Source of the DNA: Escherichia phage FP43
DNA length: 64,000 nt
Strand: one strand, 5' to 3'
Sequence record: MN648445
The translations under genes were made by a program, and so were the position numbers. Every line of letters starts with the position of its first letter. Positions within the stretch are counted from its first letter, which is position 1. Shown here piece by piece: positions 1 to 64,000 of the stretch. A model generated the notes under the pieces. The model searched no databases. It worked only from the letters and a program-made list of their open reading frames with translations, and had not been told where the DNA came from.

Positions 1-2
1 CT

Positions 3-164
3 AATAAATTGATGGACCTTATCCGTGACTTGCGTGAAGCCGATACTGATTTAAATGATGTAGCTTATCACGCAGTAAATGATAGCGGAGACTTCTATGA
101 AAAGCAAGTTGATGCTCGTCAGAACGATTTGGTGAATTTTGTTGAAACTTTAATTGGTGAATAA
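3..164 (+). CDS. 3' end of a gene that begins upstream of the window (C-terminal ~53 codons); product unknown
   Basis: Open frame 3 from window edge to TAA at 162-164; next gene ATG at 166. Confidence 0.4.
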   Translation, partial: NKLMDLIRDLREADTDLNDVAYHAVNDSGDFYEKQVDARQNDLVNFVETLIGE

Positions 165-165
165 T

Positions 166-702
166 ATGAAAACTGTAATTGAAACAACTGAAATGTTCGG
201 TGACTTGACTATCGAAAAACTCGGTAATACCTATCTTTTCACTCAAGAAGATGATAGTATTACTATTCTTCCTATGGAACTGGAAGAGATTTTATCTTAT
301 GCTCCTTCAGGATTTAATAGCGTAACTAGTATTGGCAACGAGCTACAAGTTCATTTTTATCGCGGGGAACGTGGTGCTAATATCGAAACTGAAGATATGT
401 GTCTTTCTATTGATAATTGGAAAACATTCGTTGATAAGGTTAAAGAATTCTTGAATTCTGAAACACCTGAAACACCCGAAAAGGCTAAACTTCAATGGGG
501 TAAAGGACGTGGTGCTTTTATTATTAATCCGGTAGCTCTAAACTATACCACGACGTTGGATGTACGGAATTCTTATGAAGATGGTGATGTCGTAACTATT
601 CGTCAAATTGATGATTTACGTTCACATATTACTACGTTTACCAAAGACGAAGCTGTTGCTCTTAAAGCTTATCTTGATTCTGTTATCCCGACTTTGAAAT
701 AA
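166..702 (+). CDS. hypothetical protein
   Basis: ORF track 154..702; first ATG at 166 directly after upstream stop. Confidence 0.55.
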   Translation: MKTVIETTEMFGDLTIEKLGNTYLFTQEDDSITILPMELEEILSYAPSGFNSVTSIGNELQVHFYRGERGANIETEDMCLSIDNWKTFVDKVKEFLNSETPETPEKAKLQWGKGRGAFIINPVALNYTTTLDVRNSYEDGDVVTIRQIDDLRSHITTFTKDEAVALKAYLDSVIPTLK

Positions 703-711
703 GGAATTATT

Positions 712-1185
712 ATGATTATCAATGAAAACTCTTGGCACTTTAAAATTTATGCCGCGTTCAATAGTACATGGAATCGTCCGAAAACGTTGTGTGCTTATTT
801 TTGGAAAACGTTAATCCCGGTATTGGCTGTTTCAATTATTGGATTTGCGATTTTAGCAGCAGTCACAATCATTGGCCAGGAAATTTTAACTAAATTCTTT
901 GTTTTTAGCAGTCTATGGACATTAGTTCCAACCTCAATTGGTGTAGGCATTTTAATTGTAGCAGTCATGGCTTTTATTGCTACCGGGTTAGTAATTGGTC
1001 CGTCTTGGTTGTTAGACAAATATAACGACAGAAAATATTATAAAGAAATTGAGCTCATTGCGCAAAACCAAGAACGAATTAAAAATGGACTTGAGCCTAT
1101 TGAACGTAAGAAATCATTAATAGGTGAATACCTTAAAGCTCGTAAAGAAAAAGTCTGTCCTACTCTTGAATATAAGGCTAAATGA
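712..1185 (+). CDS. membrane protein (two hydrophobic helices, charged C-terminus)
   Basis: 157-aa ORF; RBS GGAA upstream; hydrophobic segments VLAVSIIGFAILAAV and LIVAVMAFIATGLVIG. Confidence 0.55.
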   Translation: MIINENSWHFKIYAAFNSTWNRPKTLCAYFWKTLIPVLAVSIIGFAILAAVTIIGQEILTKFFVFSSLWTLVPTSIGVGILIVAVMAFIATGLVIGPSWLLDKYNDRKYYKEIELIAQNQERIKNGLEPIERKKSLIGEYLKARKEKVCPTLEYKAK

Positions 1186-2171
1186 TGAAAACAATTATGA
1201 AAGGCTACTTTGGTAGCCACCTTTATGGAACGTCTACTCCTGAATCTGACGTCGATTTTAAAGAAATTTATGTCCCTCATGCTCGTGATATCTTGACCGG
1301 TAACGTTAAAGAACACATGAGCAAGAACACGAATAACACATCTTCTAAGAACACAAAGGACGACGTGGACCATGAGTTATATAGTCTCAAATATTTCTTT
1401 AAACTAGCTGCAGATGGTGAAACCGTCGCATTAGATATGCTTCACACTCCACAAAGTCTAGTAGTTAAATCTGATTTGCCTGATGTATGGAAGTATATTC
1501 AAGATAACAGGTCTCGTTTCTATACCACTAACATGAAATCTTATTTAGGGTATGTCCGTAAGCAAGCTTCTAAATACGGTGTCAAGGGTTCTCGACTGGC
1601 TGTTCTTCGTCAAGCCCTTAAACGTTCTAATGAATGGGGACAATACTTTGATAATGGTGCAGTAATTCGTTTATCACATATGAAGAATGTTCTGCCTGTG
1701 GGTGAATTTGCTTCATGGGTTGAAACCGAAAACGAGAAAACAGGTAAGCAAACATTCTATAATCTGTTAGACCGTAAATTCCAAGATACGTTAACCAATA
1801 AAGAGTTCAATGCCATCCTGGTTAAACTGGAAGAGAACTACGGTGAACGTGCTCGTAAGGCAGAAGCCAACGAAGGTATTGACTGGAAAGCATTGAGTCA
1901 TGCATGTCGTGGTGGACTTCAATTATTGGAAATTTACAAAACCGGCGACCTGGTTTACCCACTTCAGGATGCTCCATTTATTCTCGATGTTAAGCTTGGT
2001 AAACATACGTTTAAAACTGTACAAGAATTCCTAGAAGATATTGTTGACCAAGTTGAACATGCGTCAGAACAAGCTGCCAAGAATGGTATGCAACAAAAAG
2101 TAGATATGAGTTTCTGGGATGATTTCCTTGAGCAAGTCTATCTCGAAAATCATAATTCTTACTATAAATAA
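1182..2171 (+). CDS. Pol-beta-superfamily nucleotidyltransferase-like protein
   Basis: 329 aa; N-terminal GS-x10-DVD motif (YFGSHLYGTSTPESDVDF) plus downstream acidic ALDMLH; ATGA overlap with upstream gene. Confidence 0.5.
   Translation: MMKTIMKGYFGSHLYGTSTPESDVDFKEIYVPHARDILTGNVKEHMSKNTNNTSSKNTKDDVDHELYSLKYFFKLAADGETVALDMLHTPQSLVVKSDLPDVWKYIQDNRSRFYTTNMKSYLGYVRKQASKYGVKGSRLAVLRQALKRSNEWGQYFDNGAVIRLSHMKNVLPVGEFASWVETENEKTGKQTFYNLLDRKFQDTLTNKEFNAILVKLEENYGERARKAEANEGIDWKALSHACRGGLQLLEIYKTGDLVYPLQDAPFILDVKLGKHTFKTVQEFLEDIVDQVEHASEQAAKNGMQQKVDMSFWDDFLEQVYLENHNSYYK
2163..2170 (+). promoter_or_regulatory. T4 late-promoter motif
   Basis: Exact TATAAATA, 33 nt upstream of 2203 ATG. Confidence 0.4.
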
Positions 2172-2202
2172 GTAGATAAATAACCCTTAACTTGAGGTAA
2201 AT

Positions 2203-2463
2203 ATGAAAAAATTAGCAATTGGTTTATTCGCAGTAATGATGGCATTCTCTGTTGGTGCTACCACAGGAGCTGGTGGTGACCAGTCTTCTGGGCCTTCCAA
2301 TGGTTCGGTAAATGCATCACATTCTCAGGGTATTGAGAACATTAAATCAAGCTATATTAATAGCACAGCCGGACAAGCAACTGAAGCATGGTCAAAGGGT
2401 CGAGTAGTTACACGCTCCGTATTCTGTGATATGCCTAATTATGTTGCTAAGTGCGATAAGTAA
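2203..2463 (+). CDS. small secreted Gly/Ser/Thr-rich protein with N-terminal signal peptide
   Basis: 86 aa; MKKLAIGLFAVMMAFSVGA signal-like N-terminus; TATAAATA motif 33 nt upstream; TTCG-loop terminator downstream. Confidence 0.55.
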   Translation: MKKLAIGLFAVMMAFSVGATTGAGGDQSSGPSNGSVNASHSQGIENIKSSYINSTAGQATEAWSKGRVVTRSVFCDMPNYVAKCDK

Positions 2464-2466
2464 ATG

Positions 2467-2487
2467 TGGGGACCTTCGGGTCCCTTT
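2467..2487 (+). terminator. intrinsic terminator (TTCG tetraloop hairpin)
   Basis: GGGGACC TTCG GGTCCC then TTT. Confidence 0.6.
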
Positions 2488-2514
2488 AGGGGGTCAAAAT
2501 ATTTTTAAAAAGTA

Positions 2515-2543
2515 GTGTACATGCTTTTAGGATATGTTATTAT
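2515..2543 (+). promoter_or_regulatory. T4-early-type promoter
   Basis: -35 GTGTAC, 17-bp spacer, -10 TATTAT; followed by TATAGACCTATCAA. Confidence 0.5.
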
Positions 2544-2571
2544 AGACCTATCAAAACAAGAGGAGAATAAA

Positions 2572-3552
2572 ATGTTCAACGTTCAAATCAAAAAAGGTAT
2601 CTATCGTAATAACGAAATCTCTGGTTCTTATGTTGCCACAAAGACCTGGTTCCCGGCAAAGCTTAATCCTGAATGTTCCCACTTAGGTGATGGTAAAATT
2701 TTCGTTATGATTGATGGTTCTGAACGTGGAGTATGGGTCTTCAAATCAGACATCGTAATGGAAGGAGTTGAGACATCACCAGTTGCAGTTGTTGAAAGCA
2801 CTGAAGATATGAAAACTCGTATCAACAAACGCTTTAAAGTAATGAACATGATGACGAATGGCATTATCGATGGCAAAATTCGTTCACTCATTATTTCAGG
2901 TGCAGCTGGTATTGGTAAGACGTATTCTCTGGATAAAGCACTTAATAATGCTAATGATAATGGTTTCATCAAATACAAAAGCATTAATGGTAAAATCTCT
3001 GGTATTGGCCTTTACGAACAACTTTGGCTCAACCGTGATGCAGACAGCGTTCTCTTAATCGACGACGTTGACGTATTCTCAGATATGGACATCCTGAACC
3101 TTCTTAAAGCAGCATTAGATACCGGTGATAAACGCAAAGTTTGTTGGAGCACTGCATCATCTTATCTTGATGATAAGGGTATCGATAAAGAATTTGAGTT
3201 TGAAGGTACTATCGTTTTCATTACAAACGTTGATATCGATAAAGAGTTAGAACGTGGTTCGAAACTTGCTCCTCACCTTCAAGCTTTAGTATCTCGTTCA
3301 GTATATCTCGATCTTGGAGTACACTCTAATGAAGAGATTATGGTTCGAGTTGAAGATGTAATATTATCTACTGACATGATGCAGAAACGTGGCTTGACTG
3401 ATGCTGAAACGTATAAAGCATTGTCCTGGATGAAGGCTAATGTATCTCGTCTTCGCAATGTATCATTACGTACGGCTCTTTATGTAGCAGATTTTATTTC
3501 AACCGATAAAGATGGTTGGGAGGAAATCTCCGAAGTAACTTTACTGAAATAA
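2572..3552 (+). CDS. P-loop NTPase (AAA-like ATPase)
   Basis: Walker A GAAGIGKTY and Walker B LLIDDVD; start ATG 2572 after GAGGAG RBS and early promoter. Confidence 0.6.
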   Translation: MFNVQIKKGIYRNNEISGSYVATKTWFPAKLNPECSHLGDGKIFVMIDGSERGVWVFKSDIVMEGVETSPVAVVESTEDMKTRINKRFKVMNMMTNGIIDGKIRSLIISGAAGIGKTYSLDKALNNANDNGFIKYKSINGKISGIGLYEQLWLNRDADSVLLIDDVDVFSDMDILNLLKAALDTGDKRKVCWSTASSYLDDKGIDKEFEFEGTIVFITNVDIDKELERGSKLAPHLQALVSRSVYLDLGVHSNEEIMVRVEDVILSTDMMQKRGLTDAETYKALSWMKANVSRLRNVSLRTALYVADFISTDKDGWEEISEVTLLK

Positions 3553-3690
3553 GCTTATAGGAAGTCCTGAGGTAACAAAAGCCATAAAGATGAATAATCA
3601 TATGGCTTACCTCAAAGAAGGACACCAGGAACTTACTGAGGGCATAGAAATATTTAAAAATAATGATGTACAAATCAAAGAGGATATGTT

Positions 3691-3978
3691 ATGGATTTTA
3701 TGCAAAAAATTAAAGCCGCAGTCGAACTCTATGCTCATCGTATGGTTAGTTCTACAATGCAATATAGCGAGGAGGTTCGCCAGGACTCTTCCTTGAAAGG
3801 AAAAACTAAAGCCTTAATTACCTTAGATCGTTTGCAAAAGAATGCCATAGAGATGCTCCAGTACGACAAGGGTGTATATAAGAAAGAACAGGAAGAGAAA
3901 CTTAAATCTGAAAAATTACAAAAAATCCCGAAGTCTGTTTGGTTCAGTGGAAAAAATACCGAAAAAAGTTTCTTTTAG
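3691..3978 (+). CDS. hypothetical protein
   Basis: 95-aa ORF with GAGGA RBS; overlaps alternative ORF 3590..3796. Confidence 0.35.
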   Translation: MDFMQKIKAAVELYAHRMVSSTMQYSEEVRQDSSLKGKTKALITLDRLQKNAIEMLQYDKGVYKKEQEEKLKSEKLQKIPKSVWFSGKNTEKSFF

Positions 3979-3980
3979 TT

Positions 3981-4009
3981 GTTTACAAGGTCTATGGTTG
4001 TGTTATTAT
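3981..4009 (+). promoter_or_regulatory. T4-early-type promoter
   Basis: -35 GTTTAC, 17 bp, -10 TATTAT (TGT extended); IR AGGTCTAT/ATAGACCT brackets the -10. Confidence 0.55.
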
Positions 4010-4036
4010 AGACCTATCAACTACTGGAGGTAAAAC

Positions 4037-4564
4037 ATGAACGCTAAAGATATTTTCAACCTGGTAAATTATAACGACGGTAAATTTAAATCTGAAGCAC
4101 AAAGCAAGTTCTTTAATGACGTTGCTTATGGTAATGAGATTACCGTGGACGGAGGTCAGATTTTCAAATCTCGCTGGAATTGGATTGTTATCATAGATTC
4201 AGTTGGAATTGTGGAAGTCTACAAAAACACTAACAAAAAACGTACATTATTCTGGTCTCGTGAAACTAACGAACAGTACAAAAAGGATAAAGCATCTCGT
4301 TTATCCAAAGTAACCCAGGAAGATATCGAGTTTATCAAGAAAAATATCGAGATGTACGAAAATTTAATCGCTGAAGACCAGGCAGTACTCGATAAGTTTG
4401 ATGAAATTAAAGCTTCTCGTGAAATCCCTGACTTCATGAAAGAAACAGTAAACGAACGATACGCTCTCACTTCAGAACGTATTGCAAACTATACAAAACA
4501 GAAAGCAGAACGTATTAGTACTCTTCGGAAATTTGAAGAACGTTTAAAGACGGTTCACGCATAA
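4037..4564 (+). CDS. hypothetical protein
   Basis: 175-aa ORF; early promoter and GGAGG RBS upstream. Confidence 0.55.
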   Translation: MNAKDIFNLVNYNDGKFKSEAQSKFFNDVAYGNEITVDGGQIFKSRWNWIVIIDSVGIVEVYKNTNKKRTLFWSRETNEQYKKDKASRLSKVTQEDIEFIKKNIEMYENLIAEDQAVLDKFDEIKASREIPDFMKETVNERYALTSERIANYTKQKAERISTLRKFEERLKTVHA

Positions 4565-4591
4565 ACGCTTTACCCAAGGACGGGTTATAAT
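4563..4591 (+). promoter_or_regulatory. middle-promoter-like element (MotA-box-like + -10)
   Basis: AAACGCTTTA then 13 nt then TATAAT; upstream of 4627 gene. Confidence 0.4.
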
Positions 4592-4626
4592 GGTTTTGAG
4601 TTCCAATTCAATCTGAGGAAATAGTT

Positions 4627-5622
4627 ATGAGCATTACATCTGATGCGGTAAAACATGAAATTAACGGTTTATGTGCTTCACAGATTAAAGTGTGGTTTAA
4701 AGACCATAACGATCGCAGAGCACTTAATTATGAGCAAATTGCTATCCAAGTTCATCAATTACTGACTAGTAAATTTGATTTTCATATGCCGTCTGAAATC
4801 TATACTAATCTGCCGCGAGCACTTATTAAAGCGTGTAAAGGTTATGGAAAATCAATGGCTGATGGAATCTTCAGCGCGCTGAATAAACTTAACGTTCTGT
4901 CGATGATTAACTCTAACAATATCCTGCGTAATCTAGGACGTACTGATTTGTTCGGTCGTGAACAGTGTAAAATGCCTTTGAAATGGATTGTTGCTCATCT
5001 TAACGAGAACCAAACACGTTTTATGGCCGTAACAGCACGTTTACAAATGGGCCTAGATCGTCAGATGAACTTTAAAACTCATCCACGTTATTCAGGTTCA
5101 ACAGACTTTTATAAATGTGAGCTTCAAAAGGTTGGTGGTAAAACTGTCTTAGTAGTTCGTGTAACGTTTGAAGGACGACGTCAAGGATATTTTGACATAA
5201 TCGGCTCTGGTCTTAAACATTGTGGATTTATCGACGAAGTTGATATCAAGCGAGACGGCATTGGATACCGTATTGGGTATGTTTGTACTCTTAAAGAAGA
5301 GATTTCAGGACCAGCTCCAGGTCTAAAAGACGTTAGATATAAAGACGAGCTCGTTGAAGAAATAAAAGAAGTTGAATATGATATCAACCAAGAAGATGCT
5401 CTTAAAGACCTTATTGATGAACTGAACCAAGATGTTATTCCTGTTCAGAAATTTGAATCAAAACATGCTGAGCAAATCAAATACTTTGAAGCTTTGATTA
5501 ACGAACTTAATGTAACTATTCAACAGACTGACGATGAAATCTCACGATTAGCAGGCTTAAACGGTAAAAATAAAACAGAACGAGCTAATCTTATTCAAGT
5601 AGTAAAACTTCTTAAGGAATGA
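4627..5622 (+). CDS. hypothetical protein with C-terminal coiled-coil
   Basis: 331 aa; heptad-like charged C-terminus; MotA-box-like promoter upstream. Confidence 0.55.
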   Translation: MSITSDAVKHEINGLCASQIKVWFKDHNDRRALNYEQIAIQVHQLLTSKFDFHMPSEIYTNLPRALIKACKGYGKSMADGIFSALNKLNVLSMINSNNILRNLGRTDLFGREQCKMPLKWIVAHLNENQTRFMAVTARLQMGLDRQMNFKTHPRYSGSTDFYKCELQKVGGKTVLVVRVTFEGRRQGYFDIIGSGLKHCGFIDEVDIKRDGIGYRIGYVCTLKEEISGPAPGLKDVRYKDELVEEIKEVEYDINQEDALKDLIDELNQDVIPVQKFESKHAEQIKYFEALINELNVTIQQTDDEISRLAGLNGKNKTERANLIQVVKLLKE

Positions 5623-5651
5623 TGTACAACCAAGGATGGTTGGAGTATAAT
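5623..5651 (+). promoter_or_regulatory. T4-early-type promoter (CCAAGGATGGTTGG family)
   Basis: TGTACA ... CCAAGGATGGTTGGAG TATAAT. Confidence 0.5.
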
Positions 5652-5677
5652 AAATTTTTCAACATGAGGAATATAAA

Positions 5678-6637
5678 ATGGCTTTTATTACACGTAGAGA
5701 ACTTATCAAAGAATTTACCTCGAACGCATATACTCCAGGACCTAATCCTATCCGTATGCCTGTAAAGACTCCTGAAGAGATTGAGGAAATCTGTTCATAT
5801 TATGGGATTACTTCTCGTATGTTTACCCAATTTGAATGCGTTACTAACACACCCGTTAAAGAGTTCATTAAAAATGGTGAGTTCAGCCGTTTATTGGCCA
5901 AACAGAAACTTCGTAATTTTTGTATTGGCGGTGAAGGTCAATATTTCGCTAAGCAGTTCCGGAATAACCTTAACAATCTGATGGCCATTGCTTCTCGTAT
6001 TCGTCCTCAAGCAATTAACATGAAACATTTGAAATATACTTACGATAAGTTAGAAATCATGGTTATCAGTGAGAACGAGTTCACTCTTACGTATAAACCT
6101 AAGAATGATAACGTTGCTCGTGTATTCCACCAAGCGTTGGAAGTTTTAGGTGATAATATCCACCAGATTAAAGCAATTTATTCTCGTGAGCTTAATATTA
6201 TCGACCCTATCAAGAATAAGGGCCATATCGCTATCCAGGCTCGTGTATCTATTAGTAAAAAGGTTCCTGCACCATGGTGGCACAAAGACTCTGAATATTA
6301 TCAAAATCTTAAAAAGGAAAATGCATTGTTTGAAGGCAATATTACAGCAACACCAGTCGGTAATGCAGAGGTTCTAGGCGCATATTCTCCAGCACAATCT
6401 GGTATGTTTAAAGGTTTGCCAAATGTGTGCAAACTGTCGACAGTAAAACTAAACGTTTCTAATGACCTTCTTCCTGCCGAAGACTACCATTATAATCAAA
6501 TCAAGGCCACTGTAGACCAACTATCCGTTGAACTTGATAAAGCACAAGCTAAGCTTCGTGATGCTCAACAGGTGGTGACCAATCTCCAGTTGCAGTACTC
6601 TAAACTTTTTAACGCAATGAATGCATTAAAATCATAA
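5678..6637 (+). CDS. hypothetical protein with C-terminal coiled-coil
   Basis: 319 aa; own promoter (TGTACAACCAAGGATGGTTGGAGTATAAT) and RBS. Confidence 0.55.
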   Translation: MAFITRRELIKEFTSNAYTPGPNPIRMPVKTPEEIEEICSYYGITSRMFTQFECVTNTPVKEFIKNGEFSRLLAKQKLRNFCIGGEGQYFAKQFRNNLNNLMAIASRIRPQAINMKHLKYTYDKLEIMVISENEFTLTYKPKNDNVARVFHQALEVLGDNIHQIKAIYSRELNIIDPIKNKGHIAIQARVSISKKVPAPWWHKDSEYYQNLKKENALFEGNITATPVGNAEVLGAYSPAQSGMFKGLPNVCKLSTVKLNVSNDLLPAEDYHYNQIKATVDQLSVELDKAQAKLRDAQQVVTNLQLQYSKLFNAMNALKS

Positions 6638-6641
6638 ATCA

Positions 6642-6671
6642 GTTTACAACCAAGGATGGTTGGAGTATAAT
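6642..6671 (+). promoter_or_regulatory. T4-early-type promoter (CCAAGGATGGTTGG family)
   Basis: GTTTACAACCAAGGATGGTTGGAGTATAAT. Confidence 0.55.
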
Positions 6672-6699
6672 GAACCTATCTTAACGAGAGGAAAATATT

Positions 6700-7647
6700 A
6701 TGACACGTTCACATTACATTGAATACTTTGCCGGTCTTATCGCTAACGCTCACGCTCAACGTGCTATTGGTGCTTGGACTGATGTTCCACATAAAGGTGT
6801 GGTTTATAGTATTCTTCGTGATTTTCTTACATACACAGGCCAAGAAAATCATATCTGTAAAGATACTCAGAATGCGTATTCTCATTCATTAGGGACCCTG
6901 CTTCAATGGTTCAAACGTTCTCGTTTATTATCTTCTACTGTAGCTCGTGATAACATCAAAAACTTTATGAAGCCGAGCTTTATTAAATCTGTGACATCTA
7001 AAACCGATTTGGTTGAATTCACTATTGTTAATGATGTTAAAAAGACTCATTTGGCTGATTGGTTATCTACCATTCCTGAAACTAAATTTGCTGATAAATT
7101 TGCTTATGAATTCAATAACCAAGTGAATATGCTTTTTAAACATTCTCGTAAATTATTCACGGGCGGTGATGGTCGTACAAATAAAGTTCATGTTAAAGAT
7201 TGGGTTACTGCAGTATTCAAACCAACAGGTAATGGTAACGCATCATTGTCAATTGATATCCAGGTTCCTTATTACTACTCACGTAATCTCGGTACCATGA
7301 AAGCCGAAGAAATTAATAAGCACAACAAAACTATTCGTTCGTTGTCTTATAAACTTATTACATTGTTAGAGACTATGGATGTTGTTGAAACGTTCGACGA
7401 ATCCGAAGATAACGGTTCAATGTTATACAGTTCTCGCACCCGAATTAAGCTGAAGAACCCTAACGAGTATAAACTTAAGACTATTAAAGAACCTAAAGTA
7501 GAAAAAGTTGACAACTTGAGCGAAGAACGTGAATATCTCAAATCTCGTCTGAAAGAAGTCGAAGCCCAGATTAAAGAACAGACTAAATCGTTAAAAGCTC
7601 TGAATGCGAAAGCGGACGGTTTACGAAATGCCATTGAGGTGTTATAA
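6700..7647 (+). CDS. hypothetical protein with C-terminal coiled-coil
   Basis: 315 aa; same promoter type as 5678 gene; RBS GAGAGG. Confidence 0.55.
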   Translation: MTRSHYIEYFAGLIANAHAQRAIGAWTDVPHKGVVYSILRDFLTYTGQENHICKDTQNAYSHSLGTLLQWFKRSRLLSSTVARDNIKNFMKPSFIKSVTSKTDLVEFTIVNDVKKTHLADWLSTIPETKFADKFAYEFNNQVNMLFKHSRKLFTGGDGRTNKVHVKDWVTAVFKPTGNGNASLSIDIQVPYYYSRNLGTMKAEEINKHNKTIRSLSYKLITLLETMDVVETFDESEDNGSMLYSSRTRIKLKNPNEYKLKTIKEPKVEKVDNLSEEREYLKSRLKEVEAQIKEQTKSLKALNAKADGLRNAIEVL

Positions 7648-7952
7648 TGAACCTACGTCTTCTAGAGGATATTGATATGAGCACTAATCATGGCTTAGTT
7701 AAGTTTATTGATGATAGTTCAAAGATTGAATTTGTCCAGCGAGATAAAATTCATGGTGAAGAAGAGTTCGTTCCTCCAGCATGGAACGAAATAATGAAAA
7801 TGGTTGAACGACGTGAAAATGCTGCCAAATCGGCAGCAAAACATCCGTGTCCGGAATGTGGAACTATCCAAGTCCAACTGGTTAACTGGACCAGTGATAA
7901 CTTGAAATTGAAATGCCGTAAATGCTTCCACAAATTTGAGAGAACATTATAA
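7647..7952 (+). CDS. zinc-ribbon protein
   Basis: 101 aa; CPEC...CRKC cysteine pairs; TAATG overlap with upstream gene. Confidence 0.5.
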   Translation: MNLRLLEDIDMSTNHGLVKFIDDSSKIEFVQRDKIHGEEEFVPPAWNEIMKMVERRENAAKSAAKHPCPECGTIQVQLVNWTSDNLKLKCRKCFHKFERTL

Positions 7953-8365
7953 TGAGATATAGCCTTCGTTGTTTTATTGCAGCTTTAGTTTTTGCCATTA
8001 TTCCATTCATTTGGAACAGCCAGAATACTTACATGGAAACTAAAGTAATTCCTGTGGAGGTAGTGGAATTAATCTCAGGCCAATCTACAGGAAAATATTC
8101 TAAATTAGAATTTATTGCAGTCTATAAAGACGAGCAAGGACGAGTTTTTGACAGACGTGTATCACCGTCGTTTTATACGCTTCTGAATAAAGGTGATACG
8201 ATAGCTATAGAAATTCGTGAGATGGATATCAAACAAACTACTAAAGATAACTTGATTTGGTTCTTTGGTACAGTGTTGTTGGTTTCTATCTGTATCACAG
8301 GTTTTATTACATGTATTGTATTTGGCATTGCATATTTAATCGATGAAAGGAAAAATAATGTTTAA
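7952..8365 (+). CDS. membrane protein
   Basis: 137 aa; hydrophobic N- and C-terminal helices. Confidence 0.5.
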   Translation: MRYSLRCFIAALVFAIIPFIWNSQNTYMETKVIPVEVVELISGQSTGKYSKLEFIAVYKDEQGRVFDRRVSPSFYTLLNKGDTIAIEIREMDIKQTTKDNLIWFFGTVLLVSICITGFITCIVFGIAYLIDERKNNV

Positions 8366-8621
8366 AGTGTACGGGTATGACTCTACTATTCATAAATGCA
8401 TTTATTGTGATAATGCGAAACGATTGCTGACTGTTAAGAAACAGCCGTTCGAATTCATTAATGTTATGCCAGAAAAAGGTGTTTTTGATGATGAGAAAAT
8501 TGCTGAGCTTCTGGTTAAGCTTGGACGTGAATCACAAGTTGGATTGACTATGCCTCAAGTATTTGCTCCTGATGGAAGTCACATTGGTGGATTTGACCAA
8601 CTGCGAGAATATTTTAAATGA
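8358..8621 (+). CDS. nrdC: glutaredoxin/thioredoxin (NrdC-like)
   Basis: MFKVYGYDSTIHKCIYCDNAKRLL matches T4 NrdC fold and CxxC motif; syntenic position upstream of gene 49. Confidence 0.8.
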   Translation: MFKVYGYDSTIHKCIYCDNAKRLLTVKKQPFEFINVMPEKGVFDDEKIAELLVKLGRESQVGLTMPQVFAPDGSHIGGFDQLREYFK

Positions 8622-8914
8622 GTATTGATTTAACTTTCCCTGGCCCTTATGACCAGGGTGAATTAGAAGCTTTATTATATCAAGAAATGTGCTCTCGTGC
8701 CAAGAACGATATTCAGTATGCTATCGATAATCCATGGGGCGAATTTCGAGTAATGATGGGTAATCGAATCATCGGTGTCCAATGGCGATTCGTTGGCCTT
8801 GAGCCTGAGGACTATGAAGAAAACGAGCACGGTGACTGGATTCCTGTTGGTGAATATCACTGGGAATACGGTGGTCCTGATTTTGAAGTCTCTTGTTCAT
8901 GGGTAGAACAATAA
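8618..8914 (+). CDS. hypothetical protein
   Basis: 98-aa ORF, ATGA overlap with nrdC. Confidence 0.5.
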   Translation: MSIDLTFPGPYDQGELEALLYQEMCSRAKNDIQYAIDNPWGEFRVMMGNRIIGVQWRFVGLEPEDYEENEHGDWIPVGEYHWEYGGPDFEVSCSWVEQ

Positions 8915-8932
8915 CCTGCGAGAAAATTTTAA

Positions 8933-9289
8933 ATGACATATTCATTAAATCTTAAAGATTTCCAGGATGTATACGAAGTTTGTGCCAATGAACTTGGTCC
9001 TGATGCTCCAACTATTATTGAAGTTTTAAATGTGCTCCCTTCATCATTAGCTTACGAAGCCAAATCATGGGGTTGGAACGACACTGTAGTTCGTGATGAC
9101 CTTTACGTCCTGATGAACGATATGATGGTTAAAAAGGCAGAACCGGTTGCACCAATGGTTACCATTACCGTTGAAGAATATAATCGCCTGCAAGCCATTG
9201 AAGAGCTTCTGTGGAACATTGAATGTGACCTGCCGTCAGGGCTAGAATCCTGGATTGATTATGAAGAGCTCAATAAACTCCGGGGTTAA
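8933..9289 (+). CDS. hypothetical acidic protein
   Basis: 118-aa ORF. Confidence 0.5.
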   Translation: MTYSLNLKDFQDVYEVCANELGPDAPTIIEVLNVLPSSLAYEAKSWGWNDTVVRDDLYVLMNDMMVKKAEPVAPMVTITVEEYNRLQAIEELLWNIECDLPSGLESWIDYEELNKLRG

Positions 9290-9417
9290 ACCGTGGTATT
9301 CTGCTCGATGGGAGACTGTCGAGCCAGACGTCGAAACGGTTTACAACGACGAAGAACCATGTTATGATGAACCTTCAATAAATGAATTAATTGATATGGA
9401 AATGGGAAGAGATTATT

Positions 9418-9588
9418 ATGCAAGTTAAATTATTGTACCGTTTATTAAAAAATGGCAAGCATGATTGGTATTTGCTTATTAAAACCGATCCGAATTTTTT
9501 CTCTGGACAACCGTTTACAGTTCGTCCTACTAAACGTCAGCTTCGCAAAGCTAAACGTTCTCATCGTAACTTTTATAGAGAATATTGA
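9418..9588 (+). CDS. small basic protein
   Basis: ATG at 9418 within ORF 9391..9588; basic C-terminus. Confidence 0.3.
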   Translation: MQVKLLYRLLKNGKHDWYLLIKTDPNFFSGQPFTVRPTKRQLRKAKRSHRNFYREY

Positions 9589-9589
9589 T

Positions 9590-10003
9590 ATGAATATTTC
9601 TGAAACTCGCGGTAAATGGTTCAAGATTGTTAAAGAAGACGAAGAACTACAAGTCAAGTTTCCTGAATTAAAGAAAGGAACAATCATCAAGGTAATTGGT
9701 ACTACTACCGAAGATGGTTATGGCGACCATGGCATTATCGAAGTGATGTTGAACACAGGTGAGAAACTTTGCATCTATGACCGTGATACTTCTCTTTGGT
9801 GCTTCTGGGAATCCCATTCAATAGATGAACTCGAAGAAATTGACCAAGTAGTTTGTGATGGTGGACTTGGTGAATTCGAAGGTGAACGTATTTCTTATGC
9901 TTTAGCTAAATTAGCTTGTCAAGAAAATAATGACGGTTATGAAGGTAATCTGATGCAAGCCGCAGCGGAATACATTGAATATTTAGAAAGACGTTTAAGT
10001 TAA
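9590..10003 (+). CDS. hypothetical acidic protein
   Basis: ATG 9590 immediately after upstream stop; 137 aa. Confidence 0.45.
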   Translation: MNISETRGKWFKIVKEDEELQVKFPELKKGTIIKVIGTTTEDGYGDHGIIEVMLNTGEKLCIYDRDTSLWCFWESHSIDELEEIDQVVCDGGLGEFEGERISYALAKLACQENNDGYEGNLMQAAAEYIEYLERRLS

Positions 10004-10037
10004 TAAATACCCTTATCTATTTAAGGTAAGGGTTTAT
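10002..10037 (+). promoter_or_regulatory. late-promoter-like AATAAATA plus RBS-sequestering hairpin upstream of gene 49
   Basis: AATAAATA then ACCCTTA-N11-TAAGGGT hairpin containing the SD-like AAGG; same architecture as described for T4 gene 49. Confidence 0.4.
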
Positions 10038-10038
10038 T

Positions 10039-10512
10039 ATGTTATTATCTGGCAAATTATACAAAGAAGAAAAACAAAAATTTTATGATGCACAGAACGG
10101 TAAGTGTCCTATTTGCCACCGTGAATTAGACCCTGATGTTCAAGGTAACCATCTTGACCACGACCATGAATTAAACGGGCCAAAAGCTGGTAAGGTTCGT
10201 GGTTTACTATGTAACCTGTGCAATGCAGCAGAAGGTCAAATGAAGCATAAGTTCAACCGTTCTGGTCTTAAAGGTCAAAACGTTGATTACCTCGAATGGC
10301 TTGAAGCTCTTCTTGCTTATTTGAAACAAGACTATTCTGATAATAATGTCCATCCTAATTTTGTTCCAGACAAAACTAAAGAGTTCTCAAGACTAGGTAA
10401 AGAGGAAATGATGACCGAGATGCTTCAAAGAGGATTTGAATATAATGAATCTGATACTAAAACACAATTAATAGCTTCATTCAAAAAGCAGCTTAGAAAG
10501 AGTTTAAAATGA
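10039..10512 (+). CDS. 49: endonuclease VII (Holliday junction resolvase), gene 49
   Basis: 157 aa; near-identical to remembered T4 EndoVII (MLLTGKLYKEEKQKFYDAQNGKC...HLDHDHELNGPKAGKVRGLLCNLCN). Confidence 0.9.
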   Translation: MLLSGKLYKEEKQKFYDAQNGKCPICHRELDPDVQGNHLDHDHELNGPKAGKVRGLLCNLCNAAEGQMKHKFNRSGLKGQNVDYLEWLEALLAYLKQDYSDNNVHPNFVPDKTKEFSRLGKEEMMTEMLQRGFEYNESDTKTQLIASFKKQLRKSLK

Positions 10513-12326
10513 AAATTGAAAAAGAAATTGAAGGATTAATTTATAAAACTAATAAAGATCTTTTGAACGAGAATGCTAATAAAGATTCTCGTGTTTTTCC
10601 AACTCAACGGGACCTTATGGCTGGTATTGTGTCTAAGCACATTGCCAAAAATATGGTCCCGTCTTTTATTATGAATGCGCATGAAAGCGGAATCATTCAT
10701 ATGCATGATATTGATTATTCTCCTGCTCTTCCATTTACTAATTGTTGTTTAGTCGATTTAAAGGGGATGCTTGAGAACGGATTTAAATTAGGCAATGCTC
10801 AAATTGAAACGCCTAAATCGATTGGTGTTGCTACTGCAATTATGGCACAAATTACTGCACAGGTTGCTTCACATCAATACGGCGGAACGACTTTTGCTAA
10901 TGTAGATAAAGTACTTTCTCCTTATGTTAAACGTACATACGCTAAACATGTTGAAGATGCAGAAAAATGGCAAATCGCTGATGCGTTGAATTATGCTCAA
11001 TCTAAAACAGAAAAAGACGTATACGATGCATTCCAAGCTTATGAATATGAAGTAAATACTCTTTTTAGTTCAAACGGGCAAACGCCTTTTGTAACAATTA
11101 CATTTGGTACGGGAACCGATTGGACCGAACGAATGATTCAGAAGGCAATTCTTAAAAACCGCATTAAAGGTCTTGGTCGTGATGGAATAACTCCTATTTT
11201 TCCTAAACTTGTTATGTTTGTTGAAGAAGGTGTTAATCTTTATAAAGATGATCCAAACTATGATATTAAACAACTTGCGTTAGAATGTGCAAGCAAAAGA
11301 ATGTATCCTGACATTATTTCGGTTAAGAATAATAAAGCTATTACCGGTTCTTCAGTTCCGGTTTCTCCAATGGGTTGCCGTAGTTTCTTGAGCGTATGGA
11401 AAGATTCGACTGGTAATGAAATTCTTGATGGACGTAATAATCTTGGTGTTGTAACACTGAATCTTCCTCGCATCGCGTTAGATTCTTATATTGGAACACA
11501 GTTCAATGAACAGAAATTTGTTGAGCTATTTAATGAACGAATGGATCTGTGCTTTGAAGCCTTGATGTGCAGAATTAGTTCTTTAAAGGGCGTTAAAGCG
11601 ACTGTTGCTCCTATTCTTTACCAAGAAGGTGCATTCGGGGTTCGTCTTAAACCTGACGACGATATAATTGAGATATTTAAAAACGGTAGAAGTTCAGTGT
11701 CTTTAGGATACATTGGTATTCATGAATTGAATATTCTTGTTGGTCGTGATATTGGACAAGAAATTTTAACTAAAATGAATGCTCATCTTAAACAGTGGAC
11801 CGAAAGAACTGGATTTGCTTTTAGCTTATATTCTACTCCTGCTGAAAACCTTTGTTATCGCTTCTGTAAACTTGATACAGAAAAATATGGAAGTGTAAAA
11901 GATGTCACTGATAAAGGCTGGTACACTAACAGTTTCCATGTTTCAGTAGAAGAAAATATTACTCCGTTTGAAAAAATTTCTCGTGAAGCGCCATATCATT
12001 TCATTGCGACAGGTGGTCACATTTCTTATGTTGAACTTCCTGATATGAAAAATAACTTAAAAGGACTTGAGGCTGTCTGGGATTATGCTGCACAACATTT
12101 AGATTATTTTGGTGTTAATATGCCAGTGGATAAATGTTTTACATGCGGAAGTACTCATGAAATGACTCCTACTGAAAACGGATTTGTTTGTTCAGTTTGT
12201 GGAGAAACTGATCCTAAAAAGATGAACACCATAAGAAGAACATGCGGTTATTTGGGAAATCCGAACGAGCGCGGATTTAATCTAGGCAAAAATAAAGAAA
12301 TCATGCATAGGGTTAAACACCAATGA
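10509..12326 (+). CDS. nrdD: anaerobic ribonucleoside-triphosphate reductase
   Basis: 605 aa, uninterrupted; C-terminal glycyl-radical region and Cys cluster (CFTCGS...CSVCG); T4 NrdD is 605 aa. Confidence 0.95.
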   Translation: MKIEKEIEGLIYKTNKDLLNENANKDSRVFPTQRDLMAGIVSKHIAKNMVPSFIMNAHESGIIHMHDIDYSPALPFTNCCLVDLKGMLENGFKLGNAQIETPKSIGVATAIMAQITAQVASHQYGGTTFANVDKVLSPYVKRTYAKHVEDAEKWQIADALNYAQSKTEKDVYDAFQAYEYEVNTLFSSNGQTPFVTITFGTGTDWTERMIQKAILKNRIKGLGRDGITPIFPKLVMFVEEGVNLYKDDPNYDIKQLALECASKRMYPDIISVKNNKAITGSSVPVSPMGCRSFLSVWKDSTGNEILDGRNNLGVVTLNLPRIALDSYIGTQFNEQKFVELFNERMDLCFEALMCRISSLKGVKATVAPILYQEGAFGVRLKPDDDIIEIFKNGRSSVSLGYIGIHELNILVGRDIGQEILTKMNAHLKQWTERTGFAFSLYSTPAENLCYRFCKLDTEKYGSVKDVTDKGWYTNSFHVSVEENITPFEKISREAPYHFIATGGHISYVELPDMKNNLKGLEAVWDYAAQHLDYFGVNMPVDKCFTCGSTHEMTPTENGFVCSVCGETDPKKMNTIRRTCGYLGNPNERGFNLGKNKEIMHRVKHQ

Positions 12327-12793
12327 ATTATGATAGATTTTATCCTTGCGATTTTGTGAATGGCCCTGGTTGTAGGGTCGTTCTTTTCGTTACAGGGTGT
12401 TTGCATAAATGCGAAGGGTGTTATAATAAATCAACATGGAATGCTAGAAATGGTGTTCCATTCACTGGTGAAACACTAGAACAATTAATTGAATGTTTGA
12501 ATAATGATTATATAGAAGGATTGACTATAACTGGAGGAGACCCTCTCTATCCTGATAACCGAGATGTTATTCATTGCATTGTCCAAACAGTAAAAAATCT
12601 TTATCCCAGTAAAAGCATTTGGTTGTGGACAGGATACAAGTTTGAAGATATTAAACAACTAGAAATGCTTAAATATGTTGATGTTATTATTGATGGGAAG
12701 TATGAGAAAAATCTTCCGACCAAAAAGCTGTGGCGAGGATCAGATAATCAGCGACTTTGGTCAAATACCGATGGGGTGTGGAAACATGATTAA
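12323..12793 (+). CDS. nrdG: anaerobic RNR activating protein
   Basis: 156 aa; Cys-rich N-terminus (CDFVNGPGCRVVLFVTGCLHKCEGC); ATGA overlap with nrdD. Confidence 0.9.
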   Translation: MNYDRFYPCDFVNGPGCRVVLFVTGCLHKCEGCYNKSTWNARNGVPFTGETLEQLIECLNNDYIEGLTITGGDPLYPDNRDVIHCIVQTVKNLYPSKSIWLWTGYKFEDIKQLEMLKYVDVIIDGKYEKNLPTKKLWRGSDNQRLWSNTDGVWKHD

Positions 12794-12903
12794 ATTGAAT
12801 TACATTATGGATACTATAAATGATATGATTTTTCGTTTTGGTCCAGAATTTTATTCACAATATAGTTTAATGATTATCAATGCTTAGTTAATTAAGGGTA
12901 AAT

Positions 12904-13119
12904 ATGTACAAATTTCGTAAAGGTTTAGCTGATTTTCTTACAACTGTAACGTTCTTTTTGTTTATGGCAGTTGGAGCTATTTTTCTTATTCCTTTTACTG
13001 GTGTATTTTTCGTGATTAGTTTAATTTCTCCAGAAAAAGGTTTATCCTCCAGCGAATTCAATGAACGTTTGGACAAAATTACTAATAAACTGAATTCTGT
13101 TCTTGATAAAAAGGCTTAA
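12904..13119 (+). CDS. small membrane protein
   Basis: 71 aa; long hydrophobic stretch. Confidence 0.45.
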   Translation: MYKFRKGLADFLTTVTFFLFMAVGAIFLIPFTGVFFVISLISPEKGLSSSEFNERLDKITNKLNSVLDKKA

Positions 13120-13121
13120 TT

Positions 13122-13439
13122 ATGATTAGTTTTGAGCGGTATGTGGTAGAGAGTTGGAAGGGTTTTGATATGTTCGGTAATGACTATTATTTTTACGAAT
13201 GTAATCTAAATCCTAGTTTTTGGGCTGGACGTGAACGAGATCTAGAAGAAATTAATGCTCGTGCCGAATTGTTAGGTGAATTGCCTACGGTTTATTTTAC
13301 CTTTGATGCATCTGGATTTGTTATCCAGGTTTATTTTCCTGAAGAAAACTCTGGTGAGGATTCTGTTAATCCTCCTTATTGGGCTTACCAAGGAATTATT
13401 TCTCGTGGAACAAAACTCGAACTTAAAGAACAAGATTGA
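13122..13439 (+). CDS. hypothetical protein
   Basis: 105-aa ORF. Confidence 0.45.
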   Translation: MISFERYVVESWKGFDMFGNDYYFYECNLNPSFWAGRERDLEEINARAELLGELPTVYFTFDASGFVIQVYFPEENSGEDSVNPPYWAYQGIISRGTKLELKEQD

Positions 13440-13728
13440 AATCTATGGCATCCCTGAAGAAGTAGGACGTTGTCCAGGATGTTATGCTGTTACAAAACTT
13501 TTAAAGGATCTCAATGCTCCTTATACATTTTATAAAGTCCTCACTAATAATGGTAAGATTGAATATGACCGTCCTTTAATCGTATCTCTTGCTAAACGTG
13601 CAGGATTCACTTCACTTAATATTCGTTATCCTGTCATATTTTTAAATGATAAGAAACAAAAGAATATTGCAGAGTTTAAAAAGTCCTTGATTTCATTAGG
13701 ATATGACTCTGATATCATAGAAGATTGA
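13435..13728 (+). CDS. glutaredoxin-like (NrdH-like) thioredoxin-fold protein; start codon uncertain (no in-frame ATG before the CPGC motif)
   Basis: KIEIYGIPEEVGRCPGCYAVTKLL redox-fold signature; frame continues upstream only with non-ATG starts. Confidence 0.45.
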   Translation: MEIYGIPEEVGRCPGCYAVTKLLKDLNAPYTFYKVLTNNGKIEYDRPLIVSLAKRAGFTSLNIRYPVIFLNDKKQKNIAEFKKSLISLGYDSDIIED

Positions 13729-13752
13729 CCAGGTGCCGCCTGGTCTTCTTTA
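13727..13752 (+). terminator. intrinsic terminator-like hairpin
   Basis: GACCAGG TGCCG CCTGGTC then TTCTTT. Confidence 0.45.
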
Positions 13753-13837
13753 TCTCATTTCTAATATAATCCATTGGAATCTTCACTTCACTATCTCCTT
13801 GTGCCCCTCTCAACTCAAAAATATTTTTCATAAAACA

Positions 13838-13866
13838 GTTTACATCCTCGATAGATATGTTAAGAT
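13838..13866 (+). promoter_or_regulatory. T4-early-type promoter
   Basis: -35 GTTTAC, 17 bp, -10 TAAGAT. Confidence 0.4.
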
Positions 13867-13894
13867 TAAACCATCTGCTATAGAGGAAAACAAA

Positions 13895-14077
13895 ATGACA
13901 ATTGAAGATAAAGAAATTAAGGTTGACCAGTACTATTCTGTCAACGGTAATGCAGTACAGATAACCAGAGTTTCAAGCCTGGATGTTTGGTACCGTTCAA
14001 TCAAATATTCGGAAATTGGTGAAATGCTTTGTGACCGTGGTATCTTCTGTTCAATTGCAAAGGAAATTAAACCATGA
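13895..14077 (+). CDS. small hypothetical protein
   Basis: ATG 13895 after AGAGGA RBS and promoter. Confidence 0.35.
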   Translation: MTIEDKEIKVDQYYSVNGNAVQITRVSSLDVWYRSIKYSEIGEMLCDRGIFCSIAKEIKP

Positions 14078-14322
14078 TTAGTTTAGACTCAAAGAAAGTT
14101 GTTCTAACCCTTAAAGTTAATGACGAGCGACTGGTATTCATTACCATTTCCGATTTGCATGTTGAAATTGCTAATGGCGTTCGTACTTATCAAACGTCTA
14201 AAACTCATTGGGACTATATCCCAATGTTGACGCTTACTCAGCGTTTAGAATCAATCGGACTTAAAGACCTTTCAGTAAGTGAAGTGAATTTTATCAAACG
14301 CATTGTATCAATCAACCTCTGA
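14074..14322 (+). CDS. hypothetical protein
   Basis: 82-aa ORF, ATGA overlap. Confidence 0.45.
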   Translation: MISLDSKKVVLTLKVNDERLVFITISDLHVEIANGVRTYQTSKTHWDYIPMLTLTQRLESIGLKDLSVSEVNFIKRIVSINL

Positions 14323-14329
14323 GGTACTT

Positions 14330-14623
14330 ATGGGTAAAACATATCGTCGTAAAGATTTGAAAGTTCGCGATTACGACTATTTTGGTAAGCGTAAAGCTCC
14401 TGACGGTGTTAGCCACAAAGACATGGTTGAAAACATCTTCCGCTCAGATAAATGGAAACGTATGAAAGGTGTTGATTCTGAAGTCAAGAATGAAATGAAT
14501 CGACAACTCCGCAAAGAAGTTCGTAAGTTGAAAAAAGATGTTTACAGTAAAGAAGAGTATGATTATAATACTTCTCATACTGAAGCCAAACGTAAAGCTA
14601 ACGAATGTTATCGTTACAGTTGA
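14330..14623 (+). CDS. small basic protein
   Basis: ATG 14330 after GAGG RBS; Lys/Arg-rich. Confidence 0.45.
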   Translation: MGKTYRRKDLKVRDYDYFGKRKAPDGVSHKDMVENIFRSDKWKRMKGVDSEVKNEMNRQLRKEVRKLKKDVYSKEEYDYNTSHTEAKRKANECYRYS

Positions 14624-14630
14624 GGAAATT

Positions 14631-14765
14631 ATGAATATTAAACGAATGCTTTTTAAGCAAGGATTATATACTTTAAATGTTAATCCAAAGGGTGATACAA
14701 CTAAATGGTCTGTAAATGACTGGATTAAGTTCATCGATGAAAATGGGGCGTGGAACACAAAATGA
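14631..14765 (+). CDS. small hypothetical protein
   Basis: ATG 14631 after GAGGAA RBS. Confidence 0.3.
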   Translation: MNIKRMLFKQGLYTLNVNPKGDTTKWSVNDWIKFIDENGAWNTK

Positions 14766-14962
14766 ATCCTGAATCTATGTTATCGCAAAAGCTTCGTGAA
14801 GAACGTGCAGAATTCTTTGCCAATATGAAACTCAACGGCGTTGAGGATGAAGACTTCTTACGCTGGTTCTGGATTTACAAATACAAAGAATGCCAGCACG
14901 CTGTACTATTGACTTGTGCAGCTATGTACGAAGGCTGGAAAGGCGCTAAAAAGTTCGGTTAA
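14762..14962 (+). CDS. small hypothetical protein
   Basis: ATG 14762 overlapping upstream stop. Confidence 0.4.
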   Translation: MNPESMLSQKLREERAEFFANMKLNGVEDEDFLRWFWIYKYKECQHAVLLTCAAMYEGWKGAKKFG

Positions 14963-14965
14963 TAA

Positions 14966-14994
14966 TGTACAACGATAGGAAGACATGTTATTAT
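14966..14994 (+). promoter_or_regulatory. T4-early-type promoter
   Basis: -35 TGTACA, 17 bp, -10 TATTAT; IR GATAGGAAGA/TCTTCCTATC brackets -10. Confidence 0.5.
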
Positions 14995-15025
14995 CTTCCT
15001 ATCGTCTTAAAATGAGGAAAATATC

Positions 15026-15265
15026 ATGGCCCAAGAATTAGATTTTATCAAATTCAAAAAACACCTCGACGTTAAAATTGGGAATTCAATTGTTAGGATT
15101 GAGTATGACATTTTAACAGATGCTATTACTGTTAGTTGTGATGGAAATAGTTTCAGCTTCGATACAACCGAAAACAAATACCCAATCTATAAAGGCATCT
15201 TTGATATGGGTGTTGATATTACTCCACGTGATACAAATTACTTACTTTTCATGCTTAAAAAATAA
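15026..15265 (+). CDS. hypothetical protein
   Basis: 79-aa ORF with GAGGAA RBS and early promoter. Confidence 0.45.
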   Translation: MAQELDFIKFKKHLDVKIGNSIVRIEYDILTDAITVSCDGNSFSFDTTENKYPIYKGIFDMGVDITPRDTNYLLFMLKK

Positions 15266-15294
15266 TATACAAACTCTTGAGAGATGAGTATAAT
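15266..15294 (+). promoter_or_regulatory. T4-early-type promoter
   Basis: -35 TATACA, 17 bp, -10 TATAAT; IR GAGAGA/TCTCTC brackets -10. Confidence 0.5.
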
Positions 15295-15331
15295 TCTCTC
15301 GTTGGATAATAAAATAACCGAGGAAAATAAT

Positions 15332-15664
15332 ATGTCTACTAAAATCAAAAACGTAGTTAATTCTTTCGCTTTCGATAAAGTTGTTGCTCTTCTGGAATCC
15401 GGCAATATTGTTACTCCTCAAGTTCTTGACGCGTGGGAATTCCGTCTTTATGAAATCATGCAAAAACACGACCAGAAAATTGGACGTAATTCTATTCGTG
15501 AAATTCTAGTACAATATATTCTTTCTGAATTTGACGTTGCTGCATTTGGTGTTGAATCTAAAGCTTATCAGAAACATGAAATCTCTGAAAAGACTATCCG
15601 TCGTATGAAAAATCAACGTAAGAAAAAATTCGTTGACCTTAAAATTGTTAAGGCGGTAAAATGA
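15332..15664 (+). CDS. hypothetical protein
   Basis: ATG 15332 after GAGGAAAA RBS; early promoter upstream. Confidence 0.45.
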   Translation: MSTKIKNVVNSFAFDKVVALLESGNIVTPQVLDAWEFRLYEIMQKHDQKIGRNSIREILVQYILSEFDVAAFGVESKAYQKHEISEKTIRRMKNQRKKKFVDLKIVKAVK

Positions 15665-15888
15665 GCGTATTAACAGAAACTTTGATTAATGACCTGCGTC
15701 TAGCTGGTTACGAAGTTGGTACAAATAGCCTAGGTCTTCCTCAGATTGAAGGTCCTGGATTTATTCTAGAATACGAATTCAAACAATGGTGGTTATATGC
15801 TACGGTTGACGATGCGTTGAATATTGATTTCGTTGACCAATTTGATTCGCTGGATGCTGCCTTATTTGCAGCAAAGGAACTAGAATGA
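15661..15888 (+). CDS. hypothetical protein
   Basis: 75-aa ORF, ATGA overlap. Confidence 0.45.
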   Translation: MSVLTETLINDLRLAGYEVGTNSLGLPQIEGPGFILEYEFKQWWLYATVDDALNIDFVDQFDSLDAALFAAKELE

Positions 15889-16154
15889 AATTAACTCGAA
15901 TCAGTATAACTGAAGAAAAGCTGGGCGAATTTTACGTCGACAACTTTATGAAAGTTACGTATTTTCCATTTGTTAAAGGTGTCGGTTTTTGGGAACCTCA
16001 TGTATCTCAATTAAACGAAGGCGACTATAACGAAACACATGAGAACTTTTTAGATTTTCTTTATGGAGCTGGATTAACCGAGCTTTATATTGATATACAT
16101 GAGTTCAAACGTTTAATGGAAAAAGTATTCCAGGCGTATTGTTTGCTCCGATAG
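15885..16154 (+). CDS. hypothetical protein
   Basis: 89-aa ORF, ATGA overlap. Confidence 0.45.
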   Translation: MKLTRISITEEKLGEFYVDNFMKVTYFPFVKGVGFWEPHVSQLNEGDYNETHENFLDFLYGAGLTELYIDIHEFKRLMEKVFQAYCLLR

Positions 16155-16160
16155 TATCTC

Positions 16161-16205
16161 GTGCTTTAAGATAGGTCTCTAAATATTATGATATAATAGA
16201 CCTAT
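16161..16205 (+). promoter_or_regulatory. promoter-like element upstream of gene 55 (MotA-box-like TGCTTTA, -10 TATAAT)
   Basis: GTGCTTTAAG ... TATAAT; IR ATAGGTCT/AGACCTAT flanks it. Confidence 0.35.
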
Positions 16206-16226
16206 GAATTGAGCCAAGAGGTACTT

Positions 16227-16784
16227 ATGACTGAACAAAAACCTAAAAATAACTATGTGAATAATAAAGAGCTTCTCGCCGCTATAATCGAGTGGAAAAA
16301 GGAGCTCTTAAATAATAAAGACCCAAACAAAATTATTCGTCAGAATGATACCATCGGTTTAGCAATTATGCTTATCGCCGAAGGCCTGTCCAAACGTTTC
16401 AACTTTTCAGGATATACCCAGTCTTGGAAGCAGGAGATGATTGCAGATGGGATTGAAGCCTCTATTAAGGGACTTCATAATTTCGACGAAACTAAGTACA
16501 ATAACCCACATGCATACATAACTCGAGCTTGTTTTAATGCTTTTGTCCAACGTATCAAAAAAGAACGTAAGGAAGTTGCAAAGAAATATAGTTACTTCGT
16601 TCATAATGTCTACGACAGTCATGACGATGATATGGTAGCGTTGGTAGATGAAACGTTTATTCAAGACATCTACGATAAAATGACGCATTATGAAGAATCC
16701 GCTTATAAAGCTCCTGGGGCTGAAAAGAAGGAAGTTGTTAGCGATTCGCCTAGTTTGGATTTTTTATATGAGGATGACAATTGA
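16227..16784 (+). CDS. 55: late-transcription sigma factor gp55
   Basis: Near-identical to remembered T4 gp55 ([20 protein letters not shown]...[24 protein letters not shown]). Confidence 0.9.
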
Positions 16785-16983
16785 CATCTCTAACTACTTA
16801 GAAGAACCTTTTGACGAAGCAATCCCTTATTTGGTAAAACTGTTGGGTCGTGAATTTAAAATTAATTTTGACATCGACCCTTTGAACCCACATGACGTGT
16901 CATTTTCGATAAATGGGACTCCAGTTGAGTACGAGTTCTGTATTGAAGAGGATGGACGTTTTTATTTTAATTTAATGAGATAA
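16774..16983 (+). CDS. small hypothetical protein
   Basis: ATG 16774 overlapping end of gene 55. Confidence 0.4.
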
Positions 16984-16984
16984 T

Positions 16985-17308
16985 ATGACTACCGAGATTA
17001 TTGAAAATAAAGAAGCAGAAGATGCAGTAGCTAAAATGCTACAAGAAATCCAAAAGAAAAATGAAGCTGAAGCACGTAAAAAATCCGAAAAGATTCTTAA
17101 AAAGAATCGTTTTGAACTAAACCGTCTTTATGCACATGCTCAAGAAGCAGCAATTCAAAACAACTTCGAAGCTTACGAATATGCTATTAAGAAATCTCGG
17201 GATATTCTACGACAACCATATAATGACAAGTTAATTAAAATCCAGTGGATTACTACTCGTCAGGCTATTGAGGACATCATTAATGGCGCTAGTTCAAACA
17301 AAGTTTAA
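16985..17308 (+). CDS. hypothetical protein
   Basis: 107-aa ORF. Confidence 0.45.
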   Translation: MTTEIIENKEAEDAVAKMLQEIQKKNEAEARKKSEKILKKNRFELNRLYAHAQEAAIQNNFEAYEYAIKKSRDILRQPYNDKLIKIQWITTRQAIEDIINGASSNKV

Positions 17309-17489
17309 ACGTCTGAAGCTGAACGCAGGGTTCTCCCTTAAATTGGGAGGTCCTCTTTGTGTTAAAATTTCTGAAAAGGAATATCACGACGGTTCTATTA
17401 CAGAAATTTGTCCGCCTATTGTAAAGGCAGACCCAAAACAACTCGTGTGGGTCGATTCATTTCAAGTTAAGAAATGGTGGAAACGATGA
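17283..17489 (+). CDS. small hypothetical protein
   Basis: ATG 17283 inside ORF 17268..17489. Confidence 0.35.
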   Translation: MALVQTKFKRLKLNAGFSLKLGGPLCVKISEKEYHDGSITEICPPIVKADPKQLVWVDSFQVKKWWKR

Positions 17490-17528
17490 GAGAAATTGAT
17501 TTAGGCATTTTCTGAGAGGTGCTTATGC

Positions 17529-17702
17529 ATGACGAACATCCCGACTTCTGAAAATTTCGATAAAATCCGTAAAGGCAAAGCAGAAAGAATGAGACGTTTT
17601 AAAGAGTCTTATGATAAAGCTAAAGCCGAAGGAACTATTACATACAAGCCCATTCGATTTAAAAGTTCAAATGAGCCTCTGTACGGTGTACTATGTGGAT
17701 AG
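17529..17702 (+). CDS. small hypothetical protein (57 aa, below ORF-track cutoff)
   Basis: ATG 17529 after GAGAGG RBS; stop immediately before TTCG terminator. Confidence 0.3.
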   Translation: MTNIPTSENFDKIRKGKAERMRRFKESYDKAKAEGTITYKPIRFKSSNEPLYGVLCG

Positions 17703-17727
17703 GAACTCTTCGGAGTTCCTTTTTTTG
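17702..17727 (+). terminator. intrinsic terminator (TTCG tetraloop)
   Basis: GGAACTC TTCG GAGTTCC then TTTTTTT. Confidence 0.7.
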
Positions 17728-17772
17728 CTTTATAAACGGATGATAAAATGAATTAACTAATGAGGAAATAAT

Positions 17773-18792
17773 ATGAAAATTTTGCACTTAGGCGACTTCC
17801 ATATCGGAGTCAAACAAGACGACCCATGGGTTCAAGATATTCAACGTGATGGTATTCGACAAGCAATTGAATACTCTAAGAAACACGGGATTAAAACTTG
17901 GATTCAGTACGGTGATTGGTTTGACGTCCGTAAAGCAATAACACATCGTACAATGGAATTCAATCGTGAAATCGTTGATATGATTTCTAAAGCAGGCATT
18001 CACGTTCATGTCACGATAGGAAACCATGACATGGCGTTTAAGAATACAATAACACCTAACACTGTTTCTGAATTGTTAACTCAATTTGAAAACTTTACTA
18101 TTTACGAGCATCCAACTACTGTAGATTTTGACGGATGTCTGATTGATATCGTTCCATGGATGTGTGAAGAAAATACAGGTGAAATCTTAGAGCACATCAA
18201 GACTTCTTCTGCTGCGTATTGTGTTGGTCACTGGGAACTGAACGGTTTTTATTTCTATAAAGGAATGAAGTCCCATGGGCTTGAACCTGATTTCTTAAAG
18301 ACCTATAAACAAGTCTGGTCCGGCCACTTCCACACAATCTCTGAAGCTGCTAACGTCAAATATATTGGGACACCATGGACCCTTACTGCAGGTGACGAGA
18401 ACGACCCACGTGGATTCTGGGTATTCGACACTGATGTTGAACGTATGGAATTTATTCCTAATGAAACAACATGGCATCGACGAATCACTTATCCGTTTAA
18501 AGGCAAAATCAATTATTCTGATTATACTAATCTAGCCGTACGTGTTATAGTATCAGAAATTGATTCAGAGTTGACTAAATTTGAATCTGAACTTGAAAAA
18601 GTAGTTCACTCTCTTCGTATGGTTTCTAAAGTTGATAACAGTGTTGAATCTGATGACGACCAGGAAATCGAGATTAAATCACTTCAAGATATCATTAAAG
18701 AATATATTGACGCGATTCCAGATATCTCAGACGAAGACAGAGAAGCGCTGGTCAAATATTCCAACGAACTTTATATTGAGGCAACACAATGA
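17773..18792 (+). CDS. 47: recombination endonuclease subunit gp47 (Mre11-like)
   Basis: 339 aa; phosphoesterase motifs (LGDFHIG, GNHD); strong match to remembered T4 gp47. Confidence 0.95.
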   Translation: MKILHLGDFHIGVKQDDPWVQDIQRDGIRQAIEYSKKHGIKTWIQYGDWFDVRKAITHRTMEFNREIVDMISKAGIHVHVTIGNHDMAFKNTITPNTVSELLTQFENFTIYEHPTTVDFDGCLIDIVPWMCEENTGEILEHIKTSSAAYCVGHWELNGFYFYKGMKSHGLEPDFLKTYKQVWSGHFHTISEAANVKYIGTPWTLTAGDENDPRGFWVFDTDVERMEFIPNETTWHRRITYPFKGKINYSDYTNLAVRVIVSEIDSELTKFESELEKVVHSLRMVSKVDNSVESDDDQEIEIKSLQDIIKEYIDAIPDISDEDREALVKYSNELYIEATQ

Positions 18793-19046
18793 CTTTAGAT
18801 GAATTTAACAATGCTGGGCTAGGGCTTGAAGTTGAAATAGACGTTAAAGATGATGATGGATTCGAGAACACTATCAAGTATTGGATTGAGCCATTACGCG
18901 TTGAAGGCAATGAAGTTAAAGCCGTTCATGTCTGTACCGACTGGGCTATTGAATTTAGCTTTAATATAATGGACAACGATACTCCTAGCTCTATTCTTAA
19001 AATGGCTGAAGCGTGTATTGAGGATGCGTATAATGACGAAGACTGA
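18789..19046 (+). CDS. hypothetical acidic protein
   Basis: 85-aa ORF, ATGA overlap with gene 47. Confidence 0.45.
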   Translation: MTLDEFNNAGLGLEVEIDVKDDDGFENTIKYWIEPLRVEGNEVKAVHVCTDWAIEFSFNIMDNDTPSSILKMAEACIEDAYNDED

Positions 19047-19272
19047 CTATGAAATCCATCGTCACGAATTTAGTATTGGCGACGGTTATATTGGTATCGT
19101 TGAATGGACTGAGAATTACGAGGAATCAACTCCTCGTTTCTTTGGAACAATGTATGTTATCTGTGAGTACGCACCAGGTGTTGTTATGTATGCAGAACTA
19201 GATGAATATTTTGCTGATAGGGATGACATGTTAAAATATGTAGAGGACTTCATTCGAAGAGAATACATATGA
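19024..19272 (+). CDS. hypothetical protein
   Basis: ORF 19018..19272; first ATG at 19024. Confidence 0.4.
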   Translation: MRIMTKTDYEIHRHEFSIGDGYIGIVEWTENYEESTPRFFGTMYVICEYAPGVVMYAELDEYFADRDDMLKYVEDFIRREYI

Positions 19273-20957
19273 AATCATTTAAATTAAATCGTGTTCGTTA
19301 TCAAAACATCATGTCGGTAGGTGGGAATCCTATTGATATCCAATTAGATAAAGTCCAAAAGACATTAATCACTGGTAAAAATGGTGGTGGTAAATCTACG
19401 ATGTTAGAAGCCATTACTTTCGGACTTTTCGGTAAACCATTTCGTGATGTTAAGAAAGGACAAATCATTAATAGCACGAACAAGAAAGAGCTCTTAGTTG
19501 AGCTTTGGATGGAATTCGATGATAAAAAATACTTCATTAAACGAGGCCAAAAGCCCAATATTTTCGAAATCTCCGTTGACGGTGTTCGTCTTGATGAATC
19601 TGCCAGCAGTCGCGACTTCCAAGAAGAATTTGAACGTAGCATCGGAATGTCATACGCGTCTTTTAAACAGATCGTTGTGCTTGGGACGGCAGGGTATACC
19701 CCTTTCATGGCTCTTAGCACCCCTGCTCGTAGAAAACTTGTCGAAGACCTTTTAGAAGTAGGCACACTCGCTGAAATGGATAAAATCAATAAGTCTCAAG
19801 TTCGAGAACTTAATTCCCAGGGACAAGTTCTCGATGCTAAGAAAGATGGTGTTATCCAACAAATTAAGATTTATAACGAGAATATCGAACGTCAAAAGAA
19901 ATTATCTGGCGATAATGTAGCGCGTCTACAGAATATGTATGACGACCTGGCTAAAGAAGCTCGGTCATTAAAAGCAGAAATCGAAGAAGCTAATGAGCGA
20001 CTACTTAATATCGTTCTTGATGAAGACCCTACTGAGGCATTCAATAAGATAGGACAAGAAGCATTCTTGATTAAATCTAAAATTGACTCATATAACAAAG
20101 TTATTAAGATGTATCATGATGGCGGTACATGTCCTACTTGCGCATCACAGTTGCACCAGGGTGATCCTATTGTCTCTAAGATTACCGATAAGCTTCATGA
20201 ATGTAATCACTCATTCGAGCAACTTACCTGCCACAGAGATAATCTGAGTGTCCTAGTGGACGAATATAGAGCTAATGTTAAGACTAAGCAGGACCTTGCA
20301 TCTGATATTCGTACCAAGAAACAAGCAATGATTGCCACTATTGATAAAGCTAAGAAAGTTAAAGCTGCAATAGAGCAAGCCTCGGCAGAATTTATCGACC
20401 ATGCCGATGAGATAGCTTTGCTTCAAAAAGAACTTGATAAAATCATTAAAACAAAATCAGATATCGTTCTTGAAAAATACCATCGTGGTATTATCACAGA
20501 TATGTTAAAAGATTCTGGTATTAAAGGTGCTATCATTAAAAAATATGTGCCTCTGTTCAACAAGCAGATTAACCATTATCTTAAAATCATGGAAGCCGAT
20601 TACGTGTTTTCTATTGATGAAGAATTCAATGAATCTATAAAATCACGTGGTCGTGAAGAGTTCAGTTATGCTTCATTTAGTCAAGGTGAAAAAGCACGTA
20701 TCGATATTGCACTGTTGTTTACATGGCGAGATATTGCTGAAAAGGTCTCTGGTGTTAAAATCAACACGTTGATTCTTGATGAGGTTTTTGACGGCGCTGT
20801 AGATTCTGAAGCTGTTAAGGCTATAGATACCATTCTTGGAAGTTTACAAAATACTAACGTGTTCATTATCTCTCATCGAGACCATGACCCTCAACGTTAT
20901 GGACAACATCTTCAGATGAGTAAAGTTGGACGATTTACTGTAATGACTGTTTCATAA
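19269..20957 (+). CDS. 46: recombination endonuclease subunit gp46 (Rad50/SbcC-like ATPase)
   Basis: 562 aa; Walker A GKNGGGKST, coiled-coil with CPTC zinc hook, C-terminal LILDEVFDG. Confidence 0.95.
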   Translation: MKSFKLNRVRYQNIMSVGGNPIDIQLDKVQKTLITGKNGGGKSTMLEAITFGLFGKPFRDVKKGQIINSTNKKELLVELWMEFDDKKYFIKRGQKPNIFEISVDGVRLDESASSRDFQEEFERSIGMSYASFKQIVVLGTAGYTPFMALSTPARRKLVEDLLEVGTLAEMDKINKSQVRELNSQGQVLDAKKDGVIQQIKIYNENIERQKKLSGDNVARLQNMYDDLAKEARSLKAEIEEANERLLNIVLDEDPTEAFNKIGQEAFLIKSKIDSYNKVIKMYHDGGTCPTCASQLHQGDPIVSKITDKLHECNHSFEQLTCHRDNLSVLVDEYRANVKTKQDLASDIRTKKQAMIATIDKAKKVKAAIEQASAEFIDHADEIALLQKELDKIIKTKSDIVLEKYHRGIITDMLKDSGIKGAIIKKYVPLFNKQINHYLKIMEADYVFSIDEEFNESIKSRGREEFSYASFSQGEKARIDIALLFTWRDIAEKVSGVKINTLILDEVFDGAVDSEAVKAIDTILGSLQNTNVFIISHRDHDPQRYGQHLQMSKVGRFTVMTVS

Positions 20958-20983
20958 ACGCTTTAACACGATGTGGTTATAAT
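20957..20983 (+). promoter_or_regulatory. middle-promoter-like element (MotA-box-like + -10)
   Basis: AAACGCTTTA then 12 nt then TATAAT; IR GATGTGGT/ACCACATC around the -10. Confidence 0.4.
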
Positions 20984-20999
20984 GACCACATCAAATTAA

Positions 21000-21200
21000 A
21001 TGGAGAACAACATGGAGTATTCAACCGGACAACATCTTCTTGTTGTCCCTGAAATTAAAAAATATGTTTTGACCAATACGTTTTCAGGTGAAGAACATAT
21101 TGTTACTGAACAAATGCTCAAATCTGCTTTTAAAGATGAGTATAATAAAATAATGTCTAATCGCAATTCCGCATGGACAGTTACTGACTTCTACGAATAA
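21000..21200 (+). CDS. small hypothetical protein
   Basis: 66-aa ORF between 46 and 45. Confidence 0.4.
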   Translation: MENNMEYSTGQHLLVVPEIKKYVLTNTFSGEEHIVTEQMLKSAFKDEYNKIMSNRNSAWTVTDFYE

Positions 21201-21212
21201 GAGAGAAATAAT

Positions 21213-21629
21213 ATGTTTACTACTGCTAAAGGTTTCACTGCTGCTGATCTGAAAGTTACTTCTATCCGTACTGACGCTAACCCGCATAACCATAATCGTG
21301 TTCGTAAAGCATGGGTCCTGCATTGTGATGACGCAAGTGCTAAAAAGCTTCAATCTTTGCCACAAGAAACTCGTTTTATGATTTATGGTTTTATTGATAA
21401 CGATGTATCTGATATGTGGATTCATCTGATGCGTAAGCACTATAAAGATTCTATTGAAGCCGGTGGAAAAATCGTTCTTGATAAAGATGGTTCTGAGCGT
21501 CTGGAAGATTTCTACTGTGTTGATGCCGACGAACAATTAATTGCAGCTGGCGAAATTGTTGCTTCTAAAATTCCAGAATATATTGAATCACTGCCTGAAG
21601 CTATTAAAAAGCAGATGGTTGCTGCATAA
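21213..21629 (+). CDS. hypothetical protein at the rpbA (RNA polymerase-binding protein) position
   Basis: 138 aa; assignment by synteny (between 46 and 45) only. Confidence 0.45.
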   Translation: MFTTAKGFTAADLKVTSIRTDANPHNHNRVRKAWVLHCDDASAKKLQSLPQETRFMIYGFIDNDVSDMWIHLMRKHYKDSIEAGGKIVLDKDGSERLEDFYCVDADEQLIAAGEIVASKIPEYIESLPEAIKKQMVAA

Positions 21630-21671
21630 TAAATTTGTTATAAACTTTGAATTGTCTTGAAAGGAAATAAA

Positions 21672-22358
21672 ATGAAACTGTCTAAAGATACTATCGCTAT
21701 TCTGAAAAACTTTGCCTCTATTAACTCCGGTATTCTGCTGAGTCAAGGTAAATTTATTATGACCCGTGCAGTTAATGGCACCACTTATGCGGAAGCAAAT
21801 ATCTCTGATGAAATTGATTTTGACGTAGCACTTTATGATTTGAATAGCTTCTTAAGCATTTTGAGTCTAGTGTCTGACGATGCTGAAATTTCAATGCACA
21901 CTGATGGCAATATTAAAATTGCAGATACACGTTCCACAGTTTATTGGCCTGCTGCCGACAAGAGCACTATTGTTTTTCCTAATAAGCCAATTCAATTCCC
22001 GGTGGCTTCTGTGATTACTGAAATTAAAGCTGAAGACCTTCAACAATTGCTTCGAGTTTCACGTGGTCTCCAGATTGATACAATTGCTATTACAAATAAA
22101 GATGGTAAAATTGTTATCAATGGTTACAATAAAGTTGAAGATTCTGGACTAACTCGTCCTAAGTATTCTTTGACTCTTACCGATTATGACGGTTCTAACA
22201 ACTTTAACTTCGTAATCAATATGGCTAATATGAAAATCCAGCCAGGTAACTATAAAGTAATGTTGTGGGGAGCTGGTGATAAAGTTGCAGCCAAGTTTGA
22301 AAGCTCTCAAGTAAGTTATGTTATTGCGATGGAAGCCGATTCTACTCACGACTTCTAA
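21672..22358 (+). CDS. 45: sliding clamp gp45
   Basis: MKLSKDTIAILKNFASINSGILL... matches remembered T4 gp45 across its length. Confidence 0.95.
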   Translation: MKLSKDTIAILKNFASINSGILLSQGKFIMTRAVNGTTYAEANISDEIDFDVALYDLNSFLSILSLVSDDAEISMHTDGNIKIADTRSTVYWPAADKSTIVFPNKPIQFPVASVITEIKAEDLQQLLRVSRGLQIDTIAITNKDGKIVINGYNKVEDSGLTRPKYSLTLTDYDGSNNFNFVINMANMKIQPGNYKVMLWGAGDKVAAKFESSQVSYVIAMEADSTHDF

Positions 22359-22433
22359 GTCAAAGCTTTACGTTTAATGTAGTACGATTATGGAGGAGAA
22401 ATCCTCCAGTTTAATGATAATGAGGAAAATTAC

Positions 22434-23396
22434 ATGATTACTATCAATTCCAAAGAGCACATTCTAGAACAGAAATATCGTCCTTCTTCCATTGACGAAT
22501 GTATTCTGCCTGCGTATGACCATGAAACATTCAAGTCTTTAGTATCTAAAGGAAAACTTCCTCATATTATTTTACACTCTCCATCTCCTGGTACCGGTAA
22601 AACAACCGTGGCAAAAGCATTATGTAATGATATCAATGCCGAAATGATGTTCGTCAACGGTTCTGATTGTAAGATTGATTTTGTGCGTGGTCCGTTAACT
22701 GCATTCGCTCGTTCAGTCTCAATGGAAGGCAAGCCTAAAGTTATTGTTATTGATGAATTTGACCGTAGTGGCCTCGCCGAATCACAACGTCACCTTCGTA
22801 CATTCATGGAAGAATTCTCTAGTAACTGCTCTATTATTATCACTGCTAACAATATTGATGGAATTATTGAACCATTACGTAGCCGTTGTCGAGTTATCGA
22901 ATTCGGACGTCCGACTGAAGAAGATAAAATCTCGATGATGAAGAAAATGATTCATCGTATGGTTGAAATCTGTAAGAACGAAAATATCGAAATCGCTGAT
23001 ATGAAAGTTGTTGCAGCTCTGGTTAAAAAGAATTTCCCGGACTTTCGTCGTACAATTGGCCAATTAGACCAGTACTCGTCTAAAGGTGTTCTTGATGCAG
23101 GTATTCTGTCTATCGTAACTAATGACCGTGGCACAGTCTCTGATGTTATCGAAGCAATGAAGAACAAAGATATCAAACAACTTCGTGCATTAGCTCCAAA
23201 ATATGCTGCAGATTATTCATGGTTCATCGATAAATTAGTTTCAGAATGTTATGACCAAGTTGCACCTGGTAAAAGTATTATTTCGCTTTACGAAATTGCA
23301 GGCGAAAATAATAAGTTTCATGGACTAGCAAGTAATATTGAATTACATGTTATGTATATGCTTCTTCAACTGACCTGCGAACTGACTTGGAAATAA
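22434..23396 (+). CDS. 44: clamp loader large subunit gp44
   Basis: [17 protein letters not shown]...[10 protein letters not shown] (Walker A), DEFDR; matches T4 gp44. Confidence 0.95.
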
Positions 23397-23397
23397 T

Positions 23398-23961
23398 ATG
23401 AACTTATTCGATGATGACGTCCAGCTTAACGAGCACCAAATTGCATGGAAGTCTAATGACGCTGATGCGATTCAAAAATGTGCTGATATGTTTAAAGAAA
23501 AACCTGAGAATGAATTCTTTAAAATCATTAATGCTATTAATGAAAAGAAATCTATGTCAATTGCTCAGGTCGACTACTCAAAATTTATGGTTGAGAACTC
23601 ATTATCCCAGTTCCCAGAATGTATGCCAGCCGTTTACATGATGAACTTAGTCGGTTCTGAATTAAGTGATGAAGCGCACTTCAACTATATGATGGCGGCA
23701 ATTCCGCGTGGTCGTCGATTCTCTAAATGGGCTAAACTAGTCGAAGACACTTCAGAGTTACTAGTTATCAAACTGTTGATGAAACATTACACAATCAACA
23801 TGAATGATGCTACCGAGTATAAGCGGCTCCTTGAAAAAAATAACAAGTTGCCAATAGTCCTTAAAGAACTGAAGGCCATGGTCACTGATGAATTTCTCAA
23901 AGAAGTTACTAAAAACGTAAAAGAACAAAAACAATTTAAAAAATTAGCATTGGAATGGTAA
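23398..23961 (+). CDS. 62: clamp loader small subunit gp62
   Basis: 187 aa, same length as T4 gp62; syntenic, TAATATG junction. Confidence 0.9.
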
Positions 23962-23963
23962 AA

Positions 23964-24332
23964 ATGATTGAAATTAAATTGAAGAACCCTGAAGATTTTC
24001 TGAAAGTCAAAGAGACTTTGACCCGTATGGGCATCGCTAATAACAAGGATAAAGTCCTTTACCAGTCTTGTCATATCCTCCAAAAGCAAGGTAAATATTA
24101 CATCGTCCACTTTAAAGAAATGCTGCGTATGGACGGACGTCAGGTTGATATTGATGGTGAAGACTATCAGCGACGTGATTCGATTGCTCAGTTGCTTGAA
24201 GACTGGGGATTAATTGTTATTGAAGACTCTGCTCGTGAAGATCTGTTTGGCCTGACTAATAACTTCCGTGTTATCTCTTTTAAACAGAAAGATGACTGGA
24301 CTTTGAAAGCAAAATATACAATTGGTAATTAA
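23964..24332 (+). CDS. regA: translational repressor RegA
   Basis: MIEIKLKNPEDFLKVKETLTRMGIANNKDKVLYQSCHILQK matches remembered T4 RegA. Confidence 0.9.
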   Translation: MIEIKLKNPEDFLKVKETLTRMGIANNKDKVLYQSCHILQKQGKYYIVHFKEMLRMDGRQVDIDGEDYQRRDSIAQLLEDWGLIVIEDSAREDLFGLTNNFRVISFKQKDDWTLKAKYTIGN

Positions 24333-24336
24333 AGCA

Positions 24337-24357
24337 ATGGGACTTCGGTCCCATTTG
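24337..24357 (+). terminator. intrinsic terminator (TTCG tetraloop) between regA and 43
   Basis: ATGGGAC TTCG GTCCCAT then TT. Confidence 0.55.
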
Positions 24358-24413
24358 GAGTATAATAAGTTCATCAACAAACAAAAGACAATAACTCGTC
24401 TAAAGGAAATTAA

Positions 24414-27125
24414 ATGAAAGAATTTTACTTAACGGTTGAACAGATTGGTGATTCAATTTTTGAACGTTACATCGATTCTAATGGCCGTGAACGTACTCGT
24501 GAAGTAGAGTATAAGCCATCGTTGTTTGCACATTGTCCTGAAAGTCAGGCTACGAAATATTACGATATCTATGGTAAACCTTGTACTCGTAAATTATTCG
24601 CTAACATGCGTGATGCCTCCCAATGGATTAAACGCATGGAAGATATCGGACTTGAAGCACTTGGCATGGACGATTTCAAATTGGCGTATTTGTCTGACAC
24701 TTATAACTATGAAATCAAATACGACCATACAAAAATTCGTGTGGCTAACTTCGACATCGAAGTAACATCTCCGGACGGGTTCCCTGAGCCGTCACAAGCA
24801 AAACATCCGATTGATGCTATCACCCATTATGACTCAATTGATGACAGGTTTTATGTATTTGACCTTTTGAATTCTCCATACGGTAATGTAGAAGAATGGT
24901 CTATCGAAATTGCGGCTAAGCTTCAAGAACAAGGTGGTGATGAAGTTCCATCCGAAATTATCGATAAAATCATTTATATGCCGTTCGATAACGAAAAAGA
25001 ATTGTTAATGGAATATCTCAACTTCTGGCAACAGAAAACTCCTGTCATTTTGACTGGATGGAACGTTGAGTCATTTGATATTCCATATGTGTATAACAGA
25101 ATCAAGAATATTTTTGGTGAATCTACTGCGAAACGTTTATCACCACATCGTAAAACTCGTGTTAAAGTTATCGAAAACATGTATGGTTCTCGTGAAATCA
25201 TTACATTGTTCGGTATCTCTGTTCTTGATTACATTGACCTTTACAAAAAATTCTCTTTTACCAATCAACCGTCGTATTCTCTGGATTACATTTCAGAATT
25301 TGAATTGAACGTTGGTAAACTGAAATATGACGGCCCTATTTCTAAGCTTCGTGAAAGCAATCACCAACGATATATTTCTTATAACATCATCGACGTGTAT
25401 CGTGTATTGCAAATTGATGCTAAGCGCCAGTTCATCAACTTGAGTTTGGACATGGGTTATTATGCTAAGATACAGATTCAATCTGTGTTCAGCCCAATTA
25501 AAACATGGGATGCTATTATTTTTAATAGCCTTAAAGAGCAGAACAAGGTGATTCCACAAGGTCGTTCTCACCCGGTTCAACCTTATCCCGGTGCTTTTGT
25601 TAAGGAACCTATTCCAAATCGATACAAATATGTAATGAGTTTCGACCTTACATCTCTGTATCCAAGTATTATTCGCCAAGTGAATATTAGCCCAGAAACA
25701 ATAGCAGGAACGTTTAAAGTAGCTCCACTGCATGATTATATTAACGCAATCGCTGAACGTCCTTCAGATGTGTACAGTTGTTCTCCTAACGGCATGATGT
25801 ATTATAAAGACCGTGATGGTGTAGTTCCAACTGAAATCACTAAGGTCTTTAATCAACGTAAAGAACATAAAGGTTACATGCTTGCGGCTCAACGTAATGG
25901 TGAAATAATTAAAGAGGCGTTGCATAATCCTAATCTTTCTGTTGACGAACCATTAGATGTTGATTATCGTTTCGACTTCAGCGATGAGATTAAAGAAAAG
26001 ATTAAAAAGTTGTCTGCTAAATCTCTTAATGAAATGTTGTTTAGAGCTCAACGTACTGAAGTTGCAGGTATGACTGCACAAATTAACCGTAAATTGCTCA
26101 TCAACTCGCTTTATGGTGCACTTGGAAACGTTTGGTTCCGTTATTACGATTTGCGTAATGCTACTGCAATCACAACATTTGGTCAAATGGCTTTACAGTG
26201 GATTGAACGTAAAGTTAATGAATACCTGAATGAAGTTTGTGGTACAGAAGGCGAAGCTTTCGTTCTTTATGGTGATACAGACTCTATTTACGTATCTGCT
26301 GATAAAATTATCGATAAGGTTGGTGAATCTAAATTCCGTGATACCAACCATTGGGTAGACTTCTTAGATAAGTTTGCTCGTGAACGTATGGAACCGGCTA
26401 TTGATAGAGGTTTCCGTGAAATGTGTGAATACATGAATAATAAGCAACATTTGATGTTCATGGACCGAGAAGCTATTGCTGGTCCTCCGCTCGGTTCTAA
26501 AGGTATTGGTGGATTCTGGACTGGTAAGAAACGTTATGCATTAAACGTGTGGGATATGGAAGGAACTAGATACGCTGAGCCTAAACTCAAAATCATGGGT
26601 CTAGAGACTCAGAAATCTTCGACCCCTAAAGCAGTACAGAAAGCTCTTAAAGAATGTATTCGTCGTATGCTTCAAGAAGGTGAAGAATCATTACAAGAAT
26701 ATTTTAAAGAGTTTGAAAAAGAATTCCGTCAATTGAATTATATTAGCATCGCGTCAGTATCTTCTGCGAATAACATTGCTAAATACGACGTTGGTGGATT
26801 CCCTGGTCCTAAATGCCCGTTCCATATTCGTGGAATTCTGACATATAACAGAGCTATCAAAGGTAATATTGATGCTCCACAAGTTGTAGAAGGCGAAAAG
26901 GTATACGTTCTGCCTTTACGTGATGGAAACCCGTTCGGTGATAAATGTATCGCATGGCCTTCTGGTACTGAAATCACAGATTTAATTAAAGACGACGTAC
27001 TTCATTGGATGGACTACACTGTTCTCCTTGAGAAGACATTTATTAAACCACTTGAAGGATTCACATCAGCAGCGAAACTCGATTACGAGAAGAAAGCATC
27101 TCTGTTCGATATGTTCGATTTTTGA
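24414..27125 (+). CDS. 43: DNA polymerase gp43 (family B)
   Basis: 903 aa; exo motif FDIEV, pol motifs DLTSLYPS and YGDTDS; N-terminus matches RB69-type pol from memory. Confidence 0.97.
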   Translation: MKEFYLTVEQIGDSIFERYIDSNGRERTREVEYKPSLFAHCPESQATKYYDIYGKPCTRKLFANMRDASQWIKRMEDIGLEALGMDDFKLAYLSDTYNYEIKYDHTKIRVANFDIEVTSPDGFPEPSQAKHPIDAITHYDSIDDRFYVFDLLNSPYGNVEEWSIEIAAKLQEQGGDEVPSEIIDKIIYMPFDNEKELLMEYLNFWQQKTPVILTGWNVESFDIPYVYNRIKNIFGESTAKRLSPHRKTRVKVIENMYGSREIITLFGISVLDYIDLYKKFSFTNQPSYSLDYISEFELNVGKLKYDGPISKLRESNHQRYISYNIIDVYRVLQIDAKRQFINLSLDMGYYAKIQIQSVFSPIKTWDAIIFNSLKEQNKVIPQGRSHPVQPYPGAFVKEPIPNRYKYVMSFDLTSLYPSIIRQVNISPETIAGTFKVAPLHDYINAIAERPSDVYSCSPNGMMYYKDRDGVVPTEITKVFNQRKEHKGYMLAAQRNGEIIKEALHNPNLSVDEPLDVDYRFDFSDEIKEKIKKLSAKSLNEMLFRAQRTEVAGMTAQINRKLLINSLYGALGNVWFRYYDLRNATAITTFGQMALQWIERKVNEYLNEVCGTEGEAFVLYGDTDSIYVSADKIIDKVGESKFRDTNHWVDFLDKFARERMEPAIDRGFREMCEYMNNKQHLMFMDREAIAGPPLGSKGIGGFWTGKKRYALNVWDMEGTRYAEPKLKIMGLETQKSSTPKAVQKALKECIRRMLQEGEESLQEYFKEFEKEFRQLNYISIASVSSANNIAKYDVGGFPGPKCPFHIRGILTYNRAIKGNIDAPQVVEGEKVYVLPLRDGNPFGDKCIAWPSGTEITDLIKDDVLHWMDYTVLLEKTFIKPLEGFTSAAKLDYEKKASLFDMFDF

Positions 27126-27165
27126 TATAATGCCATGGACGGTAAACTAATTAAATGAGAGAAAT

Positions 27166-27801
27166 ATGAAAACTACACCAATCACTATCGCTATTGACGC
27201 AATCGTAAAACAAGCTTCATCTCTTGCCACTATGGCTAAAGTAATTAGTCAAAACTCTGCCCGATATAATGCTATTCTTGAAACTCTTCGTCGCCCTGGA
27301 CTGAGTAATTATGAAAGCCGAGTAATTATTACAGGTGTTGGTAAGAACGCTAATATCGCAACTAAAGCTTCCGAGACTTTTGCTTCACTAGGTATTCCTA
27401 GCATGTATTTGAACACCGGGCATTATTCTCATGGCGACGCAGGATTTATTGCACCTAATGATGTATTAGTTCACATCAGTCGTTCTGGTAAGACTGAAGA
27501 AATGATAGGTGTTGCTAAACATCTTCGTATGATTCGTCCTCAGGTTAAACAGATTCTGTTACATTGTAACCCTGACATTCCGCAAGAATACGAAGCTCTT
27601 TTTGATTATACGTTCTGTACAGGCATCGCGGTAGAGGTTGATGAGAATTCTCTGGCTCCGACCATGTCCACTACATTGTTGTTAGCGCTTATCGATACGT
27701 TTGCTATCAACCTTTCGTCTGAACGTGGATTTACCTCTAATGACTTCCTTAAGTTCCACCCTGGTGGTGCACTAGGTGCCATGTTACGAGGCGAACAATG
27801 A
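27166..27801 (+). CDS. SIS-domain sugar-phosphate isomerase (arabinose-5-phosphate isomerase-like)
   Basis: 211 aa; ITGVGKNANIATK and SRSGKTEE SIS motifs; C-terminal FHPGGALGAML typical of KdsD/GutQ-type isomerases. Confidence 0.6.
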   Translation: MKTTPITIAIDAIVKQASSLATMAKVISQNSARYNAILETLRRPGLSNYESRVIITGVGKNANIATKASETFASLGIPSMYLNTGHYSHGDAGFIAPNDVLVHISRSGKTEEMIGVAKHLRMIRPQVKQILLHCNPDIPQEYEALFDYTFCTGIAVEVDENSLAPTMSTTLLLALIDTFAINLSSERGFTSNDFLKFHPGGALGAMLRGEQ

Positions 27802-27941
27802 AAGCAATAACAATAGGACTTTTACTATTGATGCTTGTCATGACTATCTACTGGAGCTTAACGGCTCCAGTAATGATTCCGACTCTTATAATCGGATGGA
27901 TTATGATTGGACTACAAGCAAAGTATGAATGCTTTAACTAG
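27798..27941 (+). CDS. small hydrophobic membrane peptide (47 aa), possibly Imm-like
   Basis: ATGA overlap with upstream gene; almost entirely hydrophobic. Confidence 0.3.
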   Translation: MKAITIGLLLLMLVMTIYWSLTAPVMIPTLIIGWIMIGLQAKYECFN

Positions 27942-27982
27942 AATAGTGTACGATACACCTACTTACCAATGAGGACCACAAC

Positions 27983-29668
27983 ATGAAAAAAGCTGTTATT
28001 CTTGGTGCTGGACTGGCAACTCGTTTGTATCCAATAACGCACCATATTCCTAAGGTGCTTGTTAACTATAAACAAGACACTATTCTGAGCAATTTGTATA
28101 CAATTTATTCTGACCTTGGCGCAGATGAAATTATTGTAGTAGTTCATTCAAAATTTGCTGAAACTGTTCGAGCTTATTGCGAGCAAGAAGGGTTCAATGT
28201 GACTATTCGTACAGTTGATGAAGCGTATGGTTCTGCTTATGCTCTTGCTAAATTATACAAAGATTTAGATGGCCATAACGTAATTGTTAACTGGTGTGAT
28301 ATTATTCCTGACTTTGGTTCATGGTCTTGGAATGTTAACGCAATCTATGTTAAGGGTGATGAATGTCGATATAATTTCGATGGTGAAAATATCACTAACG
28401 TAGGTTCAACAGGTGGTAATGTTGTAGGAATTTATCAGTTCAAAGACTGGGAATTCTACATGGGTTCTACTGATGAGGAAATTCACGAATACTGCAAAGG
28501 TCGTGATTTCGTAGAATTCCTTTACGGCAGTGCATTCAATAAATCAGAGCTTATGAATCTAATTGATTTAGGTGATATGCCTAAACTTGAAAAGGCTCAT
28601 GAAGTTCGTGAACTGAATCGTAGTTTTAATGCAGTTGAAATTGGCGAAGAAACTGTAACTAAATTCGCGTTAACCGAACAAGGTCGAGCTCTTCAAAAAG
28701 ATGAGATTTCATGGTATTTGAAAGTGAAATCAGATTCAGTTCCTCAGTTAGTTTCGGTAAATGAAAATAATTTTGAAATGGAACGTATTAAAGGTAAGCC
28801 GGCATTTGAATATATTAAATCCAAATCAAGTCTTGCTCGTCCACAAATTGTTGATGCAATTTTAGATGCACTGAAATTCAGCACGGACACTTATTTTGTA
28901 AGTCCTGAAACTGTTCGCCGTGATTTCACTAAAGAGTTCTATACGAAAGTTATTGATCGTTGTGAAAGCATTCAGCCATTGATTGATTCATTTGGTAAAA
29001 TCACACATGTGAACTACACTAAGATTGGACGTCTGAAGCCAATGTTGAAACAAGCTTTAGAACATCTTATTCGTTATCATAACCGTTCTCAGGGACAGTA
29101 CTCTGTTATTCATGGTGACCCGAACTTCAGTAATACTATGATTACCGATAACGGCGAAGTCAAGTTTATCGACCCTCGTGGATATTTTGGTGAAACCAAG
29201 ATTTACGGGCCAAAATTGTATGATGAAGCTAAAGTGCTTTATGCTGTTTCAGGTTATGATGAATTCAATGCTAATCCGACCTGGGGTCAGTTTACTATTG
29301 ATGAAACAACTTGTAATGTGACTATTAACATCAATCCATTAGTTTACAAATATGGAAAGATGAGTTCGTTTAACGAGTATCATCATTTGGCAGTAGCAAT
29401 TATCTGGATTGCATTAGGTGGTTATTTCAAGAATAATCCACTTAAAGCGGTTGCCGCATATTATAAAGGTATGGAACTTCTGACTAAGCAATTACGTAAC
29501 ATGGGCCGTGTACTTCAAGACGGCTCTATTAGTTATGACGTAGCAGAACCTGTAACGGCTACTCTGATTACAAAAAATCCTGGTAAATGGGTACTAACTG
29601 ATAAAGAAACTGGTGTTTCCTATCGTCCAATCGGCGGCGATATCACTCATCAATGGGAACGAATCTAA
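27983..29668 (+). CDS. bifunctional sugar-1-phosphate nucleotidyltransferase / sugar kinase (fusion)
   Basis: N-term MKKAVILGAGLATRLYPITHHIPKVLV (G-x-G-T-R-L nucleotidyltransferase signature); C-term HGDPNFSNTMI...IDPRG (APH/choline-kinase-like catalytic motifs). Confidence 0.6.
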   Translation: MKKAVILGAGLATRLYPITHHIPKVLVNYKQDTILSNLYTIYSDLGADEIIVVVHSKFAETVRAYCEQEGFNVTIRTVDEAYGSAYALAKLYKDLDGHNVIVNWCDIIPDFGSWSWNVNAIYVKGDECRYNFDGENITNVGSTGGNVVGIYQFKDWEFYMGSTDEEIHEYCKGRDFVEFLYGSAFNKSELMNLIDLGDMPKLEKAHEVRELNRSFNAVEIGEETVTKFALTEQGRALQKDEISWYLKVKSDSVPQLVSVNENNFEMERIKGKPAFEYIKSKSSLARPQIVDAILDALKFSTDTYFVSPETVRRDFTKEFYTKVIDRCESIQPLIDSFGKITHVNYTKIGRLKPMLKQALEHLIRYHNRSQGQYSVIHGDPNFSNTMITDNGEVKFIDPRGYFGETKIYGPKLYDEAKVLYAVSGYDEFNANPTWGQFTIDETTCNVTININPLVYKYGKMSSFNEYHHLAVAIIWIALGGYFKNNPLKAVAAYYKGMELLTKQLRNMGRVLQDGSISYDVAEPVTATLITKNPGKWVLTDKETGVSYRPIGGDITHQWERI

Positions 29669-30054
29669 TGCACCGTGTAGAAAACATGCTTAATCTTTGT
29701 TTTGATGTCGATGATTGTATAACAGAGTGGAATAACAATCGTGATTACGTGAACTTCAAACCAGACGTCGAAATGGTGTCTGCCATTAATGCCCTGTATG
29801 ATGCAGGGCATACCATAACGCTTTACACTGCCCGTGGTATGAAGTCGGTAGGTCCTGGTCGTATAGCAATTGACATTCTCCCAAGTCTGATTCAGAACTT
29901 GGAAAACATTGGTTTGAAGTACCATAATTTGCTAACACATAAACCAGTATATGATTGGATTATCGACGACAAAGCTATGCGTCCTGACGAATTCAAAGCT
30001 CTTATGAATAAAGGCGAATTCGAAACATTTAAATCATATAAACCAAATCTATAA
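29668..30054 (+). CDS. HAD-superfamily phosphatase
   Basis: FDVDDCIT motif I (DxDx[TV]); TAATG overlap with upstream kinase gene. Confidence 0.5.
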   Translation: MHRVENMLNLCFDVDDCITEWNNNRDYVNFKPDVEMVSAINALYDAGHTITLYTARGMKSVGPGRIAIDILPSLIQNLENIGLKYHNLLTHKPVYDWIIDDKAMRPDEFKALMNKGEFETFKSYKPNL

Positions 30055-30100
30055 TAATTTAAGTAAGACCTGCAAAAACCATCGCATCAATTAACGCGAG

Positions 30101-31273
30101 ATGCAAAAAAAAATGAATACTTTTAAAATCGGAACGAATTTTGATTTAGCTCTTCTTGATAAAATCGTAGAGCTCAATAAAACCTATCCTAATAGCTTGA
30201 TAAACGAAGTATATGGCTCTACAAGAGAAATGGCTTTTGTAGCAGCCAGACCTGATTTTAGGCTTCCTGACGTTGACAAAAAGATGTTAGAAGATTACGT
30301 TAAACGTTGTAACGAATTAGGTATTTGCTTTAACTATACACTCAACACGATAAATCCTGGTTCAAAAAGAGAACTAGTTGAGTGGAAGAAGAAAGCTATT
30401 CAGGATTATGTTCAGTATCTTTGGTCAATAGGCGTATGGCGTATTACTATCGCTAACCCTGTTGTTATGGAAATTGTTCGTGAAGTCAATAAAGATATTG
30501 AGATTGAAGTTTCAACAATTCTACATGTTGATGCTGTAACTCAAATCAAATACTTGCATGACCAATATAACATCAAAAAGGTCTGTTGCGGAATTCATAA
30601 GAACCGTTCAGTTTCTTTCCTGAAGCGTGCAGCAGAGTTTTGCAATAAGAACAATATAATATTTGAAGTTCTTGTAAATGAGTTCTGTTCTAATGCTGGT
30701 AAAGGGTATACAACACATTGTAGCTATCGTGACTCTTGCTATATTTTCCATAGTACTGATGTTACCGCTGATGATGCTAAATCCTTAAATGGATATCCTA
30801 TGCAGCACTGTATTAAAGCTCGTGATACAGACCCATTTAACTGGTTGAGAACTCGTTTTGTTCGTCCTCAAGATTTGAAACTTTATAATGATATTGGTAT
30901 CACTCAATTTAAAGTTTCAGGACGTACAGGTAGCACAGACTACATTTTGAAAGTTCTTGAAGCATACGCTTCTGAAAAGTTTGAAGGTAATTTGTTAGAA
31001 CTGTGGAAGCCTTTAGAGACTATTTTCACTCTTGAAAATGAGACTGAGTTTTCACATACAGTAAATATTGAAACCTCTTTGTTAGATGGCTTTTTAGAAA
31101 AAAGGTGGTTCAGACATCCAGATTTTGATTGTGCTAATGAAATCTGTGGGTCAACGTGTACATATTGTGAAAGGTATTATAAACGTCAATTATCTAAAAA
31201 CGGGTTAGCAGAAAACTCCATATCTATTATTGATATAACTAACTCTGATGACGCTTTGAGGTACCCGGAATGA
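30101..31273 (+). CDS. Cys-rich TIM-barrel-like protein (tentatively peptidase-U32-like; C-terminal C-x4-C-x3-C-x2-C cluster), possible Fe-S enzyme
   Basis: 390 aa; alternating beta/alpha pattern; CANEICGSTCTYC near C-terminus; alternative start at 30113. Confidence 0.5.
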   Translation: MQKKMNTFKIGTNFDLALLDKIVELNKTYPNSLINEVYGSTREMAFVAARPDFRLPDVDKKMLEDYVKRCNELGICFNYTLNTINPGSKRELVEWKKKAIQDYVQYLWSIGVWRITIANPVVMEIVREVNKDIEIEVSTILHVDAVTQIKYLHDQYNIKKVCCGIHKNRSVSFLKRAAEFCNKNNIIFEVLVNEFCSNAGKGYTTHCSYRDSCYIFHSTDVTADDAKSLNGYPMQHCIKARDTDPFNWLRTRFVRPQDLKLYNDIGITQFKVSGRTGSTDYILKVLEAYASEKFEGNLLELWKPLETIFTLENETEFSHTVNIETSLLDGFLEKRWFRHPDFDCANEICGSTCTYCERYYKRQLSKNGLAENSISIIDITNSDDALRYPE

Positions 31274-31509
31274 TTTCTAGAAAAAGTTTTAATTATAAAC
31301 TTAACGAAGAGATTTTGACTATGAAACTGAACACTAACGAACAAATTCTTAAAAAGGCCCTTATGGGCCTGTTTGAAACCAAAGCGGCTAAAGTGATTAA
31401 AGAACCTGTTCAATTGGAATACTACACTGATGCATTCCTTCATAGTGTTCTTGGAAGTATAGATTCTGAAGCTTTACGTTATATCAACATTGTCAAGAAA
31501 TTCAAATAA
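31270..31509 (+). CDS. small hypothetical protein
   Basis: 79-aa ORF, ATGA overlap. Confidence 0.35.
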   Translation: MISRKSFNYKLNEEILTMKLNTNEQILKKALMGLFETKAAKVIKEPVQLEYYTDAFLHSVLGSIDSEALRYINIVKKFK

Positions 31510-31568
31510 GCTTTACGAATTGAGTATATAATAAATTGTATTGAGGTAAACATGGAAAATATAACACA

Positions 31569-32267
31569 ATGAAATATATCAAAGCCGCAGATTTTCAAGC
31601 CGCATTTAAAGCAGTCAATCGTGAAATTTTAGAAAACCCCGAATTCGTAACTGATTCTCGTATTGGACGTTGTAATGAAATCGGGTCCATGACAGTAGTT
31701 GTTGACAATCCATCATCATTCAAAATGACCGACCCACGTATTAACCGCATCTCTTATGAATATGCCGAAGACTTCTGGAAGTTTATGATTTCTGGTGGTA
31801 CTGATGCAGAAGAAGCGTTTAAGGCATATCCTAATGTCGCTAAATTCATTTCTAAACCAAAATCAGATGCTTTGCCTGCGAACTTCAACACTTTCTACGG
31901 TCCTCGCATTGTGGCCCAATTACCAGCTCTTCTAAAAGAACTTAAAGAGAAACCTAACTCTCGAAGAGTTGTGTTCCAAATTCTAGAAAGTTCTGATCAG
32001 GCTTTGCTTGATTCAGACGAAACACTTGAATATCCATGTACTGACTCAGTGACTTATTATATTCGTGATGGTAAGCTTTATACCCACTGCCATATGCGTT
32101 CTCAGAACTGTGCTGTTGTTATGCAGTTGGATTTTTATCTCCAAGGAAAATTACTTCATTATATCGCTAACGAATGTGGTGTAGAAGTTGGTGATTATAC
32201 TCATACCATGGTAAGTGCCCATGTGTTTGAACGTGATTTTGATTATGTTAAAGGATTCCTTGACTAA
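31569..32267 (+). CDS. 42: dCMP hydroxymethylase-like (thymidylate-synthase fold), gene 42
   Basis: 232 aa; PNSRRVVFQI and CTDSVTYYIRDGKLY...MRSQN align with remembered T4 gp42 active-site region; syntenic. Confidence 0.75.
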   Translation: MKYIKAADFQAAFKAVNREILENPEFVTDSRIGRCNEIGSMTVVVDNPSSFKMTDPRINRISYEYAEDFWKFMISGGTDAEEAFKAYPNVAKFISKPKSDALPANFNTFYGPRIVAQLPALLKELKEKPNSRRVVFQILESSDQALLDSDETLEYPCTDSVTYYIRDGKLYTHCHMRSQNCAVVMQLDFYLQGKLLHYIANECGVEVGDYTHTMVSAHVFERDFDYVKGFLD

Positions 32268-33166
32268 TGGCTATTTTCCGCGTACCAATCTTAAGTATGC
32301 GGTCTTATGAAACTGGACAGTATGCTATCCTTAAGGATGGCAACTTCCAACTTCATTTGCACCGTGCTAATCCAGGTGATGTGATTACATATCCACGTAA
32401 TGCATCTGATATTAAAGAATGTGAACGTCTTTTCCCGGAATTTAAGTTTGTTCCATTATGGTATAAAGATAACGCGTATAACACTCGTAAATATTTCTGG
32501 TCTGAAAATGAATTTGTGGTTGATTCATTAATTGCTTATTATGATTGTGATTTTCTAATAACAGATATCACTGGATATGACGGCGCTTTTGATGTAGAAT
32601 TCAATTTCAATATCACGGCAGACCCTAATAAACCACGTTTTTATATTGACGAATTCTTAAAAACCGATATGTTGTCAGTTAATCGTTCACTTCAAACTAC
32701 TGTGTTGAATGAACGTCAAAAAGAAGTGCTGGTTAACGCCGGTGCAGATGTTAATAAGATTATCGTAACGCAGAAAGTTATACGTCCTTCCATCATGCAG
32801 CGTCTTGTAGGTGATTTGGCTCCTATTCATCTAGATGGTATTTTTCATCCATTTCGAATTAGTGACCCATGTTATCGTTTTGAACAAGTGGTTGAATGTG
32901 CAATTCAATTAGGACAACCGCTTTATATAACCGATCCAAATAATAGCTTTGACAGAAATAAGTATCCTGAAGAAGCGCTGATTCGAATTTTTAAACCAAC
33001 TAAAACTGAGTACTATCAAATTCTTAAAGGACGTCCGAAAATTCAATATTTCGAAAATCCTGAAGAAGTATTCCATCCAGGTCTTGGTGAGTTCATCTAC
33101 TTTAATGCTTTAATTTCTTCACCGTATAATATACCTAAATACGAAGATGTCGTAATCGAGGAATAA
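32267..33166 (+). CDS. hypothetical protein occupying the T4 beta-glucosyltransferase position
   Basis: 299 aa; TAATG overlap with gene 42; no motif recognised. Confidence 0.5.
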   Translation: MAIFRVPILSMRSYETGQYAILKDGNFQLHLHRANPGDVITYPRNASDIKECERLFPEFKFVPLWYKDNAYNTRKYFWSENEFVVDSLIAYYDCDFLITDITGYDGAFDVEFNFNITADPNKPRFYIDEFLKTDMLSVNRSLQTTVLNERQKEVLVNAGADVNKIIVTQKVIRPSIMQRLVGDLAPIHLDGIFHPFRISDPCYRFEQVVECAIQLGQPLYITDPNNSFDRNKYPEEALIRIFKPTKTEYYQILKGRPKIQYFENPEEVFHPGLGEFIYFNALISSPYNIPKYEDVVIEE

Positions 33167-33167
33167 A

Positions 33168-33716
33168 ATGGCTAAAATTATTTTAGTAGACGGCCCGGAT
33201 AATGCCGGTAAAACAACTTTCATTAATGACATAATGGAAATTAGTGAAAGATATGTGAAGATTGATTTCCCTAAACGAACAGTTGATGGACGTTTCGATG
33301 TTAAGTCTCGAAATGAAGTTGGCTGTTTCGAAACGATGTTGAATTATTTAGACCCTACTAAGATTTATCTGTTAGACCGTGGATATATTAGTAACTGGGT
33401 TTATGGACGTATTCGACAAGATGCGGACTCGGTTCTTGACGTTTATGAACAGGACTATGTTCGTCTTTGCCAAAACCATGATGTGTTCACAATTATTTTA
33501 ACACGTAACGAAATGACTGAAAGTTTTGAAGACGACCTTATTACTTTGTCTTCATTCGGTTTTAATACAGTCATTTCACATTTTGAAGAGTTTGCAATTC
33601 ATAACAAAATCCAAACGTATCAATTACTTAATCATGATGGTGCTAACAAAGTTATAGGATTTAATGCAAGCGAACGTAATGGTTTGATTACAGAAATCAT
33701 CAAATGGGCTCGTTAA
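33168..33716 (+). CDS. P-loop nucleotide/nucleoside kinase (thymidylate-kinase-like)
   Basis: Walker A GPDNAGKTT; LLDRGYISNWVYG resembles the TMPK DR[YH] motif. Confidence 0.5.
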   Translation: MAKIILVDGPDNAGKTTFINDIMEISERYVKIDFPKRTVDGRFDVKSRNEVGCFETMLNYLDPTKIYLLDRGYISNWVYGRIRQDADSVLDVYEQDYVRLCQNHDVFTIILTRNEMTESFEDDLITLSSFGFNTVISHFEEFAIHNKIQTYQLLNHDGANKVIGFNASERNGLITEIIKWAR

Positions 33717-33815
33717 GAGCCTATTTAAAGTTTTAAATGCTGTATAACCCTTAGTATATAATCGTTTTATCTTTTAAACATGAGTAAAATATAATGATGC
33801 CTATGGAAAAATACA

Positions 33816-34988
33816 ATGTCTGATTTAAAATCTCGTCTGATTAAAGCTTCTACTTCTAAAATGACTGCAGACTTGACTAAGTCTAAGCTGTTTAATAATC
33901 GTGATGAAGTCCCTACTCGTATTCCGATGTTGAATATCGCACTAGGTGGTGCTCTGAATGCAGGATTGCAATCAGGCTTGACTATTTTTGCTGCACCTTC
34001 TAAACACTTTAAAACGCTGTTTGGACTGACTATGGATGCAGCGTATATGAAGAAATATAAAGATGCAATCTGTTTGTTTTATGACTCGGAATTTGGTGCT
34101 TCAGAATCTTATTTTCGTTCAATGGGTGTTGATTTAGACCGTGTAGTTCATACACCAATTCAGTCCGTCGAACAACTTAAAGTTGATATGACTAATCAGC
34201 TTGACGCTATTGAACGTGGTGATAAAGTTATTATCTTTATCGATTCAATCGGTAATACTGCATCTAAGAAAGAAACCGAAGATGCATTGAACGAGAAAGT
34301 CGTAGGTGATATGTCCCGTGCTAAGGCACTTAAATCTCTGTTCCGTATTGTGACCCCTTATCTGACTATTAAAGATATTCCGTGTGTTGCAATCAACCAT
34401 ACAGCAATGGAAATCGGCGGACTATATCCTAAAGAGATTATGGGTGGTGGTACAGGTATTCTTTACTCTGCTAACACTGTATTCTTTATCTCTAAACGTC
34501 AGGTTAAAGAAGGTACAGAATTGACCGGTTATGACTTCACGTTGAAAGCAGAAAAATCTCGTACAGTTAAAGAGAAATCTACTTTCCCAATCACGGTTAA
34601 TTTTGATGGCGGTATCGACCCATTCAGTGGCTTGTTAGAAATGGCAACTGAAATTGGATTTGTTGTTAAGCCTAAAGCCGGTTGGTATGCTCGTGAATTC
34701 CTTGACGAAGAAACAGGTGAAATGATTCGTGAAGAGAAATCGTGGCGTGCTAAAGCTACTGATTGTGTAGAATTCTGGGGACCGTTGTTTAAACACAAAC
34801 CTTTCCGAGATGCAATTGAAACTAAATATAAACTAGGTGCTATCTCTTCTATTAAAGAAGTTGATGACGCTGTTAACGACCTTATTAATTGCAAAGCAAC
34901 AACTAAAGTTCCTGTTAAAGCTTCTGATGCTCCGTCTGCAGCAGATATAGAAAACGACCTTGACGAAATGGAAGATTTCGATGAATAA
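33816..34988 (+). CDS. uvsX: RecA-like recombinase UvsX
   Basis: 390 aa; MSDLKSRLIKASTSK...; matches remembered T4 UvsX throughout. Confidence 0.95.
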   Translation: MSDLKSRLIKASTSKMTADLTKSKLFNNRDEVPTRIPMLNIALGGALNAGLQSGLTIFAAPSKHFKTLFGLTMDAAYMKKYKDAICLFYDSEFGASESYFRSMGVDLDRVVHTPIQSVEQLKVDMTNQLDAIERGDKVIIFIDSIGNTASKKETEDALNEKVVGDMSRAKALKSLFRIVTPYLTIKDIPCVAINHTAMEIGGLYPKEIMGGGTGILYSANTVFFISKRQVKEGTELTGYDFTLKAEKSRTVKEKSTFPITVNFDGGIDPFSGLLEMATEIGFVVKPKAGWYAREFLDEETGEMIREEKSWRAKATDCVEFWGPLFKHKPFRDAIETKYKLGAISSIKEVDDAVNDLINCKATTKVPVKASDAPSAADIENDLDEMEDFDE

Positions 34989-35322
34989 TCTCGATGATTT
35001 AAATCTAGAAATCGTTGATGAATCCCCTTCTTCGGAAGGGGAAGACATTCGCAAAGAACGAGTGTTTAATGAATCTCTTAAAATTATCCGTTCAGCAATG
35101 GAAAATGTCATTCAAGAGATTCTGATTACACTTGAAGACGGTTCCCATCATATAGTCTATATTACAAAACTAGACTGGGTTGATGGTAAAATCGTAATGG
35201 ACTTTGCAGTTCTTGACCAGGACAGAAAAGCAGAACTTGCACCACATGTTGAAAAATGTGTTACAATGCAAGTACAACAAGCTTTTAATGAACGAACCAA
35301 GAAAAAATTTAAATTCTTTTAA
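34981..35322 (+). CDS. 40: protein at the gene 40 position (head vertex assembly chaperone in T4)
   Basis: 113 aa; assigned by synteny between uvsX and 41. Confidence 0.5.
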   Translation: MNNLDDLNLEIVDESPSSEGEDIRKERVFNESLKIIRSAMENVIQEILITLEDGSHHIVYITKLDWVDGKIVMDFAVLDQDRKAELAPHVEKCVTMQVQQAFNERTKKKFKFF

Positions 35323-35331
35323 GGAGTTATC

Positions 35332-36774
35332 GTGGTAGAAATTATTTTGTCTCATCTCGTATACGACCAGGCTTATTTTTCTAAGGTCTGGCCTTATATG
35401 GATTCTGAGTATTTTGAGCGTGGACCGGCAAAAAATGTCTTTAAAATTATAAAGAGCCACGTTAACGAATATAATGCAATGCCATCTATCAATGCATTAA
35501 AGGTGGCTTTAGATAACAGTTCTTTAACTGAAGCCGAATATAAAGGAACTTCAGACCTAATTGAAAAATTGGCTGATACTCCTGAAGACCACGAATGGTT
35601 GGTTAAAGAAACTGAGAAATATGTCCAGCAAAAAGCGATGTATAATGCTACATCCAAAATCATTGAGATTCAGTCTAATGCTGAACTACCTCCAGAACAA
35701 CGTAACAAGAAAATGCCTGACGTAGGAGCTATTCCTGATATTATGCGTCAAGCACTTTCAATTTCGTTTGATAGTTATGTTGGTCATGACTGGATGGAAG
35801 ACTATGAAGCACGCTGGCTTTCTTATCTAAATAAAGCACGTAAGGTCCCGTTCAAATTAAACATTCTTAATAAAATCACCAAAGGTGGCGCAGAAACAGG
35901 TACACTGAACGTTTTAATGGCCGGTGTTAACGTTGGTAAATCTTTAGGCCTTTGTTCACTTGCTGCAGATTATCTTCAAACAGGACATAATGTTCTTTAT
36001 ATTTCCATGGAAATGGCTGAAGAAGTTTGTGCTAAGCGTATAGATGCAAACATGCTTGACGTATCACTCGATGATATCGATGATGGTAACGTATCTTATG
36101 CTGAATATAAAGCCAAGATGGAAAAATGGCGTTCAAAATCAACATTAGGACGTTTAGTAGTTAAACAGTATCCTACTGGTGGAGCTAACGCTAATACATT
36201 TCGTGCATTGCTTAATGAGTTAAAACTTAAGAAGAACTTTGTGCCATCTGTAATCATGGTTGATTACTTAGGTATTTGTGGGTCTTGTCGTATCAGAGTT
36301 TACACTGAAAATAGCTACACATTAGTTAAAGCTATCGCAGAAGAACTTCGTGCATTAGCAGTAGAATCTGAAACAGTTCTATGGACTGCAGCCCAAGTAG
36401 GACGTGCAGCATGGGATGCTTCAGACATGAACATGAGTGATATCGCAGAATCAGCAGGTTTACCAGCAACGGCAGATTTCATGTTGGCTGTAATTGAAAC
36501 CGAAGAACTTGCACAAGCTGAACAACAACTTATCAAACAAATCAAATCACGATATGGTGATAAGAATAAGTGGAATAAATTCCTGATGGGTGTACGTAAA
36601 GGTAACCAGAAATGGATTGAGATTGAGCAAGAAGGCATGAACACACCTAACACAGTAAATGAAAACGCAGGTGCTCAGATGCGTCAGGCAGAGGTGAATC
36701 GTACGGAACGCGTAGGTAAAGCCAAAGCAACACGTGCTGACCTAGATAGCTTAGCCAATGAGTTAAAATTTTAA
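35332..36774 (+). CDS. 41: replicative DNA helicase gp41 (DnaB-like)
   Basis: GTG start after AAGGAG RBS; MVEIILSHLVYDQAYFSKVWPYMDSEYFE matches T4 gp41; Walker A GVNVGKS. Confidence 0.95.
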   Translation: MVEIILSHLVYDQAYFSKVWPYMDSEYFERGPAKNVFKIIKSHVNEYNAMPSINALKVALDNSSLTEAEYKGTSDLIEKLADTPEDHEWLVKETEKYVQQKAMYNATSKIIEIQSNAELPPEQRNKKMPDVGAIPDIMRQALSISFDSYVGHDWMEDYEARWLSYLNKARKVPFKLNILNKITKGGAETGTLNVLMAGVNVGKSLGLCSLAADYLQTGHNVLYISMEMAEEVCAKRIDANMLDVSLDDIDDGNVSYAEYKAKMEKWRSKSTLGRLVVKQYPTGGANANTFRALLNELKLKKNFVPSVIMVDYLGICGSCRIRVYTENSYTLVKAIAEELRALAVESETVLWTAAQVGRAAWDASDMNMSDIAESAGLPATADFMLAVIETEELAQAEQQLIKQIKSRYGDKNKWNKFLMGVRKGNQKWIEIEQEGMNTPNTVNENAGAQMRQAEVNRTERVGKAKATRADLDSLANELKF

Positions 36775-36777
36775 TAA

Positions 36778-36800
36778 AAAGGAGACTTCGGTCTCCTTTC
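36778..36800 (+). terminator. intrinsic terminator (TTCG tetraloop) after gene 41
   Basis: GGAGAC TTCG GTCTCC then TTT. Confidence 0.6.
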
Positions 36801-36803
36801 GGG

Positions 36804-36832
36804 GTTTACATCTTCCTCTAGGCATGATATGA
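36804..36832 (+). promoter_or_regulatory. T4-early-type promoter
   Basis: -35 GTTTAC, 17 bp, -10 TATGAT. Confidence 0.4.
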
Positions 36833-36862
36833 TGTACTTACACCAACCAAGAGGAAAACATT

Positions 36863-37237
36863 ATGAATATGTCTCAAGCAATTTTTACTGCAATCACCGA
36901 AAACACAACTGTTGAAGTAGTTTCTCCGCTAGCAACCTACGTTATTCTTGCTCCTAAAACTATTGTATCTCGTATGGAAAACATGGGCAAACGTATCGTA
37001 CAAATTGTTGGAGCCGGAAATCAAAAACTTGATTATCTGCGAACCATCAAAGCTTATGAACATTTCCAACTCGAAAAAGGTTCTCCTATCCAGGTAGAAC
37101 TCGTAAATGGTGATATCGTTCGAGCAATGTTCCATCATTTCTATGCATTGAATGACCCATCTAAAGCGGTTCGTTTAATTGCATACGACGCAAACCAAAA
37201 CGAAATCAACGCAGATATATCTAAATTACGTTTTTAA
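36863..37237 (+). CDS. hypothetical protein
   Basis: 124-aa ORF with promoter and GAGGAAAA RBS. Confidence 0.5.
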   Translation: MNMSQAIFTAITENTTVEVVSPLATYVILAPKTIVSRMENMGKRIVQIVGAGNQKLDYLRTIKAYEHFQLEKGSPIQVELVNGDIVRAMFHHFYALNDPSKAVRLIAYDANQNEINADISKLRF

Positions 37238-37266
37238 GTTTACTTCTCCAGTAGTTGTGTTATTAT
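37238..37266 (+). promoter_or_regulatory. T4-early-type promoter
   Basis: -35 GTTTAC, 17 bp, -10 TATTAT; 10-bp perfect IR CCAGTAGTTG/CAACTACTGG brackets -10. Confidence 0.55.
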
Positions 37267-37292
37267 AGACCTATCAACTACTGGAGAACAAA

Positions 37293-37610
37293 ATGAAAAC
37301 CATCGATTGTAAAGCAGAATTTAAGATTTTTTATCACGGTTCAAGTAGTTCAGCTAACATCGAAAACATGCTTTGTCCTCCTGAAGAAACAGGAGTTCTG
37401 TCTGAAACCGGACGTAAGAAAAACTTGAATCGTGTATTCTTTACTGAAGATATCGGTTTAGCAAAGATTTATGCAGGACGAGCCGCACGCTCTTATGGAG
37501 GTGAACCGCGTCTCTATCGAGTAATTTCTCCGGTAGACGTAGTTCAAATGAATAATACTAAAGGTGCTACAGTTTATCACGCTGAATGGGCATTTTGCGA
37601 GGAAATATGA
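37293..37610 (+). CDS. hypothetical protein
   Basis: 105-aa ORF with early promoter. Confidence 0.45.
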   Translation: MKTIDCKAEFKIFYHGSSSSANIENMLCPPEETGVLSETGRKKNLNRVFFTEDIGLAKIYAGRAARSYGGEPRLYRVISPVDVVQMNNTKGATVYHAEWAFCEEI

Positions 37611-37795
37611 GCAAATTAACTAAAGTTACTTTTATTGGCTGGTTTAAAAGCGGCGAGATGTTCACTAAAGATATCATGTTATCAGGTGATCGTGAAGAAA
37701 TCGAGTGGGTTGCGGTACAACTTGCTGAAGTGAACAATGCATTAGTTAAAGCATTTATTAATGACGAGAAAGTTTTTGAAGCTGATTTTCGATAA
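37607..37795 (+). CDS. dmd: Dmd-like (discriminator of mRNA degradation; antitoxin against host RnlA/LsoA in T4)
   Basis: MSKLTKVTFIGWFKSGEMFTKDI...NNALVKAFINDEKVFEADFR resembles remembered T4 Dmd. Confidence 0.7.
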   Translation: MSKLTKVTFIGWFKSGEMFTKDIMLSGDREEIEWVAVQLAEVNNALVKAFINDEKVFEADFR

Positions 37796-37807
37796 TTTTA
37801 AAATAGC

Positions 37808-37838
37808 TGTTTACAAGCACCACATACTGTGTTACTAT
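37808..37838 (+). promoter_or_regulatory. T4-early-type promoter
   Basis: -35 GTTTAC, -10 TACTAT. Confidence 0.4.
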
Positions 37839-37866
37839 CTTTCTATCAACTACAGAGGAAATTGAA

Positions 37867-38235
37867 ATGAAAAAATTAATCGCTTTAGCAATGGTATTTG
37901 GATTAACCGGATGCGGTGCTCATGGCTTTATCCCTAATAACGTTGGCCAATTGATTTACAATCCGAATGTTAAACAGTATGACCAACCTAAAGTTGAAGT
38001 GGAAGACCCGGTTACTGTAGGTAATCGAATGATTCAAGCTGATGCCCATGCTCAACGTTATCGTGATTCTGATACTATAGCATTGACAAAAGAACAACGC
38101 GTTAAAGAACATTGTCTACAGGCTACTGAAATCGCATTCATTCGCTATGTTGAAACAACGGGTAAAGAGCCTACCCAGAAACAAATCGCGAATAACTACG
38201 TCCGGTGTATTGAACGTTTAAACAAATTTAATTAA
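37867..38235 (+). CDS. putative lipoprotein
   Basis: Signal peptide with lipobox LTGC (MKKLIALAMVFGLTGC). Confidence 0.5.
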   Translation: MKKLIALAMVFGLTGCGAHGFIPNNVGQLIYNPNVKQYDQPKVEVEDPVTVGNRMIQADAHAQRYRDSDTIALTKEQRVKEHCLQATEIAFIRYVETTGKEPTQKQIANNYVRCIERLNKFN

Positions 38236-38238
38236 TTG

Positions 38239-38268
38239 GTTTACGCCAAAGTTAAAACAAGATACTAT
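38239..38268 (+). promoter_or_regulatory. T4-early-type promoter
   Basis: -35 GTTTAC, 18 bp, -10 TACTAT. Confidence 0.4.
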
Positions 38269-38296
38269 AAACATAACAAATCAAGAGGAAATTAAC

Positions 38297-38545
38297 ATGG
38301 AATTATTCGTAGCTAGTTCAGTAGCAGTTTTAATCGCAGGTATTGGTTCAATCATCATTTACATGTTGCCTTGGGTAATCGCACTTATTCGTGGCACAAA
38401 AAGCACAACAGCAATCTTCTTTGTATCTTTACTCTTTAACTGGACGATGGTTGGTTGGATTGGAACTTTAATTTGGTCTATCGTTGCCGAAAAGAAATCT
38501 TCTCAGCAGCCTCAACAAGTAATTATTATTCGCGAAAAAGAATAA
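38297..38545 (+). CDS. small membrane protein
   Basis: 82 aa; two hydrophobic helices. Confidence 0.45.
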   Translation: MELFVASSVAVLIAGIGSIIIYMLPWVIALIRGTKSTTAIFFVSLLFNWTMVGWIGTLIWSIVAEKKSSQQPQQVIIIREKE

Positions 38546-38549
38546 ACTT

Positions 38550-38579
38550 GTTTACATTATAGATGGACTATAGTATAGT
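38550..38579 (+). promoter_or_regulatory. T4-early-type promoter upstream of sp
   Basis: -35 GTTTAC, -10 TATAGT; GGACTA/TAGTCC inverted repeat. Confidence 0.4.
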
Positions 38580-38608
38580 AGTCCTATCAAATCAACTAAG
38601 GAGTTAAA

Positions 38609-38902
38609 ATGAAAAAGTTATCATTGGCAGCAATCTTACTTGCAGTATCATGTGCACCGGCTCCAGTTACAGCAGGTTATGATAAAGACCTCTGTGAGTG
38701 GTCAATGACTGCAAATCAAGAAGATGTTGAACATCAAATCTTCGCTGATATCATGAACATTACTAAACGAGACCGTCCTAATATGGTTAATAAAGTTGTT
38801 GAACAACTTAAGTCTGGCGGTATCATGCAGTACAACTATGTTTTGTATTGTGACCCTAATTTCGATAACAAAGATATCGTAACCGAAATCACAGGTGAAT
38901 AA
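38609..38902 (+). CDS. sp: Spackle-like periplasmic protein (superinfection exclusion / lysozyme inhibitor in T4)
   Basis: 97 aa with signal peptide; GYDKDLCEWSMTANQ...GGIMQYNYVLYCD matches remembered T4 Sp. Confidence 0.7.
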   Translation: MKKLSLAAILLAVSCAPAPVTAGYDKDLCEWSMTANQEDVEHQIFADIMNITKRDRPNMVNKVVEQLKSGGIMQYNYVLYCDPNFDNKDIVTEITGE

Positions 38903-38903
38903 T

Positions 38904-39554
38904 ATGATTTATTACATGCACAAAAACGCACCGTTTAAATATGGTAAATTTCCTAATGCACAATGTTATAATATAACGCCGAATGAAAATAATAACGGAT
39001 ATCATATTGGTGTAATTTTTGTAATTGTTAAAGATAACGAAATCGTTGCCTGGGCAGATTTTAAAGGTACAACGTATGACGTTAATCCAGTTCCGTTCAC
39101 ATATTATAATTTAATGGATTTGGCATACGACTATAATTGGTTTACTCATGATACTCTAGCACATGTTGAAGGCGTAGGATTTGACATCTCTTATTCTAGT
39201 TATTCATTATGTCCTATGAGCCGAGCTCACGGTAAAGATGTATCATATCTTTCAATTCGGAAACGTGTAAACTTCAAACGTAGTACAGAGTATGTTGGTG
39301 GACTCTTTGTTAAAGATAATAAAATAACCCGTATTAGTTATCCTTTAAGTGTAGGTCAAAAAGATGTTGATGTTGATTTAGACTTAACTGAAAATAACAT
39401 TAATCATATTGCTTCTGTATATTTTGATATCGATGAAAAAATTGTAGTGTGTGGATATGAATTACCACCTGAAGAAAAGGCTGAAACAATTGAAGTCGAA
39501 TTAGAAATTTCTGTTGATGACCAAATATTTAATGCATTTATGAATCGAGGTTAA
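38904..39554 (+). CDS. hypothetical protein
   Basis: ORF 38895..39554 (GTG) with ATG at 38904. Confidence 0.45.
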   Translation: MIYYMHKNAPFKYGKFPNAQCYNITPNENNNGYHIGVIFVIVKDNEIVAWADFKGTTYDVNPVPFTYYNLMDLAYDYNWFTHDTLAHVEGVGFDISYSSYSLCPMSRAHGKDVSYLSIRKRVNFKRSTEYVGGLFVKDNKITRISYPLSVGQKDVDVDLDLTENNINHIASVYFDIDEKIVVCGYELPPEEKAETIEVELEISVDDQIFNAFMNRG

Positions 39555-39555
39555 A

Positions 39556-39753
39556 ATGACTACTGCAATTTGCACTGGTTCTAAAATTAGTGTTTTTACA
39601 AGTTTTGAAGATTATGAAGTTGTTTCAAAACACCAATACCATATTAGCGTAAAAGCTAATGATGGTGTAATTTGGAATATTCCACACTATGAAGACACTA
39701 CATATGAAGTCACAGATGCGAACGGTGATAAAGCGATCTTTGTGATTGATTAA
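39556..39753 (+). CDS. small hypothetical protein
   Basis: 65-aa ORF. Confidence 0.4.
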   Translation: MTTAICTGSKISVFTSFEDYEVVSKHQYHISVKANDGVIWNIPHYEDTTYEVTDANGDKAIFVID

Positions 39754-39772
39754 ATATACTCAGGAGGTACCT

Positions 39773-40240
39773 ATGGGTATTATTAACACTGCAATAGATT
39801 CAGTTTATGCATATAAGTTTATTCGACTAATGCAAAAACCTTTTACCGAATGGAAAGCGTACGAAGCCAAAATCATCGACGAACGTGGAAGTGTTCTTAA
39901 ACGTCCTTCCACTCCTGAAGAGAAAGCGGCTTATACACCTTTTCATGCTTCAGTTCGTTCAATGAAGCGAATGATGAGTACTGTTCCAGGTCTTAATGGA
40001 ATGGCCTCAATGATGTCTGCCTGGAGTGCCGTAGCATCCCGCTATAACATTACAGAAGAACAACAGAAAGAAATATTTAAAGAACTCCCTTTATTTGAGG
40101 ATATGGTTGCTGGTGATTCAGGTGGCAGCCCTCAAGCTATTGCATCAGGAACAACTACAGGTGCAGTCGTAAATAAAGGTCCAGAACAAATTCCTTCCAA
40201 GAAAAGAAAGCGAATTAAAGTAAATATTAATAAGTTGTGA
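39773..40240 (+). CDS. hypothetical protein
   Basis: ATG 39773 after AGGAGG RBS. Confidence 0.45.
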   Translation: MGIINTAIDSVYAYKFIRLMQKPFTEWKAYEAKIIDERGSVLKRPSTPEEKAAYTPFHASVRSMKRMMSTVPGLNGMASMMSAWSAVASRYNITEEQQKEIFKELPLFEDMVAGDSGGSPQAIASGTTTGAVVNKGPEQIPSKKRKRIKVNINKL

Positions 40241-40279
40241 TATGATGGCCTTATTAATTTAAGGCCTCTGGAGAATACT

Positions 40280-41302
40280 ATGGCTGAATGGATAGATAAT
40301 GAATTTGCTTATCGTGCGTTTTCTCACCTCCCTCGTTTTAGACAAATCAATAATTCAAGCACATTTAAATTAACATTTCGATGCCCAGTTTGTGGCGACT
40401 CTCAGACAGATGCAATGAAAGCCCGCGGATGGTATTACGGCGGTACTCCAGGTAATGTGCATTGCTATAACTGTCAATACCACAATACAATTTCCGGATA
40501 CTTAAAAGAGTATGATGAAGAGCTTTATCGCGAATATCTAATGGAAGTTCGTAAAGAAAAAGCTAGAATGGAACCGAAGATTGAAAAGGTTCCTGAACAT
40601 AAACCAGAACCGGAGAAAAAGACTATAAATTCTTTGCCGTCTTGTTCTCGTCTGGACAAACTGCCTGAAGAGCATCCTATTGTGAAATATGTTAAGTCTC
40701 GGTGTATTCCTAAAGAATCGTGGAATAGATTATGGTTCACATTAGAATGGCCTAAATTGGTCAACAAGATTCAACCTGGTACGTATAAGAAAGAGATTCC
40801 CGAGCCACGTTTAGTGATTCCTATTTTTAATAAAGATGGGAAGGCCGAGTCATTCCAAGGACGTGCACTTCGTAAAGATGCTCCTCAGAAATATATCACT
40901 ATTAAAGCGTTTGAGTCTGCAACAAAAATTTATGGTGTTGAACGTGTTAAGGAAGGAGACGTCTGGGTAATGGAAGGCCCTATTGATAGTTTATTCATAC
41001 CCAATGCAATCGCTATTACAGGCGGCTCGATAGATTTAGATGTGGTACCATTTAAAGAACGTCGGGTATGGGTAATGGATAATGAACCTAGGCATCCGGA
41101 TACTATAGCTCGCATGAAGCGATTAGTTGATGCAGGCGAACGTGTCATGTTCTGGGATCGAGCTCCATGGAGTTCAAAGGATGTGAATGATATGGTAATG
41201 AAAGAAAATGCAACACCACAAGAAATTTTAGAATATATGAAACAGAATATTTCAAGTGGGTTGCATGCTAAAATGAGATTATCTCGTTATTCGAAGATTT
41301 AA
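40280..41302 (+). CDS. 61: DNA primase gp61
   Basis: 340 aa; zinc-binding CPVCGDS...CYNC and TOPRIM region; matches remembered T4 gp61. Confidence 0.95.
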   Translation: MAEWIDNEFAYRAFSHLPRFRQINNSSTFKLTFRCPVCGDSQTDAMKARGWYYGGTPGNVHCYNCQYHNTISGYLKEYDEELYREYLMEVRKEKARMEPKIEKVPEHKPEPEKKTINSLPSCSRLDKLPEEHPIVKYVKSRCIPKESWNRLWFTLEWPKLVNKIQPGTYKKEIPEPRLVIPIFNKDGKAESFQGRALRKDAPQKYITIKAFESATKIYGVERVKEGDVWVMEGPIDSLFIPNAIAITGGSIDLDVVPFKERRVWVMDNEPRHPDTIARMKRLVDAGERVMFWDRAPWSSKDVNDMVMKENATPQEILEYMKQNISSGLHAKMRLSRYSKI

Positions 41303-41496
41303 ACAAGCCCTATAATAGCAAAGGCCAAATCAACTACAGTATCCAATGGAACAGAAGGAACTATAATACCATGGGCAACTAACAATGGTGCAATCCCGAA
41401 GTTCCATGAAATAATGCCACCTACAACTATTGCAGCGATAGCAGTTTTCTTTTTATTGCCTTTAATAGCGTTGATTAACGATGGAAGTTTAAACAT
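41299..41496 (-). CDS. small membrane protein on the minus strand (convergent with gene 61)
   Basis: 65 aa; strong SD AAGGAGAT 3 nt before ATG (reverse complement of 41497-41508); two hydrophobic helices. Confidence 0.55.
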   Translation of the reverse strand: MFKLPSLINAIKGNKKKTAIAAIVVGGIISWNFGIAPLLVAHGIIVPSVPLDTVVDLAFAIIGLV

Positions 41497-41584
41497 AATA
41501 TCTCCTTAGTTACCTATTATTTATTACGCTTTATAAAATTAATGTTAGAATTAACTCTCTTATACTGAATTGAAAGGAAAAATA

Positions 41585-42106
41585 ATGGCACACTTTAACG
41601 AATGTTCACAACTTATTTCTGGTGTTGATAAAGCAGAAGAAGCTTATTTTAATGCTCTGATTCACGAAGATAAAGACCCACTGCAGGTAATGCTTGATAT
41701 GCAGAAATCTTTACAGGTTCGTCTGGCAAATGACAAGCCTGAACATAACAAACATCCTGATGAATTGGCTACTGCTGGTGATGTTGTTGATTGGCTGCGT
41801 AATCAGAAAGATTATATTGATGATGAATTCCGTGAACTGCTGACTTCACTTGGTGGTATGAGCAATGGTGAAAAAGCCGCTAGCAGTGTATGGAAGCCAT
41901 GGAAAGCACAACATGCTGAATATCGAAATCGTCGTATCGATGAACTGTCTCCTGAAGACCAGCTTGAAATTAAATTTGAAATGATTGATATTCTGCATTT
42001 CGTTCTGAACATGTTCCAAGGTCTTGGTCTTTCTGCTGAAGAAATCTTTAAACTTTACTACTTGAAAAACCAACACAACTTTGAACGTCAGGATAATGGT
42101 TACTAA
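41585..42106 (+). CDS. 56: dCTP pyrophosphatase gp56 (MazG-like)
   Basis: MAHFNECSQLISGVDKAEE...; resembles remembered T4 gp56; syntenic next to 61. Confidence 0.8.
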   Translation: MAHFNECSQLISGVDKAEEAYFNALIHEDKDPLQVMLDMQKSLQVRLANDKPEHNKHPDELATAGDVVDWLRNQKDYIDDEFRELLTSLGGMSNGEKAASSVWKPWKAQHAEYRNRRIDELSPEDQLEIKFEMIDILHFVLNMFQGLGLSAEEIFKLYYLKNQHNFERQDNGY

Positions 42107-42112
42107 TTAAGT

Positions 42113-42120
42113 TATAAATA
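42113..42120 (+). promoter_or_regulatory. T4 late-promoter motif upstream of soc
   Basis: Exact TATAAATA, 32 nt upstream of soc ATG; soc is a late gene in T4. Confidence 0.55.
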
Positions 42121-42151
42121 CACCTGTAATTAAACAACAAAGGAGTTAATT

Positions 42152-42388
42152 ATGGGTGGTTATGTAAACATCAAAACCTTTACGCATCCTGCTGGTGAAG
42201 GTAAAGAAGTTAAAGGTATGGAAGTTTCTGTGCCGTTTGAGATTTATTCAAACGAACATCGGATTGCAGATTCTCATTACCAAATCTTTCCATCAGAAAA
42301 GGCAGCTTATTCTACTGTAGTTTCTGATGCAGCTGACTGGAAAACTAAGAACGCTGCAATGTTTACCCCTACACCAGTAAGTGGTTAA
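42152..42388 (+). CDS. soc: small outer capsid protein Soc
   Basis: GYVNIKTF...HYQIFPSEKAAYSTV matches remembered T4 Soc; exact TATAAATA late promoter upstream. Confidence 0.75.
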   Translation: MGGYVNIKTFTHPAGEGKEVKGMEVSVPFEIYSNEHRIADSHYQIFPSEKAAYSTVVSDAADWKTKNAAMFTPTPVSG

Positions 42389-42397
42389 ATAATTTAA

Positions 42398-42422
42398 GGA
42401 ATCCTTCGGGATTCCTTTTTTG
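42398..42422 (+). terminator. intrinsic terminator (TTCG tetraloop) after soc
   Basis: GGAATCC TTCG GGATTCC then TTTTTT. Confidence 0.7.
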
Positions 42423-42430
42423 TTTCTACA

Positions 42431-42460
42431 GTTTACAACCACTAAAAACTGTGTTAAGAT
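42431..42460 (+). promoter_or_regulatory. T4-early-type promoter
   Basis: -35 GTTTAC, 18 bp, -10 TAAGAT. Confidence 0.4.
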
Positions 42461-42488
42461 ATTCTTACTTACTCAAGAGGAGAACAAT

Positions 42489-42716
42489 ATGTTAAATCGT
42501 TGGATTAAACCTAATAACACATTAGGTGCTTTGATTGCTCAAGAAGTTTCGTTGAAATACGGTCTTGGATATTACGATGATGTAGTCGTACACTCATTCA
42601 TGATGGATGGTGAAGACGTCAAATTTAATGCCGAAATCCGTTGGGATGATGGTGGTGTTCGTTTTGTTCGAGGAACAATTAATGCTTACGATGCTGAAGA
42701 AGTTTTTTGCTGTTAA
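42489..42716 (+). CDS. small hypothetical protein
   Basis: ATG 42489 after AAGAGGAG RBS and early promoter. Confidence 0.4.
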   Translation: MLNRWIKPNNTLGALIAQEVSLKYGLGYYDDVVVHSFMMDGEDVKFNAEIRWDDGGVRFVRGTINAYDAEEVFCC

Positions 42717-42729
42717 ACCAGGCGAAGGT

Positions 42730-42930
42730 ATGATGCCTATTCCTGATACACATGAAAAAAGTTGGGAATATATTGGTGACGGAATGATGGAAGAAGTTAT
42801 TCATCCAAAAACAAAACAGGTTAATGCTTCAAGCTCTTCAAGTTATAATCATTCATACGTATCGTCTTGGTCTGGTGATTCTGGTTCAAGTTATTCTGAT
42901 TGTAGTTCGGACTCAGGGAGTTGTGATTAA
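42730..42930 (+). CDS. small protein with Ser-rich low-complexity C-terminus
   Basis: ATG 42730; C-terminus SSSSSYNHSYVSSWSGDSGSSYSDCSSDSGSCD. Confidence 0.35.
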   Translation: MMPIPDTHEKSWEYIGDGMMEEVIHPKTKQVNASSSSSYNHSYVSSWSGDSGSSYSDCSSDSGSCD

Positions 42931-43109
42931 TGAACAGAATAGTTAAATGGTTTAAAAGCTGGGACGATGGTGTCGGTCCAGAAGATTGGCTGGATGTTCT
43001 TGAAGAGAATATGGCTAAAGAATTCCAGAAACATGAAGAAAAGCTCGTCGAAGATGAAGGCGAACGTATTGTAAAACTTTATATGGGTGAACCATCGAGG
43101 AAATTATAA
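42930..43109 (+). CDS. small hypothetical protein (59 aa, below ORF-track cutoff)
   Basis: TAATG-coupled at both ends. Confidence 0.3.
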   Translation: MNRIVKWFKSWDDGVGPEDWLDVLEENMAKEFQKHEEKLVEDEGERIVKLYMGEPSRKL

Positions 43110-43573
43110 TGGATGCTATGCTATTTAAAATGTATTTGCTTGAAGCCAAGTCATTTAAACATATACCAGTGGAAGATAAGACTCCACTAGAAATAGCTAT
43201 TCTCATTAACAAAAGTCTAAATAATCCGCAATATATCGTAGAAGAATTCTGCAAATTGCAGATTCCTAAAGGTTACAAAATTCGTGTAGAGCGAGTTGGA
43301 GCTATTACTCGTTCTAAAAATTCTCCGTTTAGTCTTGAAGAAGGCATAAAGGACTTAGGTTATGAATCCACGGAAAATGCTGTTTATGTGAATCCTGAAA
43401 AGCGTTTAGACTTGTTTGAAAAGCGAGACCATAAGTATTTTGCCAAAAAATACTTTATTACATCATTAGCAGATTTAGTCCATTTGCAACGAGCTATTTG
43501 GAAATTTTTTAAGACAAAAGGTGTAGCGCTAGAAACATTCTCTGAACCTGTTAGTTTTTATCTCGGTGAATAA
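43109..43573 (+). CDS. hypothetical protein
   Basis: 154-aa ORF, TAATG overlap. Confidence 0.45.
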   Translation: MDAMLFKMYLLEAKSFKHIPVEDKTPLEIAILINKSLNNPQYIVEEFCKLQIPKGYKIRVERVGAITRSKNSPFSLEEGIKDLGYESTENAVYVNPEKRLDLFEKRDHKYFAKKYFITSLADLVHLQRAIWKFFKTKGVALETFSEPVSFYLGE

Positions 43574-43754
43574 TATGGACCTTATGAGTATGTTTGACGA
43601 GCCTGAAGTTGAGGCTCCTAAAGTGCATCGTAGTGAACTTGTTGATGAACTAGATAGTATTATACAACGACACGGCTTTAGTTTACCTGTCGAAGCCCTG
43701 AAAGACCTTGCCTCTTATTATGACGACCCTCCACCATGGAGTCCTTGGAAATGA
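43566..43754 (+). CDS. small acidic protein
   Basis: 62-aa ORF. Confidence 0.35.
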   Translation: MNNMDLMSMFDEPEVEAPKVHRSELVDELDSIIQRHGFSLPVEALKDLASYYDDPPPWSPWK

Positions 43755-43915
43755 AAGATAAATTGAAAGAGAAATTCTTACTAGAAATCAAGGAAAAAGA
43801 CTTTGAGACATGGTATCGAATGGTGAAAGGGTTGACATTGCTTTTTAAAGCGTCCTTATTCATGTTAGAACAACCTGGCCCAGATGGTCCTTTAGTAGGA
43901 AAGCTTAAAAAGTAG
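43751..43915 (+). CDS. small hypothetical protein (54 aa, below ORF-track cutoff)
   Basis: ATGA overlap at 43751. Confidence 0.3.
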   Translation: MKDKLKEKFLLEIKEKDFETWYRMVKGLTLLFKASLFMLEQPGPDGPLVGKLKK

Positions 43916-43943
43916 TTTACATTCCCTCCTCTCGTGTTATGAT
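43915..43943 (+). promoter_or_regulatory. T4-early-type promoter upstream of modB-like gene
   Basis: -35 GTTTAC, 17 bp, -10 TATGAT. Confidence 0.45.
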
Positions 43944-43970
43944 AGGCTTATCTTTAAATGGAGGTCTATC

Positions 43971-44552
43971 ATGACATGTCAATCTGAACTTCAAGAACGT
44001 GAATACCTAACAAATCTGATTGATAGCAAATTCACCCGCCAAGAACAAAACATTCTCTGGGCTTGCACCGATTCTAAGGAAGACCCGGATTTCCACTATG
44101 AATTAGACCATCTTGTTCGTAAGCATATGACTTCTACAGTACCAGTAGAACTCTACCGTGGTGTAACTCCAGAAGAAGTAGAACGTCTTTCTCTTCTTTC
44201 TGTTGGATGCCATTGGTCTCCTGGACGAGTAACATCGTTCACAACTGATTTCAGTACAGCTCGTCAATTCTCCGGGAGATGGGAATATCAGACGTACACT
44301 ATTCTTAGTCTCAGGAATGCTCCATTCATTTTTGATTACTACCAAAACATGGTTAACATTGTACTTGCCGGAAAGAATCCTAAGCATGTTATGGAAGAAA
44401 CGCGTGTTGATGTCCTAGATATGATTGAATCTGAACAAGAGTACATGGTCTCAGGTATCTCTAGATTTGAGATTGTGGAAATTGAAGACTTAGAATATGA
44501 CCCTTTATCTCGACTATACAAAATCATTCATTTAAAAATGTTGAATTTTTAG
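43971..44552 (+). CDS. modB: ADP-ribosyltransferase, ModB-like
   Basis: 193 aa; paralog of the next gene (shared ILW.C...VR...TS.VP...YRG); position matches T4 modB. Confidence 0.55.
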   Translation: MTCQSELQEREYLTNLIDSKFTRQEQNILWACTDSKEDPDFHYELDHLVRKHMTSTVPVELYRGVTPEEVERLSLLSVGCHWSPGRVTSFTTDFSTARQFSGRWEYQTYTILSLRNAPFIFDYYQNMVNIVLAGKNPKHVMEETRVDVLDMIESEQEYMVSGISRFEIVEIEDLEYDPLSRLYKIIHLKMLNF

Positions 44553-44581
44553 TGTACAAACTCTACCGACGATGATACTAT
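44553..44581 (+). promoter_or_regulatory. T4-early-type promoter upstream of modA-like gene
   Basis: -35 GTGTAC, 17 bp, -10 TACTAT. Confidence 0.45.
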
Positions 44582-44609
44582 ACCTTTATCAACCACAGGA
44601 GAAACCTAA

Positions 44610-45218
44610 ATGTTTATGCCGTATAATGAATGTGAAATTGAGGAAATGGTTCGCCGTGCTCAATGCCCTGAATATCAAGATGAATTGCAGTACGAAATTG
44701 ATAGTCAATTCAACGATAATGAACAAAGCATCCTTTGGCAGTGTATGGAAAACAAGCCAGACTGTATTCAACAGGAGTTAAGTTCAATCGTTCGTAGAAA
44801 TTGGACGTCTTCAGTTCCTGAGACAATGTATCGTGGAATCTCTAAGAAAACTATGGCCACACTCGACGATAAAGATGTTGGTAGTATTATTAAATTTGAT
44901 AGAGTAATGAGCTTTAGTCCAGTGTTCGGTGTAGCACGTAACTTCGCTTCATATAATTTTTATGGAACATTTAATATGTTCTGCATCAAAGATGCACCAT
45001 TTGCTTTCAACTTCCGTGAACATATGCTTAACATGATTCTGGCTGCGCCATCTTGTGAGTTCAATGGAGCTTTCCCTGAAGCGACAAGACGGTCTAATGC
45101 TAGACTTATATCTGACGAATGCGAATTTATGCTCCCTATAGGGACTACACTGCGTGTAGATTCTATTATTCAAGATGGACGTTATACAATCTGGAATCTG
45201 TCTATTGTCGGTTACTGA
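44610..45218 (+). CDS. modA: ADP-ribosyltransferase, ModA-like
   Basis: 202 aa; paralog of preceding gene; own early promoter. Confidence 0.55.
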   Translation: MFMPYNECEIEEMVRRAQCPEYQDELQYEIDSQFNDNEQSILWQCMENKPDCIQQELSSIVRRNWTSSVPETMYRGISKKTMATLDDKDVGSIIKFDRVMSFSPVFGVARNFASYNFYGTFNMFCIKDAPFAFNFREHMLNMILAAPSCEFNGAFPEATRRSNARLISDECEFMLPIGTTLRVDSIIQDGRYTIWNLSIVGY

Positions 45219-45292
45219 CTGGATTGGAATAACCGGATGGAACTCAGAACCATTATAACACATAAAAAATTAAAGCATTTTATGAAAAAAGA

Positions 45293-45321
45293 GTGTACAC
45301 TACCTGAGGGCATGATATTAT
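45293..45321 (+). promoter_or_regulatory. T4-early-type promoter
   Basis: -35 GTGTAC, 17 bp, -10 TATTAT; followed by TATAGACCTATCAG. Confidence 0.5.
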
Positions 45322-45370
45322 AGACCTATCAGCTAAATGACCTAACGTCCGTAAGACAGAGGAAAATATT

Positions 45371-46117
45371 ATGTTATCAAATAATAAAATTAACAAAATA
45401 AATCGTCGTCTTGACCACACCAGAGCTTCTGCGAAGAGACGCTCTAAGGATTTTAACTTAGACTTTAATTACCTTAAAAACATTCTTGATCAAAAGGTCT
45501 GCGCTTACTCAGGTGAATCTTTCAATAACTCTGTTGAAGGTGAGAAATTATCCTTAGAACGTTTTAATAACGATATCGGCTACATTAAAGGTAATGTTAT
45601 CCCAGTTAAGAAAAAATATAACACGGCTCGTTCTGATTTAACATTAGAAGAACTTATTGAGAAACGTGATGCCATTGCAAGGCGTATCGCTAATCCTTCT
45701 GCCCGTAAAGTAGAGAAACTTAATCTCGACGAGAAGAAATGGGCCCAAATTAAAAAGGTTTATGGTACTATTTTAAAAATCCGAGCAAAACGTGAAAATC
45801 GTGTTAAGCATATGGCGAACATGATGAAAAATCAACCTTTATCTAACGAATCTAAACTTAGAATTGTTGCTTTGAAAGCACGCATTAATGGCTCACATCA
45901 AGCAGAAGGCCATGAACTTACTAAACTCAACGTTCTTCTTAAAGGCTCTGACTGGAAAACTAAAACTAAATTAACTGACGCTGAATCGCTTTTCGATACA
46001 TATGATAAAGTTATCCAAGGTCTGCGACGTTTTGAAAAGATTGGTTTCATTGGTAAATTAAAATTGAAACGTGGCTTACCACTTAGCGCATCATTATTCC
46101 AACTGATTAAAGGTTAA
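45371..46117 (+). CDS. protein at the srd position (sigma-70-related in T4)
   Basis: 248 aa; assigned by synteny upstream of dda only. Confidence 0.45.
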   Translation: MLSNNKINKINRRLDHTRASAKRRSKDFNLDFNYLKNILDQKVCAYSGESFNNSVEGEKLSLERFNNDIGYIKGNVIPVKKKYNTARSDLTLEELIEKRDAIARRIANPSARKVEKLNLDEKKWAQIKKVYGTILKIRAKRENRVKHMANMMKNQPLSNESKLRIVALKARINGSHQAEGHELTKLNVLLKGSDWKTKTKLTDAESLFDTYDKVIQGLRRFEKIGFIGKLKLKRGLPLSASLFQLIKG

Positions 46118-46119
46118 TT

Positions 46120-46431
46120 ATGGTTTATGTATATGCAATAGTTTATCGAGATATGGAAGGATTTACTGTCCCGGTTCCACTTGATGAGCATCGTCCTGCA
46201 GTATTTTTTAGAAAGGATATTGCAGATAAAGTTTTCGATACTTTGAAAACACAGTATAAAACAGATTTAAAAATGGGAGTTCTAAGAATGGTCGAAACTC
46301 CGCGTAAGTTCTGGTTTAATAAGCTTGAAATGAAACACGTTAAACTAGATGCGGAGACGCAAAGATTGTATCAACGAATTCTGGACACAGGCCGTATTGT
46401 TAGTATTCCAATTGCAGGGACTTTACGATGA
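46120..46431 (+). CDS. hypothetical protein
   Basis: 103-aa ORF, ATGA overlap with dda. Confidence 0.45.
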   Translation: MVYVYAIVYRDMEGFTVPVPLDEHRPAVFFRKDIADKVFDTLKTQYKTDLKMGVLRMVETPRKFWFNKLEMKHVKLDAETQRLYQRILDTGRIVSIPIAGTLR

Positions 46432-47741
46432 CATTTGATGATTTGACTGAAGGCCAGAAAAACGCCTTCAACGTTGTTATGAACGCTATTAAAGAAAAGA
46501 AACATCACGTAACTATTAATGGGCCTGCTGGTACAGGTAAAACAACCCTTACTAGATTCATCGTTGAAGCCCTTATTTCTTCTGGAGAATCAGGTATTAT
46601 TTTAGCAGCCCCTACACATGCTGCTAAAAAGGTTCTAAGCAAACTTGCAGGTCAAGAAGCATCGACTATTCATAGCATTCTTAAAATCAACCCAACTACA
46701 TACGAAGAAAACGTATTATTTGAACAGAAAAAGGTTCCCGACTTAGCCTTGTGTCGTGTACTGTTATTTGATGAAGCGTCAATGTGTGACCGTTCTCTGT
46801 TTAAAATAATGTTAGCTAGTATCCCTAAATGGTGCACAGTAATTGGAATCGGCGACCGATGCCAGATTCGTCCGGTAGACCCAGGCGAATCAACGGCGTA
46901 TCTAAGTCCTTTCTTCACTCACAAAGACTTCGTGCAATGCAACCTTACAGAAGTTAAACGTAGCAATGCACCAATTATTGATGTTGCGACTGATATTCGT
47001 AATGGCAAATGGATTTATGATAAAGTAGTTGATGGGCACGGTGTTCATGGATATACAGACCTTAAATCATATATGATGAACTATTTTAATGTCGTTAAAA
47101 CTCCTGAAGACCTTTTCGAAAATCGAATGATGGCATTCACAAATAAGTCAGTAGATAAGTTGAATTCAATTATTCGCCGAAAACTTCTCGAAACAGAAAA
47201 GCCATTTATTAAAGATGAAGTCATTGTTCTACAAGAGCCGTTTACCAAGACGTATAAGCTAGATGGCAAAAATATGTCTGAAATGCTTTTCAATAACGGG
47301 CAATTCGTTCGTATTCGAGATGCTGTAGAAACGTCTACATTCGTTAAAGCACGTGGTGTTTCGGGCGAATATATGATACGATACTGGAATCTTACAGTAG
47401 AAACATATGGGGATGATGAAGAATACATCCGCGAAGATATAAAGGTTATTTCTTCTGAAGAAGAGCTTTATAAATTCAATTTGTTTTTGGCTAAGACTGC
47501 AGAAACATACAAATTCTGGAATAAAGGTGGTAAAGCTCCATGGAGCGAATTCTGGGATGCTAAACGTATGTTCACTAAGGTGAAGGCACTACCAGTATCA
47601 ACCTTCCATAAGGCCCAGGGTATGTCTGTTGACACGGCCTTTGTTTATACACCGTGTATCCATTATGCTGATTCAGAATTAGCTAAACAGTTATTGTATG
47701 TCGGCACAACTCGTGGTCGTTTTGACGTCCATTTTATTTGA
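46428..47741 (+). CDS. dda: Dda DNA helicase (SF1)
   Basis: MTFDDLTEGQKNAFNVVMNAIKEKKHHVTINGPAGTGKTT matches remembered T4 Dda. Confidence 0.95.
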   Translation: MTFDDLTEGQKNAFNVVMNAIKEKKHHVTINGPAGTGKTTLTRFIVEALISSGESGIILAAPTHAAKKVLSKLAGQEASTIHSILKINPTTYEENVLFEQKKVPDLALCRVLLFDEASMCDRSLFKIMLASIPKWCTVIGIGDRCQIRPVDPGESTAYLSPFFTHKDFVQCNLTEVKRSNAPIIDVATDIRNGKWIYDKVVDGHGVHGYTDLKSYMMNYFNVVKTPEDLFENRMMAFTNKSVDKLNSIIRRKLLETEKPFIKDEVIVLQEPFTKTYKLDGKNMSEMLFNNGQFVRIRDAVETSTFVKARGVSGEYMIRYWNLTVETYGDDEEYIREDIKVISSEEELYKFNLFLAKTAETYKFWNKGGKAPWSEFWDAKRMFTKVKALPVSTFHKAQGMSVDTAFVYTPCIHYADSELAKQLLYVGTTRGRFDVHFI

Positions 47742-47750
47742 GAGAAAATT

Positions 47751-48428
47751 ATGAGCACTGATGTTATTATAGATTTTGAAACATTCGGCAATACGTCAAA
47801 AGCTGCTGTTATTGACCTTGCGGTTATTGCATATAATTCGGACCCTGAAATTGTTGAATCATTCGAAGAACTTGTTCAACGAGGTAAGCGAATTAAATTT
47901 AATTTAGCTTCTCAGAAAGGGAAGCGAGTTTTCGCTAAATCCACTATGAAATGGTGGAAAGAACAATCAGCAGAAGCACGTAAAAACCTGGCCCCGTCTG
48001 AAGACGATGTCACTACGCTTGAAGGCGTTAAAATCTTTTTAGATTATTGTCGAGCTAATAAAGTTGACCAATGGAAATCACAGATGTGGTGCCGTGGTAT
48101 GAGCTTTGACTTCCCGATATTGGTCGATTTGATTCGTGACCTCTATCGTGATGAAGGTGTTCTTGAACCAGATATTGATACCGATAAATTAGAACCGGTT
48201 AAATTCTGGGCTCAACGCGATATTCGTACGGCAATCGAAGCTTACTCGTTGACACGAGGATTAAGTATGTGTCCATTACCGATGGGTACGCTAAAAGGAT
48301 TCGTTGCCCATGATAGTATTCACGATTGTGCTAAAGATATTTTGATGTTAAAATATGCTCAGCGTTATGCGCTTGGCCTTGAAGATGTCCCTGAGAATCC
48401 TGACCCGTTAAGTGTAAAACAGCGATAA
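47751..48428 (+). CDS. dexA: exonuclease A (DnaQ-like 3'-5' exonuclease)
   Basis: 225 aa; N-terminal IDFETFG exo motif; syntenic after dda. Confidence 0.8.
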   Translation: MSTDVIIDFETFGNTSKAAVIDLAVIAYNSDPEIVESFEELVQRGKRIKFNLASQKGKRVFAKSTMKWWKEQSAEARKNLAPSEDDVTTLEGVKIFLDYCRANKVDQWKSQMWCRGMSFDFPILVDLIRDLYRDEGVLEPDIDTDKLEPVKFWAQRDIRTAIEAYSLTRGLSMCPLPMGTLKGFVAHDSIHDCAKDILMLKYAQRYALGLEDVPENPDPLSVKQR

Positions 48429-48433
48429 AAACA

Positions 48434-48463
48434 GTTTACAACCAAGGATGGTTGGAGTATAAT
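48434..48463 (+). promoter_or_regulatory. T4-early-type promoter (CCAAGGATGGTTGG family)
   Basis: GTTTACAACCAAGGATGGTTGGAGTATAAT. Confidence 0.55.
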
Positions 48464-48493
48464 CTTTCTATCTTAACCAAACAGGAAAACATT

Positions 48494-48988
48494 ATGAATA
48501 TCAATACCACGGCTACTTACATCCTGAAAGATGAAAAACAAATCAACTGGTACGGTGCTTCAGTGCGAGCTTATGAAAAGTTTTGTGAAATTTTAGGTGC
48601 CACTCAAGGTAATAGTTTCACTATTGTTAACTTCATCAAACAAGTTGAAGGCCCTTGGTTATTCTTAGAAATTAAAAATTCATATGGTACAATTTCTACT
48701 ACCGCCCTTCCAAGCACCGACTTTGAACTGTTGATTGAAGAAGTAGAACCCGTTAAAGATATCTGTATTGATATGGATATCGCTTGTATGTACGGTACTC
48801 TGATTAAGCCTATTGAGCCTACTGATTTGTTGTGTAAATATGTTTCAATTCGACGTCCGTTCGCAGGTCCAGTAAATGGATGGGTAACTGACCAATGGAT
48901 TGAAGACGGTGTTGAACTTCTGAACGTTGTTCATGCAGGTGATTTTAGTGTAGTTCCACGTAGTGCTGTGGTTAATATCCTTAATTAA
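48494..48988 (+). CDS. hypothetical protein, paralog family member 1 of 3
   Basis: C-terminal GWVTDQWIEDGVELLNVVHAGDFSVVP shared with the next two genes. Confidence 0.5.
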   Translation: MNINTTATYILKDEKQINWYGASVRAYEKFCEILGATQGNSFTIVNFIKQVEGPWLFLEIKNSYGTISTTALPSTDFELLIEEVEPVKDICIDMDIACMYGTLIKPIEPTDLLCKYVSIRRPFAGPVNGWVTDQWIEDGVELLNVVHAGDFSVVPRSAVVNILN

Positions 48989-48992
48989 TGTT

Positions 48993-49020
48993 GTACATCC
49001 AAGGACGGATGGAGTATAAT
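48993..49020 (+). promoter_or_regulatory. T4-early-type promoter (CCAAGGA family variant)
   Basis: TGTACATCCAAGGACGGATGGAGTATAAT. Confidence 0.5.
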
Positions 49021-49050
49021 GAATTCAATTTAAACAAAGAGAGAGAAATT

Positions 49051-49506
49051 ATGATTACTATTGGTGAAATTAAGCGTGTATCGTCTGCATCTCGTTCTAA
49101 AGCTGCAGGTCGTCTAGTTGAAGTGGTAGGACTTCGTACTAATGGTACTGGACGTGTTAAAGAAGTTAAAGTTCGAATCATTCCTAGTTCTGGAAAAACT
49201 GAAACTCAGTACGCTTACGTAAGTCCTAAATTCTTGGAAACTCATGTGAGCGCTCATTTTGCTTCTACTGAACCTAATGTACAGTTCAAATGGGCCCTTT
49301 GCAAAGGCGTTGAATTCCGGACTGATAAAGAATTTGATTTCATCGACGAATATGGTTATCCAAACAAAACTGATATTATGTGCGGCTTCATCAGTGACCA
49401 ATGGGTTGAAGATGGTGAAAAGTTATACAATATCGTATTCTTAGGTGACTTCCGAGTTGTTAAAGAATCTGAAATCACTCGCTATGTGTCTCCTCGTAAA
49501 GCTTAA
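49051..49506 (+). CDS. hypothetical protein, paralog family member 2 of 3
   Basis: C-terminal GFISDQWVEDGEKLYNIVFLGDFRVV. Confidence 0.5.
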   Translation: MITIGEIKRVSSASRSKAAGRLVEVVGLRTNGTGRVKEVKVRIIPSSGKTETQYAYVSPKFLETHVSAHFASTEPNVQFKWALCKGVEFRTDKEFDFIDEYGYPNKTDIMCGFISDQWVEDGEKLYNIVFLGDFRVVKESEITRYVSPRKA

Positions 49507-49515
49507 GGAATTATT

Positions 49516-49935
49516 ATGAATATTGTAAATCTCTCTACAGGTGATTACGTATATGTATCTGTTGCTTCTCGCTCTAAAGTTGCCGGGAAGTTGGTTGAAG
49601 TTCTTTCTGTGAGTGATCCGGTTTTTGGTCGTAACCAAGTTAAAGTTCGTGATGCTAATGGTAATATTGGCTACGTCTCAAGCCAGTTCATTGAGCCAGA
49701 AGAAAAAGCGTTCAAATGGGGACTATGCAGATCAGTTTCTGTTGAAAAAGACCATGAATTCACTATTGCTGCGGCAACTGATGGAACGCCATGGAAAACT
49801 AAGCAAATCGCCGGATTTATTAGCGACCGTTGGGTAGAAGATGGTGTTAAGCTTTATAACATCGTTTTCGCTGGTCAGTTCATGGTAGTTCCTGAATTCC
49901 AAATTAAAAAATATAGCCCAGCTGCTTTCGCATAA
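49516..49935 (+). CDS. hypothetical protein, paralog family member 3 of 3
   Basis: C-terminal GFISDRWVEDGVKLYNIVFAGQFMVVP. Confidence 0.5.
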   Translation: MNIVNLSTGDYVYVSVASRSKVAGKLVEVLSVSDPVFGRNQVKVRDANGNIGYVSSQFIEPEEKAFKWGLCRSVSVEKDHEFTIAAATDGTPWKTKQIAGFISDRWVEDGVKLYNIVFAGQFMVVPEFQIKKYSPAAFA

Positions 49936-49939
49936 AGTT

Positions 49940-49969
49940 GTTTACTTCTCCTCTGGTTTTGATATTATA
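49940..49969 (+). promoter_or_regulatory. T4-early-type promoter
   Basis: -35 GTTTAC, -10 TATTAT; 11-bp IR CTCCTCTGGTT/AACCAGAGGAG brackets -10 and covers the RBS. Confidence 0.5.
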
Positions 49970-49994
49970 ACCATATCAACCAGAGGAGAATAAT

Positions 49995-50519
49995 ATGTTA
50001 GTTTACCGCGTAGAACGTAGTTTTTGTACTCAACGTGAATCATTACCAGGAATTGTTATCGAAGACGGTAAAGCCGTCAGAATTTGGGAAACCTCTTGGA
50101 ATAAAGAACCTCGCTCACCTTACGGTTGGTCTGGCACTGACAACTCTGAAGAAACATGGGAGTTCCTTGATAAGCATGGAATACTCTCAGGTAACTTCTA
50201 CCATCACGGCGACAACTATAATGTCCCTAATCGTCCTACAGTAAATGAAGACAAACTTCTTGAACAAAATATCTTAAGATACCATAGAATTGAGTACACA
50301 TTTGAATTGAGTGAAGATTGGGCTCAAGGGTTCTATTTTGGATTTGAAAGCGTTGACGCGGTTTATGCATGGTTTGATGACCAGGTGGATGTTGAACTCT
50401 TGAAAGCTAAAGGATACTACATCGCGGTCTATGAAGCACCTGATTTCATCCTCGGAAGTTGTCAATTAATGTTTAGACGTTCATTGGCAGAACAAGTTGA
50501 TTTTATTTTGCTAAAATGA
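49995..50519 (+). CDS. hypothetical protein
   Basis: 174-aa ORF with promoter and GAGGAG RBS. Confidence 0.5.
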   Translation: MLVYRVERSFCTQRESLPGIVIEDGKAVRIWETSWNKEPRSPYGWSGTDNSEETWEFLDKHGILSGNFYHHGDNYNVPNRPTVNEDKLLEQNILRYHRIEYTFELSEDWAQGFYFGFESVDAVYAWFDDQVDVELLKAKGYYIAVYEAPDFILGSCQLMFRRSLAEQVDFILLK

Positions 50520-50548
50520 TGTACAACAACTATGGCCTATGATACTAT
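50520..50548 (+). promoter_or_regulatory. T4-early-type promoter
   Basis: -35 TGTACA, 17 bp, -10 TACTAT; followed by TATAGACCTATCAA. Confidence 0.5.
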
Positions 50549-50576
50549 AGACCTATCAAAACAAGAGGAGAATATT

Positions 50577-50804
50577 ATGAAACGTCAAATCATTAAAAAC
50601 GTAACTACTGATTCAAACATCGATGAGTTTGAAGATGTTCTGTTTAATCCTGATTTAGTTGTTGTACAGAAAAACTGGACCGGATTTTTATGCTACACCG
50701 AAGTGGTTTACGTTTACGAAAAACTCGGTGATGAAATGCCTATCTACGGTATCTTCCGTGAAATCACTGAAAACGGTACAACTTATTGGAAGGAAACTTA
50801 CTAA
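50577..50804 (+). CDS. small hypothetical protein
   Basis: ATG 50577 after AGAGGAG RBS (cassette near-identical to 2538-2574). Confidence 0.4.
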
Positions 50805-51214
50805 TGGCTAATAAATTCCGCGTTAACTCGTGGTACCAATTTAAAGATAAACGTGCCCAAGAAGAGTTTATTAAGGACCACACCGATAATGGGATTTATG
50901 CACGACGTCTTGGCATGGAACCATTTAAAGTATTAGATGTTGACCATCTTGGTCGTCCTACTAAAATTGTGACATCTACTGGCATGGTTGGATACGCAAC
51001 AGGTGGTGATATCCTTGATGAAAACTTTATCTGGCTCTCCACGAATGAAGCAGAGTTCTTTGACGAAGTTGGAAATCCATATCAAGCGTCCGAAGAGCAA
51101 GATTCTAGTGAACTTGGTGAATTGTCTGAATTTCCGGTGATGTCGATTACTATCGAAAATAACGACCAGGCATGGTCTTTGTATCAAATGTTGAAAGCAC
51201 ATTTTAAGGAATAA
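50804..51214 (+). CDS. hypothetical acidic protein
   Basis: ATG 50804 overlapping upstream stop. Confidence 0.45.
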
Positions 51215-51216
51215 TA

Positions 51217-51396
51217 ATGCCGTTATACGACTATAAATGTCAATCTGAAGATTGTGGTCATGAATATGAAAAAATTAAAAGGATTTCTGAACGAGAAAAC
51301 GATGTTTGCCCTGAATGTCATCGTCTGTCTACTCGTCGGGTTTCTGCTCCTAAACATGTGAACGGTGGTTTTTACGACTTACTTAAGAAGGGATAA
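51217..51396 (+). CDS. zinc-ribbon protein (FmdB-like C-x2-C...C-x2-C; 59 aa, below ORF-track cutoff)
   Basis: MPLYDYKCQSEDCGHEYE...CPECH. Confidence 0.35.
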   Translation: MPLYDYKCQSEDCGHEYEKIKRISERENDVCPECHRLSTRRVSAPKHVNGGFYDLLKKG

Positions 51397-51398
51397 TT

Positions 51399-51824
51399 AT
51401 GGCTTTTAAAGGTTTTGAAGTTGGTAAGAAATATCATATTATCAAAGGTCAAGAAGATAATTTCTTGAGAATTCTTAATACGACTGGTAAACGTCTTAAT
51501 ACTAATCTGCATACTACTTTATTGTCCAAAGATTTTATTGTGGAAGAGATGATTGGTTACGGTGTTTCGGTTATTGCTGTAGAAGCCGTAGGCGATTATG
51601 GCCGAACTATTCATAGTATGCAAGGTGATATTCTGCTTTATGGTGCAGAATTTAAATTCTTTGAAGAAGTTCAGGAACCAGATACAGCTGTCGATTTCAA
51701 AAAAGGCTCTATAGAATTTGTTGATGGTTCGGTGATCGTATCAGGTGATGTGGTCATTACAGTTAAAAGTGAACAAGGGCGTTTGGCTGCAATTGATGCA
51801 CTTCAGAAAATTAAATTTAAATAA
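51399..51824 (+). CDS. hypothetical protein
   Basis: 141-aa ORF; TTCG-loop terminator downstream. Confidence 0.45.
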   Translation: MAFKGFEVGKKYHIIKGQEDNFLRILNTTGKRLNTNLHTTLLSKDFIVEEMIGYGVSVIAVEAVGDYGRTIHSMQGDILLYGAEFKFFEEVQEPDTAVDFKKGSIEFVDGSVIVSGDVVITVKSEQGRLAAIDALQKIKFK

Positions 51825-51843
51825 GGGCTTCGGCCCTTTTTGC
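51825..51843 (+). terminator. intrinsic terminator (TTCG tetraloop)
   Basis: GGGC TTCG GCCC then TTTTT. Confidence 0.55.
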
Positions 51844-51887
51844 TTTAGATTTCGGATGATAGAATACCTTCATAACGAGGAGACAAC

Positions 51888-53705
51888 ATGATTAAAAATG
51901 AAATTAAGGTATTGTCAGATGTAGAACATATTAAGAAACGTAGTGGTATGTATATTGGTTCTTCGGCCAAAGAAGCCCACGAGCGTTTTTTGTTTGGTAA
52001 ATATCAACAAGTTGAATATGTTCCTGGTCTGGTTAAATTAATCGATGAGATTATTGACAACTCGGTTGATGAAGCTATTCGTACATCATTTAAGTTTGCA
52101 AATAAAATTGATGTGCAAATTAAAAATAATCAAGTTTCGGTGGAAGATAACGGACGTGGTATTCCTCAAGGTTTAGTTACCGACCAAACAGGTGAACAAA
52201 TTCCTGGGCCTGTAGCAGCCTGGACTATTCCAAAGGCCGGTGGTAACTTTGGTGATGACTCTGAACGCAAGACTGGTGGTATGAACGGCGTCGGGAGTAG
52301 TTTAACTAATATCTTCTCTACGTTGTTTACAGGCATCACGTCAGATGGCGAAAATGAAATCACTGTTAACTGTTCAAACGGAATGGAAAACAAATCATGG
52401 TCTTCTAAGAAATCTAAAGGTAAAGGCACTAAAGTAATCTTCACTCCTGATTTCACTTCATTTGAAGAGCATAATTTATCTCAAATTTATTTAGATATTA
52501 CTTTAGACCGACTTCAAACATTGGCAGTCGTTTATCCTGATATCACGTTCACATTTAATGGTAAAAAGGTTGATGGTAATTTTAAACGATTTGCTAAACA
52601 ATTTGGTGAAGATAATATCATTCAAGAAAATGATAAAGTCTCTATAGCATTCACAACATCACCAGATGGCTTCCGTCATTTAACTTATGTGAATAACATC
52701 CATACTAAAAATGGTGGACATCATGTTGAATGTGTAATGGACGATATCTGCGAACATCTTTTGCCGGGTATTAAAAAGAAATATAAGGGTATTGAAGTCA
52801 CTAAAGCTCGTGTTAAAGAATGTCTCACAATGTTGATGTTTATTAGAGACATGAGCAACATGCGTTTTGATTCTCAGACTAAAGAACGTTTAACGTCAAC
52901 GTATGGTGATATTCGTAATCATATCCAATTAGATGCTAAGAAAATTGCTCAGGCACTTCTTAAAAATGAAGCCTTGATTATGCCTATTGTTGAAGCAGCA
53001 TTAGCTCGTAAATTGGCGGCAGAAAAGGCTGCAGAAACTAAAGCAGCTAAAAAGGCAACTAAAGCTAAGGTTCATAAGCATATTAAAGCTAACCAATGTG
53101 GTAAAGATGCAGATACGACATTGTTTTTAACAGAAGGTGATTCGGCAATTGGATATCTCATTGATGTTCGTGACCGTGAACTACACGGCGGATTCCCGTT
53201 ACGTGGTAAGGTGATGAATAGCTGGGGTATGTCATATGCTGATATGATGAAGAACAAAGAGCTCTTTGATATCTGTGCTATCACAGGTCTTATTCTTGGT
53301 GAAAAGGCAGAGAATACGAACTATCGTAATATTGCAATTATGACCGATGCCGATCATGACGGCCTTGGAAGTATTTATCCTGCTTTGCTTGCTTTCTTTA
53401 GTAATTGGCCTGAATTGTTTGAACAAGGACGTATTCGCTTTGTTAAAACACCTGTAATTATTGCACAAATTGGCAAAACTCAAAAATGGTTTTATACTGT
53501 AGCTGAGTATGAAGAAGTTAAAGATACACTGCCTAAGCATAGTATTCGATACATCAAGGGATTGGGCTCCCTTGAAAAGTCAGAGTATCGTGAAATGATT
53601 CAGAACCCTGTGTACGACGTAGTTAAACTTCCTGAAAATTGGAAAGAACTCTTTGAAATGCTGATGGGTGATGATTCAGAACTTCGTAAAGAATGGATGT
53701 CCTAA
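51888..53705 (+). CDS. 39: DNA topoisomerase II large subunit gp39 (GyrB-like), continuous 605-aa form (T4 39+60 equivalent)
   Basis: MIKNEIKVLSDVEHIKKRSGMYIGS...; ATPase and TOPRIM regions in one frame. Confidence 0.95.
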   Translation: MIKNEIKVLSDVEHIKKRSGMYIGSSAKEAHERFLFGKYQQVEYVPGLVKLIDEIIDNSVDEAIRTSFKFANKIDVQIKNNQVSVEDNGRGIPQGLVTDQTGEQIPGPVAAWTIPKAGGNFGDDSERKTGGMNGVGSSLTNIFSTLFTGITSDGENEITVNCSNGMENKSWSSKKSKGKGTKVIFTPDFTSFEEHNLSQIYLDITLDRLQTLAVVYPDITFTFNGKKVDGNFKRFAKQFGEDNIIQENDKVSIAFTTSPDGFRHLTYVNNIHTKNGGHHVECVMDDICEHLLPGIKKKYKGIEVTKARVKECLTMLMFIRDMSNMRFDSQTKERLTSTYGDIRNHIQLDAKKIAQALLKNEALIMPIVEAALARKLAAEKAAETKAAKKATKAKVHKHIKANQCGKDADTTLFLTEGDSAIGYLIDVRDRELHGGFPLRGKVMNSWGMSYADMMKNKELFDICAITGLILGEKAENTNYRNIAIMTDADHDGLGSIYPALLAFFSNWPELFEQGRIRFVKTPVIIAQIGKTQKWFYTVAEYEEVKDTLPKHSIRYIKGLGSLEKSEYREMIQNPVYDVVKLPENWKELFEMLMGDDSELRKEWMS

Positions 53706-53727
53706 GCTCCTTCGGGAGCTTCATTTT
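53704..53727 (+). terminator. intrinsic terminator (TTCG tetraloop) after gene 39
   Basis: AAGCTCC TTCG GGAGCTT then CATTTT. Confidence 0.55.
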
Positions 53728-53747
53728 AATTTTAATAAGGCTTAATT

Positions 53748-54848
53748 ATGAAAGTTATGTTTATCCCATCTCGCGCAGTCCCATTTAACCCAGAACGTGT
53801 ACAAGGTGGTCTTGAAGCAGTACATTTAAATGTATTGAAATATCTTGTGTCCATCGGTGCTGATATTGATTATATCGGCTTTGATAATGACACGTTTGGT
53901 GACTGGAAGGTTAATCATCATCCTGTTGGTCATCTGACTAAATTCAGTCTAGGTATGAGTTATACTATGGCTCGTAAGATTGTTGAACTAGCCGGCATCC
54001 ATGAATACGATTTTGTTGTTACTATGGAACCGACCAAACTAACCGTTCAGGCAATTAAAGACGCAGGTCTCTCTAAAGTTCATAAGAATTTTATGGCAAC
54101 ACCATTTGAACCGGTATCTCGTGGCATTGTTCAAATTTGGGACCAGACTATTCAAATTCATAAGAACGGTGGTAAGAGTTATGCTCCTACTAAAGCCTTC
54201 CGTGAATTTGAACGCAAATATTGTTATATGACTTCAGGTCTGACTGACAAAATTGATTATGATTATTGGCGAGCAAATCCGTTGTTTGAAGCCGAAGATT
54301 ATCCGGTTATTTGTTTGAATGAGAAACCTGAAGTTCTTCCGGCGACTGATCTGATTATTAGTGCACAACGTTATGACACTAAAATGCGTCGTACTGATGT
54401 TGCTCTTGAAGCGATTAAAGCACTAGGCGAAAATGGTGCAGGATACTGTCCTAGTAAATGGGCACCACCAGCTAAATATCCTGTTATTATTGATGCTCCA
54501 CACAGTGAAATCATGGAACGTCTTAAAACAGCTAAAGCACTTATCAATACGTGTCCTGACACGGGTACGGTAGAGAATAGTTCTATTGAAGCCATCTCTA
54601 AAGGTGTCCCTGTGATTCAGTTAGTTTTTAAGGATTATCCGCACGCGACATTCGAATATGACCCAGATACTGTGCGTGTAGAAATTGATTCCTCTACTCC
54701 TAAGAAAGAAGTAGTTGCGCTTTACACAAAAGCTGTATTAGAATTCACTGACACATACGAAGCTCGAGTTAAACGTGCTGAAGCAGTATGGAAGAAGTAT
54801 AACCGAGATGCAGTTGTTGCGATGTGGGATAAAATCTTCACAGCGTAA
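53748..54848 (+). CDS. putative GT-B fold glycosyltransferase (candidate DNA hmC glycosyltransferase)
   Basis: 366 aa; N-terminal MKVMFIP...GGLE and C-terminal TGTVENSSIEAISKGVPVI resemble GT-B donor-binding region; lies between 39 and rIIA. Confidence 0.5.
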   Translation: MKVMFIPSRAVPFNPERVQGGLEAVHLNVLKYLVSIGADIDYIGFDNDTFGDWKVNHHPVGHLTKFSLGMSYTMARKIVELAGIHEYDFVVTMEPTKLTVQAIKDAGLSKVHKNFMATPFEPVSRGIVQIWDQTIQIHKNGGKSYAPTKAFREFERKYCYMTSGLTDKIDYDYWRANPLFEAEDYPVICLNEKPEVLPATDLIISAQRYDTKMRRTDVALEAIKALGENGAGYCPSKWAPPAKYPVIIDAPHSEIMERLKTAKALINTCPDTGTVENSSIEAISKGVPVIQLVFKDYPHATFEYDPDTVRVEIDSSTPKKEVVALYTKAVLEFTDTYEARVKRAEAVWKKYNRDAVVAMWDKIFTA

Positions 54849-54940
54849 ATCCTGAATCGCCTGAGGCACTATTACACATAAGATGATAGATTATATGGTC
54901 TTTAGTAATAGTGCCCTAGGAATCTACTGAAGAGAATATT

Positions 54941-55141
54941 ATGAGAACATATAACGTGGACTTGGAACTTTTTGATAAAGCGGTGCTCCGGGAATTCCGG
55001 CTTATCCAAAGATTTTTTGATATCGAGTCAGCAGAGTCCTTTAAAGAACGCTTTAAAGAAATTCGATATAAAATACAAACCGATACAGCTACTAAAGAAG
55101 AACTTCTTGAAGTAGCAGAAATTTTTAAACGTAACTTGTGA
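54941..55141 (+). CDS. small hypothetical protein (rIIA.1 position)
   Basis: 66-aa ORF upstream of rIIA. Confidence 0.4.
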   Translation: MRTYNVDLELFDKAVLREFRLIQRFFDIESAESFKERFKEIRYKIQTDTATKEELLEVAEIFKRNL

Positions 55142-55153
55142 TGAGAGAAAAAT

Positions 55154-57367
55154 ATGATTATTGAAACGGCTAAAGAAACGATTATTGGTTCAGGCGGTAA
55201 GAGCACAGCATTTACTATTCAAGGCAATAGCAAAGTTTATAAGATTTTGTCTAATGACCTTTATACAAACAAAGAATTGGCTTGTGTACGTGAATTAATC
55301 ACAAACTGTATCGATGGACAAATTCTTAATGGTTGCACTGATAAGTTTATTGTTCAGGCTCCAGGTCGTTTAGACCCACGTTTTGTAGTTCGAGACTTTG
55401 GTCCTGGTATGAGTGATTTCACCATTCGAGGTAATGACGAAGAGCCAGGAATCTATAACTCATATTTTGCTTCAACTAAAACATCGAGTAACGATTTCAT
55501 TGGTGGATTCGGACTCGGCTCTAAAGCTCCACTAGCATATACCGACACATTTAACCTTACGTCTTATCACAACGGCGAAGTTCGTGGTTATGTAATTTAT
55601 CAAGATGACACAGGTCCACAGATTAAGCCGACCTTTGTAGATAAGATGGGTCCTGATGACCGTACGGGTGTAGAAGTAGTTGTACCGGTTAACCCGGAAG
55701 ATTTTGAAAAGTTTGCATCCGAAATTGCATATGTTATGCGTCCTCTAGGTGACATTGCAGAAGTTCGTGGTGTTAAAGATATCAAATACTTTCCTGAATT
55801 TGATGATGTATATTTGGCCAAGGAAGCTCCATGGGGTGAACGCGGTAATATCATGGCTGTTTATGGCGGTATTGTATATCCAATCGGAAGTGTTATTAAA
55901 GAACAAACGTGGATGATGACGCGATGCACTACAGCTTATATTAAATTCCCTATGGGTGAACTAGATGTAGCTCCGTCTCGTGAAGCATTGTCATTTGATA
56001 AACGTACAGTAGCAAATATCCATAAACGCGTTGCAGAAATCGATGCTAAATTGTTCGCTGAAGATTCTAAGAAATGGATTGATTGTAAATACCCACGTCA
56101 TGTGTTCCGTGAAATTGATTCTCTTGGCTATACCGCTCGTAAATACATGGAAAAGGCCGGGTCTAATATTGAATCACTGAAATACTCTAAAGAACAACTA
56201 ACTTATTCTGAGTTGTACAAACGTTTTAAAATGGGGCCTGAGTGGTGTAATCTTGGTGTCGTATACGATATCGTTGAATCCCCTCGTCTTCGTCGTATTC
56301 GTGAAAGCGGCAGCTCAACGGCAACCATTTCAATTAACAGTCTGATTGGCATTAACATTAAAAATGTTGAAATTGTTATTGACGACGTTAAGGGACGCGT
56401 TCCATTAATGCGAGCTCTTAATTCAATTGAAATGTCTAAAGACGAGGTTAAATTAACCGGTAAAGTTCCACGCGGTTTTGGTAAAAGCGTACTATTCGTT
56501 GACCCTACAGACGAAGATGCAATGAAACTTCTGGAACGCCTTAAAGTTATCTTTGATGGCGACAACATTAACATGTACAAGACTTCAGAGCTTTTACAAA
56601 TCGTTAAGCCATGGATTGAAGTCAGGAAACGGACTAATGAGCCTCGTCCTAAATCGCCAAGTGCTCATCGATTCTTTAAGAATGAAAACGATGTTTGGGT
56701 ATCAGAAGACCTCTTTATTCCGGCAAGTGAAGCAGATGAAATCCAAGGTTATGCTATAGTTCGTAATCGTTCTAATGCTGAATGTCTTGACGCAGATAAA
56801 GGTTGGTTGAACTATGACTCCAATTTCTTAACCCGTATTGCTGATTTGTCAGGTATTAAAGAGTTCACTGTAGTTCGTCCACAGATTGCTAAGAAAGTTC
56901 GTAAACTTGGTGAAGTAGAATGCTTGTTCGAAAAATCAATTAATGACTATATTACGCTAATCGATAAAGTGGATTATGATGAGTATGTATCACCAAGTCG
57001 TAGAGCACAGCCTTATTTGAATCATATTACTCGTAATGAAGAGCTTAACTTCCTTAGTAAGTATTTTAGCTCTAAGAACAAAGAAATCAGTAAAGACTTT
57101 GCAAAACTCTCAACAGTAAATAATCGTTGGGGATGGAATCGATTCGCAGGTGCTACTAATACAGACCTGAATAAGAAGTTAGAACTGTGTGCTAAAATTT
57201 TCGATAAGCTTAAAGATAATGCTTACGATAATGATGATAAAATGGTTATTGAATTCGAAACCAATTATCATATTGTGTCAGACTACATGGGACGACGTGG
57301 TACTCTTTCTAAAGAACAAGTCGCTCAAATCGTTAAATTCATGAAGGCTGTGGAAGCAGCCAAATAA
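55154..57367 (+). CDS. rIIA: rIIA membrane-associated protein (GHKL-ATPase-like N-terminus)
   Basis: 737 aa; VRELITNCIDG, RLDPRFVVRDFGPGMSDF, NDFIGGFGLGSKAP match remembered T4 rIIA. Confidence 0.9.
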   Translation: MIIETAKETIIGSGGKSTAFTIQGNSKVYKILSNDLYTNKELACVRELITNCIDGQILNGCTDKFIVQAPGRLDPRFVVRDFGPGMSDFTIRGNDEEPGIYNSYFASTKTSSNDFIGGFGLGSKAPLAYTDTFNLTSYHNGEVRGYVIYQDDTGPQIKPTFVDKMGPDDRTGVEVVVPVNPEDFEKFASEIAYVMRPLGDIAEVRGVKDIKYFPEFDDVYLAKEAPWGERGNIMAVYGGIVYPIGSVIKEQTWMMTRCTTAYIKFPMGELDVAPSREALSFDKRTVANIHKRVAEIDAKLFAEDSKKWIDCKYPRHVFREIDSLGYTARKYMEKAGSNIESLKYSKEQLTYSELYKRFKMGPEWCNLGVVYDIVESPRLRRIRESGSSTATISINSLIGINIKNVEIVIDDVKGRVPLMRALNSIEMSKDEVKLTGKVPRGFGKSVLFVDPTDEDAMKLLERLKVIFDGDNINMYKTSELLQIVKPWIEVRKRTNEPRPKSPSAHRFFKNENDVWVSEDLFIPASEADEIQGYAIVRNRSNAECLDADKGWLNYDSNFLTRIADLSGIKEFTVVRPQIAKKVRKLGEVECLFEKSINDYITLIDKVDYDEYVSPSRRAQPYLNHITRNEELNFLSKYFSSKNKEISKDFAKLSTVNNRWGWNRFAGATNTDLNKKLELCAKIFDKLKDNAYDNDDKMVIEFETNYHIVSDYMGRRGTLSKEQVAQIVKFMKAVEAAK

Positions 57368-57376
57368 GGAAACATT

Positions 57377-58312
57377 ATGTACAATATTAAATGCTTGTCT
57401 CAAGAAGAACAGTTAGAAGCTTACGGTCTGGTTAAATCAGGCCAATGGACCCGTCGGGAAATTGCTGATTACTTCAATATTTCCACTGACACTCTTCGTA
57501 AGATTGTTAAGAATTTTAAAGCTGAAGAGAAAGCCGCTGAATTTGAAGACGAAGAACAAGTCCAAGAAAATAATGAACCTATTATTACAGGTCATCGTCC
57601 AGAAATCGTATGGAACGCATCATCTAAATTTATTTCAATCATTGAAGGACGCGTAGCATACAATGCGACCCCATCAAGTCATGCAAATTTTGAAGAAATT
57701 AAAGCTAATTTGGTCGCAGGAAACCTTAGTAAAGCTGTCGAACTTATTAACATCAAGAAAGCTATTACTAAGTTTGTTGACGGTAATGTTACTATTGAAG
57801 GTGGTAGTTTATTTTATCAAGGTATAGAAATTCGTTCAGGACTGGTTAATCGTATTATTGATTCTATGGAAAAAGGCGAAGACTTTAAATTCTATCTGCC
57901 GTTCCTTGAAAACCTGTTAGAAAACCCAAGCGAAAAAGCTGTACAACGTTTATTCGACTTCTTGGTTGCAAACGATATTGAAATCACTGAAGATGGGCAT
58001 TTTTATGCATGGAAAGTAGTTCGTAAAGACTATTTAGACTGCTATAGTGGTACATTTGATAACTCCCCAGGTAAAGTTGTTTCAATGCCTCGTACTCGAG
58101 TTAACGACGATGATACTCAAACCTGTTCTCGCGGTCTCCATGTTTGTGCTAAATCTTATATTCGCCACTTTGGTTCAAGCTCAGATAAAGTTGTTAAGGT
58201 TAAAGTTCATCCACGTGATGTTGTATCCATCCCAGTTGACTATGGTGATGCTAAGATGCGTACTTGTCGTTATGAAGTAATTTCAGACGTTACTGAATTA
58301 TTTGCAGAATAA
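57377..58312 (+). CDS. rIIB: rIIB protein
   Basis: 311 aa; MYNIKCL...GGSLFYQ.IE.RSGLV.RI.DSMEKGE.F.FY.PFLENLLENPS matches remembered T4 rIIB. Confidence 0.9.
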   Translation: MYNIKCLSQEEQLEAYGLVKSGQWTRREIADYFNISTDTLRKIVKNFKAEEKAAEFEDEEQVQENNEPIITGHRPEIVWNASSKFISIIEGRVAYNATPSSHANFEEIKANLVAGNLSKAVELINIKKAITKFVDGNVTIEGGSLFYQGIEIRSGLVNRIIDSMEKGEDFKFYLPFLENLLENPSEKAVQRLFDFLVANDIEITEDGHFYAWKVVRKDYLDCYSGTFDNSPGKVVSMPRTRVNDDDTQTCSRGLHVCAKSYIRHFGSSSDKVVKVKVHPRDVVSIPVDYGDAKMRTCRYEVISDVTELFAE

Positions 58313-58317
58313 TAATT

Positions 58318-58340
58318 GGGGACTTCGGTCCCCTTTTCTT
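58318..58340 (+). terminator. intrinsic terminator (TTCG tetraloop) after rIIB
   Basis: GGGGAC TTCG GTCCCC then TTTTCTTT. Confidence 0.7.
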
Positions 58341-58351
58341 TAGGGGTAATT

Positions 58352-58639
58352 ATGATTCATCCATTTGACGTATCAGAAACCAAAATTGCTAATCTTCGTG
58401 GTCATCATAAGTGTAAATCAGTTTATTGTGCTAAATTGGTAAAACATCCTGGTGATGCACACTACGGCTGGTTAGAATGCGACGAAGTTGTTATTGAAAT
58501 CCCGCCGGTAGATGCAGAATATCTTGAAGAAGGAGACCGCATTTATTTTGGTGAACTACACATCAGAGGTATTTATGGTAAAGACGAACTTGGGACTGTT
58601 GAGACTGAAGAATCTTCCGACATTTATCCTGTCGAATGA
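58352..58639 (+). CDS. hypothetical protein
   Basis: ATG 58352 just after TTCG terminator. Confidence 0.4.
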   Translation: MIHPFDVSETKIANLRGHHKCKSVYCAKLVKHPGDAHYGWLECDEVVIEIPPVDAEYLEEGDRIYFGELHIRGIYGKDELGTVETEESSDIYPVE

Positions 58640-58655
58640 GTTTTTGACTAGTGAA

Positions 58656-59132
58656 ATGAAAGTGAAGATTGCTGACACTGCTCGATATTCGTTGAGCCAA
58701 AATCCAGACCAAAATAAAGAAGATGTAGTTCGACGTTGTAAGGTTGCAGTCTTTGCAGAGTATGTAGTAGCAAATTGGCTAGACGGATATGTTAATAAAG
58801 GTATTGAAGATGTAGAAGACCCGTATACGTATGCATGGGACGTGTTAGCTCATCCCAAATATTGTGGAATTCGTGTAGAAGTCAAGACACATCAGATGGA
58901 TTCTAAATGGATTTCTGTTACCACAGGATACAGTGGTGATTATCCAGGCGGCAACGGAATCAACATAGGGCCCTTCCTTAATCATCGAGTCGCTGACTGT
59001 ATTATTATATTGAATGTCAAAGAAACCTCACCTGACGTCTTCTCTTATTCTATAAAGTTCGTGGGAGACCATGAAGACCTAAAGAAAATCGTCCGCAAGA
59101 GCAACTACAACGGCTGGTATCTTCATCTTTAA
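58656..59132 (+). CDS. hypothetical protein
   Basis: ATG 58656 within ORF 58512..59132. Confidence 0.45.
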   Translation: MKVKIADTARYSLSQNPDQNKEDVVRRCKVAVFAEYVVANWLDGYVNKGIEDVEDPYTYAWDVLAHPKYCGIRVEVKTHQMDSKWISVTTGYSGDYPGGNGINIGPFLNHRVADCIIILNVKETSPDVFSYSIKFVGDHEDLKKIVRKSNYNGWYLHL

Positions 59133-59144
59133 TTTCATAAAAGT

Positions 59145-59174
59145 GTTTACAACTAAGTAGGACTATGATATAGT
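59145..59174 (+). promoter_or_regulatory. T4-early-type promoter
   Basis: -35 GTTTAC, -10 TATAGT; inverted repeat TAGGACTA/TAGTCCTA. Confidence 0.4.
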
Positions 59175-59200
59175 AGTCCTATCTAAAAGAGGATAACATC

Positions 59201-59464
59201 ATGAAATTTAAATTTTTCTACGCAAAACATAAAGTGACTGGTGAGTTTGTTTCAATGTACAACACCGCAGATGACGAAGGGATGATTTATACTCATTTAG
59301 GTCTATCTCATTGGGACTCGGACGTGCCTTATATGTCATCTGAAGCCGAAATAACTCGTCTGGTTAACGGGCATATGAACGACCATTTTAATGTTATTCT
59401 TTCTAAAGACCTTAAAGAGGTTATCAACAAAGGATATATGGAACTTGCGGAAGTTGAGATATGA
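59201..59464 (+). CDS. hypothetical protein
   Basis: 87-aa ORF with promoter and AGAGGA RBS. Confidence 0.45.
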   Translation: MKFKFFYAKHKVTGEFVSMYNTADDEGMIYTHLGLSHWDSDVPYMSSEAEITRLVNGHMNDHFNVILSKDLKEVINKGYMELAEVEI

Positions 59465-59656
59465 GCTCTAAAATGTGGATAGGAATATGGTTGCTTAGTA
59501 TCCCAATGATTTGTATAATATTTTCAATTGTATTGAGGTACTTATGAAAAATGCACTTCTTATTGTACTAAGAACAATTTGTGATACGGGTTTTTACATT
59601 GCATGTTCGTTCACTGGAACATGGTTGGCTTTAACATATTTTAATGTAATTTAATT

Positions 59657-59686
59657 GTTTACAACAAGGTAGGATTATGGTATAGT
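59657..59686 (+). promoter_or_regulatory. T4-early-type promoter
   Basis: -35 GTTTAC, 18 bp, -10 TATAGT; IR GTAGGA/TCCTAC. Confidence 0.4.
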
Positions 59687-59714
59687 AGTCCTACTGAAAC
59701 ATGAGGAACACAAA

Positions 59715-59915
59715 ATGGCTAAGCTTTTTAAAGATGTTGAAATTGGTGAAAAATTTGTTCTGAATAATGGTCAGCAGCTTATTCGTGTAGCTTCTATCGC
59801 CGGACAAACTCATAACTGTATCGCCCCAACGTGTTGGACTCGATTCTTTATTGAAGATGACACTGAATGTTTAACTGTTGAAGAGCTTTTTGAACGTTCT
59901 GATATAGCCGAATAA
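59715..59915 (+). CDS. small hypothetical protein
   Basis: 66-aa ORF with promoter and GAGGAA RBS. Confidence 0.4.
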   Translation: MAKLFKDVEIGEKFVLNNGQQLIRVASIAGQTHNCIAPTCWTRFFIEDDTECLTVEELFERSDIAE

Positions 59916-59919
59916 AATT

Positions 59920-59948
59920 GTACAAACTCTTGAGAGCAGAGTATAATG
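59920..59948 (+). promoter_or_regulatory. T4-early-type promoter upstream of ndd
   Basis: -35 TGTACA, 17 bp, -10 TATAAT; IR TGAGAGC/GCTCTCA brackets -10. Confidence 0.5.
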
Positions 59949-59992
59949 CTCTCATGGATTACAAAAAACATTAATCAATTGAGGAAATTAGC

Positions 59993-60439
59993 ATGTCCAA
60001 ATATTTAACTCGTAAAGACCTTCTGGCAGTTGGCGGTGAAGTTGTTGCAGTGGTTCGTAACGGCGAATACGGTTCTGAAGTTTCTAAAGAGTTTCGTTCT
60101 CGTGAAGGTTTTTACTTCTTTGTTAAAGGTTCATCTGATTGGCGACAAGTAGCAGCACGATTCTTTGTAGGACGTCAACGTTCTAAACAAGGGTTGGATG
60201 CAATTCTTTCTCACATTCGTCAAGGCCGTTCGCAACTAGCCCGTACCATGGGTACTAATAATATTGAATATGACGTAATCTTTGTTTCAGCCAAGAACAT
60301 GAAACCACTGACCACTGGTTATGGTAAAGGTCAATTGGCTCTGGCATTCACTCGCAACCATACATCAGAATATCAAACACTCACTGAAATGAACCGTCTT
60401 CTGGCCGATAATTTCAAATTCATTCTGCAGAGTTACTAA
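59993..60439 (+). CDS. ndd: nucleoid disruption protein Ndd
   Basis: FYVGNQRSKQG..SHIRQ.RSQLART...[37 protein letters not shown] matches remembered T4 Ndd. Confidence 0.85.
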
Positions 60440-60445
60440 TTTATA

Positions 60446-60480
60446 CAGGCCTATTAAGTTAGGCCTTTAATTTATTTTTG
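60446..60480 (+). terminator. intrinsic terminator-like hairpin after ndd
   Basis: AGGCCT-N8-AGGCCT then T-rich tract. Confidence 0.45.
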
Positions 60481-60491
60481 AGGTAATTAAA

Positions 60492-60638
60492 ATGATATCA
60501 TGGATTATTGCATTGTTGTGTTGGTCGTTTTTATTCGTTAACACTTTAGTTACAGGCGAAACAACAGTATTTCAACAGGCCGTATCACAAGGCACCTTAG
60601 CGGTCTTAGCTCTTTTTAACGTGTTAAAAGGCGAGTAA
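60492..60638 (+). CDS. small hydrophobic membrane peptide (48 aa), Ac-like position
   Basis: ATG after AGGTAA; hydrophobic; TAATG-coupled to next ORF. Confidence 0.35.
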   Translation: MISWIIALLCWSFLFVNTLVTGETTVFQQAVSQGTLAVLALFNVLKGE

Positions 60639-60778
60639 TGATTAAGAAAATCTTAGCAGGAGCCTTCGGGCTCTTGTTGTTGCTTACGGTTCTGTACTAT
60701 GGTGTGATGTTTGGACTAATCCAAGTAGTGCTTTTCATTTCAGATGTTATAATGGATATTCGTTCATTAATATGGTGA
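60638..60778 (+). CDS. small hydrophobic membrane peptide (46 aa)
   Basis: TAATG-coupled; stop 4 nt before gene 52 ATG. Confidence 0.35.
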   Translation: MIKKILAGAFGLLLLLTVLYYGVMFGLIQVVLFISDVIMDIRSLIW

Positions 60779-60782
60779 AAAT

Positions 60783-62108
60783 ATGCAATTGAATTCTCGT
60801 AATCTAAAAAGTATTATTGATAACGAAGCCTTAGCATATGCGATGTACACCGTTGAAAACCGTGCAATCCCAAACATGATTGATGGATTTAAGCCGGTTC
60901 AACGTTTTGTGGTTCATCGTGCATTAGATTTGGCTCGTGGTAATAAAGAAAAATTTCATAAACTTGCGTCAATTGCAGGCGGTGTTGCAGATTTAGGTTA
61001 TCACCATGGTGAATCTTCTGCACAAGATGCAGGTGCATTGATGGCTAACACATGGAACAACAACTATCCACTGTTAGATGGCCAAGGCAACTTTGGTTCT
61101 AGAACAGTCCAAAAAGCTGCAGCATCTCGTTATATTTTTGCTCGTGTAAGTAAAAATTTCTATAACGTATATAAAGATACTGAATATGCTCCAGCTCATG
61201 AAGATAAAGAACACATTCCACCAAAATTCTATCTTCCTATTATTCCGACAGTTCTTTTGAATGGCGTCTCTGGTATTGCAACCGGTTACGCAACAAATAT
61301 TCTGCCTCATAGTTTTAAATCGGTCAAAAAGGCTGTATTACAAGCTCTTCAAGGTAAAAATGTCACTAAGCCAAAAGTTGAATTCCCGGAATTCCGTGGT
61401 GAAGTGCATGAAGTTGATGGGCGTTATGAGATTCACGGAACATACAAGTTCACATCTCGTACTCAAATGCAGATAACTGAAATCCCATATAAATTCGACC
61501 GTGAAACGTATGTGAGTAAGGTTCTTGACCCGTTGGAAGACAAAGGTCTAATCTCATGGGAAGATGATTGTGGTGAACACGGCTTTGGGTTTAAGGTGAA
61601 GTTCCGTAAAGAGTACTCGCTTCCTGATGATGAAGAGCTACGTCATGAAAAAATCATGAAAGATTTTAGTCTCATCGAACGTCGTTCACAAAACATCACA
61701 GTGATTAATGAAAAGGGTAAATTAGCGGTCTACGATAATGTAGTAGACTTAATCAAAGATTTTGTTGAAGTCCGTAAGACTTACGTTCAGAAACGTATTG
61801 ACAACAAAATCATTGAATCTGAAAAAGCATTTAAACTGGCTTTTGCTAAGGCACACTTCATCAAAAAAGTTATCAGTGGCGAAATTGTGATTCAAGGCAA
61901 GACCCGTAAAGCTTTGACTGAAGAGCTAGCACAAATCGAAATGTACAAAGAACATGTCGATAAACTGGTGGGTCTTAACATCTTCCATATCACTTCCGAT
62001 GAAGCACGTAAACTAGCAGAAGAAGCTAAAGCTAAGAAAGAAGAAAATGAGTATTGGAAGTCTACTGATGTTGTGACAGAGTACACTAAAGACTTGGAGG
62101 CACTTTGA
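60783..62108 (+). CDS. 52: DNA topoisomerase II medium subunit gp52 (GyrA-like)
   Basis: MQLNSRNLKSIIDNEALAYAMYTVENRAIPNMIDGFKPVQR matches remembered T4 gp52. Confidence 0.95.
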   Translation: MQLNSRNLKSIIDNEALAYAMYTVENRAIPNMIDGFKPVQRFVVHRALDLARGNKEKFHKLASIAGGVADLGYHHGESSAQDAGALMANTWNNNYPLLDGQGNFGSRTVQKAAASRYIFARVSKNFYNVYKDTEYAPAHEDKEHIPPKFYLPIIPTVLLNGVSGIATGYATNILPHSFKSVKKAVLQALQGKNVTKPKVEFPEFRGEVHEVDGRYEIHGTYKFTSRTQMQITEIPYKFDRETYVSKVLDPLEDKGLISWEDDCGEHGFGFKVKFRKEYSLPDDEELRHEKIMKDFSLIERRSQNITVINEKGKLAVYDNVVDLIKDFVEVRKTYVQKRIDNKIIESEKAFKLAFAKAHFIKKVISGEIVIQGKTRKALTEELAQIEMYKEHVDKLVGLNIFHITSDEARKLAEEAKAKKEENEYWKSTDVVTEYTKDLEAL

Positions 62109-62184
62109 GTGCCCTAGCCTTAGGATTTCTAGGTGCAATAGCTGCACTAGTGATTTGGCTGTATTGGTTAGACAAACATGATTA

Positions 62185-62215
62185 GGGAGCTTCGGCTCCC
62201 TTTTGTGTTTTTTTC
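62185..62215 (+). terminator. intrinsic terminator (TTCG tetraloop) after gene 52
   Basis: GGGAGC TTCG GCTCCC then TTTTGTGTTTTTTT. Confidence 0.7.
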
Positions 62216-62224
62216 TCACAAAAC

Positions 62225-62253
62225 AGTTTACATGTGCTTCAAACGTGATATTA
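62225..62253 (+). promoter_or_regulatory. T4-early-type promoter
   Basis: -35 GTTTAC, 17 bp, -10 TATTAT; followed by TATAGACCTATCAA. Confidence 0.55.
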
Positions 62254-62293
62254 TAGACCTATCAAAACAAAACAACCAAATTGGAGAAATAAA

Positions 62294-62509
62294 ATGTCTA
62301 AAATGAAATTAACCCAAAACACAACTACTCGTTTCGGTAAAGTTAAACCTGGTATGAATGCTCCTCGTAAAGCACTTGTTGAAGAATTAAATTTCTTAGA
62401 AGTTGAAATCAATTCTTTAGTGGTTCGCGGTTCAAATGGACGTCATTTAGAAAAGCTTCGTTCTAAAAAGGCAAAACTTATTGGCCTTATTAAAGAAATG
62501 AGTTTGTAA
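62294..62509 (+). CDS. small basic protein
   Basis: 71-aa ORF with early promoter. Confidence 0.45.
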   Translation: MSKMKLTQNTTTRFGKVKPGMNAPRKALVEELNFLEVEINSLVVRGSNGRHLEKLRSKKAKLIGLIKEMSL

Positions 62510-62546
62510 ATTTTACCAGGGCTTTTTAAAAAGAGCCCAAAATAAA

Positions 62547-62575
62547 GTTTACTTTTGCTTCAAACATGATATTAT
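62547..62575 (+). promoter_or_regulatory. T4-early-type promoter upstream of motA
   Basis: -35 GTTTAC, 17 bp, -10 TATTAT; near-duplicate of 62225 cassette. Confidence 0.55.
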
Positions 62576-62612
62576 AGACCTATCAAAACAAATACTAATT
62601 TGGAGAAATAAA

Positions 62613-63245
62613 ATGTCTAAAGTTACTTACATCATCAAAGCTTCTGAAAACGCTCTGAATGAAAAAACTGCTGCAATAATGGTTTATATCATTAAGAACA
62701 ACTTCACCACTGCTGCCAATGTCCGTGAAGCCCTGGAAGCAGAATACAGTGCATCAGTTGTTAACTCTAACATTGGTGTATTGATTAAGAAAGGTTTAGT
62801 CGAAAAATCCGGTGATGGACTTGTAGCAACAGGCGAAGCAATGGATATTATCCAAAAAGCTGCAGACCTCTTTGCCCAAGAAAATGCTCCAGAACTTCTT
62901 CAGAAACGTAACACCAGAAAAGCACGTGGAGTTACTCCTGAAATGCATGAATTAGCAAACTTTGTTTTTGAAAATATTAAAGATAAAGTTGAAGTTAAAG
63001 AAATTGGTGAAAACCGTAGTAACTTAGAAGTTCGATTCGCTAAACGAGTTCTAGGCATTCGCCAAATTGAAATTCGACGAGATGGCGCTCTTAGAATCTT
63101 TGCATACAACATGTCAGAAACTGAATCAAAGCTGTTTACTTCTCTTGAAAATGATGTTAAGATTAAGATCGGTGGTAAATATACTTACATTGACTTCCCT
63201 AATGTGTCTAAAGAAATCATTACCCTTGTAACTAACGTACTGTGA
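62613..63245 (+). CDS. motA: middle-transcription activator MotA
   Basis: MSKVTYIIKASENALNEKTA...NSNIGVLIKKGLVEKSGDGL matches remembered T4 MotA. Confidence 0.9.
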   Translation: MSKVTYIIKASENALNEKTAAIMVYIIKNNFTTAANVREALEAEYSASVVNSNIGVLIKKGLVEKSGDGLVATGEAMDIIQKAADLFAQENAPELLQKRNTRKARGVTPEMHELANFVFENIKDKVEVKEIGENRSNLEVRFAKRVLGIRQIEIRRDGALRIFAYNMSETESKLFTSLENDVKIKIGGKYTYIDFPNVSKEIITLVTNVL

Positions 63246-63255
63246 GGAATACATA

Positions 63256-63585
63256 ATGAATAAGCTGAATATTATTAACGAACTTCGTAAATGTGCAGAA
63301 CCTACTCAGGAAGGATGGGATATTTGGTACCACGGGGCTTATTTAGGGACAATTGTAAAGATTAAAGCAGGCCAATATACGGTTATTCGTGAAAATAATG
63401 ACGCGCCATTTGGCCTTCGTAAAAACTACATGGCAGCGATCAGTTCATTTGTTGATGCAGCTTACGAAATCTATAAAGAAGATTATAAAGAATATCAGCA
63501 GTCACAACCAGTTATTCGTTCGATTGGTGTAAATAAACAAGCACAAAAATCTATTTGGCAACGTATTAAGGAATGGTTTAAATGA
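63256..63585 (+). CDS. hypothetical protein
   Basis: 109-aa ORF. Confidence 0.45.
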
Positions 63586-64000
63586 AAACTTTTAAAGAAC
63601 GTTTAGCTCTGTTAGATAAAGCTTTGTCGCGTGAGACTCCGGAAAGTCTGGCTGCTAAATTAGCTTCTTACGGTGGTGAATATACAGAACAAAATGTTTT
63701 AGACGAAGTTCCTGAAATCTGTTGGCAGACTCTGTATTGGGATGAAAACCAAAAGTATCAACGACGAATTGTCTGCGCAGCCAACCGTTTTAAATTAAAA
63801 GATGGACGAACTCTTATTATTCCAGGTGCTCGTCATTATTCTAAAGATATGGCAGAAGTTTTAGATGTAGTTAAACCTCAATTAGTTACTCAACAAGTTT
63901 GTGATGATGACCAAGGGTTTATTGACCAATATAGTAATTATTGGACACGTGAAGAAGCAATGATTATTGCAACTTACGCTGGACAAGTACGTATTGAACG
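63582..64000 (+). CDS. hypothetical protein, 5' part only (runs off window end)
   Basis: ATG 63582 (ATGA overlap); open to the window end. Confidence 0.45.

Follow-up and report, generated by a model that had tools for sequence, protein, structure and literature searches.

A phage glycosyltransferase gene of the RB69 ORF003c/HY126 family between gene 39 and rIIA, and its probable role as the second DNA arabinosyltransferase

Several T-even phages attach sugars to the cytosines of their DNA. The T4 enzymes AGT and BGT, with which the protein described here shares a GT-B fold, use of a UDP-sugar donor, decoration of modified cytosines after replication and an anti-restriction role, transfer glucose from UDP-glucose directly onto the base, hydroxymethylcytosine (hmC). 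Our protein has no detectable sequence similarity to them and is encoded at another genomic position; its donor and base would be UDP-arabinofuranose and 5-hydroxycytosine, and its acceptor is probably a sugar already present on the base. The closest analogy in logic is the β-glucosyl-HMC-α-glucosyltransferase of T2 and T6, another phage enzyme that acts second and extends the first sugar on modified cytosine to a disaccharide, although sugar, linkage and base are all different. The product in T2 and T6 is gentiobiosyl-hmC (PMC13390438).

The cytosines of RB69 are β-D-Araf-(1→3)-α-D-Araf-5-hydroxy-dC according to LC-MS and NMR, the sugar being ether-linked to 5-hydroxycytosine without a methylene bridge (Lee et al. 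2026, PMC13326640). Phages Bas46 and Bas47 are also doubly arabinosylated (PMC12923530), and Mosigvirus NP contains mono- and di-arabinosyl-dC in a ratio of 1:4 (PMC13390438). Thomas et al. (2018, PMC6024577) used custom HMMs and HHpred to single out ORF003c as the likely RB69 arabinosyltransferase. More recently, RB69 ORF003c was labelled 'β-arabinosyltransferase 2' and RB69 gp46:47 was modelled as 'arabinosyltransferase 1' (PMC13326640). Two members of the same family, β-arabinosyltransferases 2 and 3 of Acinetobacter phages (DLP3 gp76/gp77, DLP1 ADLP1_075/074), belong to the same pathway and are 41-43% identical to our protein over the full length; they differ in being tandem paralogues within the modification cluster, right after its kinase gene, and in being associated with tri- rather than di-arabinosylation.

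The DNA analysed here (the window) is a stretch of 64,000 nucleotides from Escherichia phage FP43 (MN648445). A megablast search with positions 53000-56000 gave 147 phage records with near-complete coverage, the best of which was Mosigvirus vB_EcoM_SA79RD with 99.2% DNA identity, and by these matches the window belongs to an RB69-like T-even phage of the genus Mosigvirus. The gene of interest (the target) is an open reading frame of 366 codons with an ATG start at 53748..54848 on the + strand, preceded at a distance of 7 nt by a Shine-Dalgarno-like AAGG (53737..53740, +) read from the sequence. An earlier, sequence-only reading of this DNA had proposed a DNA glycosyltransferase here on the basis of a few motifs, all of which we located: MKVMFIP from residue 1, GGLE at residues 20-23 and TGTVENSSIEAISKGVPVI at residues 272-290. 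The frame is not a chance one, to judge from its full-length conservation in 209 phage records and from the fact that a 98%-identical protein has been crystallised and solved.

Upstream of the target, gp39 (51888..53705, +) is a single protein of 605 aa that covers T4 gp39 and gp60. Over its first 474 residues it shares 79% identity with T4 gp39, and its C-terminus is 90% identical to the product of T4 gene 60, hence we read it as a fusion of the two; 51888-53705 is free of the mobA/60.1 insertion and has no trace of the bypass arrangement of T4 gene 60. Downstream lie a homologue of rIIA.1 (54941..55141; 71% identity to T4) and then rIIA (55154..57367). The target had been thought to sit where T4 has gene 60 and rIIA.1. 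It does lie next to the 39/60 fusion, but rIIA.1 has not been displaced, and because its homologue is present, the location is between 39/60 and rIIA.1. This is the arrangement of Mosigvirus, and it has been described for the same gene (PMC13390438).

Sequence comparisons left little doubt about the family. The target is 99.5% identical in amino acid sequence (tblastn) to RB69ORF003c (gp3, NP_861693) and matches PHROG 8302 ('unknown function') over residues 1-366 of 366 with E=9.4e-223. A PDB sequence search returned a single pair of entries, 9iqz and 9ir0, at full length and with E=2.8e-249. These are the apo and UDP-containing structures of the 'phage HY126 glycosyltransferase', released on 2025-07-16 and 98% identical to the target. 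With the same length of 366 aa and the same place between the topoisomerase gene and rIIA.1, the target is the same gene as RB69 ORF003c and the HY126 gene, with no difference of substance, and the window represents a further isolate of Mosigvirus. A comparison with the RB69-type arabinosyltransferase, suggested in the sequence-only reading, thus ended in identity. The title of 9ir0 ('with UDP') indicates by proxy that the target, too, binds a UDP donor.

The fold was approached from both sequence and structure. Searches of Pfam (E≤10) and NCBIfam gave no family for the target, the HMMs for CAZy GT4/Pfam Glycos_transf_1 and Glyco_trans_4 gave no significant match, and a profile search of the PDB with the alignment of the target family found no sequence besides 9iqz, so that the target is not placeable among glycosyltransferases by sequence methods alone. 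An AlphaFold2 (AF2) model built from a 6-sequence alignment had a mean pLDDT of 61, with about 80 in the C-terminal domain and poor values in the N-terminal one; it was adequate for retrieving the solved structure and unsuited to residue-level conclusions. A Foldseek search with this model gave 162 PDB matches at E≤0.001, headed by 9iqz/9ir0, and the best 50 of the 162 were GT-B enzymes plus one GT-B-fold epimerase. The neighbours following the phage enzyme were of the GT-B/GT4 type and included PimA, WaaG, BshA, SenB and the tll1591 glucosyltransferase; retaining GT4-type enzymes (PimA 2gej, WaaG, BshA, sucrose-phosphate synthase) matched with E values of 5e-8 to 1e-6 and a Foldseek probability of 1.0. 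The target has two features in common with them: a Gly-Gly loop (G20-G21) in its N-terminal part and, within the nucleotide-binding domain, a C-terminal acidic motif. It differs in an identity of only 10-14%, in matching no Pfam glycosyltransferase model at E≤10, in an acceptor that would be carried by DNA, and in the acidic motif itself, as the E-x7-E of GT4 enzymes is absent from its C-terminal domain and the invariant acidic pair E276 and E281 forms E-x4-E. Our own model being only moderately confident, we base the fold, GT-B with two Rossmann-like β/α/β domains, mainly on the solved structure of the 98%-identical protein. The proposed GT-B assignment was thus borne out by the structure search and the match to 9iqz/9ir0, though not by the Pfam and NCBIfam libraries, and the proposal of a DNA-modifying glycosyltransferase is likewise supported.

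We then looked for the T4 transferases. In tblastn searches against the window, T4 α-gt and β-gt gave no match better than E = 1.9, and the target had nothing better than E=0.075 in the first 32 kb of T4, which holds b-gt; at the sequence level it is not homologous to AGT or BGT by this measure. In the interval between genes 55 and 47 we found homologues of T4 a-gt.5, a-gt.4, a-gt.3 and a-gt.2 (16768-17699), and did not find a-gt, mobB and 47.1. The sequence-only reading was therefore right that α-gt and β-gt are missing from the window and that the 55-47 interval has small frames only, and its view that the target stands in for the T4 enzymes is supported.

The place of T4 β-gt, between the homologue of gene 42 and uvsX, is occupied by a frame of 299 aa (32267..33166, +) that adjoins the gene 42 homologue and corresponds to RB69 ORF046c and 047c, here intact. 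Although noted before, it had been set aside as unrelated, which was wrong. It has no match in Pfam, NCBIfam or the PDB sequences, and its AF2 model (44-sequence alignment; mean pLDDT 94.4, pTM 0.89) confidently predicts a GT-B transferase, which we propose to be the first, base-proximal (α) arabinosyltransferase, in line with the published modelling of RB69 gp46:47 as 'arabinosyltransferase 1' (PMC13326640). BLASTP detected no similarity between the target and this protein (E=3.5), so the two are not recent paralogues.

This second transferase gene is part of a cluster for the synthesis of the donor and the modified base (27166-33716), in which every ORF is 89-100% identical to RB69 ORF045c-055c and in which the split RB69 ORFs 046c/047c and 052c/053c are each a single intact ORF. 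The genes, all on the + strand, begin with a SIS-domain protein (27166..27801; Pfam SIS; 96% identity to ORF055c), a putative arabinose-5-phosphate isomerase that would catalyse the first step of donor synthesis (role per PMC13326640). It is followed by a predicted bifunctional sugar kinase/UDP-sugar pyrophosphorylase (27983..29668; RB69 ORF053c and 052c, 99.7-100% identity) with a Pfam NTP_transferase match and weaker matches to kinase families; it is AfhE-like, the AfhE activities being those cited in PMC13326640. Next come a small HAD-type, AfhF-like putative sugar phosphatase (29653..30054; RB69 ORF051c, 98% identity; NCBIfam TIGR01689 capsule biosynthesis phosphatase, E=1.9e-13; PMC13326640), a peptidase-U32-family ORF discussed below, and a thymidylate synthase (TS) homologue in the gene 42 slot (31569..32267; Pfam Thymidylat_synt; RB69 ORF048c, 98% identity). 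Behind the 299-aa transferase gene, the last cluster gene before uvsX encodes a nucleotide-kinase-like protein (33168..33716; weak dTMP-kinase match; RB69 ORF045c, 99% identity); at this position of its cluster, Acinetobacter phage DLP1 has a gene annotated as thymidylate kinase. All genes of the arabinosyl-5-hydroxycytosine cluster are thus present in the window, and sequence, synteny and gene co-occurrence together place the target in the RB69 ORF003c/HY126 family. At identities of at least 95%, the target type occurs in 155 phage records and the 299-aa type in 153. The earlier suggestion that the module at 27166-31273 supplies the nucleotide sugar for the target is almost certainly correct.

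The sequence-only reading had gone further and named hmC as the acceptor, with transfer to hmC DNA as the assay. A target acting on hmC DNA would be a functional analogue of T4 α-gt/β-gt, as might be expected from a GT-B protein in a T-even-like genome that lacks both genes, and the 2018 report did give the modification as arabinosyl-hmC (PMC6024577). That assignment has since been called erroneous (PMC13390438), and the LC-MS and NMR data on RB69 place the arabinose on 5-hydroxycytosine through an ether link (PMC13326640). The gene 42 homologue of the window points the same way. It is 25% identical to T4 gp42, as against 60-90% for other core and replication genes, and its closest solved structures are 9iqu, 9iqc and 9ir2 (E~5e-156), whose codes neighbour 9iqz/9ir0. 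RB69 gp48, a TS homologue 98% identical to it, carries a flavin and makes 5-hydroxy-dCMP, and its expression in E. coli yields 5-hydroxy-dC (PMC13326640). The low identity to gp42 fits the published reassignment of this protein as a dCMP 5-hydroxylase. We consider it highly improbable that the target is an hmC-DNA transferase, and because the RB69-type base is 5-hydroxycytosine and the gene 42 homologue is so divergent, a test on hmC DNA would aim at the wrong acceptor.

To see how the two transferases are distributed, we used a tblastn-type homologue search among 50,697 phage records. The target type was found in 211 of them. Mosigvirus of Escherichia and Shigella carry one copy with at least 95% identity, and 55 Acinetobacter phages have it in two places each with about 42% identity. 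A single record with an organism name beginning 'Tegunavirus' has a homologue of less than 60% identity, the sole case outside Mosigvirus and the Acinetobacter phages. The 299-aa type is present in 348 records from Escherichia, Klebsiella, Serratia, Yersinia, Edwardsiella, Proteus, Providencia, Shewanella (Thanatos) and Acinetobacter phages, and adjoins the TS homologue among the annotated records listed. Shewanella phage Thanatos has the 299-aa type and no target-type gene. Thanatos has been described as mono-arabinosylated, the Mosigvirus-type RB69 as di-arabinosylated and DLP3 as tri-arabinosylated (PMC13326640), and copy numbers of 0, 1 and 2 for the target type match the mono-, di- and tri-arabinosylation reported for these phages (PMC13326640) and for Bas46/47 (PMC12923530) and NP (PMC13390438).

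The DLP1 cluster runs from the isomerase through pyrophosphorylase/kinase, HAD protein, TS homologue, 299-type transferase and kinase to two tandem target-type genes. Positions 27166-33716 of the window show the same order, the difference being that in DLP1 the target-type genes belong to the cluster. Identities between the target and the two Acinetobacter paralogues are 42.6% and 41%, and the paralogues are 58% identical to each other; the equal distance of the target from both suggests that the duplication took place within the Acinetobacter-phage lineage. When combined in vitro, purified DLP3 gp76 and gp77 extend the sugar on RB69 DNA by a third arabinose with UDP-Araf as the donor. Singly, the DLP3 transferases did not act on 5hoC DNA, and both paralogues were required for tri-arabinosylation (PMC13326640). 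Since the third sugar depends on both, a scheme of one enzyme for one sugar may be too simple, and the enzymes may cooperate.

Taken together, these data point to a four-step pathway. The TS homologue (31569-32267) would make 5-hydroxy-dCMP, which goes into DNA instead of C, and the module at 27166-30054 would convert ribulose-5-P via arabinose-5-P and Araf-1-P to UDP-arabinofuranose. The 299-aa GT-B enzyme (32267-33166) would then place the first (α) arabinose on the 5-hydroxyl of cytosine, and the target would add the second arabinofuranose (β-1,3) onto this sugar. This would give the di-arabinosylated cytosine that dominates in the virion DNA of RB69-type phages and shields it from nucleases. 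We regard it as very probable that the target is a soluble GT-B (GT4-like) UDP-sugar transferase that acts on phage DNA and adds the second arabinose in this pathway, and it is most likely the chain-extending arabinosyltransferase, as the published authors propose. Established here or in print are the fold, the identity with ORF003c, the binding of UDP by the 98%-identical protein, the RB69 DNA chemistry and the in vitro extending activity of the Acinetobacter homologues. Transfer from UDP-Araf to arabinosylated 5-hydroxycytosine is known directly for the DLP3 homologues in combination (PMC13326640) and is proposed for the target. That the target makes the second transfer and not the first is our inference, as is its stereochemical mechanism: the β-linkage could form by retention, as in the GT4-like neighbours, or by inversion. 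Deletion of an arabinosyltransferase named 'Aat' in Bas46 is reported to have sensitised the phage to a defence system (PMC13216743, citing other work); this fits a dispensable extender, if Aat is the target gene, as we infer.

The order of the two transferases could be reversed, with the target acting directly on the modified cytosine and the 299-aa enzyme as the extender. ORF003c was, after all, proposed as the arabinosyltransferase when it was the only RB69 candidate (PMC6024577), both proteins are GT-B so that the fold is silent on order, and the accessible literature offers no direct acceptor assay of the target or of its RB69/HY126 orthologue. This order appears unlikely to us, as the 299-aa type is universal and syntenic with the hydroxylase across arabinosylating lineages, including Thanatos with its mono-arabinosylated DNA (PMC13326640) and no target-type gene, whereas the copy number of the target type follows the number of extra sugars, and as the target-type homologues of DLP3 extend DNA that is already arabinosylated in vitro (PMC13326640). 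Phyletic pattern, copy number and the activity of gp76/gp77 make the 299-aa enzyme first and the target second the most economical order. The same findings bear on the idea that the substrate of the target is not DNA but, for instance, LPS, a lipid of the host envelope or a protein, and that the gene lies in an early-gene region by chance. Its closest structural neighbours outside phages, PimA, WaaG and BshA, do act on lipids, LPS and small molecules, and in Mosigvirus the gene is 20 kb away from the modification cluster. We nevertheless give this idea very little credence, because the gene is distributed over the 50,697 phage records in the same way as the arabinosylating Straboviridae (plus the one 'Tegunavirus' record), both Acinetobacter-phage copies are inside the arabinosylation cluster, and their products modify DNA in vitro (PMC13326640).

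To a more tentative proposal we give somewhat less than an even chance. The target type may be a portable chain-extension unit whose copy number (0, 1 or 2) sets the length of the arabinose chain, and the Mosigvirus copy may have moved, or been separately acquired, into the plastic 39-rIIA region, between a hairpin and an inverted repeat (see below). The copy-number correlation is seen in our data and largely implied by published work, and the independent mobility is our extrapolation. If true, host defences could drive the gain or loss of the target-type gene while the core pathway stays in place.

The target gene was already known from the 2018 prediction, the 2025 crystal structure and the pathway papers of 2025-2026, and hence adds no new knowledge. 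The value of the present case lies in its correct recognition from sequence alone, and in the corrections made here to the hmC assumption, the overlooked second transferase and the probable role in chain extension. By arabinosylating their DNA, the members of a large group of coliphages of therapeutic relevance evade restriction enzymes, DNA glycosylases and some CRISPR systems, and the number of arabinoses seems to alter which defences work. Assigning genes to sugars therefore matters for phage engineering and for the prediction of host range.

The target gene is flanked on both sides by sequences that could form RNA structures. A hairpin with a perfect 7-bp stem, a TTCG loop and a T-rich tail (AAGCTCC-TTCG-GGAGCTT, 53704..53721, +) overlaps the stop codon of gp39 and ends 27 nt before the target ATG. 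It looks like a terminator or an RNA-stabilising hairpin, and its counterpart in vB_EcoM_SA79RD is annotated as a rho-independent terminator. On the other side, between the target and rIIA.1, there is an imperfect inverted repeat of 16 nt (88% complementary, 29-nt loop; 54860-54920, +). A scan for sigma-70 promoters around the target gave no more sites than shuffled sequence. We also considered a recent foreign insertion and rejected it, as the target (GC 0.40 against 0.37 for the window; GC3 0.28) is not distinguishable from its neighbours.

Members of the U32 family include the oxygen-independent hydroxylases RlhA, which makes 5-hydroxycytidine in rRNA, TrhP and UbiU/V. The peptidase-U32-family ORF inside the cluster (30101-31273, +; RB69 ORF050c) matches Pfam PF01136 with E=7e-11 and, weakly, a UbiU-like NCBIfam model, and has been labelled just 'sugar or heterocycle reductase' (PMC13326640). 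It is absent from the cluster of Acinetobacter phage DLP1. It is strikingly conserved: homologues occur in 221 phage records, with at least 80% identity throughout, and among these are phages of Shewanella, Yersinia, Serratia and Proteus, in which the 299-aa transferase beside it is only 40-65% identical. By analogy with RlhA, TrhP and UbiU/V, the U32 protein might be a candidate for an oxygen-independent route to 5-hydroxy-dCMP alongside the flavin- and O2-dependent enzyme.

Follow-up and report, generated by a model that had tools for sequence, protein, structure and literature searches.

Upstream of motA, towards the 3′ end of a 64,000-nt stretch of Escherichia phage FP43 (MN648445; hereafter the window), two nearly identical promoter, ribosome-binding site and start-codon cassettes (P1 and P2) flank a small ORF encoding 71 aa (ORF71). 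The locus raises the question posed by an earlier note on this DNA, namely whether such cassettes are copied as units in front of different genes or whether a conserved initial transcribed sequence is selected. Both alternatives hold at once, because the start-site core is class-wide and the similarity of particular pairs extends beyond the consensus. The window belongs to a Mosigvirus (RB69 group) and is ~97–99% identical to Shigella phage SHSML-52-1. We consider it likely that these elements are sigma-70-type early promoter cassettes (composite promoter-early stem-loop elements, PeSLs) of a T4-like Mosigvirus, in which recombination is superimposed on class-wide constraint.

The 14-mer TATAGACCTATCAA has six exact matches in the window (at 2541, 4007, 37264, 50546, 62252 and 62573) and a seventh copy with one mismatch at 45319, all seven on the + strand. 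With up to three mismatches, 20 matches were observed against 8.0 ± 3.0 in shuffled sequences, and 0 of 100 shuffles reached 20. An exact search of the window places the motif within 1–2 bases of the positions first reported, and the variant claimed alongside it was found at 38574 (TATAGTAGTCCTATC); promoters at 59145 and 59657 are followed by similar forms. The description of the motif as following the −10 requires correction: the TATTAT within it is the −10 hexamer itself, situated 17 bp after GTTTAC and directly preceded by TGn, and only AGACCTATCAA lies beyond, spanning −6 to +5 with its centre CCTATC at −3 to +3. The −10 reads TATTAT or TATAGT at many sites, and the bases before CCTATC vary among promoters (AGA, AGT or GAA).

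Information at −3 to +3 is about three times that of T4, with 5.9 bits (n=24), 4.8 bits (n=14, de-duplicated) and 5.6 bits (n=9) in SHSML-52-1 against T4 counterparts of 1.8, 1.6 and 1.7 bits, the latter recomputed from the T4 genome. CCTATC with at most one mismatch occupies these positions in 19 of 30 genome-wide promoters vs 2 of 28 in T4; the promoter sets were drawn up by scanning for a consensus, so that they may contain false positives and lack some weak promoters. The core signal persists once copied promoters are removed (4.8–5.9 bits), in agreement with the proposal of a conserved start-site or initial transcribed sequence, which is class-wide in the early promoters of this lineage. 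The reservation that the motif might be merely the T4 consensus, with no excess similarity between cassettes, does not describe the data, as the core exceeds that consensus. The series C−3 C−2 T−1 A+1 T+2 C+3, as a rule with A-rich sequence after it, is conserved around the predicted start in the majority of early promoters, however their flanks differ, and is probably part of what makes these promoters very strong for host RNA polymerase; the pyrimidine(−1)/purine(+1) start step, the G at −5 and the unstructured A-rich 5′ end are candidate strength features. Promoter activity, the +1 position and the role of the core are predictions from sequence, and +1 and the early timing of the cassettes are also suggested by homology with T4. 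The literature searched contained no transcription start-site or promoter-activity data for this phage, and nothing directly useful was found on T4-type start-site mapping or motA autoregulation.

P1 (TTTACA-16-TATTAT) and P2 (TTTACT-16-TATTAT), both carrying TGn, have the sequence features of a T4-type early promoter (Table 1). P1 matches the consensus at 10 of 12 positions with the TG present, its 17-nt spacer contains TGCTTCA, and AT-rich stretches precede both promoters (62202–62225 for P1 and 62539–62546 for P2). Stem-loop 1, a terminator-like hairpin after gene 52, constitutes the 5′ part of the first cassette (fold upstream of P1, −20.9 kcal/mol, z = −4.6). Stem-loop 2 folds at −11.0 kcal/mol (z = −2.6), has no T-run on its 3′ side and was not called by the terminator scan.

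Table 1. Cassette features in the window (positions on the 64,000-nt stretch)
Feature	Position	Strand	Details
Stem-loop 1 AGGGAGCTTCGGCTCCCT + T-run	62184..62211 (stem-loop 62184-62201)	+	terminator scan
P1 early promoter	62226..62254	+	-35 GTTTAC 62226-62231; TGn 62246-62248; -10 TATTAT 62249-62254
P1 core AGACCTATCAA	62255..62265	+	CCTATC 62258-62263; start A at 62261, predicted from spacing
3′ block, copy 1	62266..62302	+	A/C-rich leader; GGAG 62283-62286; ATG 62294-62296; codons 2-3 TCTAAA
ORF71, cargo ORF, 71 aa (MSKMKLTQ...)	62294..62509	+	PHROG 6200
Stem-loop 2 GGGCTTTT/AGAGCCC	62519..62538	+	between ORF71 and P2
P2 (motA promoter)	62547..62575	+	GTTTAC; 17-nt spacer with TGCTTCA; TGn; -10 TATTAT 62570-62575
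P2 core and leader	62576..62621	+	AGACCTATCAA 62576-62586; predicted +1 62582; GGAG 62602-62605; motA ATG 62613-62615; codons 2-3
motA, middle-transcription activator	62613..63245	+	annotation of SHSML-52-1 (99% identical); MSKVTYIIK matches T4 MotA
Stem-loop + promoter + core + GAGGAGAATAAAATG	2469..2572	+	GTGTAC at 2515; -10 at 2538
Early promoter cassette	3981..4039	+	inverted repeat AGGTCTAT/ATAGACCT spans -10
Early promoter cassette	37238..37295	+	14-bp inverted repeat TTCTCCAGTAGTTG/CAACTACTGGAGAA around -10, core, Shine-Dalgarno
Early promoter GTGTAC	45293..45373	+	core with one mismatch (…CTATCAG); long leader
Promoter	50519..50579	+	weak -35 ATGTAC; -10 TACTAT

A repeat search aligned 62217–62271 with 62538–62592 (55 nt, 89% identity, spacing 321 bp) and 62266–62302 with 62585–62621 (37 nt, 84%, spacing 319 bp), the second repeat reaching codon 3 and including, within the 3′ block of copy 1, the 22-nt identical block TTGGAGAAATAAAATGTCTAAA. 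From the −35 to ATG+9, the gapped identity of P1 and P2 is 88%, the highest among 120 promoter pairs (median 61%, sd 6%); gapped alignment was added because ungapped statistics under-rate this pair, which differs by a 2-nt leader indel, and even the ungapped test placed its similarity above 2000 of 2000 column-shuffled nulls. The near-identity of the two cassettes (62226–62302 and 62547–62621) noticed earlier is therefore upheld.

Two further readings of this locus were rejected. The MSK start of ORF71 does not appear to be borrowed from motA, as PHROG 6200 natively has M-S/N-K and JS98 has MNK. A MotA box has the form (a/t)(a/t)(a/t)TGCTT(t/c)A and lies 11–13 bp upstream of a TAnnnT −10; in P1 and P2, TGCTTCA lies 7 bp from TATTAT, and direct reading of either spacer found no TAnnnT hexamer 11–13 bp downstream of it, and neither is a MotA-dependent middle promoter. 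A Pfam search gave no match for the four cargo ORFs.

About 20 cassettes occur in the window and 30 in SHSML-52-1, on the early-gene strand throughout. The sharing described between 2538–2574 and 50543–50579 amounts to 29 identical bases of core and leader (TATAGACCTATCAAAACAAGAGGAGAATA) in the 2515 and 50519 cassettes, whose upstream halves differ. Two additional pairs, absent from the earlier note, are 3981/37238 (77% identical) and 6642/48434 (79% identical, including 30 nt from −35 to −10 without a mismatch). Several other pairs exceed the null in the window, in SHSML-52-1 and in T4. Stem-loops precede the promoters P1, P2, 2515 and 36804, and eight other promoters have one that spans the −10; the inverted repeat at 37238 folds at −21.7 kcal/mol (z = −6.1), and a fold z-score test detected no significant stem-loop at the 45293 and 50519 promoters.

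Comparison with relatives, covering four lineages, revealed that the motA slot is either empty or occupied by a single ORF, for which at least three unrelated alternatives exist. A MotA-based search of IMG/VR yielded only 8 loci, and the population survey was accordingly carried out on the GenBank phage collection. A short form lacking exactly one repeat unit of 319 bp was identified in the close relatives JK36, JM10 and an IMG/VR contig (L010), and also as 582–584-bp spans in the GenBank collection. In this form, P1 is fused to motA after ATGTCTAAA, as the alignment of JK36 and JM10 shows; the MotA of the contig is 100% identical. The ORF71 family comprises 75 Mosigvirus-level records, the slot being matched at 95–99% by 145 records; ORF71 occurs in about half of the Mosigvirus records and also in Dhakaviruses of the JS98 type; JK36, JM10 and L010 lack it. 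Dhakaviruses JS98 and MN04 have identical flanks with unrelated ORFs between them, and a third cargo lies between duplicated cassettes in another contig (L012). In Tequatrovirus Sf21 and two contigs (L013 and L014), a T4-type promoter is joined at CTATCAA to an insert consisting of a Dhakavirus-type leader, ORF75, a stem-loop and P2, and the T4-type motA is rejoined within AAAATGTCTAAA.

The breakpoints at the slot lie in conserved regulatory blocks of 7–22 nt; where a breakpoint coincides with the 3′ limit of a shared block, it marks the end of homology and not necessarily the site of strand exchange, and only the Sf21 case places the crossover in the 7-nt core. Elsewhere, the 2515–2572 cassette of the window is a chimera of two cassettes that flank gp223 in SHSML-52-1, and a promoter half has been replaced at 37787–37843, both with breakpoints inside cassette blocks. 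Three of the eight structural differences from SHSML-52-1 fall in ~3% of the sequence (P ~0.01 by a rough binomial estimate). P1 and P2 are direct repeats around an optional small gene, which is lost or swapped in relatives by recombination.

The leader halves of the two copies are 86% identical within the window, 68% and 74% identical to their JS98 orthologs and 57% identical within JS98, in which the promoter halves are 100% identical. Both paralogs have TATTAT and TGCTTCA in Mosigvirus, and TACTAT and TGCTTTA in JS98. These lineage-specific substitutions, shared by paralogous cassettes, indicate that the P1 and P2 copies evolve in concert within lineages. The ORF71 arrangement is common to two genera and hence old, with repeats that are still alike.

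Together, these observations suggest a model in which each cassette comprises, in order, a stem-loop, an AT-rich UP region, the −35 GTTTAC, TGn with the −10, the core, an A/C-rich leader, GGAG and ATG, and in which the near-invariant short blocks would be used as crossover points by the phage recombination machinery. Recombination between P1 and P2 would remove ORF71 with one repeat and generate the short form of relatives, gene conversion would keep the two copies alike within each lineage, and crossovers in the core or in the RBS/ATG block may bring unrelated cargo ORFs into the motA slot. The mechanism is deduced from sequence comparison, and the probable direction of events (deletion vs insertion) from parsimony based on leader similarity. 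The idea that cassettes are copied as units is accordingly retained in part: similarity does exceed the consensus, but small genes appear rather to move between resident cassettes, whose promoter and leader halves recombine separately.

Pure functional convergence, whereby each gene needs the same optimal promoter, leader and RBS and no recombination occurs between cassettes, would account for the core, −35, −10 and GGAG blocks, which are class-wide and survive de-duplication, and for the GGAG(A)ATAAAATG block, which fits a known functional consensus. It is nevertheless very unlikely, as the match between P1 and P2 extends to spacer and leader positions that are free to vary elsewhere (88% vs the median of 61%), and their leader sequence is not required for motA expression, because the orthologous leaders differ in JS98 and T4. 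Lineage-specific substitutions common to both paralogs, precise one-repeat-unit deletions and cargo swaps likewise argue against it. We regard as extremely improbable that the similarity reflects chance or one recent local duplication without general significance; a single pair in the window does reach 88%, but the repeat–cargo–repeat arrangement recurs with other cargo in Dhakavirus, in Tequatrovirus and in a more distant T4-like contig, several further pairs exceed the null, and the repeats remain alike around an arrangement old enough to be found in two genera.

The core, with its small palindrome ATAGnnCTAT, could alternatively be a dedicated protein site, either an operator for a phage factor acting in early shut-off or the target of a site-specific recombinase that would mobilise ORF cassettes as in integrons. 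Such a function would be consistent with a core far stronger here than in T4 and with the three breakpoints that coincide with it; moreover, the shut-off mechanism of T4 early promoters is stated to be unknown (PMC2988021), and site-specific recombination was left open by Arbiol and colleagues (PMC2839356). This reading is unlikely, however, since other breakpoints lie in the RBS/ATG block, as expected of recombination at any short conserved patch, the core occupies exactly the discriminator and start-site positions that RNA polymerase itself reads, promoters differ in the bases preceding CCTATC, which makes the motif degenerate, and no recombinase or repressor emerged as a candidate. The more specific proposal that the core CCTATCAA, sharpened in the RB69 and JS98 lineages relative to T4, is itself the preferred crossover site of a cassette-exchange system or an early shut-off operator appears quite unlikely; as an exchange site, it would allow small ORFs to pass from one genus to another at fixed positions, of which that upstream of motA is an example.

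Under the favoured combination of constraint and recombination, the locus offers a clean, base-resolved example of small accessory gene exchange in T4-like phages, in which regulatory consensus sequences double as recombination substrates. Mosigvirus and Dhakavirus are widely used in phage therapy collections. For annotation, repeats of this type should be read as promoters rather than as unexplained repeats, and small early ORFs present or absent between close isolates are to be expected. The core, strengthened in this lineage, also bears on promoter design.

The promoters resemble the T4 early class, which unmodified host sigma-70 RNA polymerase reads directly after infection and the consensus of which was reportedly established by Liebig and Rueger and by Wilkens and Rueger, in their GTTTAC −35, TGn with −10 and A-rich UP region, and in preceding orthologs of T4 early genes, motA among them; they differ in the stronger −3 to +3 core and in a −10 that at many sites is TATTAT or TATAGT. 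RB69 early promoters have been described as favouring C from −3 to −1 (Nolan 2006, PMC1524935), and additional regions of consensus have been reported for those of T4 (Hinton 2010, PMC2988021).

The cassettes terminate in GGAG and an A-rich stretch, in the manner of RegB/S1 sites, which in their strong form read GG*AGRAYARAA (Uzan and Miller 2010, PMC3014915) within unstructured intergenic translation-initiation regions. The 2515 cassette (GGAGAATAAAATG/GGAGAATAAAA) matches this consensus at 11 of 11 positions and is a candidate site, whereas motA-type cassettes (GGAGAAATAAAA) contain one extra A and can be aligned to it only by allowing a one-base insertion. The GGAG(A)ATAAAATG block is a translation-initiation region compatible with RegB/S1 cleavage, and the closely related SHSML-52-1 encodes regB. 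Integron gene cassettes provide an analogy only: single ORFs of promoterless size are swapped at one fixed slot, which conserved short repeats delimit, but here there is no integrase or attC-type folded site, each cassette has its own promoter, and the exchange looks like short-homology recombination.

The closest counterparts are the PeSLs, mobile promoter/stem-loop/RBS cassettes of T4-type phages (Arbiol 2010, PMC2839356; Comeau 2014, PMC4122927), defined by a Shine-Dalgarno sequence and start codon, a stem-loop that precedes or overlaps the promoter and indel association, for which mini-circles have been demonstrated (PMC2839356, PMC4122927), with inverse PCR on infected cells and reporter fusions used by Arbiol 2010; in the T4/PST group their promoter reads TTTACW N17 TAYWAT. 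The cassettes analysed here share the stem-loop, the AT-rich region, the sigma-70-like −35/−10 of an early promoter and the Shine-Dalgarno sequence and start codon on the 3′ side. They likewise form a dispersed family repeated over early regions, mostly before small ORFs of unknown function, at indel or replacement junctions of close relatives and as direct repeats around single ORFs. PeSLs were described in RB49/phi1, PST/T4 and nt-1/KVP40, not in the RB69 (Mosigvirus) or JS98 (Dhakavirus) groups, to which the model is now extended. The CCTATC(A/T)A core is an extra, strongly conserved block coinciding with breakpoints, insertions recur at the motA slot in different genera, and the evidence here comes from sequence comparison as opposed to mini-circles. 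Cassette exchange at this locus is known T4-type phage behaviour, that of the PeSLs, and no new system.

The 2.5 kb around P1 and P2, the early promoter cassettes at 62226–62302 and 62547–62621 (the latter being the motA promoter), shares 99% identity with Shigella phage SHSML-52-1, a Mosigvirus of the RB69 group (Straboviridae, Tevenvirinae), and the same region also hits hundreds of T4-like phages. SHSML-52-1 has annotations here for gene 52 (DNA topoisomerase II), for a hypothetical protein and for MotA, which activates middle transcription. The whole window aligns to that genome at 90–98% identity with a handful of structural differences; its GC content is 35–38%, and its GC skew is positive throughout, as expected of early genes arranged in a block on one strand. 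Three small window ORFs are not found in this 97%-identical relative, at 2203–2463 (an 86-aa signal-peptide protein, PHROG 2243), 9591–10000 (about 136 aa) and 13896–14076.

An exact-match scan of the window placed TATAGACCTATCAA at 2541, 4007, 37264, 50546, 62252 and 62573, with one mismatch at 45319 and on the + strand only, within 1–2 bases of the positions in the earlier note. Allowing up to three mismatches gave 20 matches, compared with 8.0 ± 3.0 in shuffled sequence. All exact copies lie 17–18 bp 3' of GTTTAC, GTGTAC or ATGTAC, and each is followed 25–50 nt downstream by a GGAG/GAGG ribosome-binding site and ATG. The motif had been described as following the −10; this is accurate for AGACCTATCAA, but the 17-mer opens with the −10 hexamer itself, since TATTAT stands 17 bp after the T4-type −35 GTTTAC and is preceded by TGn. 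AGACCTATCAA covers the discriminator (−6 to −4), the predicted start and +2 to +5, with +1 placed by spacing at the A of 62261 (P1) and 62582 (P2). The 17-mer TATTATAGACCTATCAA has 24 exact matches in IMG/VR, mostly in contigs of T4-like genome size, while SHSML-52-1 has nine exact copies of the 14-mer TATAGACCTATCAA and T4 a single one. That T4 copy (~65374–65387, minus strand; L004 15374–15387) sits 5' of denV, in the gap that separates this gene from ipII. At window 16160–16210, 5' of gene 55, the core forms the 3' arm of a hairpin, ATAGGTCTcTAAATAttatgaTATAATAGACCTAT, which encloses a late-promoter-like CTAAATA and TATAAT without a GTTTAC −35.

Complete T4 and SHSML-52-1 genomes were assembled, and early-strand candidates from a consensus scan for early promoters were aligned on the −10. 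In SHSML-52-1 (n=30) the start-site block CCTATC is strongly preferred (C−3 in 24, C−2 in 23, T−1 in 26, A+1 in 24, T+2 in 21 and C+3 in 18), with 0.6–1.3 bits per position at −3 to +3 versus 0.08–0.40 in T4 (n=28). Restricting the sets to exact-GTTTAC promoters and removing those with similar flanks left totals of 4.8–5.9 bits in Mosigvirus and 1.6–1.8 in T4, and CCTATC with at most one mismatch was present in 19/30 SHSML-52-1 promoters versus 2/28 in T4. Hence the suggested extension past the T4 consensus is real and is a trait of the whole promoter class, beyond the copied promoters, and T4 shows it far more weakly. The extension has some precedent: Nolan et al. (2006; PMC1524935) predicted 57 RB69 early promoters with C preferred at −3 to −1, and Hinton (2010; PMC2988021) described consensus regions in T4 early promoters besides UP, −35, TGn and −10. 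The CCTATC core provides a pyrimidine(−1)/purine(+1) start, often a G at −5, and a 5' end that is A-rich and unstructured. Such features suit the tuning of start-site choice and of open-complex or escape properties at sigma-70 promoters, and a role of this kind would be consistent with the core observed here.

The P1/P2 resemblance extends well beyond the consensus. Direct repeats pair 62217–62271 with 62538–62592 (55 nt, 89%) and 62266–62302 with 62585–62621 (37 nt, 84%), the spacings of 321 and 319 bp differing because of a 2-nt leader indel; the longest uninterrupted matches measure 26 nt (TGATATTATAGACCTATCAAAACAAA) and 22 nt (TTGGAGAAATAAAATGTCTAAA). By gapped alignment from −35 to ATG+9, the two cassettes, called near-identical in the earlier note, are the best of 120 pairs at 88% identity (median 61%, sd 6%). 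In column-shuffled sets, which retain the consensus and break linkage between columns, four window pairs (6642/48434, 62226/62547, 3981/37238 and 59145/59657) exceeded the 99th percentile of the null maximum, as did several SHSML-52-1 pairs and one T4 pair (136336/123093, 82%). Cassette similarity is thus greater than the consensus alone predicts. For the second proposed duplicate, 2515/50519, the likeness is confined to a fully identical 29-nt stretch running from −10 to ribosome-binding site, and the upstream halves are unlike.

Several further resemblances were recorded. Window 6642–6671 and 48434–48463 share an identical 30 nt from −35 to −10, GTTTACAACCAAGGATGGTTGGAGTATAAT, with unlike downstream halves; T4 promoters at ~2458 and ~50973 carry a related spacer, ccacaaggatgtgg, and this cross-genus conservation suggests function or very old cassette families. 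The T4 promoters at ~136336 and ~123093 (L005, minus strand; 82% identity over 76 nt) have a downstream half (TATAGTAGTCTTACT.ACATAACATGAGGAACACAAAATG) much like the window cassette 59657–59720, which sits near ndd, at a map position other than that of its T4 look-alikes. A MotA-box-like heptamer, TGCTT(C/T)A, occupies ~−26 to −20 in the spacer of every motA-type cassette (one copy in the IMG/VR contig L012 reads CGCTTTA); it persists between lineages that share only 52% MotA identity and is missing from T4's own motA promoter. Its spacing is wrong for a middle-promoter MotA box; through it MotA could regulate its own early promoter.

Coordinates of hairpins, spacer heptamers and window versus SHSML-52-1 differences not linked to cassettes
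Feature	Location	Description
Stem-loop 1	62184–62211	GC-rich hairpin and T-run before P1, terminator-like; z = −4.6
Stem-loop 2	62519–62538	Hairpin before P2, without T-run; z = −2.6
MotA-box-like heptamer	Window 62235–62241, 62556–62562; SHSML-52-1 150252 cassette (L009 ~261); JS98 L046 ~383/708; L012 ~2073/2442	
Not cassette-linked	9577–9996	ORF in window, missing from SHSML-52-1
Not cassette-linked	15965–16150	Longer ORF end
Not cassette-linked	42069	About 370 bp
Not cassette-linked	Window ~11040 vs SHSML-52-1 158385–159426	1-kb homing-endonuclease insertion splitting nrdD, SHSML-52-1 only

Hairpins also lie upstream of promoters 2515 and 36804. In eight promoters (3981, 14540, 37238, 38550, 43915, 49940, 59145 and 59657) an inverted repeat crosses the −10, its 3' arm being the post-(−10) core or the Shine-Dalgarno; folding of the window promoters gave no significant stem-loop at motif sites 45293 and 50519. 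Long inverted repeats running from promoter spacer to Shine-Dalgarno were seen at 37244–37291, 49946–49990 and 43933–43979 (z = −6.1, −6.4 and −4.5; example arms TTCTCCAGTAGTTG / CAACTACTGGAGAA). Read-through RNA would hide the ribosome-binding site, whereas RNA from the cassette's own promoter would not, an arrangement likened to translational control of the T4 lysozyme (gene e) and soc type.

The motA slot shows what happens between the cassettes. Mosigviruses JK36 and JM10 carry one cassette, P1-type through the ribosome-binding site and joined to motA right after ATGTCTAAA, as does an IMG/VR contig with a MotA at 100% identity to that of the window. This short form spans 582–584 bp of the 901-bp query, and the missing 319 bp, equal to the 3' repeat-block spacing, is one repeat unit: the intervening 71-aa ORF (ORF71, 62294–62509), stem-loop 2 and one cassette. 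In the short form, motA has a leader of Mosigvirus P1 type, unlike the T4/JS98 motA type (CGGAGATTA...), from which we infer by parsimony a deletion derivative, not an ancestor. The ORF71 family (PHROG 6200, function unknown) comprises 75 Mosigvirus-level and about 18 Dhakavirus records, and 145 records match the slot at 95–99% identity; ORF71 would thus be absent from roughly half of Mosigvirus records, a figure that combines two BLAST summaries and may be distorted by partial records.

Dhakavirus JS98 has the order of the window (stem-loop 1, P1, an ORF71 homolog beginning MNKMKNTQ, stem-loop 2, P2, motA), and its promoter halves are 100% identical to each other. MN04, of the same species, has identical flanks and an unrelated 75-aa ORF (PHROG 10955) between ...TACTATAGACCTATCAA and stem-loop 2, and in the more distant T4-like contig L012 (MotA 52% identical) duplicated cassettes enclose a third unrelated ORF. 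T4 and contigs L016 and L017 have a single promoter only. In Tequatrovirus Sf21 and contigs L013 and L014, an upstream T4-type motA promoter (GTTTACaaccaaagcatactgtggTACTATacaaCTATCAA) meets a Dhakavirus-type leader, ORF75, stem-loop 2 and Dhakavirus-type P2 exactly at CTATCAA, returning to T4-type motA within AAAATGTCTAAA; recombination between these otherwise divergent genomes must here have exploited conserved patches of 7 nt and 12 nt. In L014 (IMG/VR contig 2974787500, Tequatrovirus) a deletion at ~2085–2110 fuses the gene 52 terminator to the promoter spacer, ggctctcc|aaagcatactgtgg, and leaves the upstream cassette with no −35.

Three of eight structural differences between the window and SHSML-52-1 are cassette-linked, in about 3% of the sequence (P ~0.01, rough binomial). 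At the 2515 locus SHSML-52-1 has a local P1, gp223 (72 aa, PHROG 6001), a local P2 and the MFNVQIK gene; the window promoter is a chimera of local P1 sequence to GGAGAA and then local P2 sequence, with gp223 missing. That local P2 belongs to the motA-type cassette family and is 75% identical to the SHSML-52-1 motA-slot P1, the top pair in the ungapped test. At 37787–37843 the upstream promoter halves differ and SHSML-52-1 has an additional 46-aa ORF, the junction falling in CTATCAACTA, and at 13896–14076 a window-only ORF of ~59 aa is put in exactly at the ATG (13898) behind a promoter with −10 TAAGAT.

These observations are probably best explained by functional signals that double as recombination crossover points. 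Host RNA polymerase, the ribosome and RegB would read the conserved blocks as signals; being short, near-invariant and multi-copy, the blocks may also offer the phage's active recombination system its points of crossover, and that system would remove, add and swap the small ORFs between them and homogenize adjacent copies. Pure convergence without recombination is contradicted by non-consensus positions common to cassettes, by the precise deletions and swaps and by orthologous leaders that are unlike each other: the P1/P2 leader halves (+6 to ATG+9) are 86% identical in the window and 57% within the JS98 pair, and window halves match their JS98 orthologs at only 68% and 74%. TATTAT (−10) and TGCTTCA (spacer) are present in both Mosigvirus copies, TACTAT and TGCTTTA in both JS98 copies; such concerted evolution, with paralogs changing together in each lineage, is the hallmark of gene conversion or of recombination taking place repeatedly between the repeats. 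A one-off duplication or chance is likewise contradicted, as the design recurs across genera.

Three breakpoints coincide with the core, as they would if it were a dedicated protein-binding or site-specific recombination site; that reading is nonetheless disfavoured because further breakpoints fall in the RBS/ATG block and no candidate protein came to light. That the core serves specifically as a recognition site, whether for cassette exchange or for early shut-off, is very unlikely.

The RegB/S1 strong-site consensus GG*AGRAYARAA (PMC3014915) fits the cassette 3' block GGAG(A)ATAAAATG, perfectly in the 2515 cassette and with one extra A in motA-type cassettes. In anatomy and behaviour the cassettes agree with the PeSL elements described by Arbiol et al. 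(2010) and Comeau et al. (2014), composite early-promoter/stem-loop motifs of about 100 bp whose 3' end supplies the next gene's Shine-Dalgarno and start codon, which crowd variable regions, mark indel/replacement junctions of close relatives and have experimentally demonstrated excised mini-circles (PMC2839356, PMC4122927). The L014 upstream cassette lacking its −35 is of the same kind as the degraded half-PeSLs of Comeau et al. (2014). For the specialist the picture is tidy rather than surprising: a lineage-specific core strengthening only hinted at in 2006, and a known element type in a phage group where it was previously not explicitly described, with the motA slot as a well-resolved added example.
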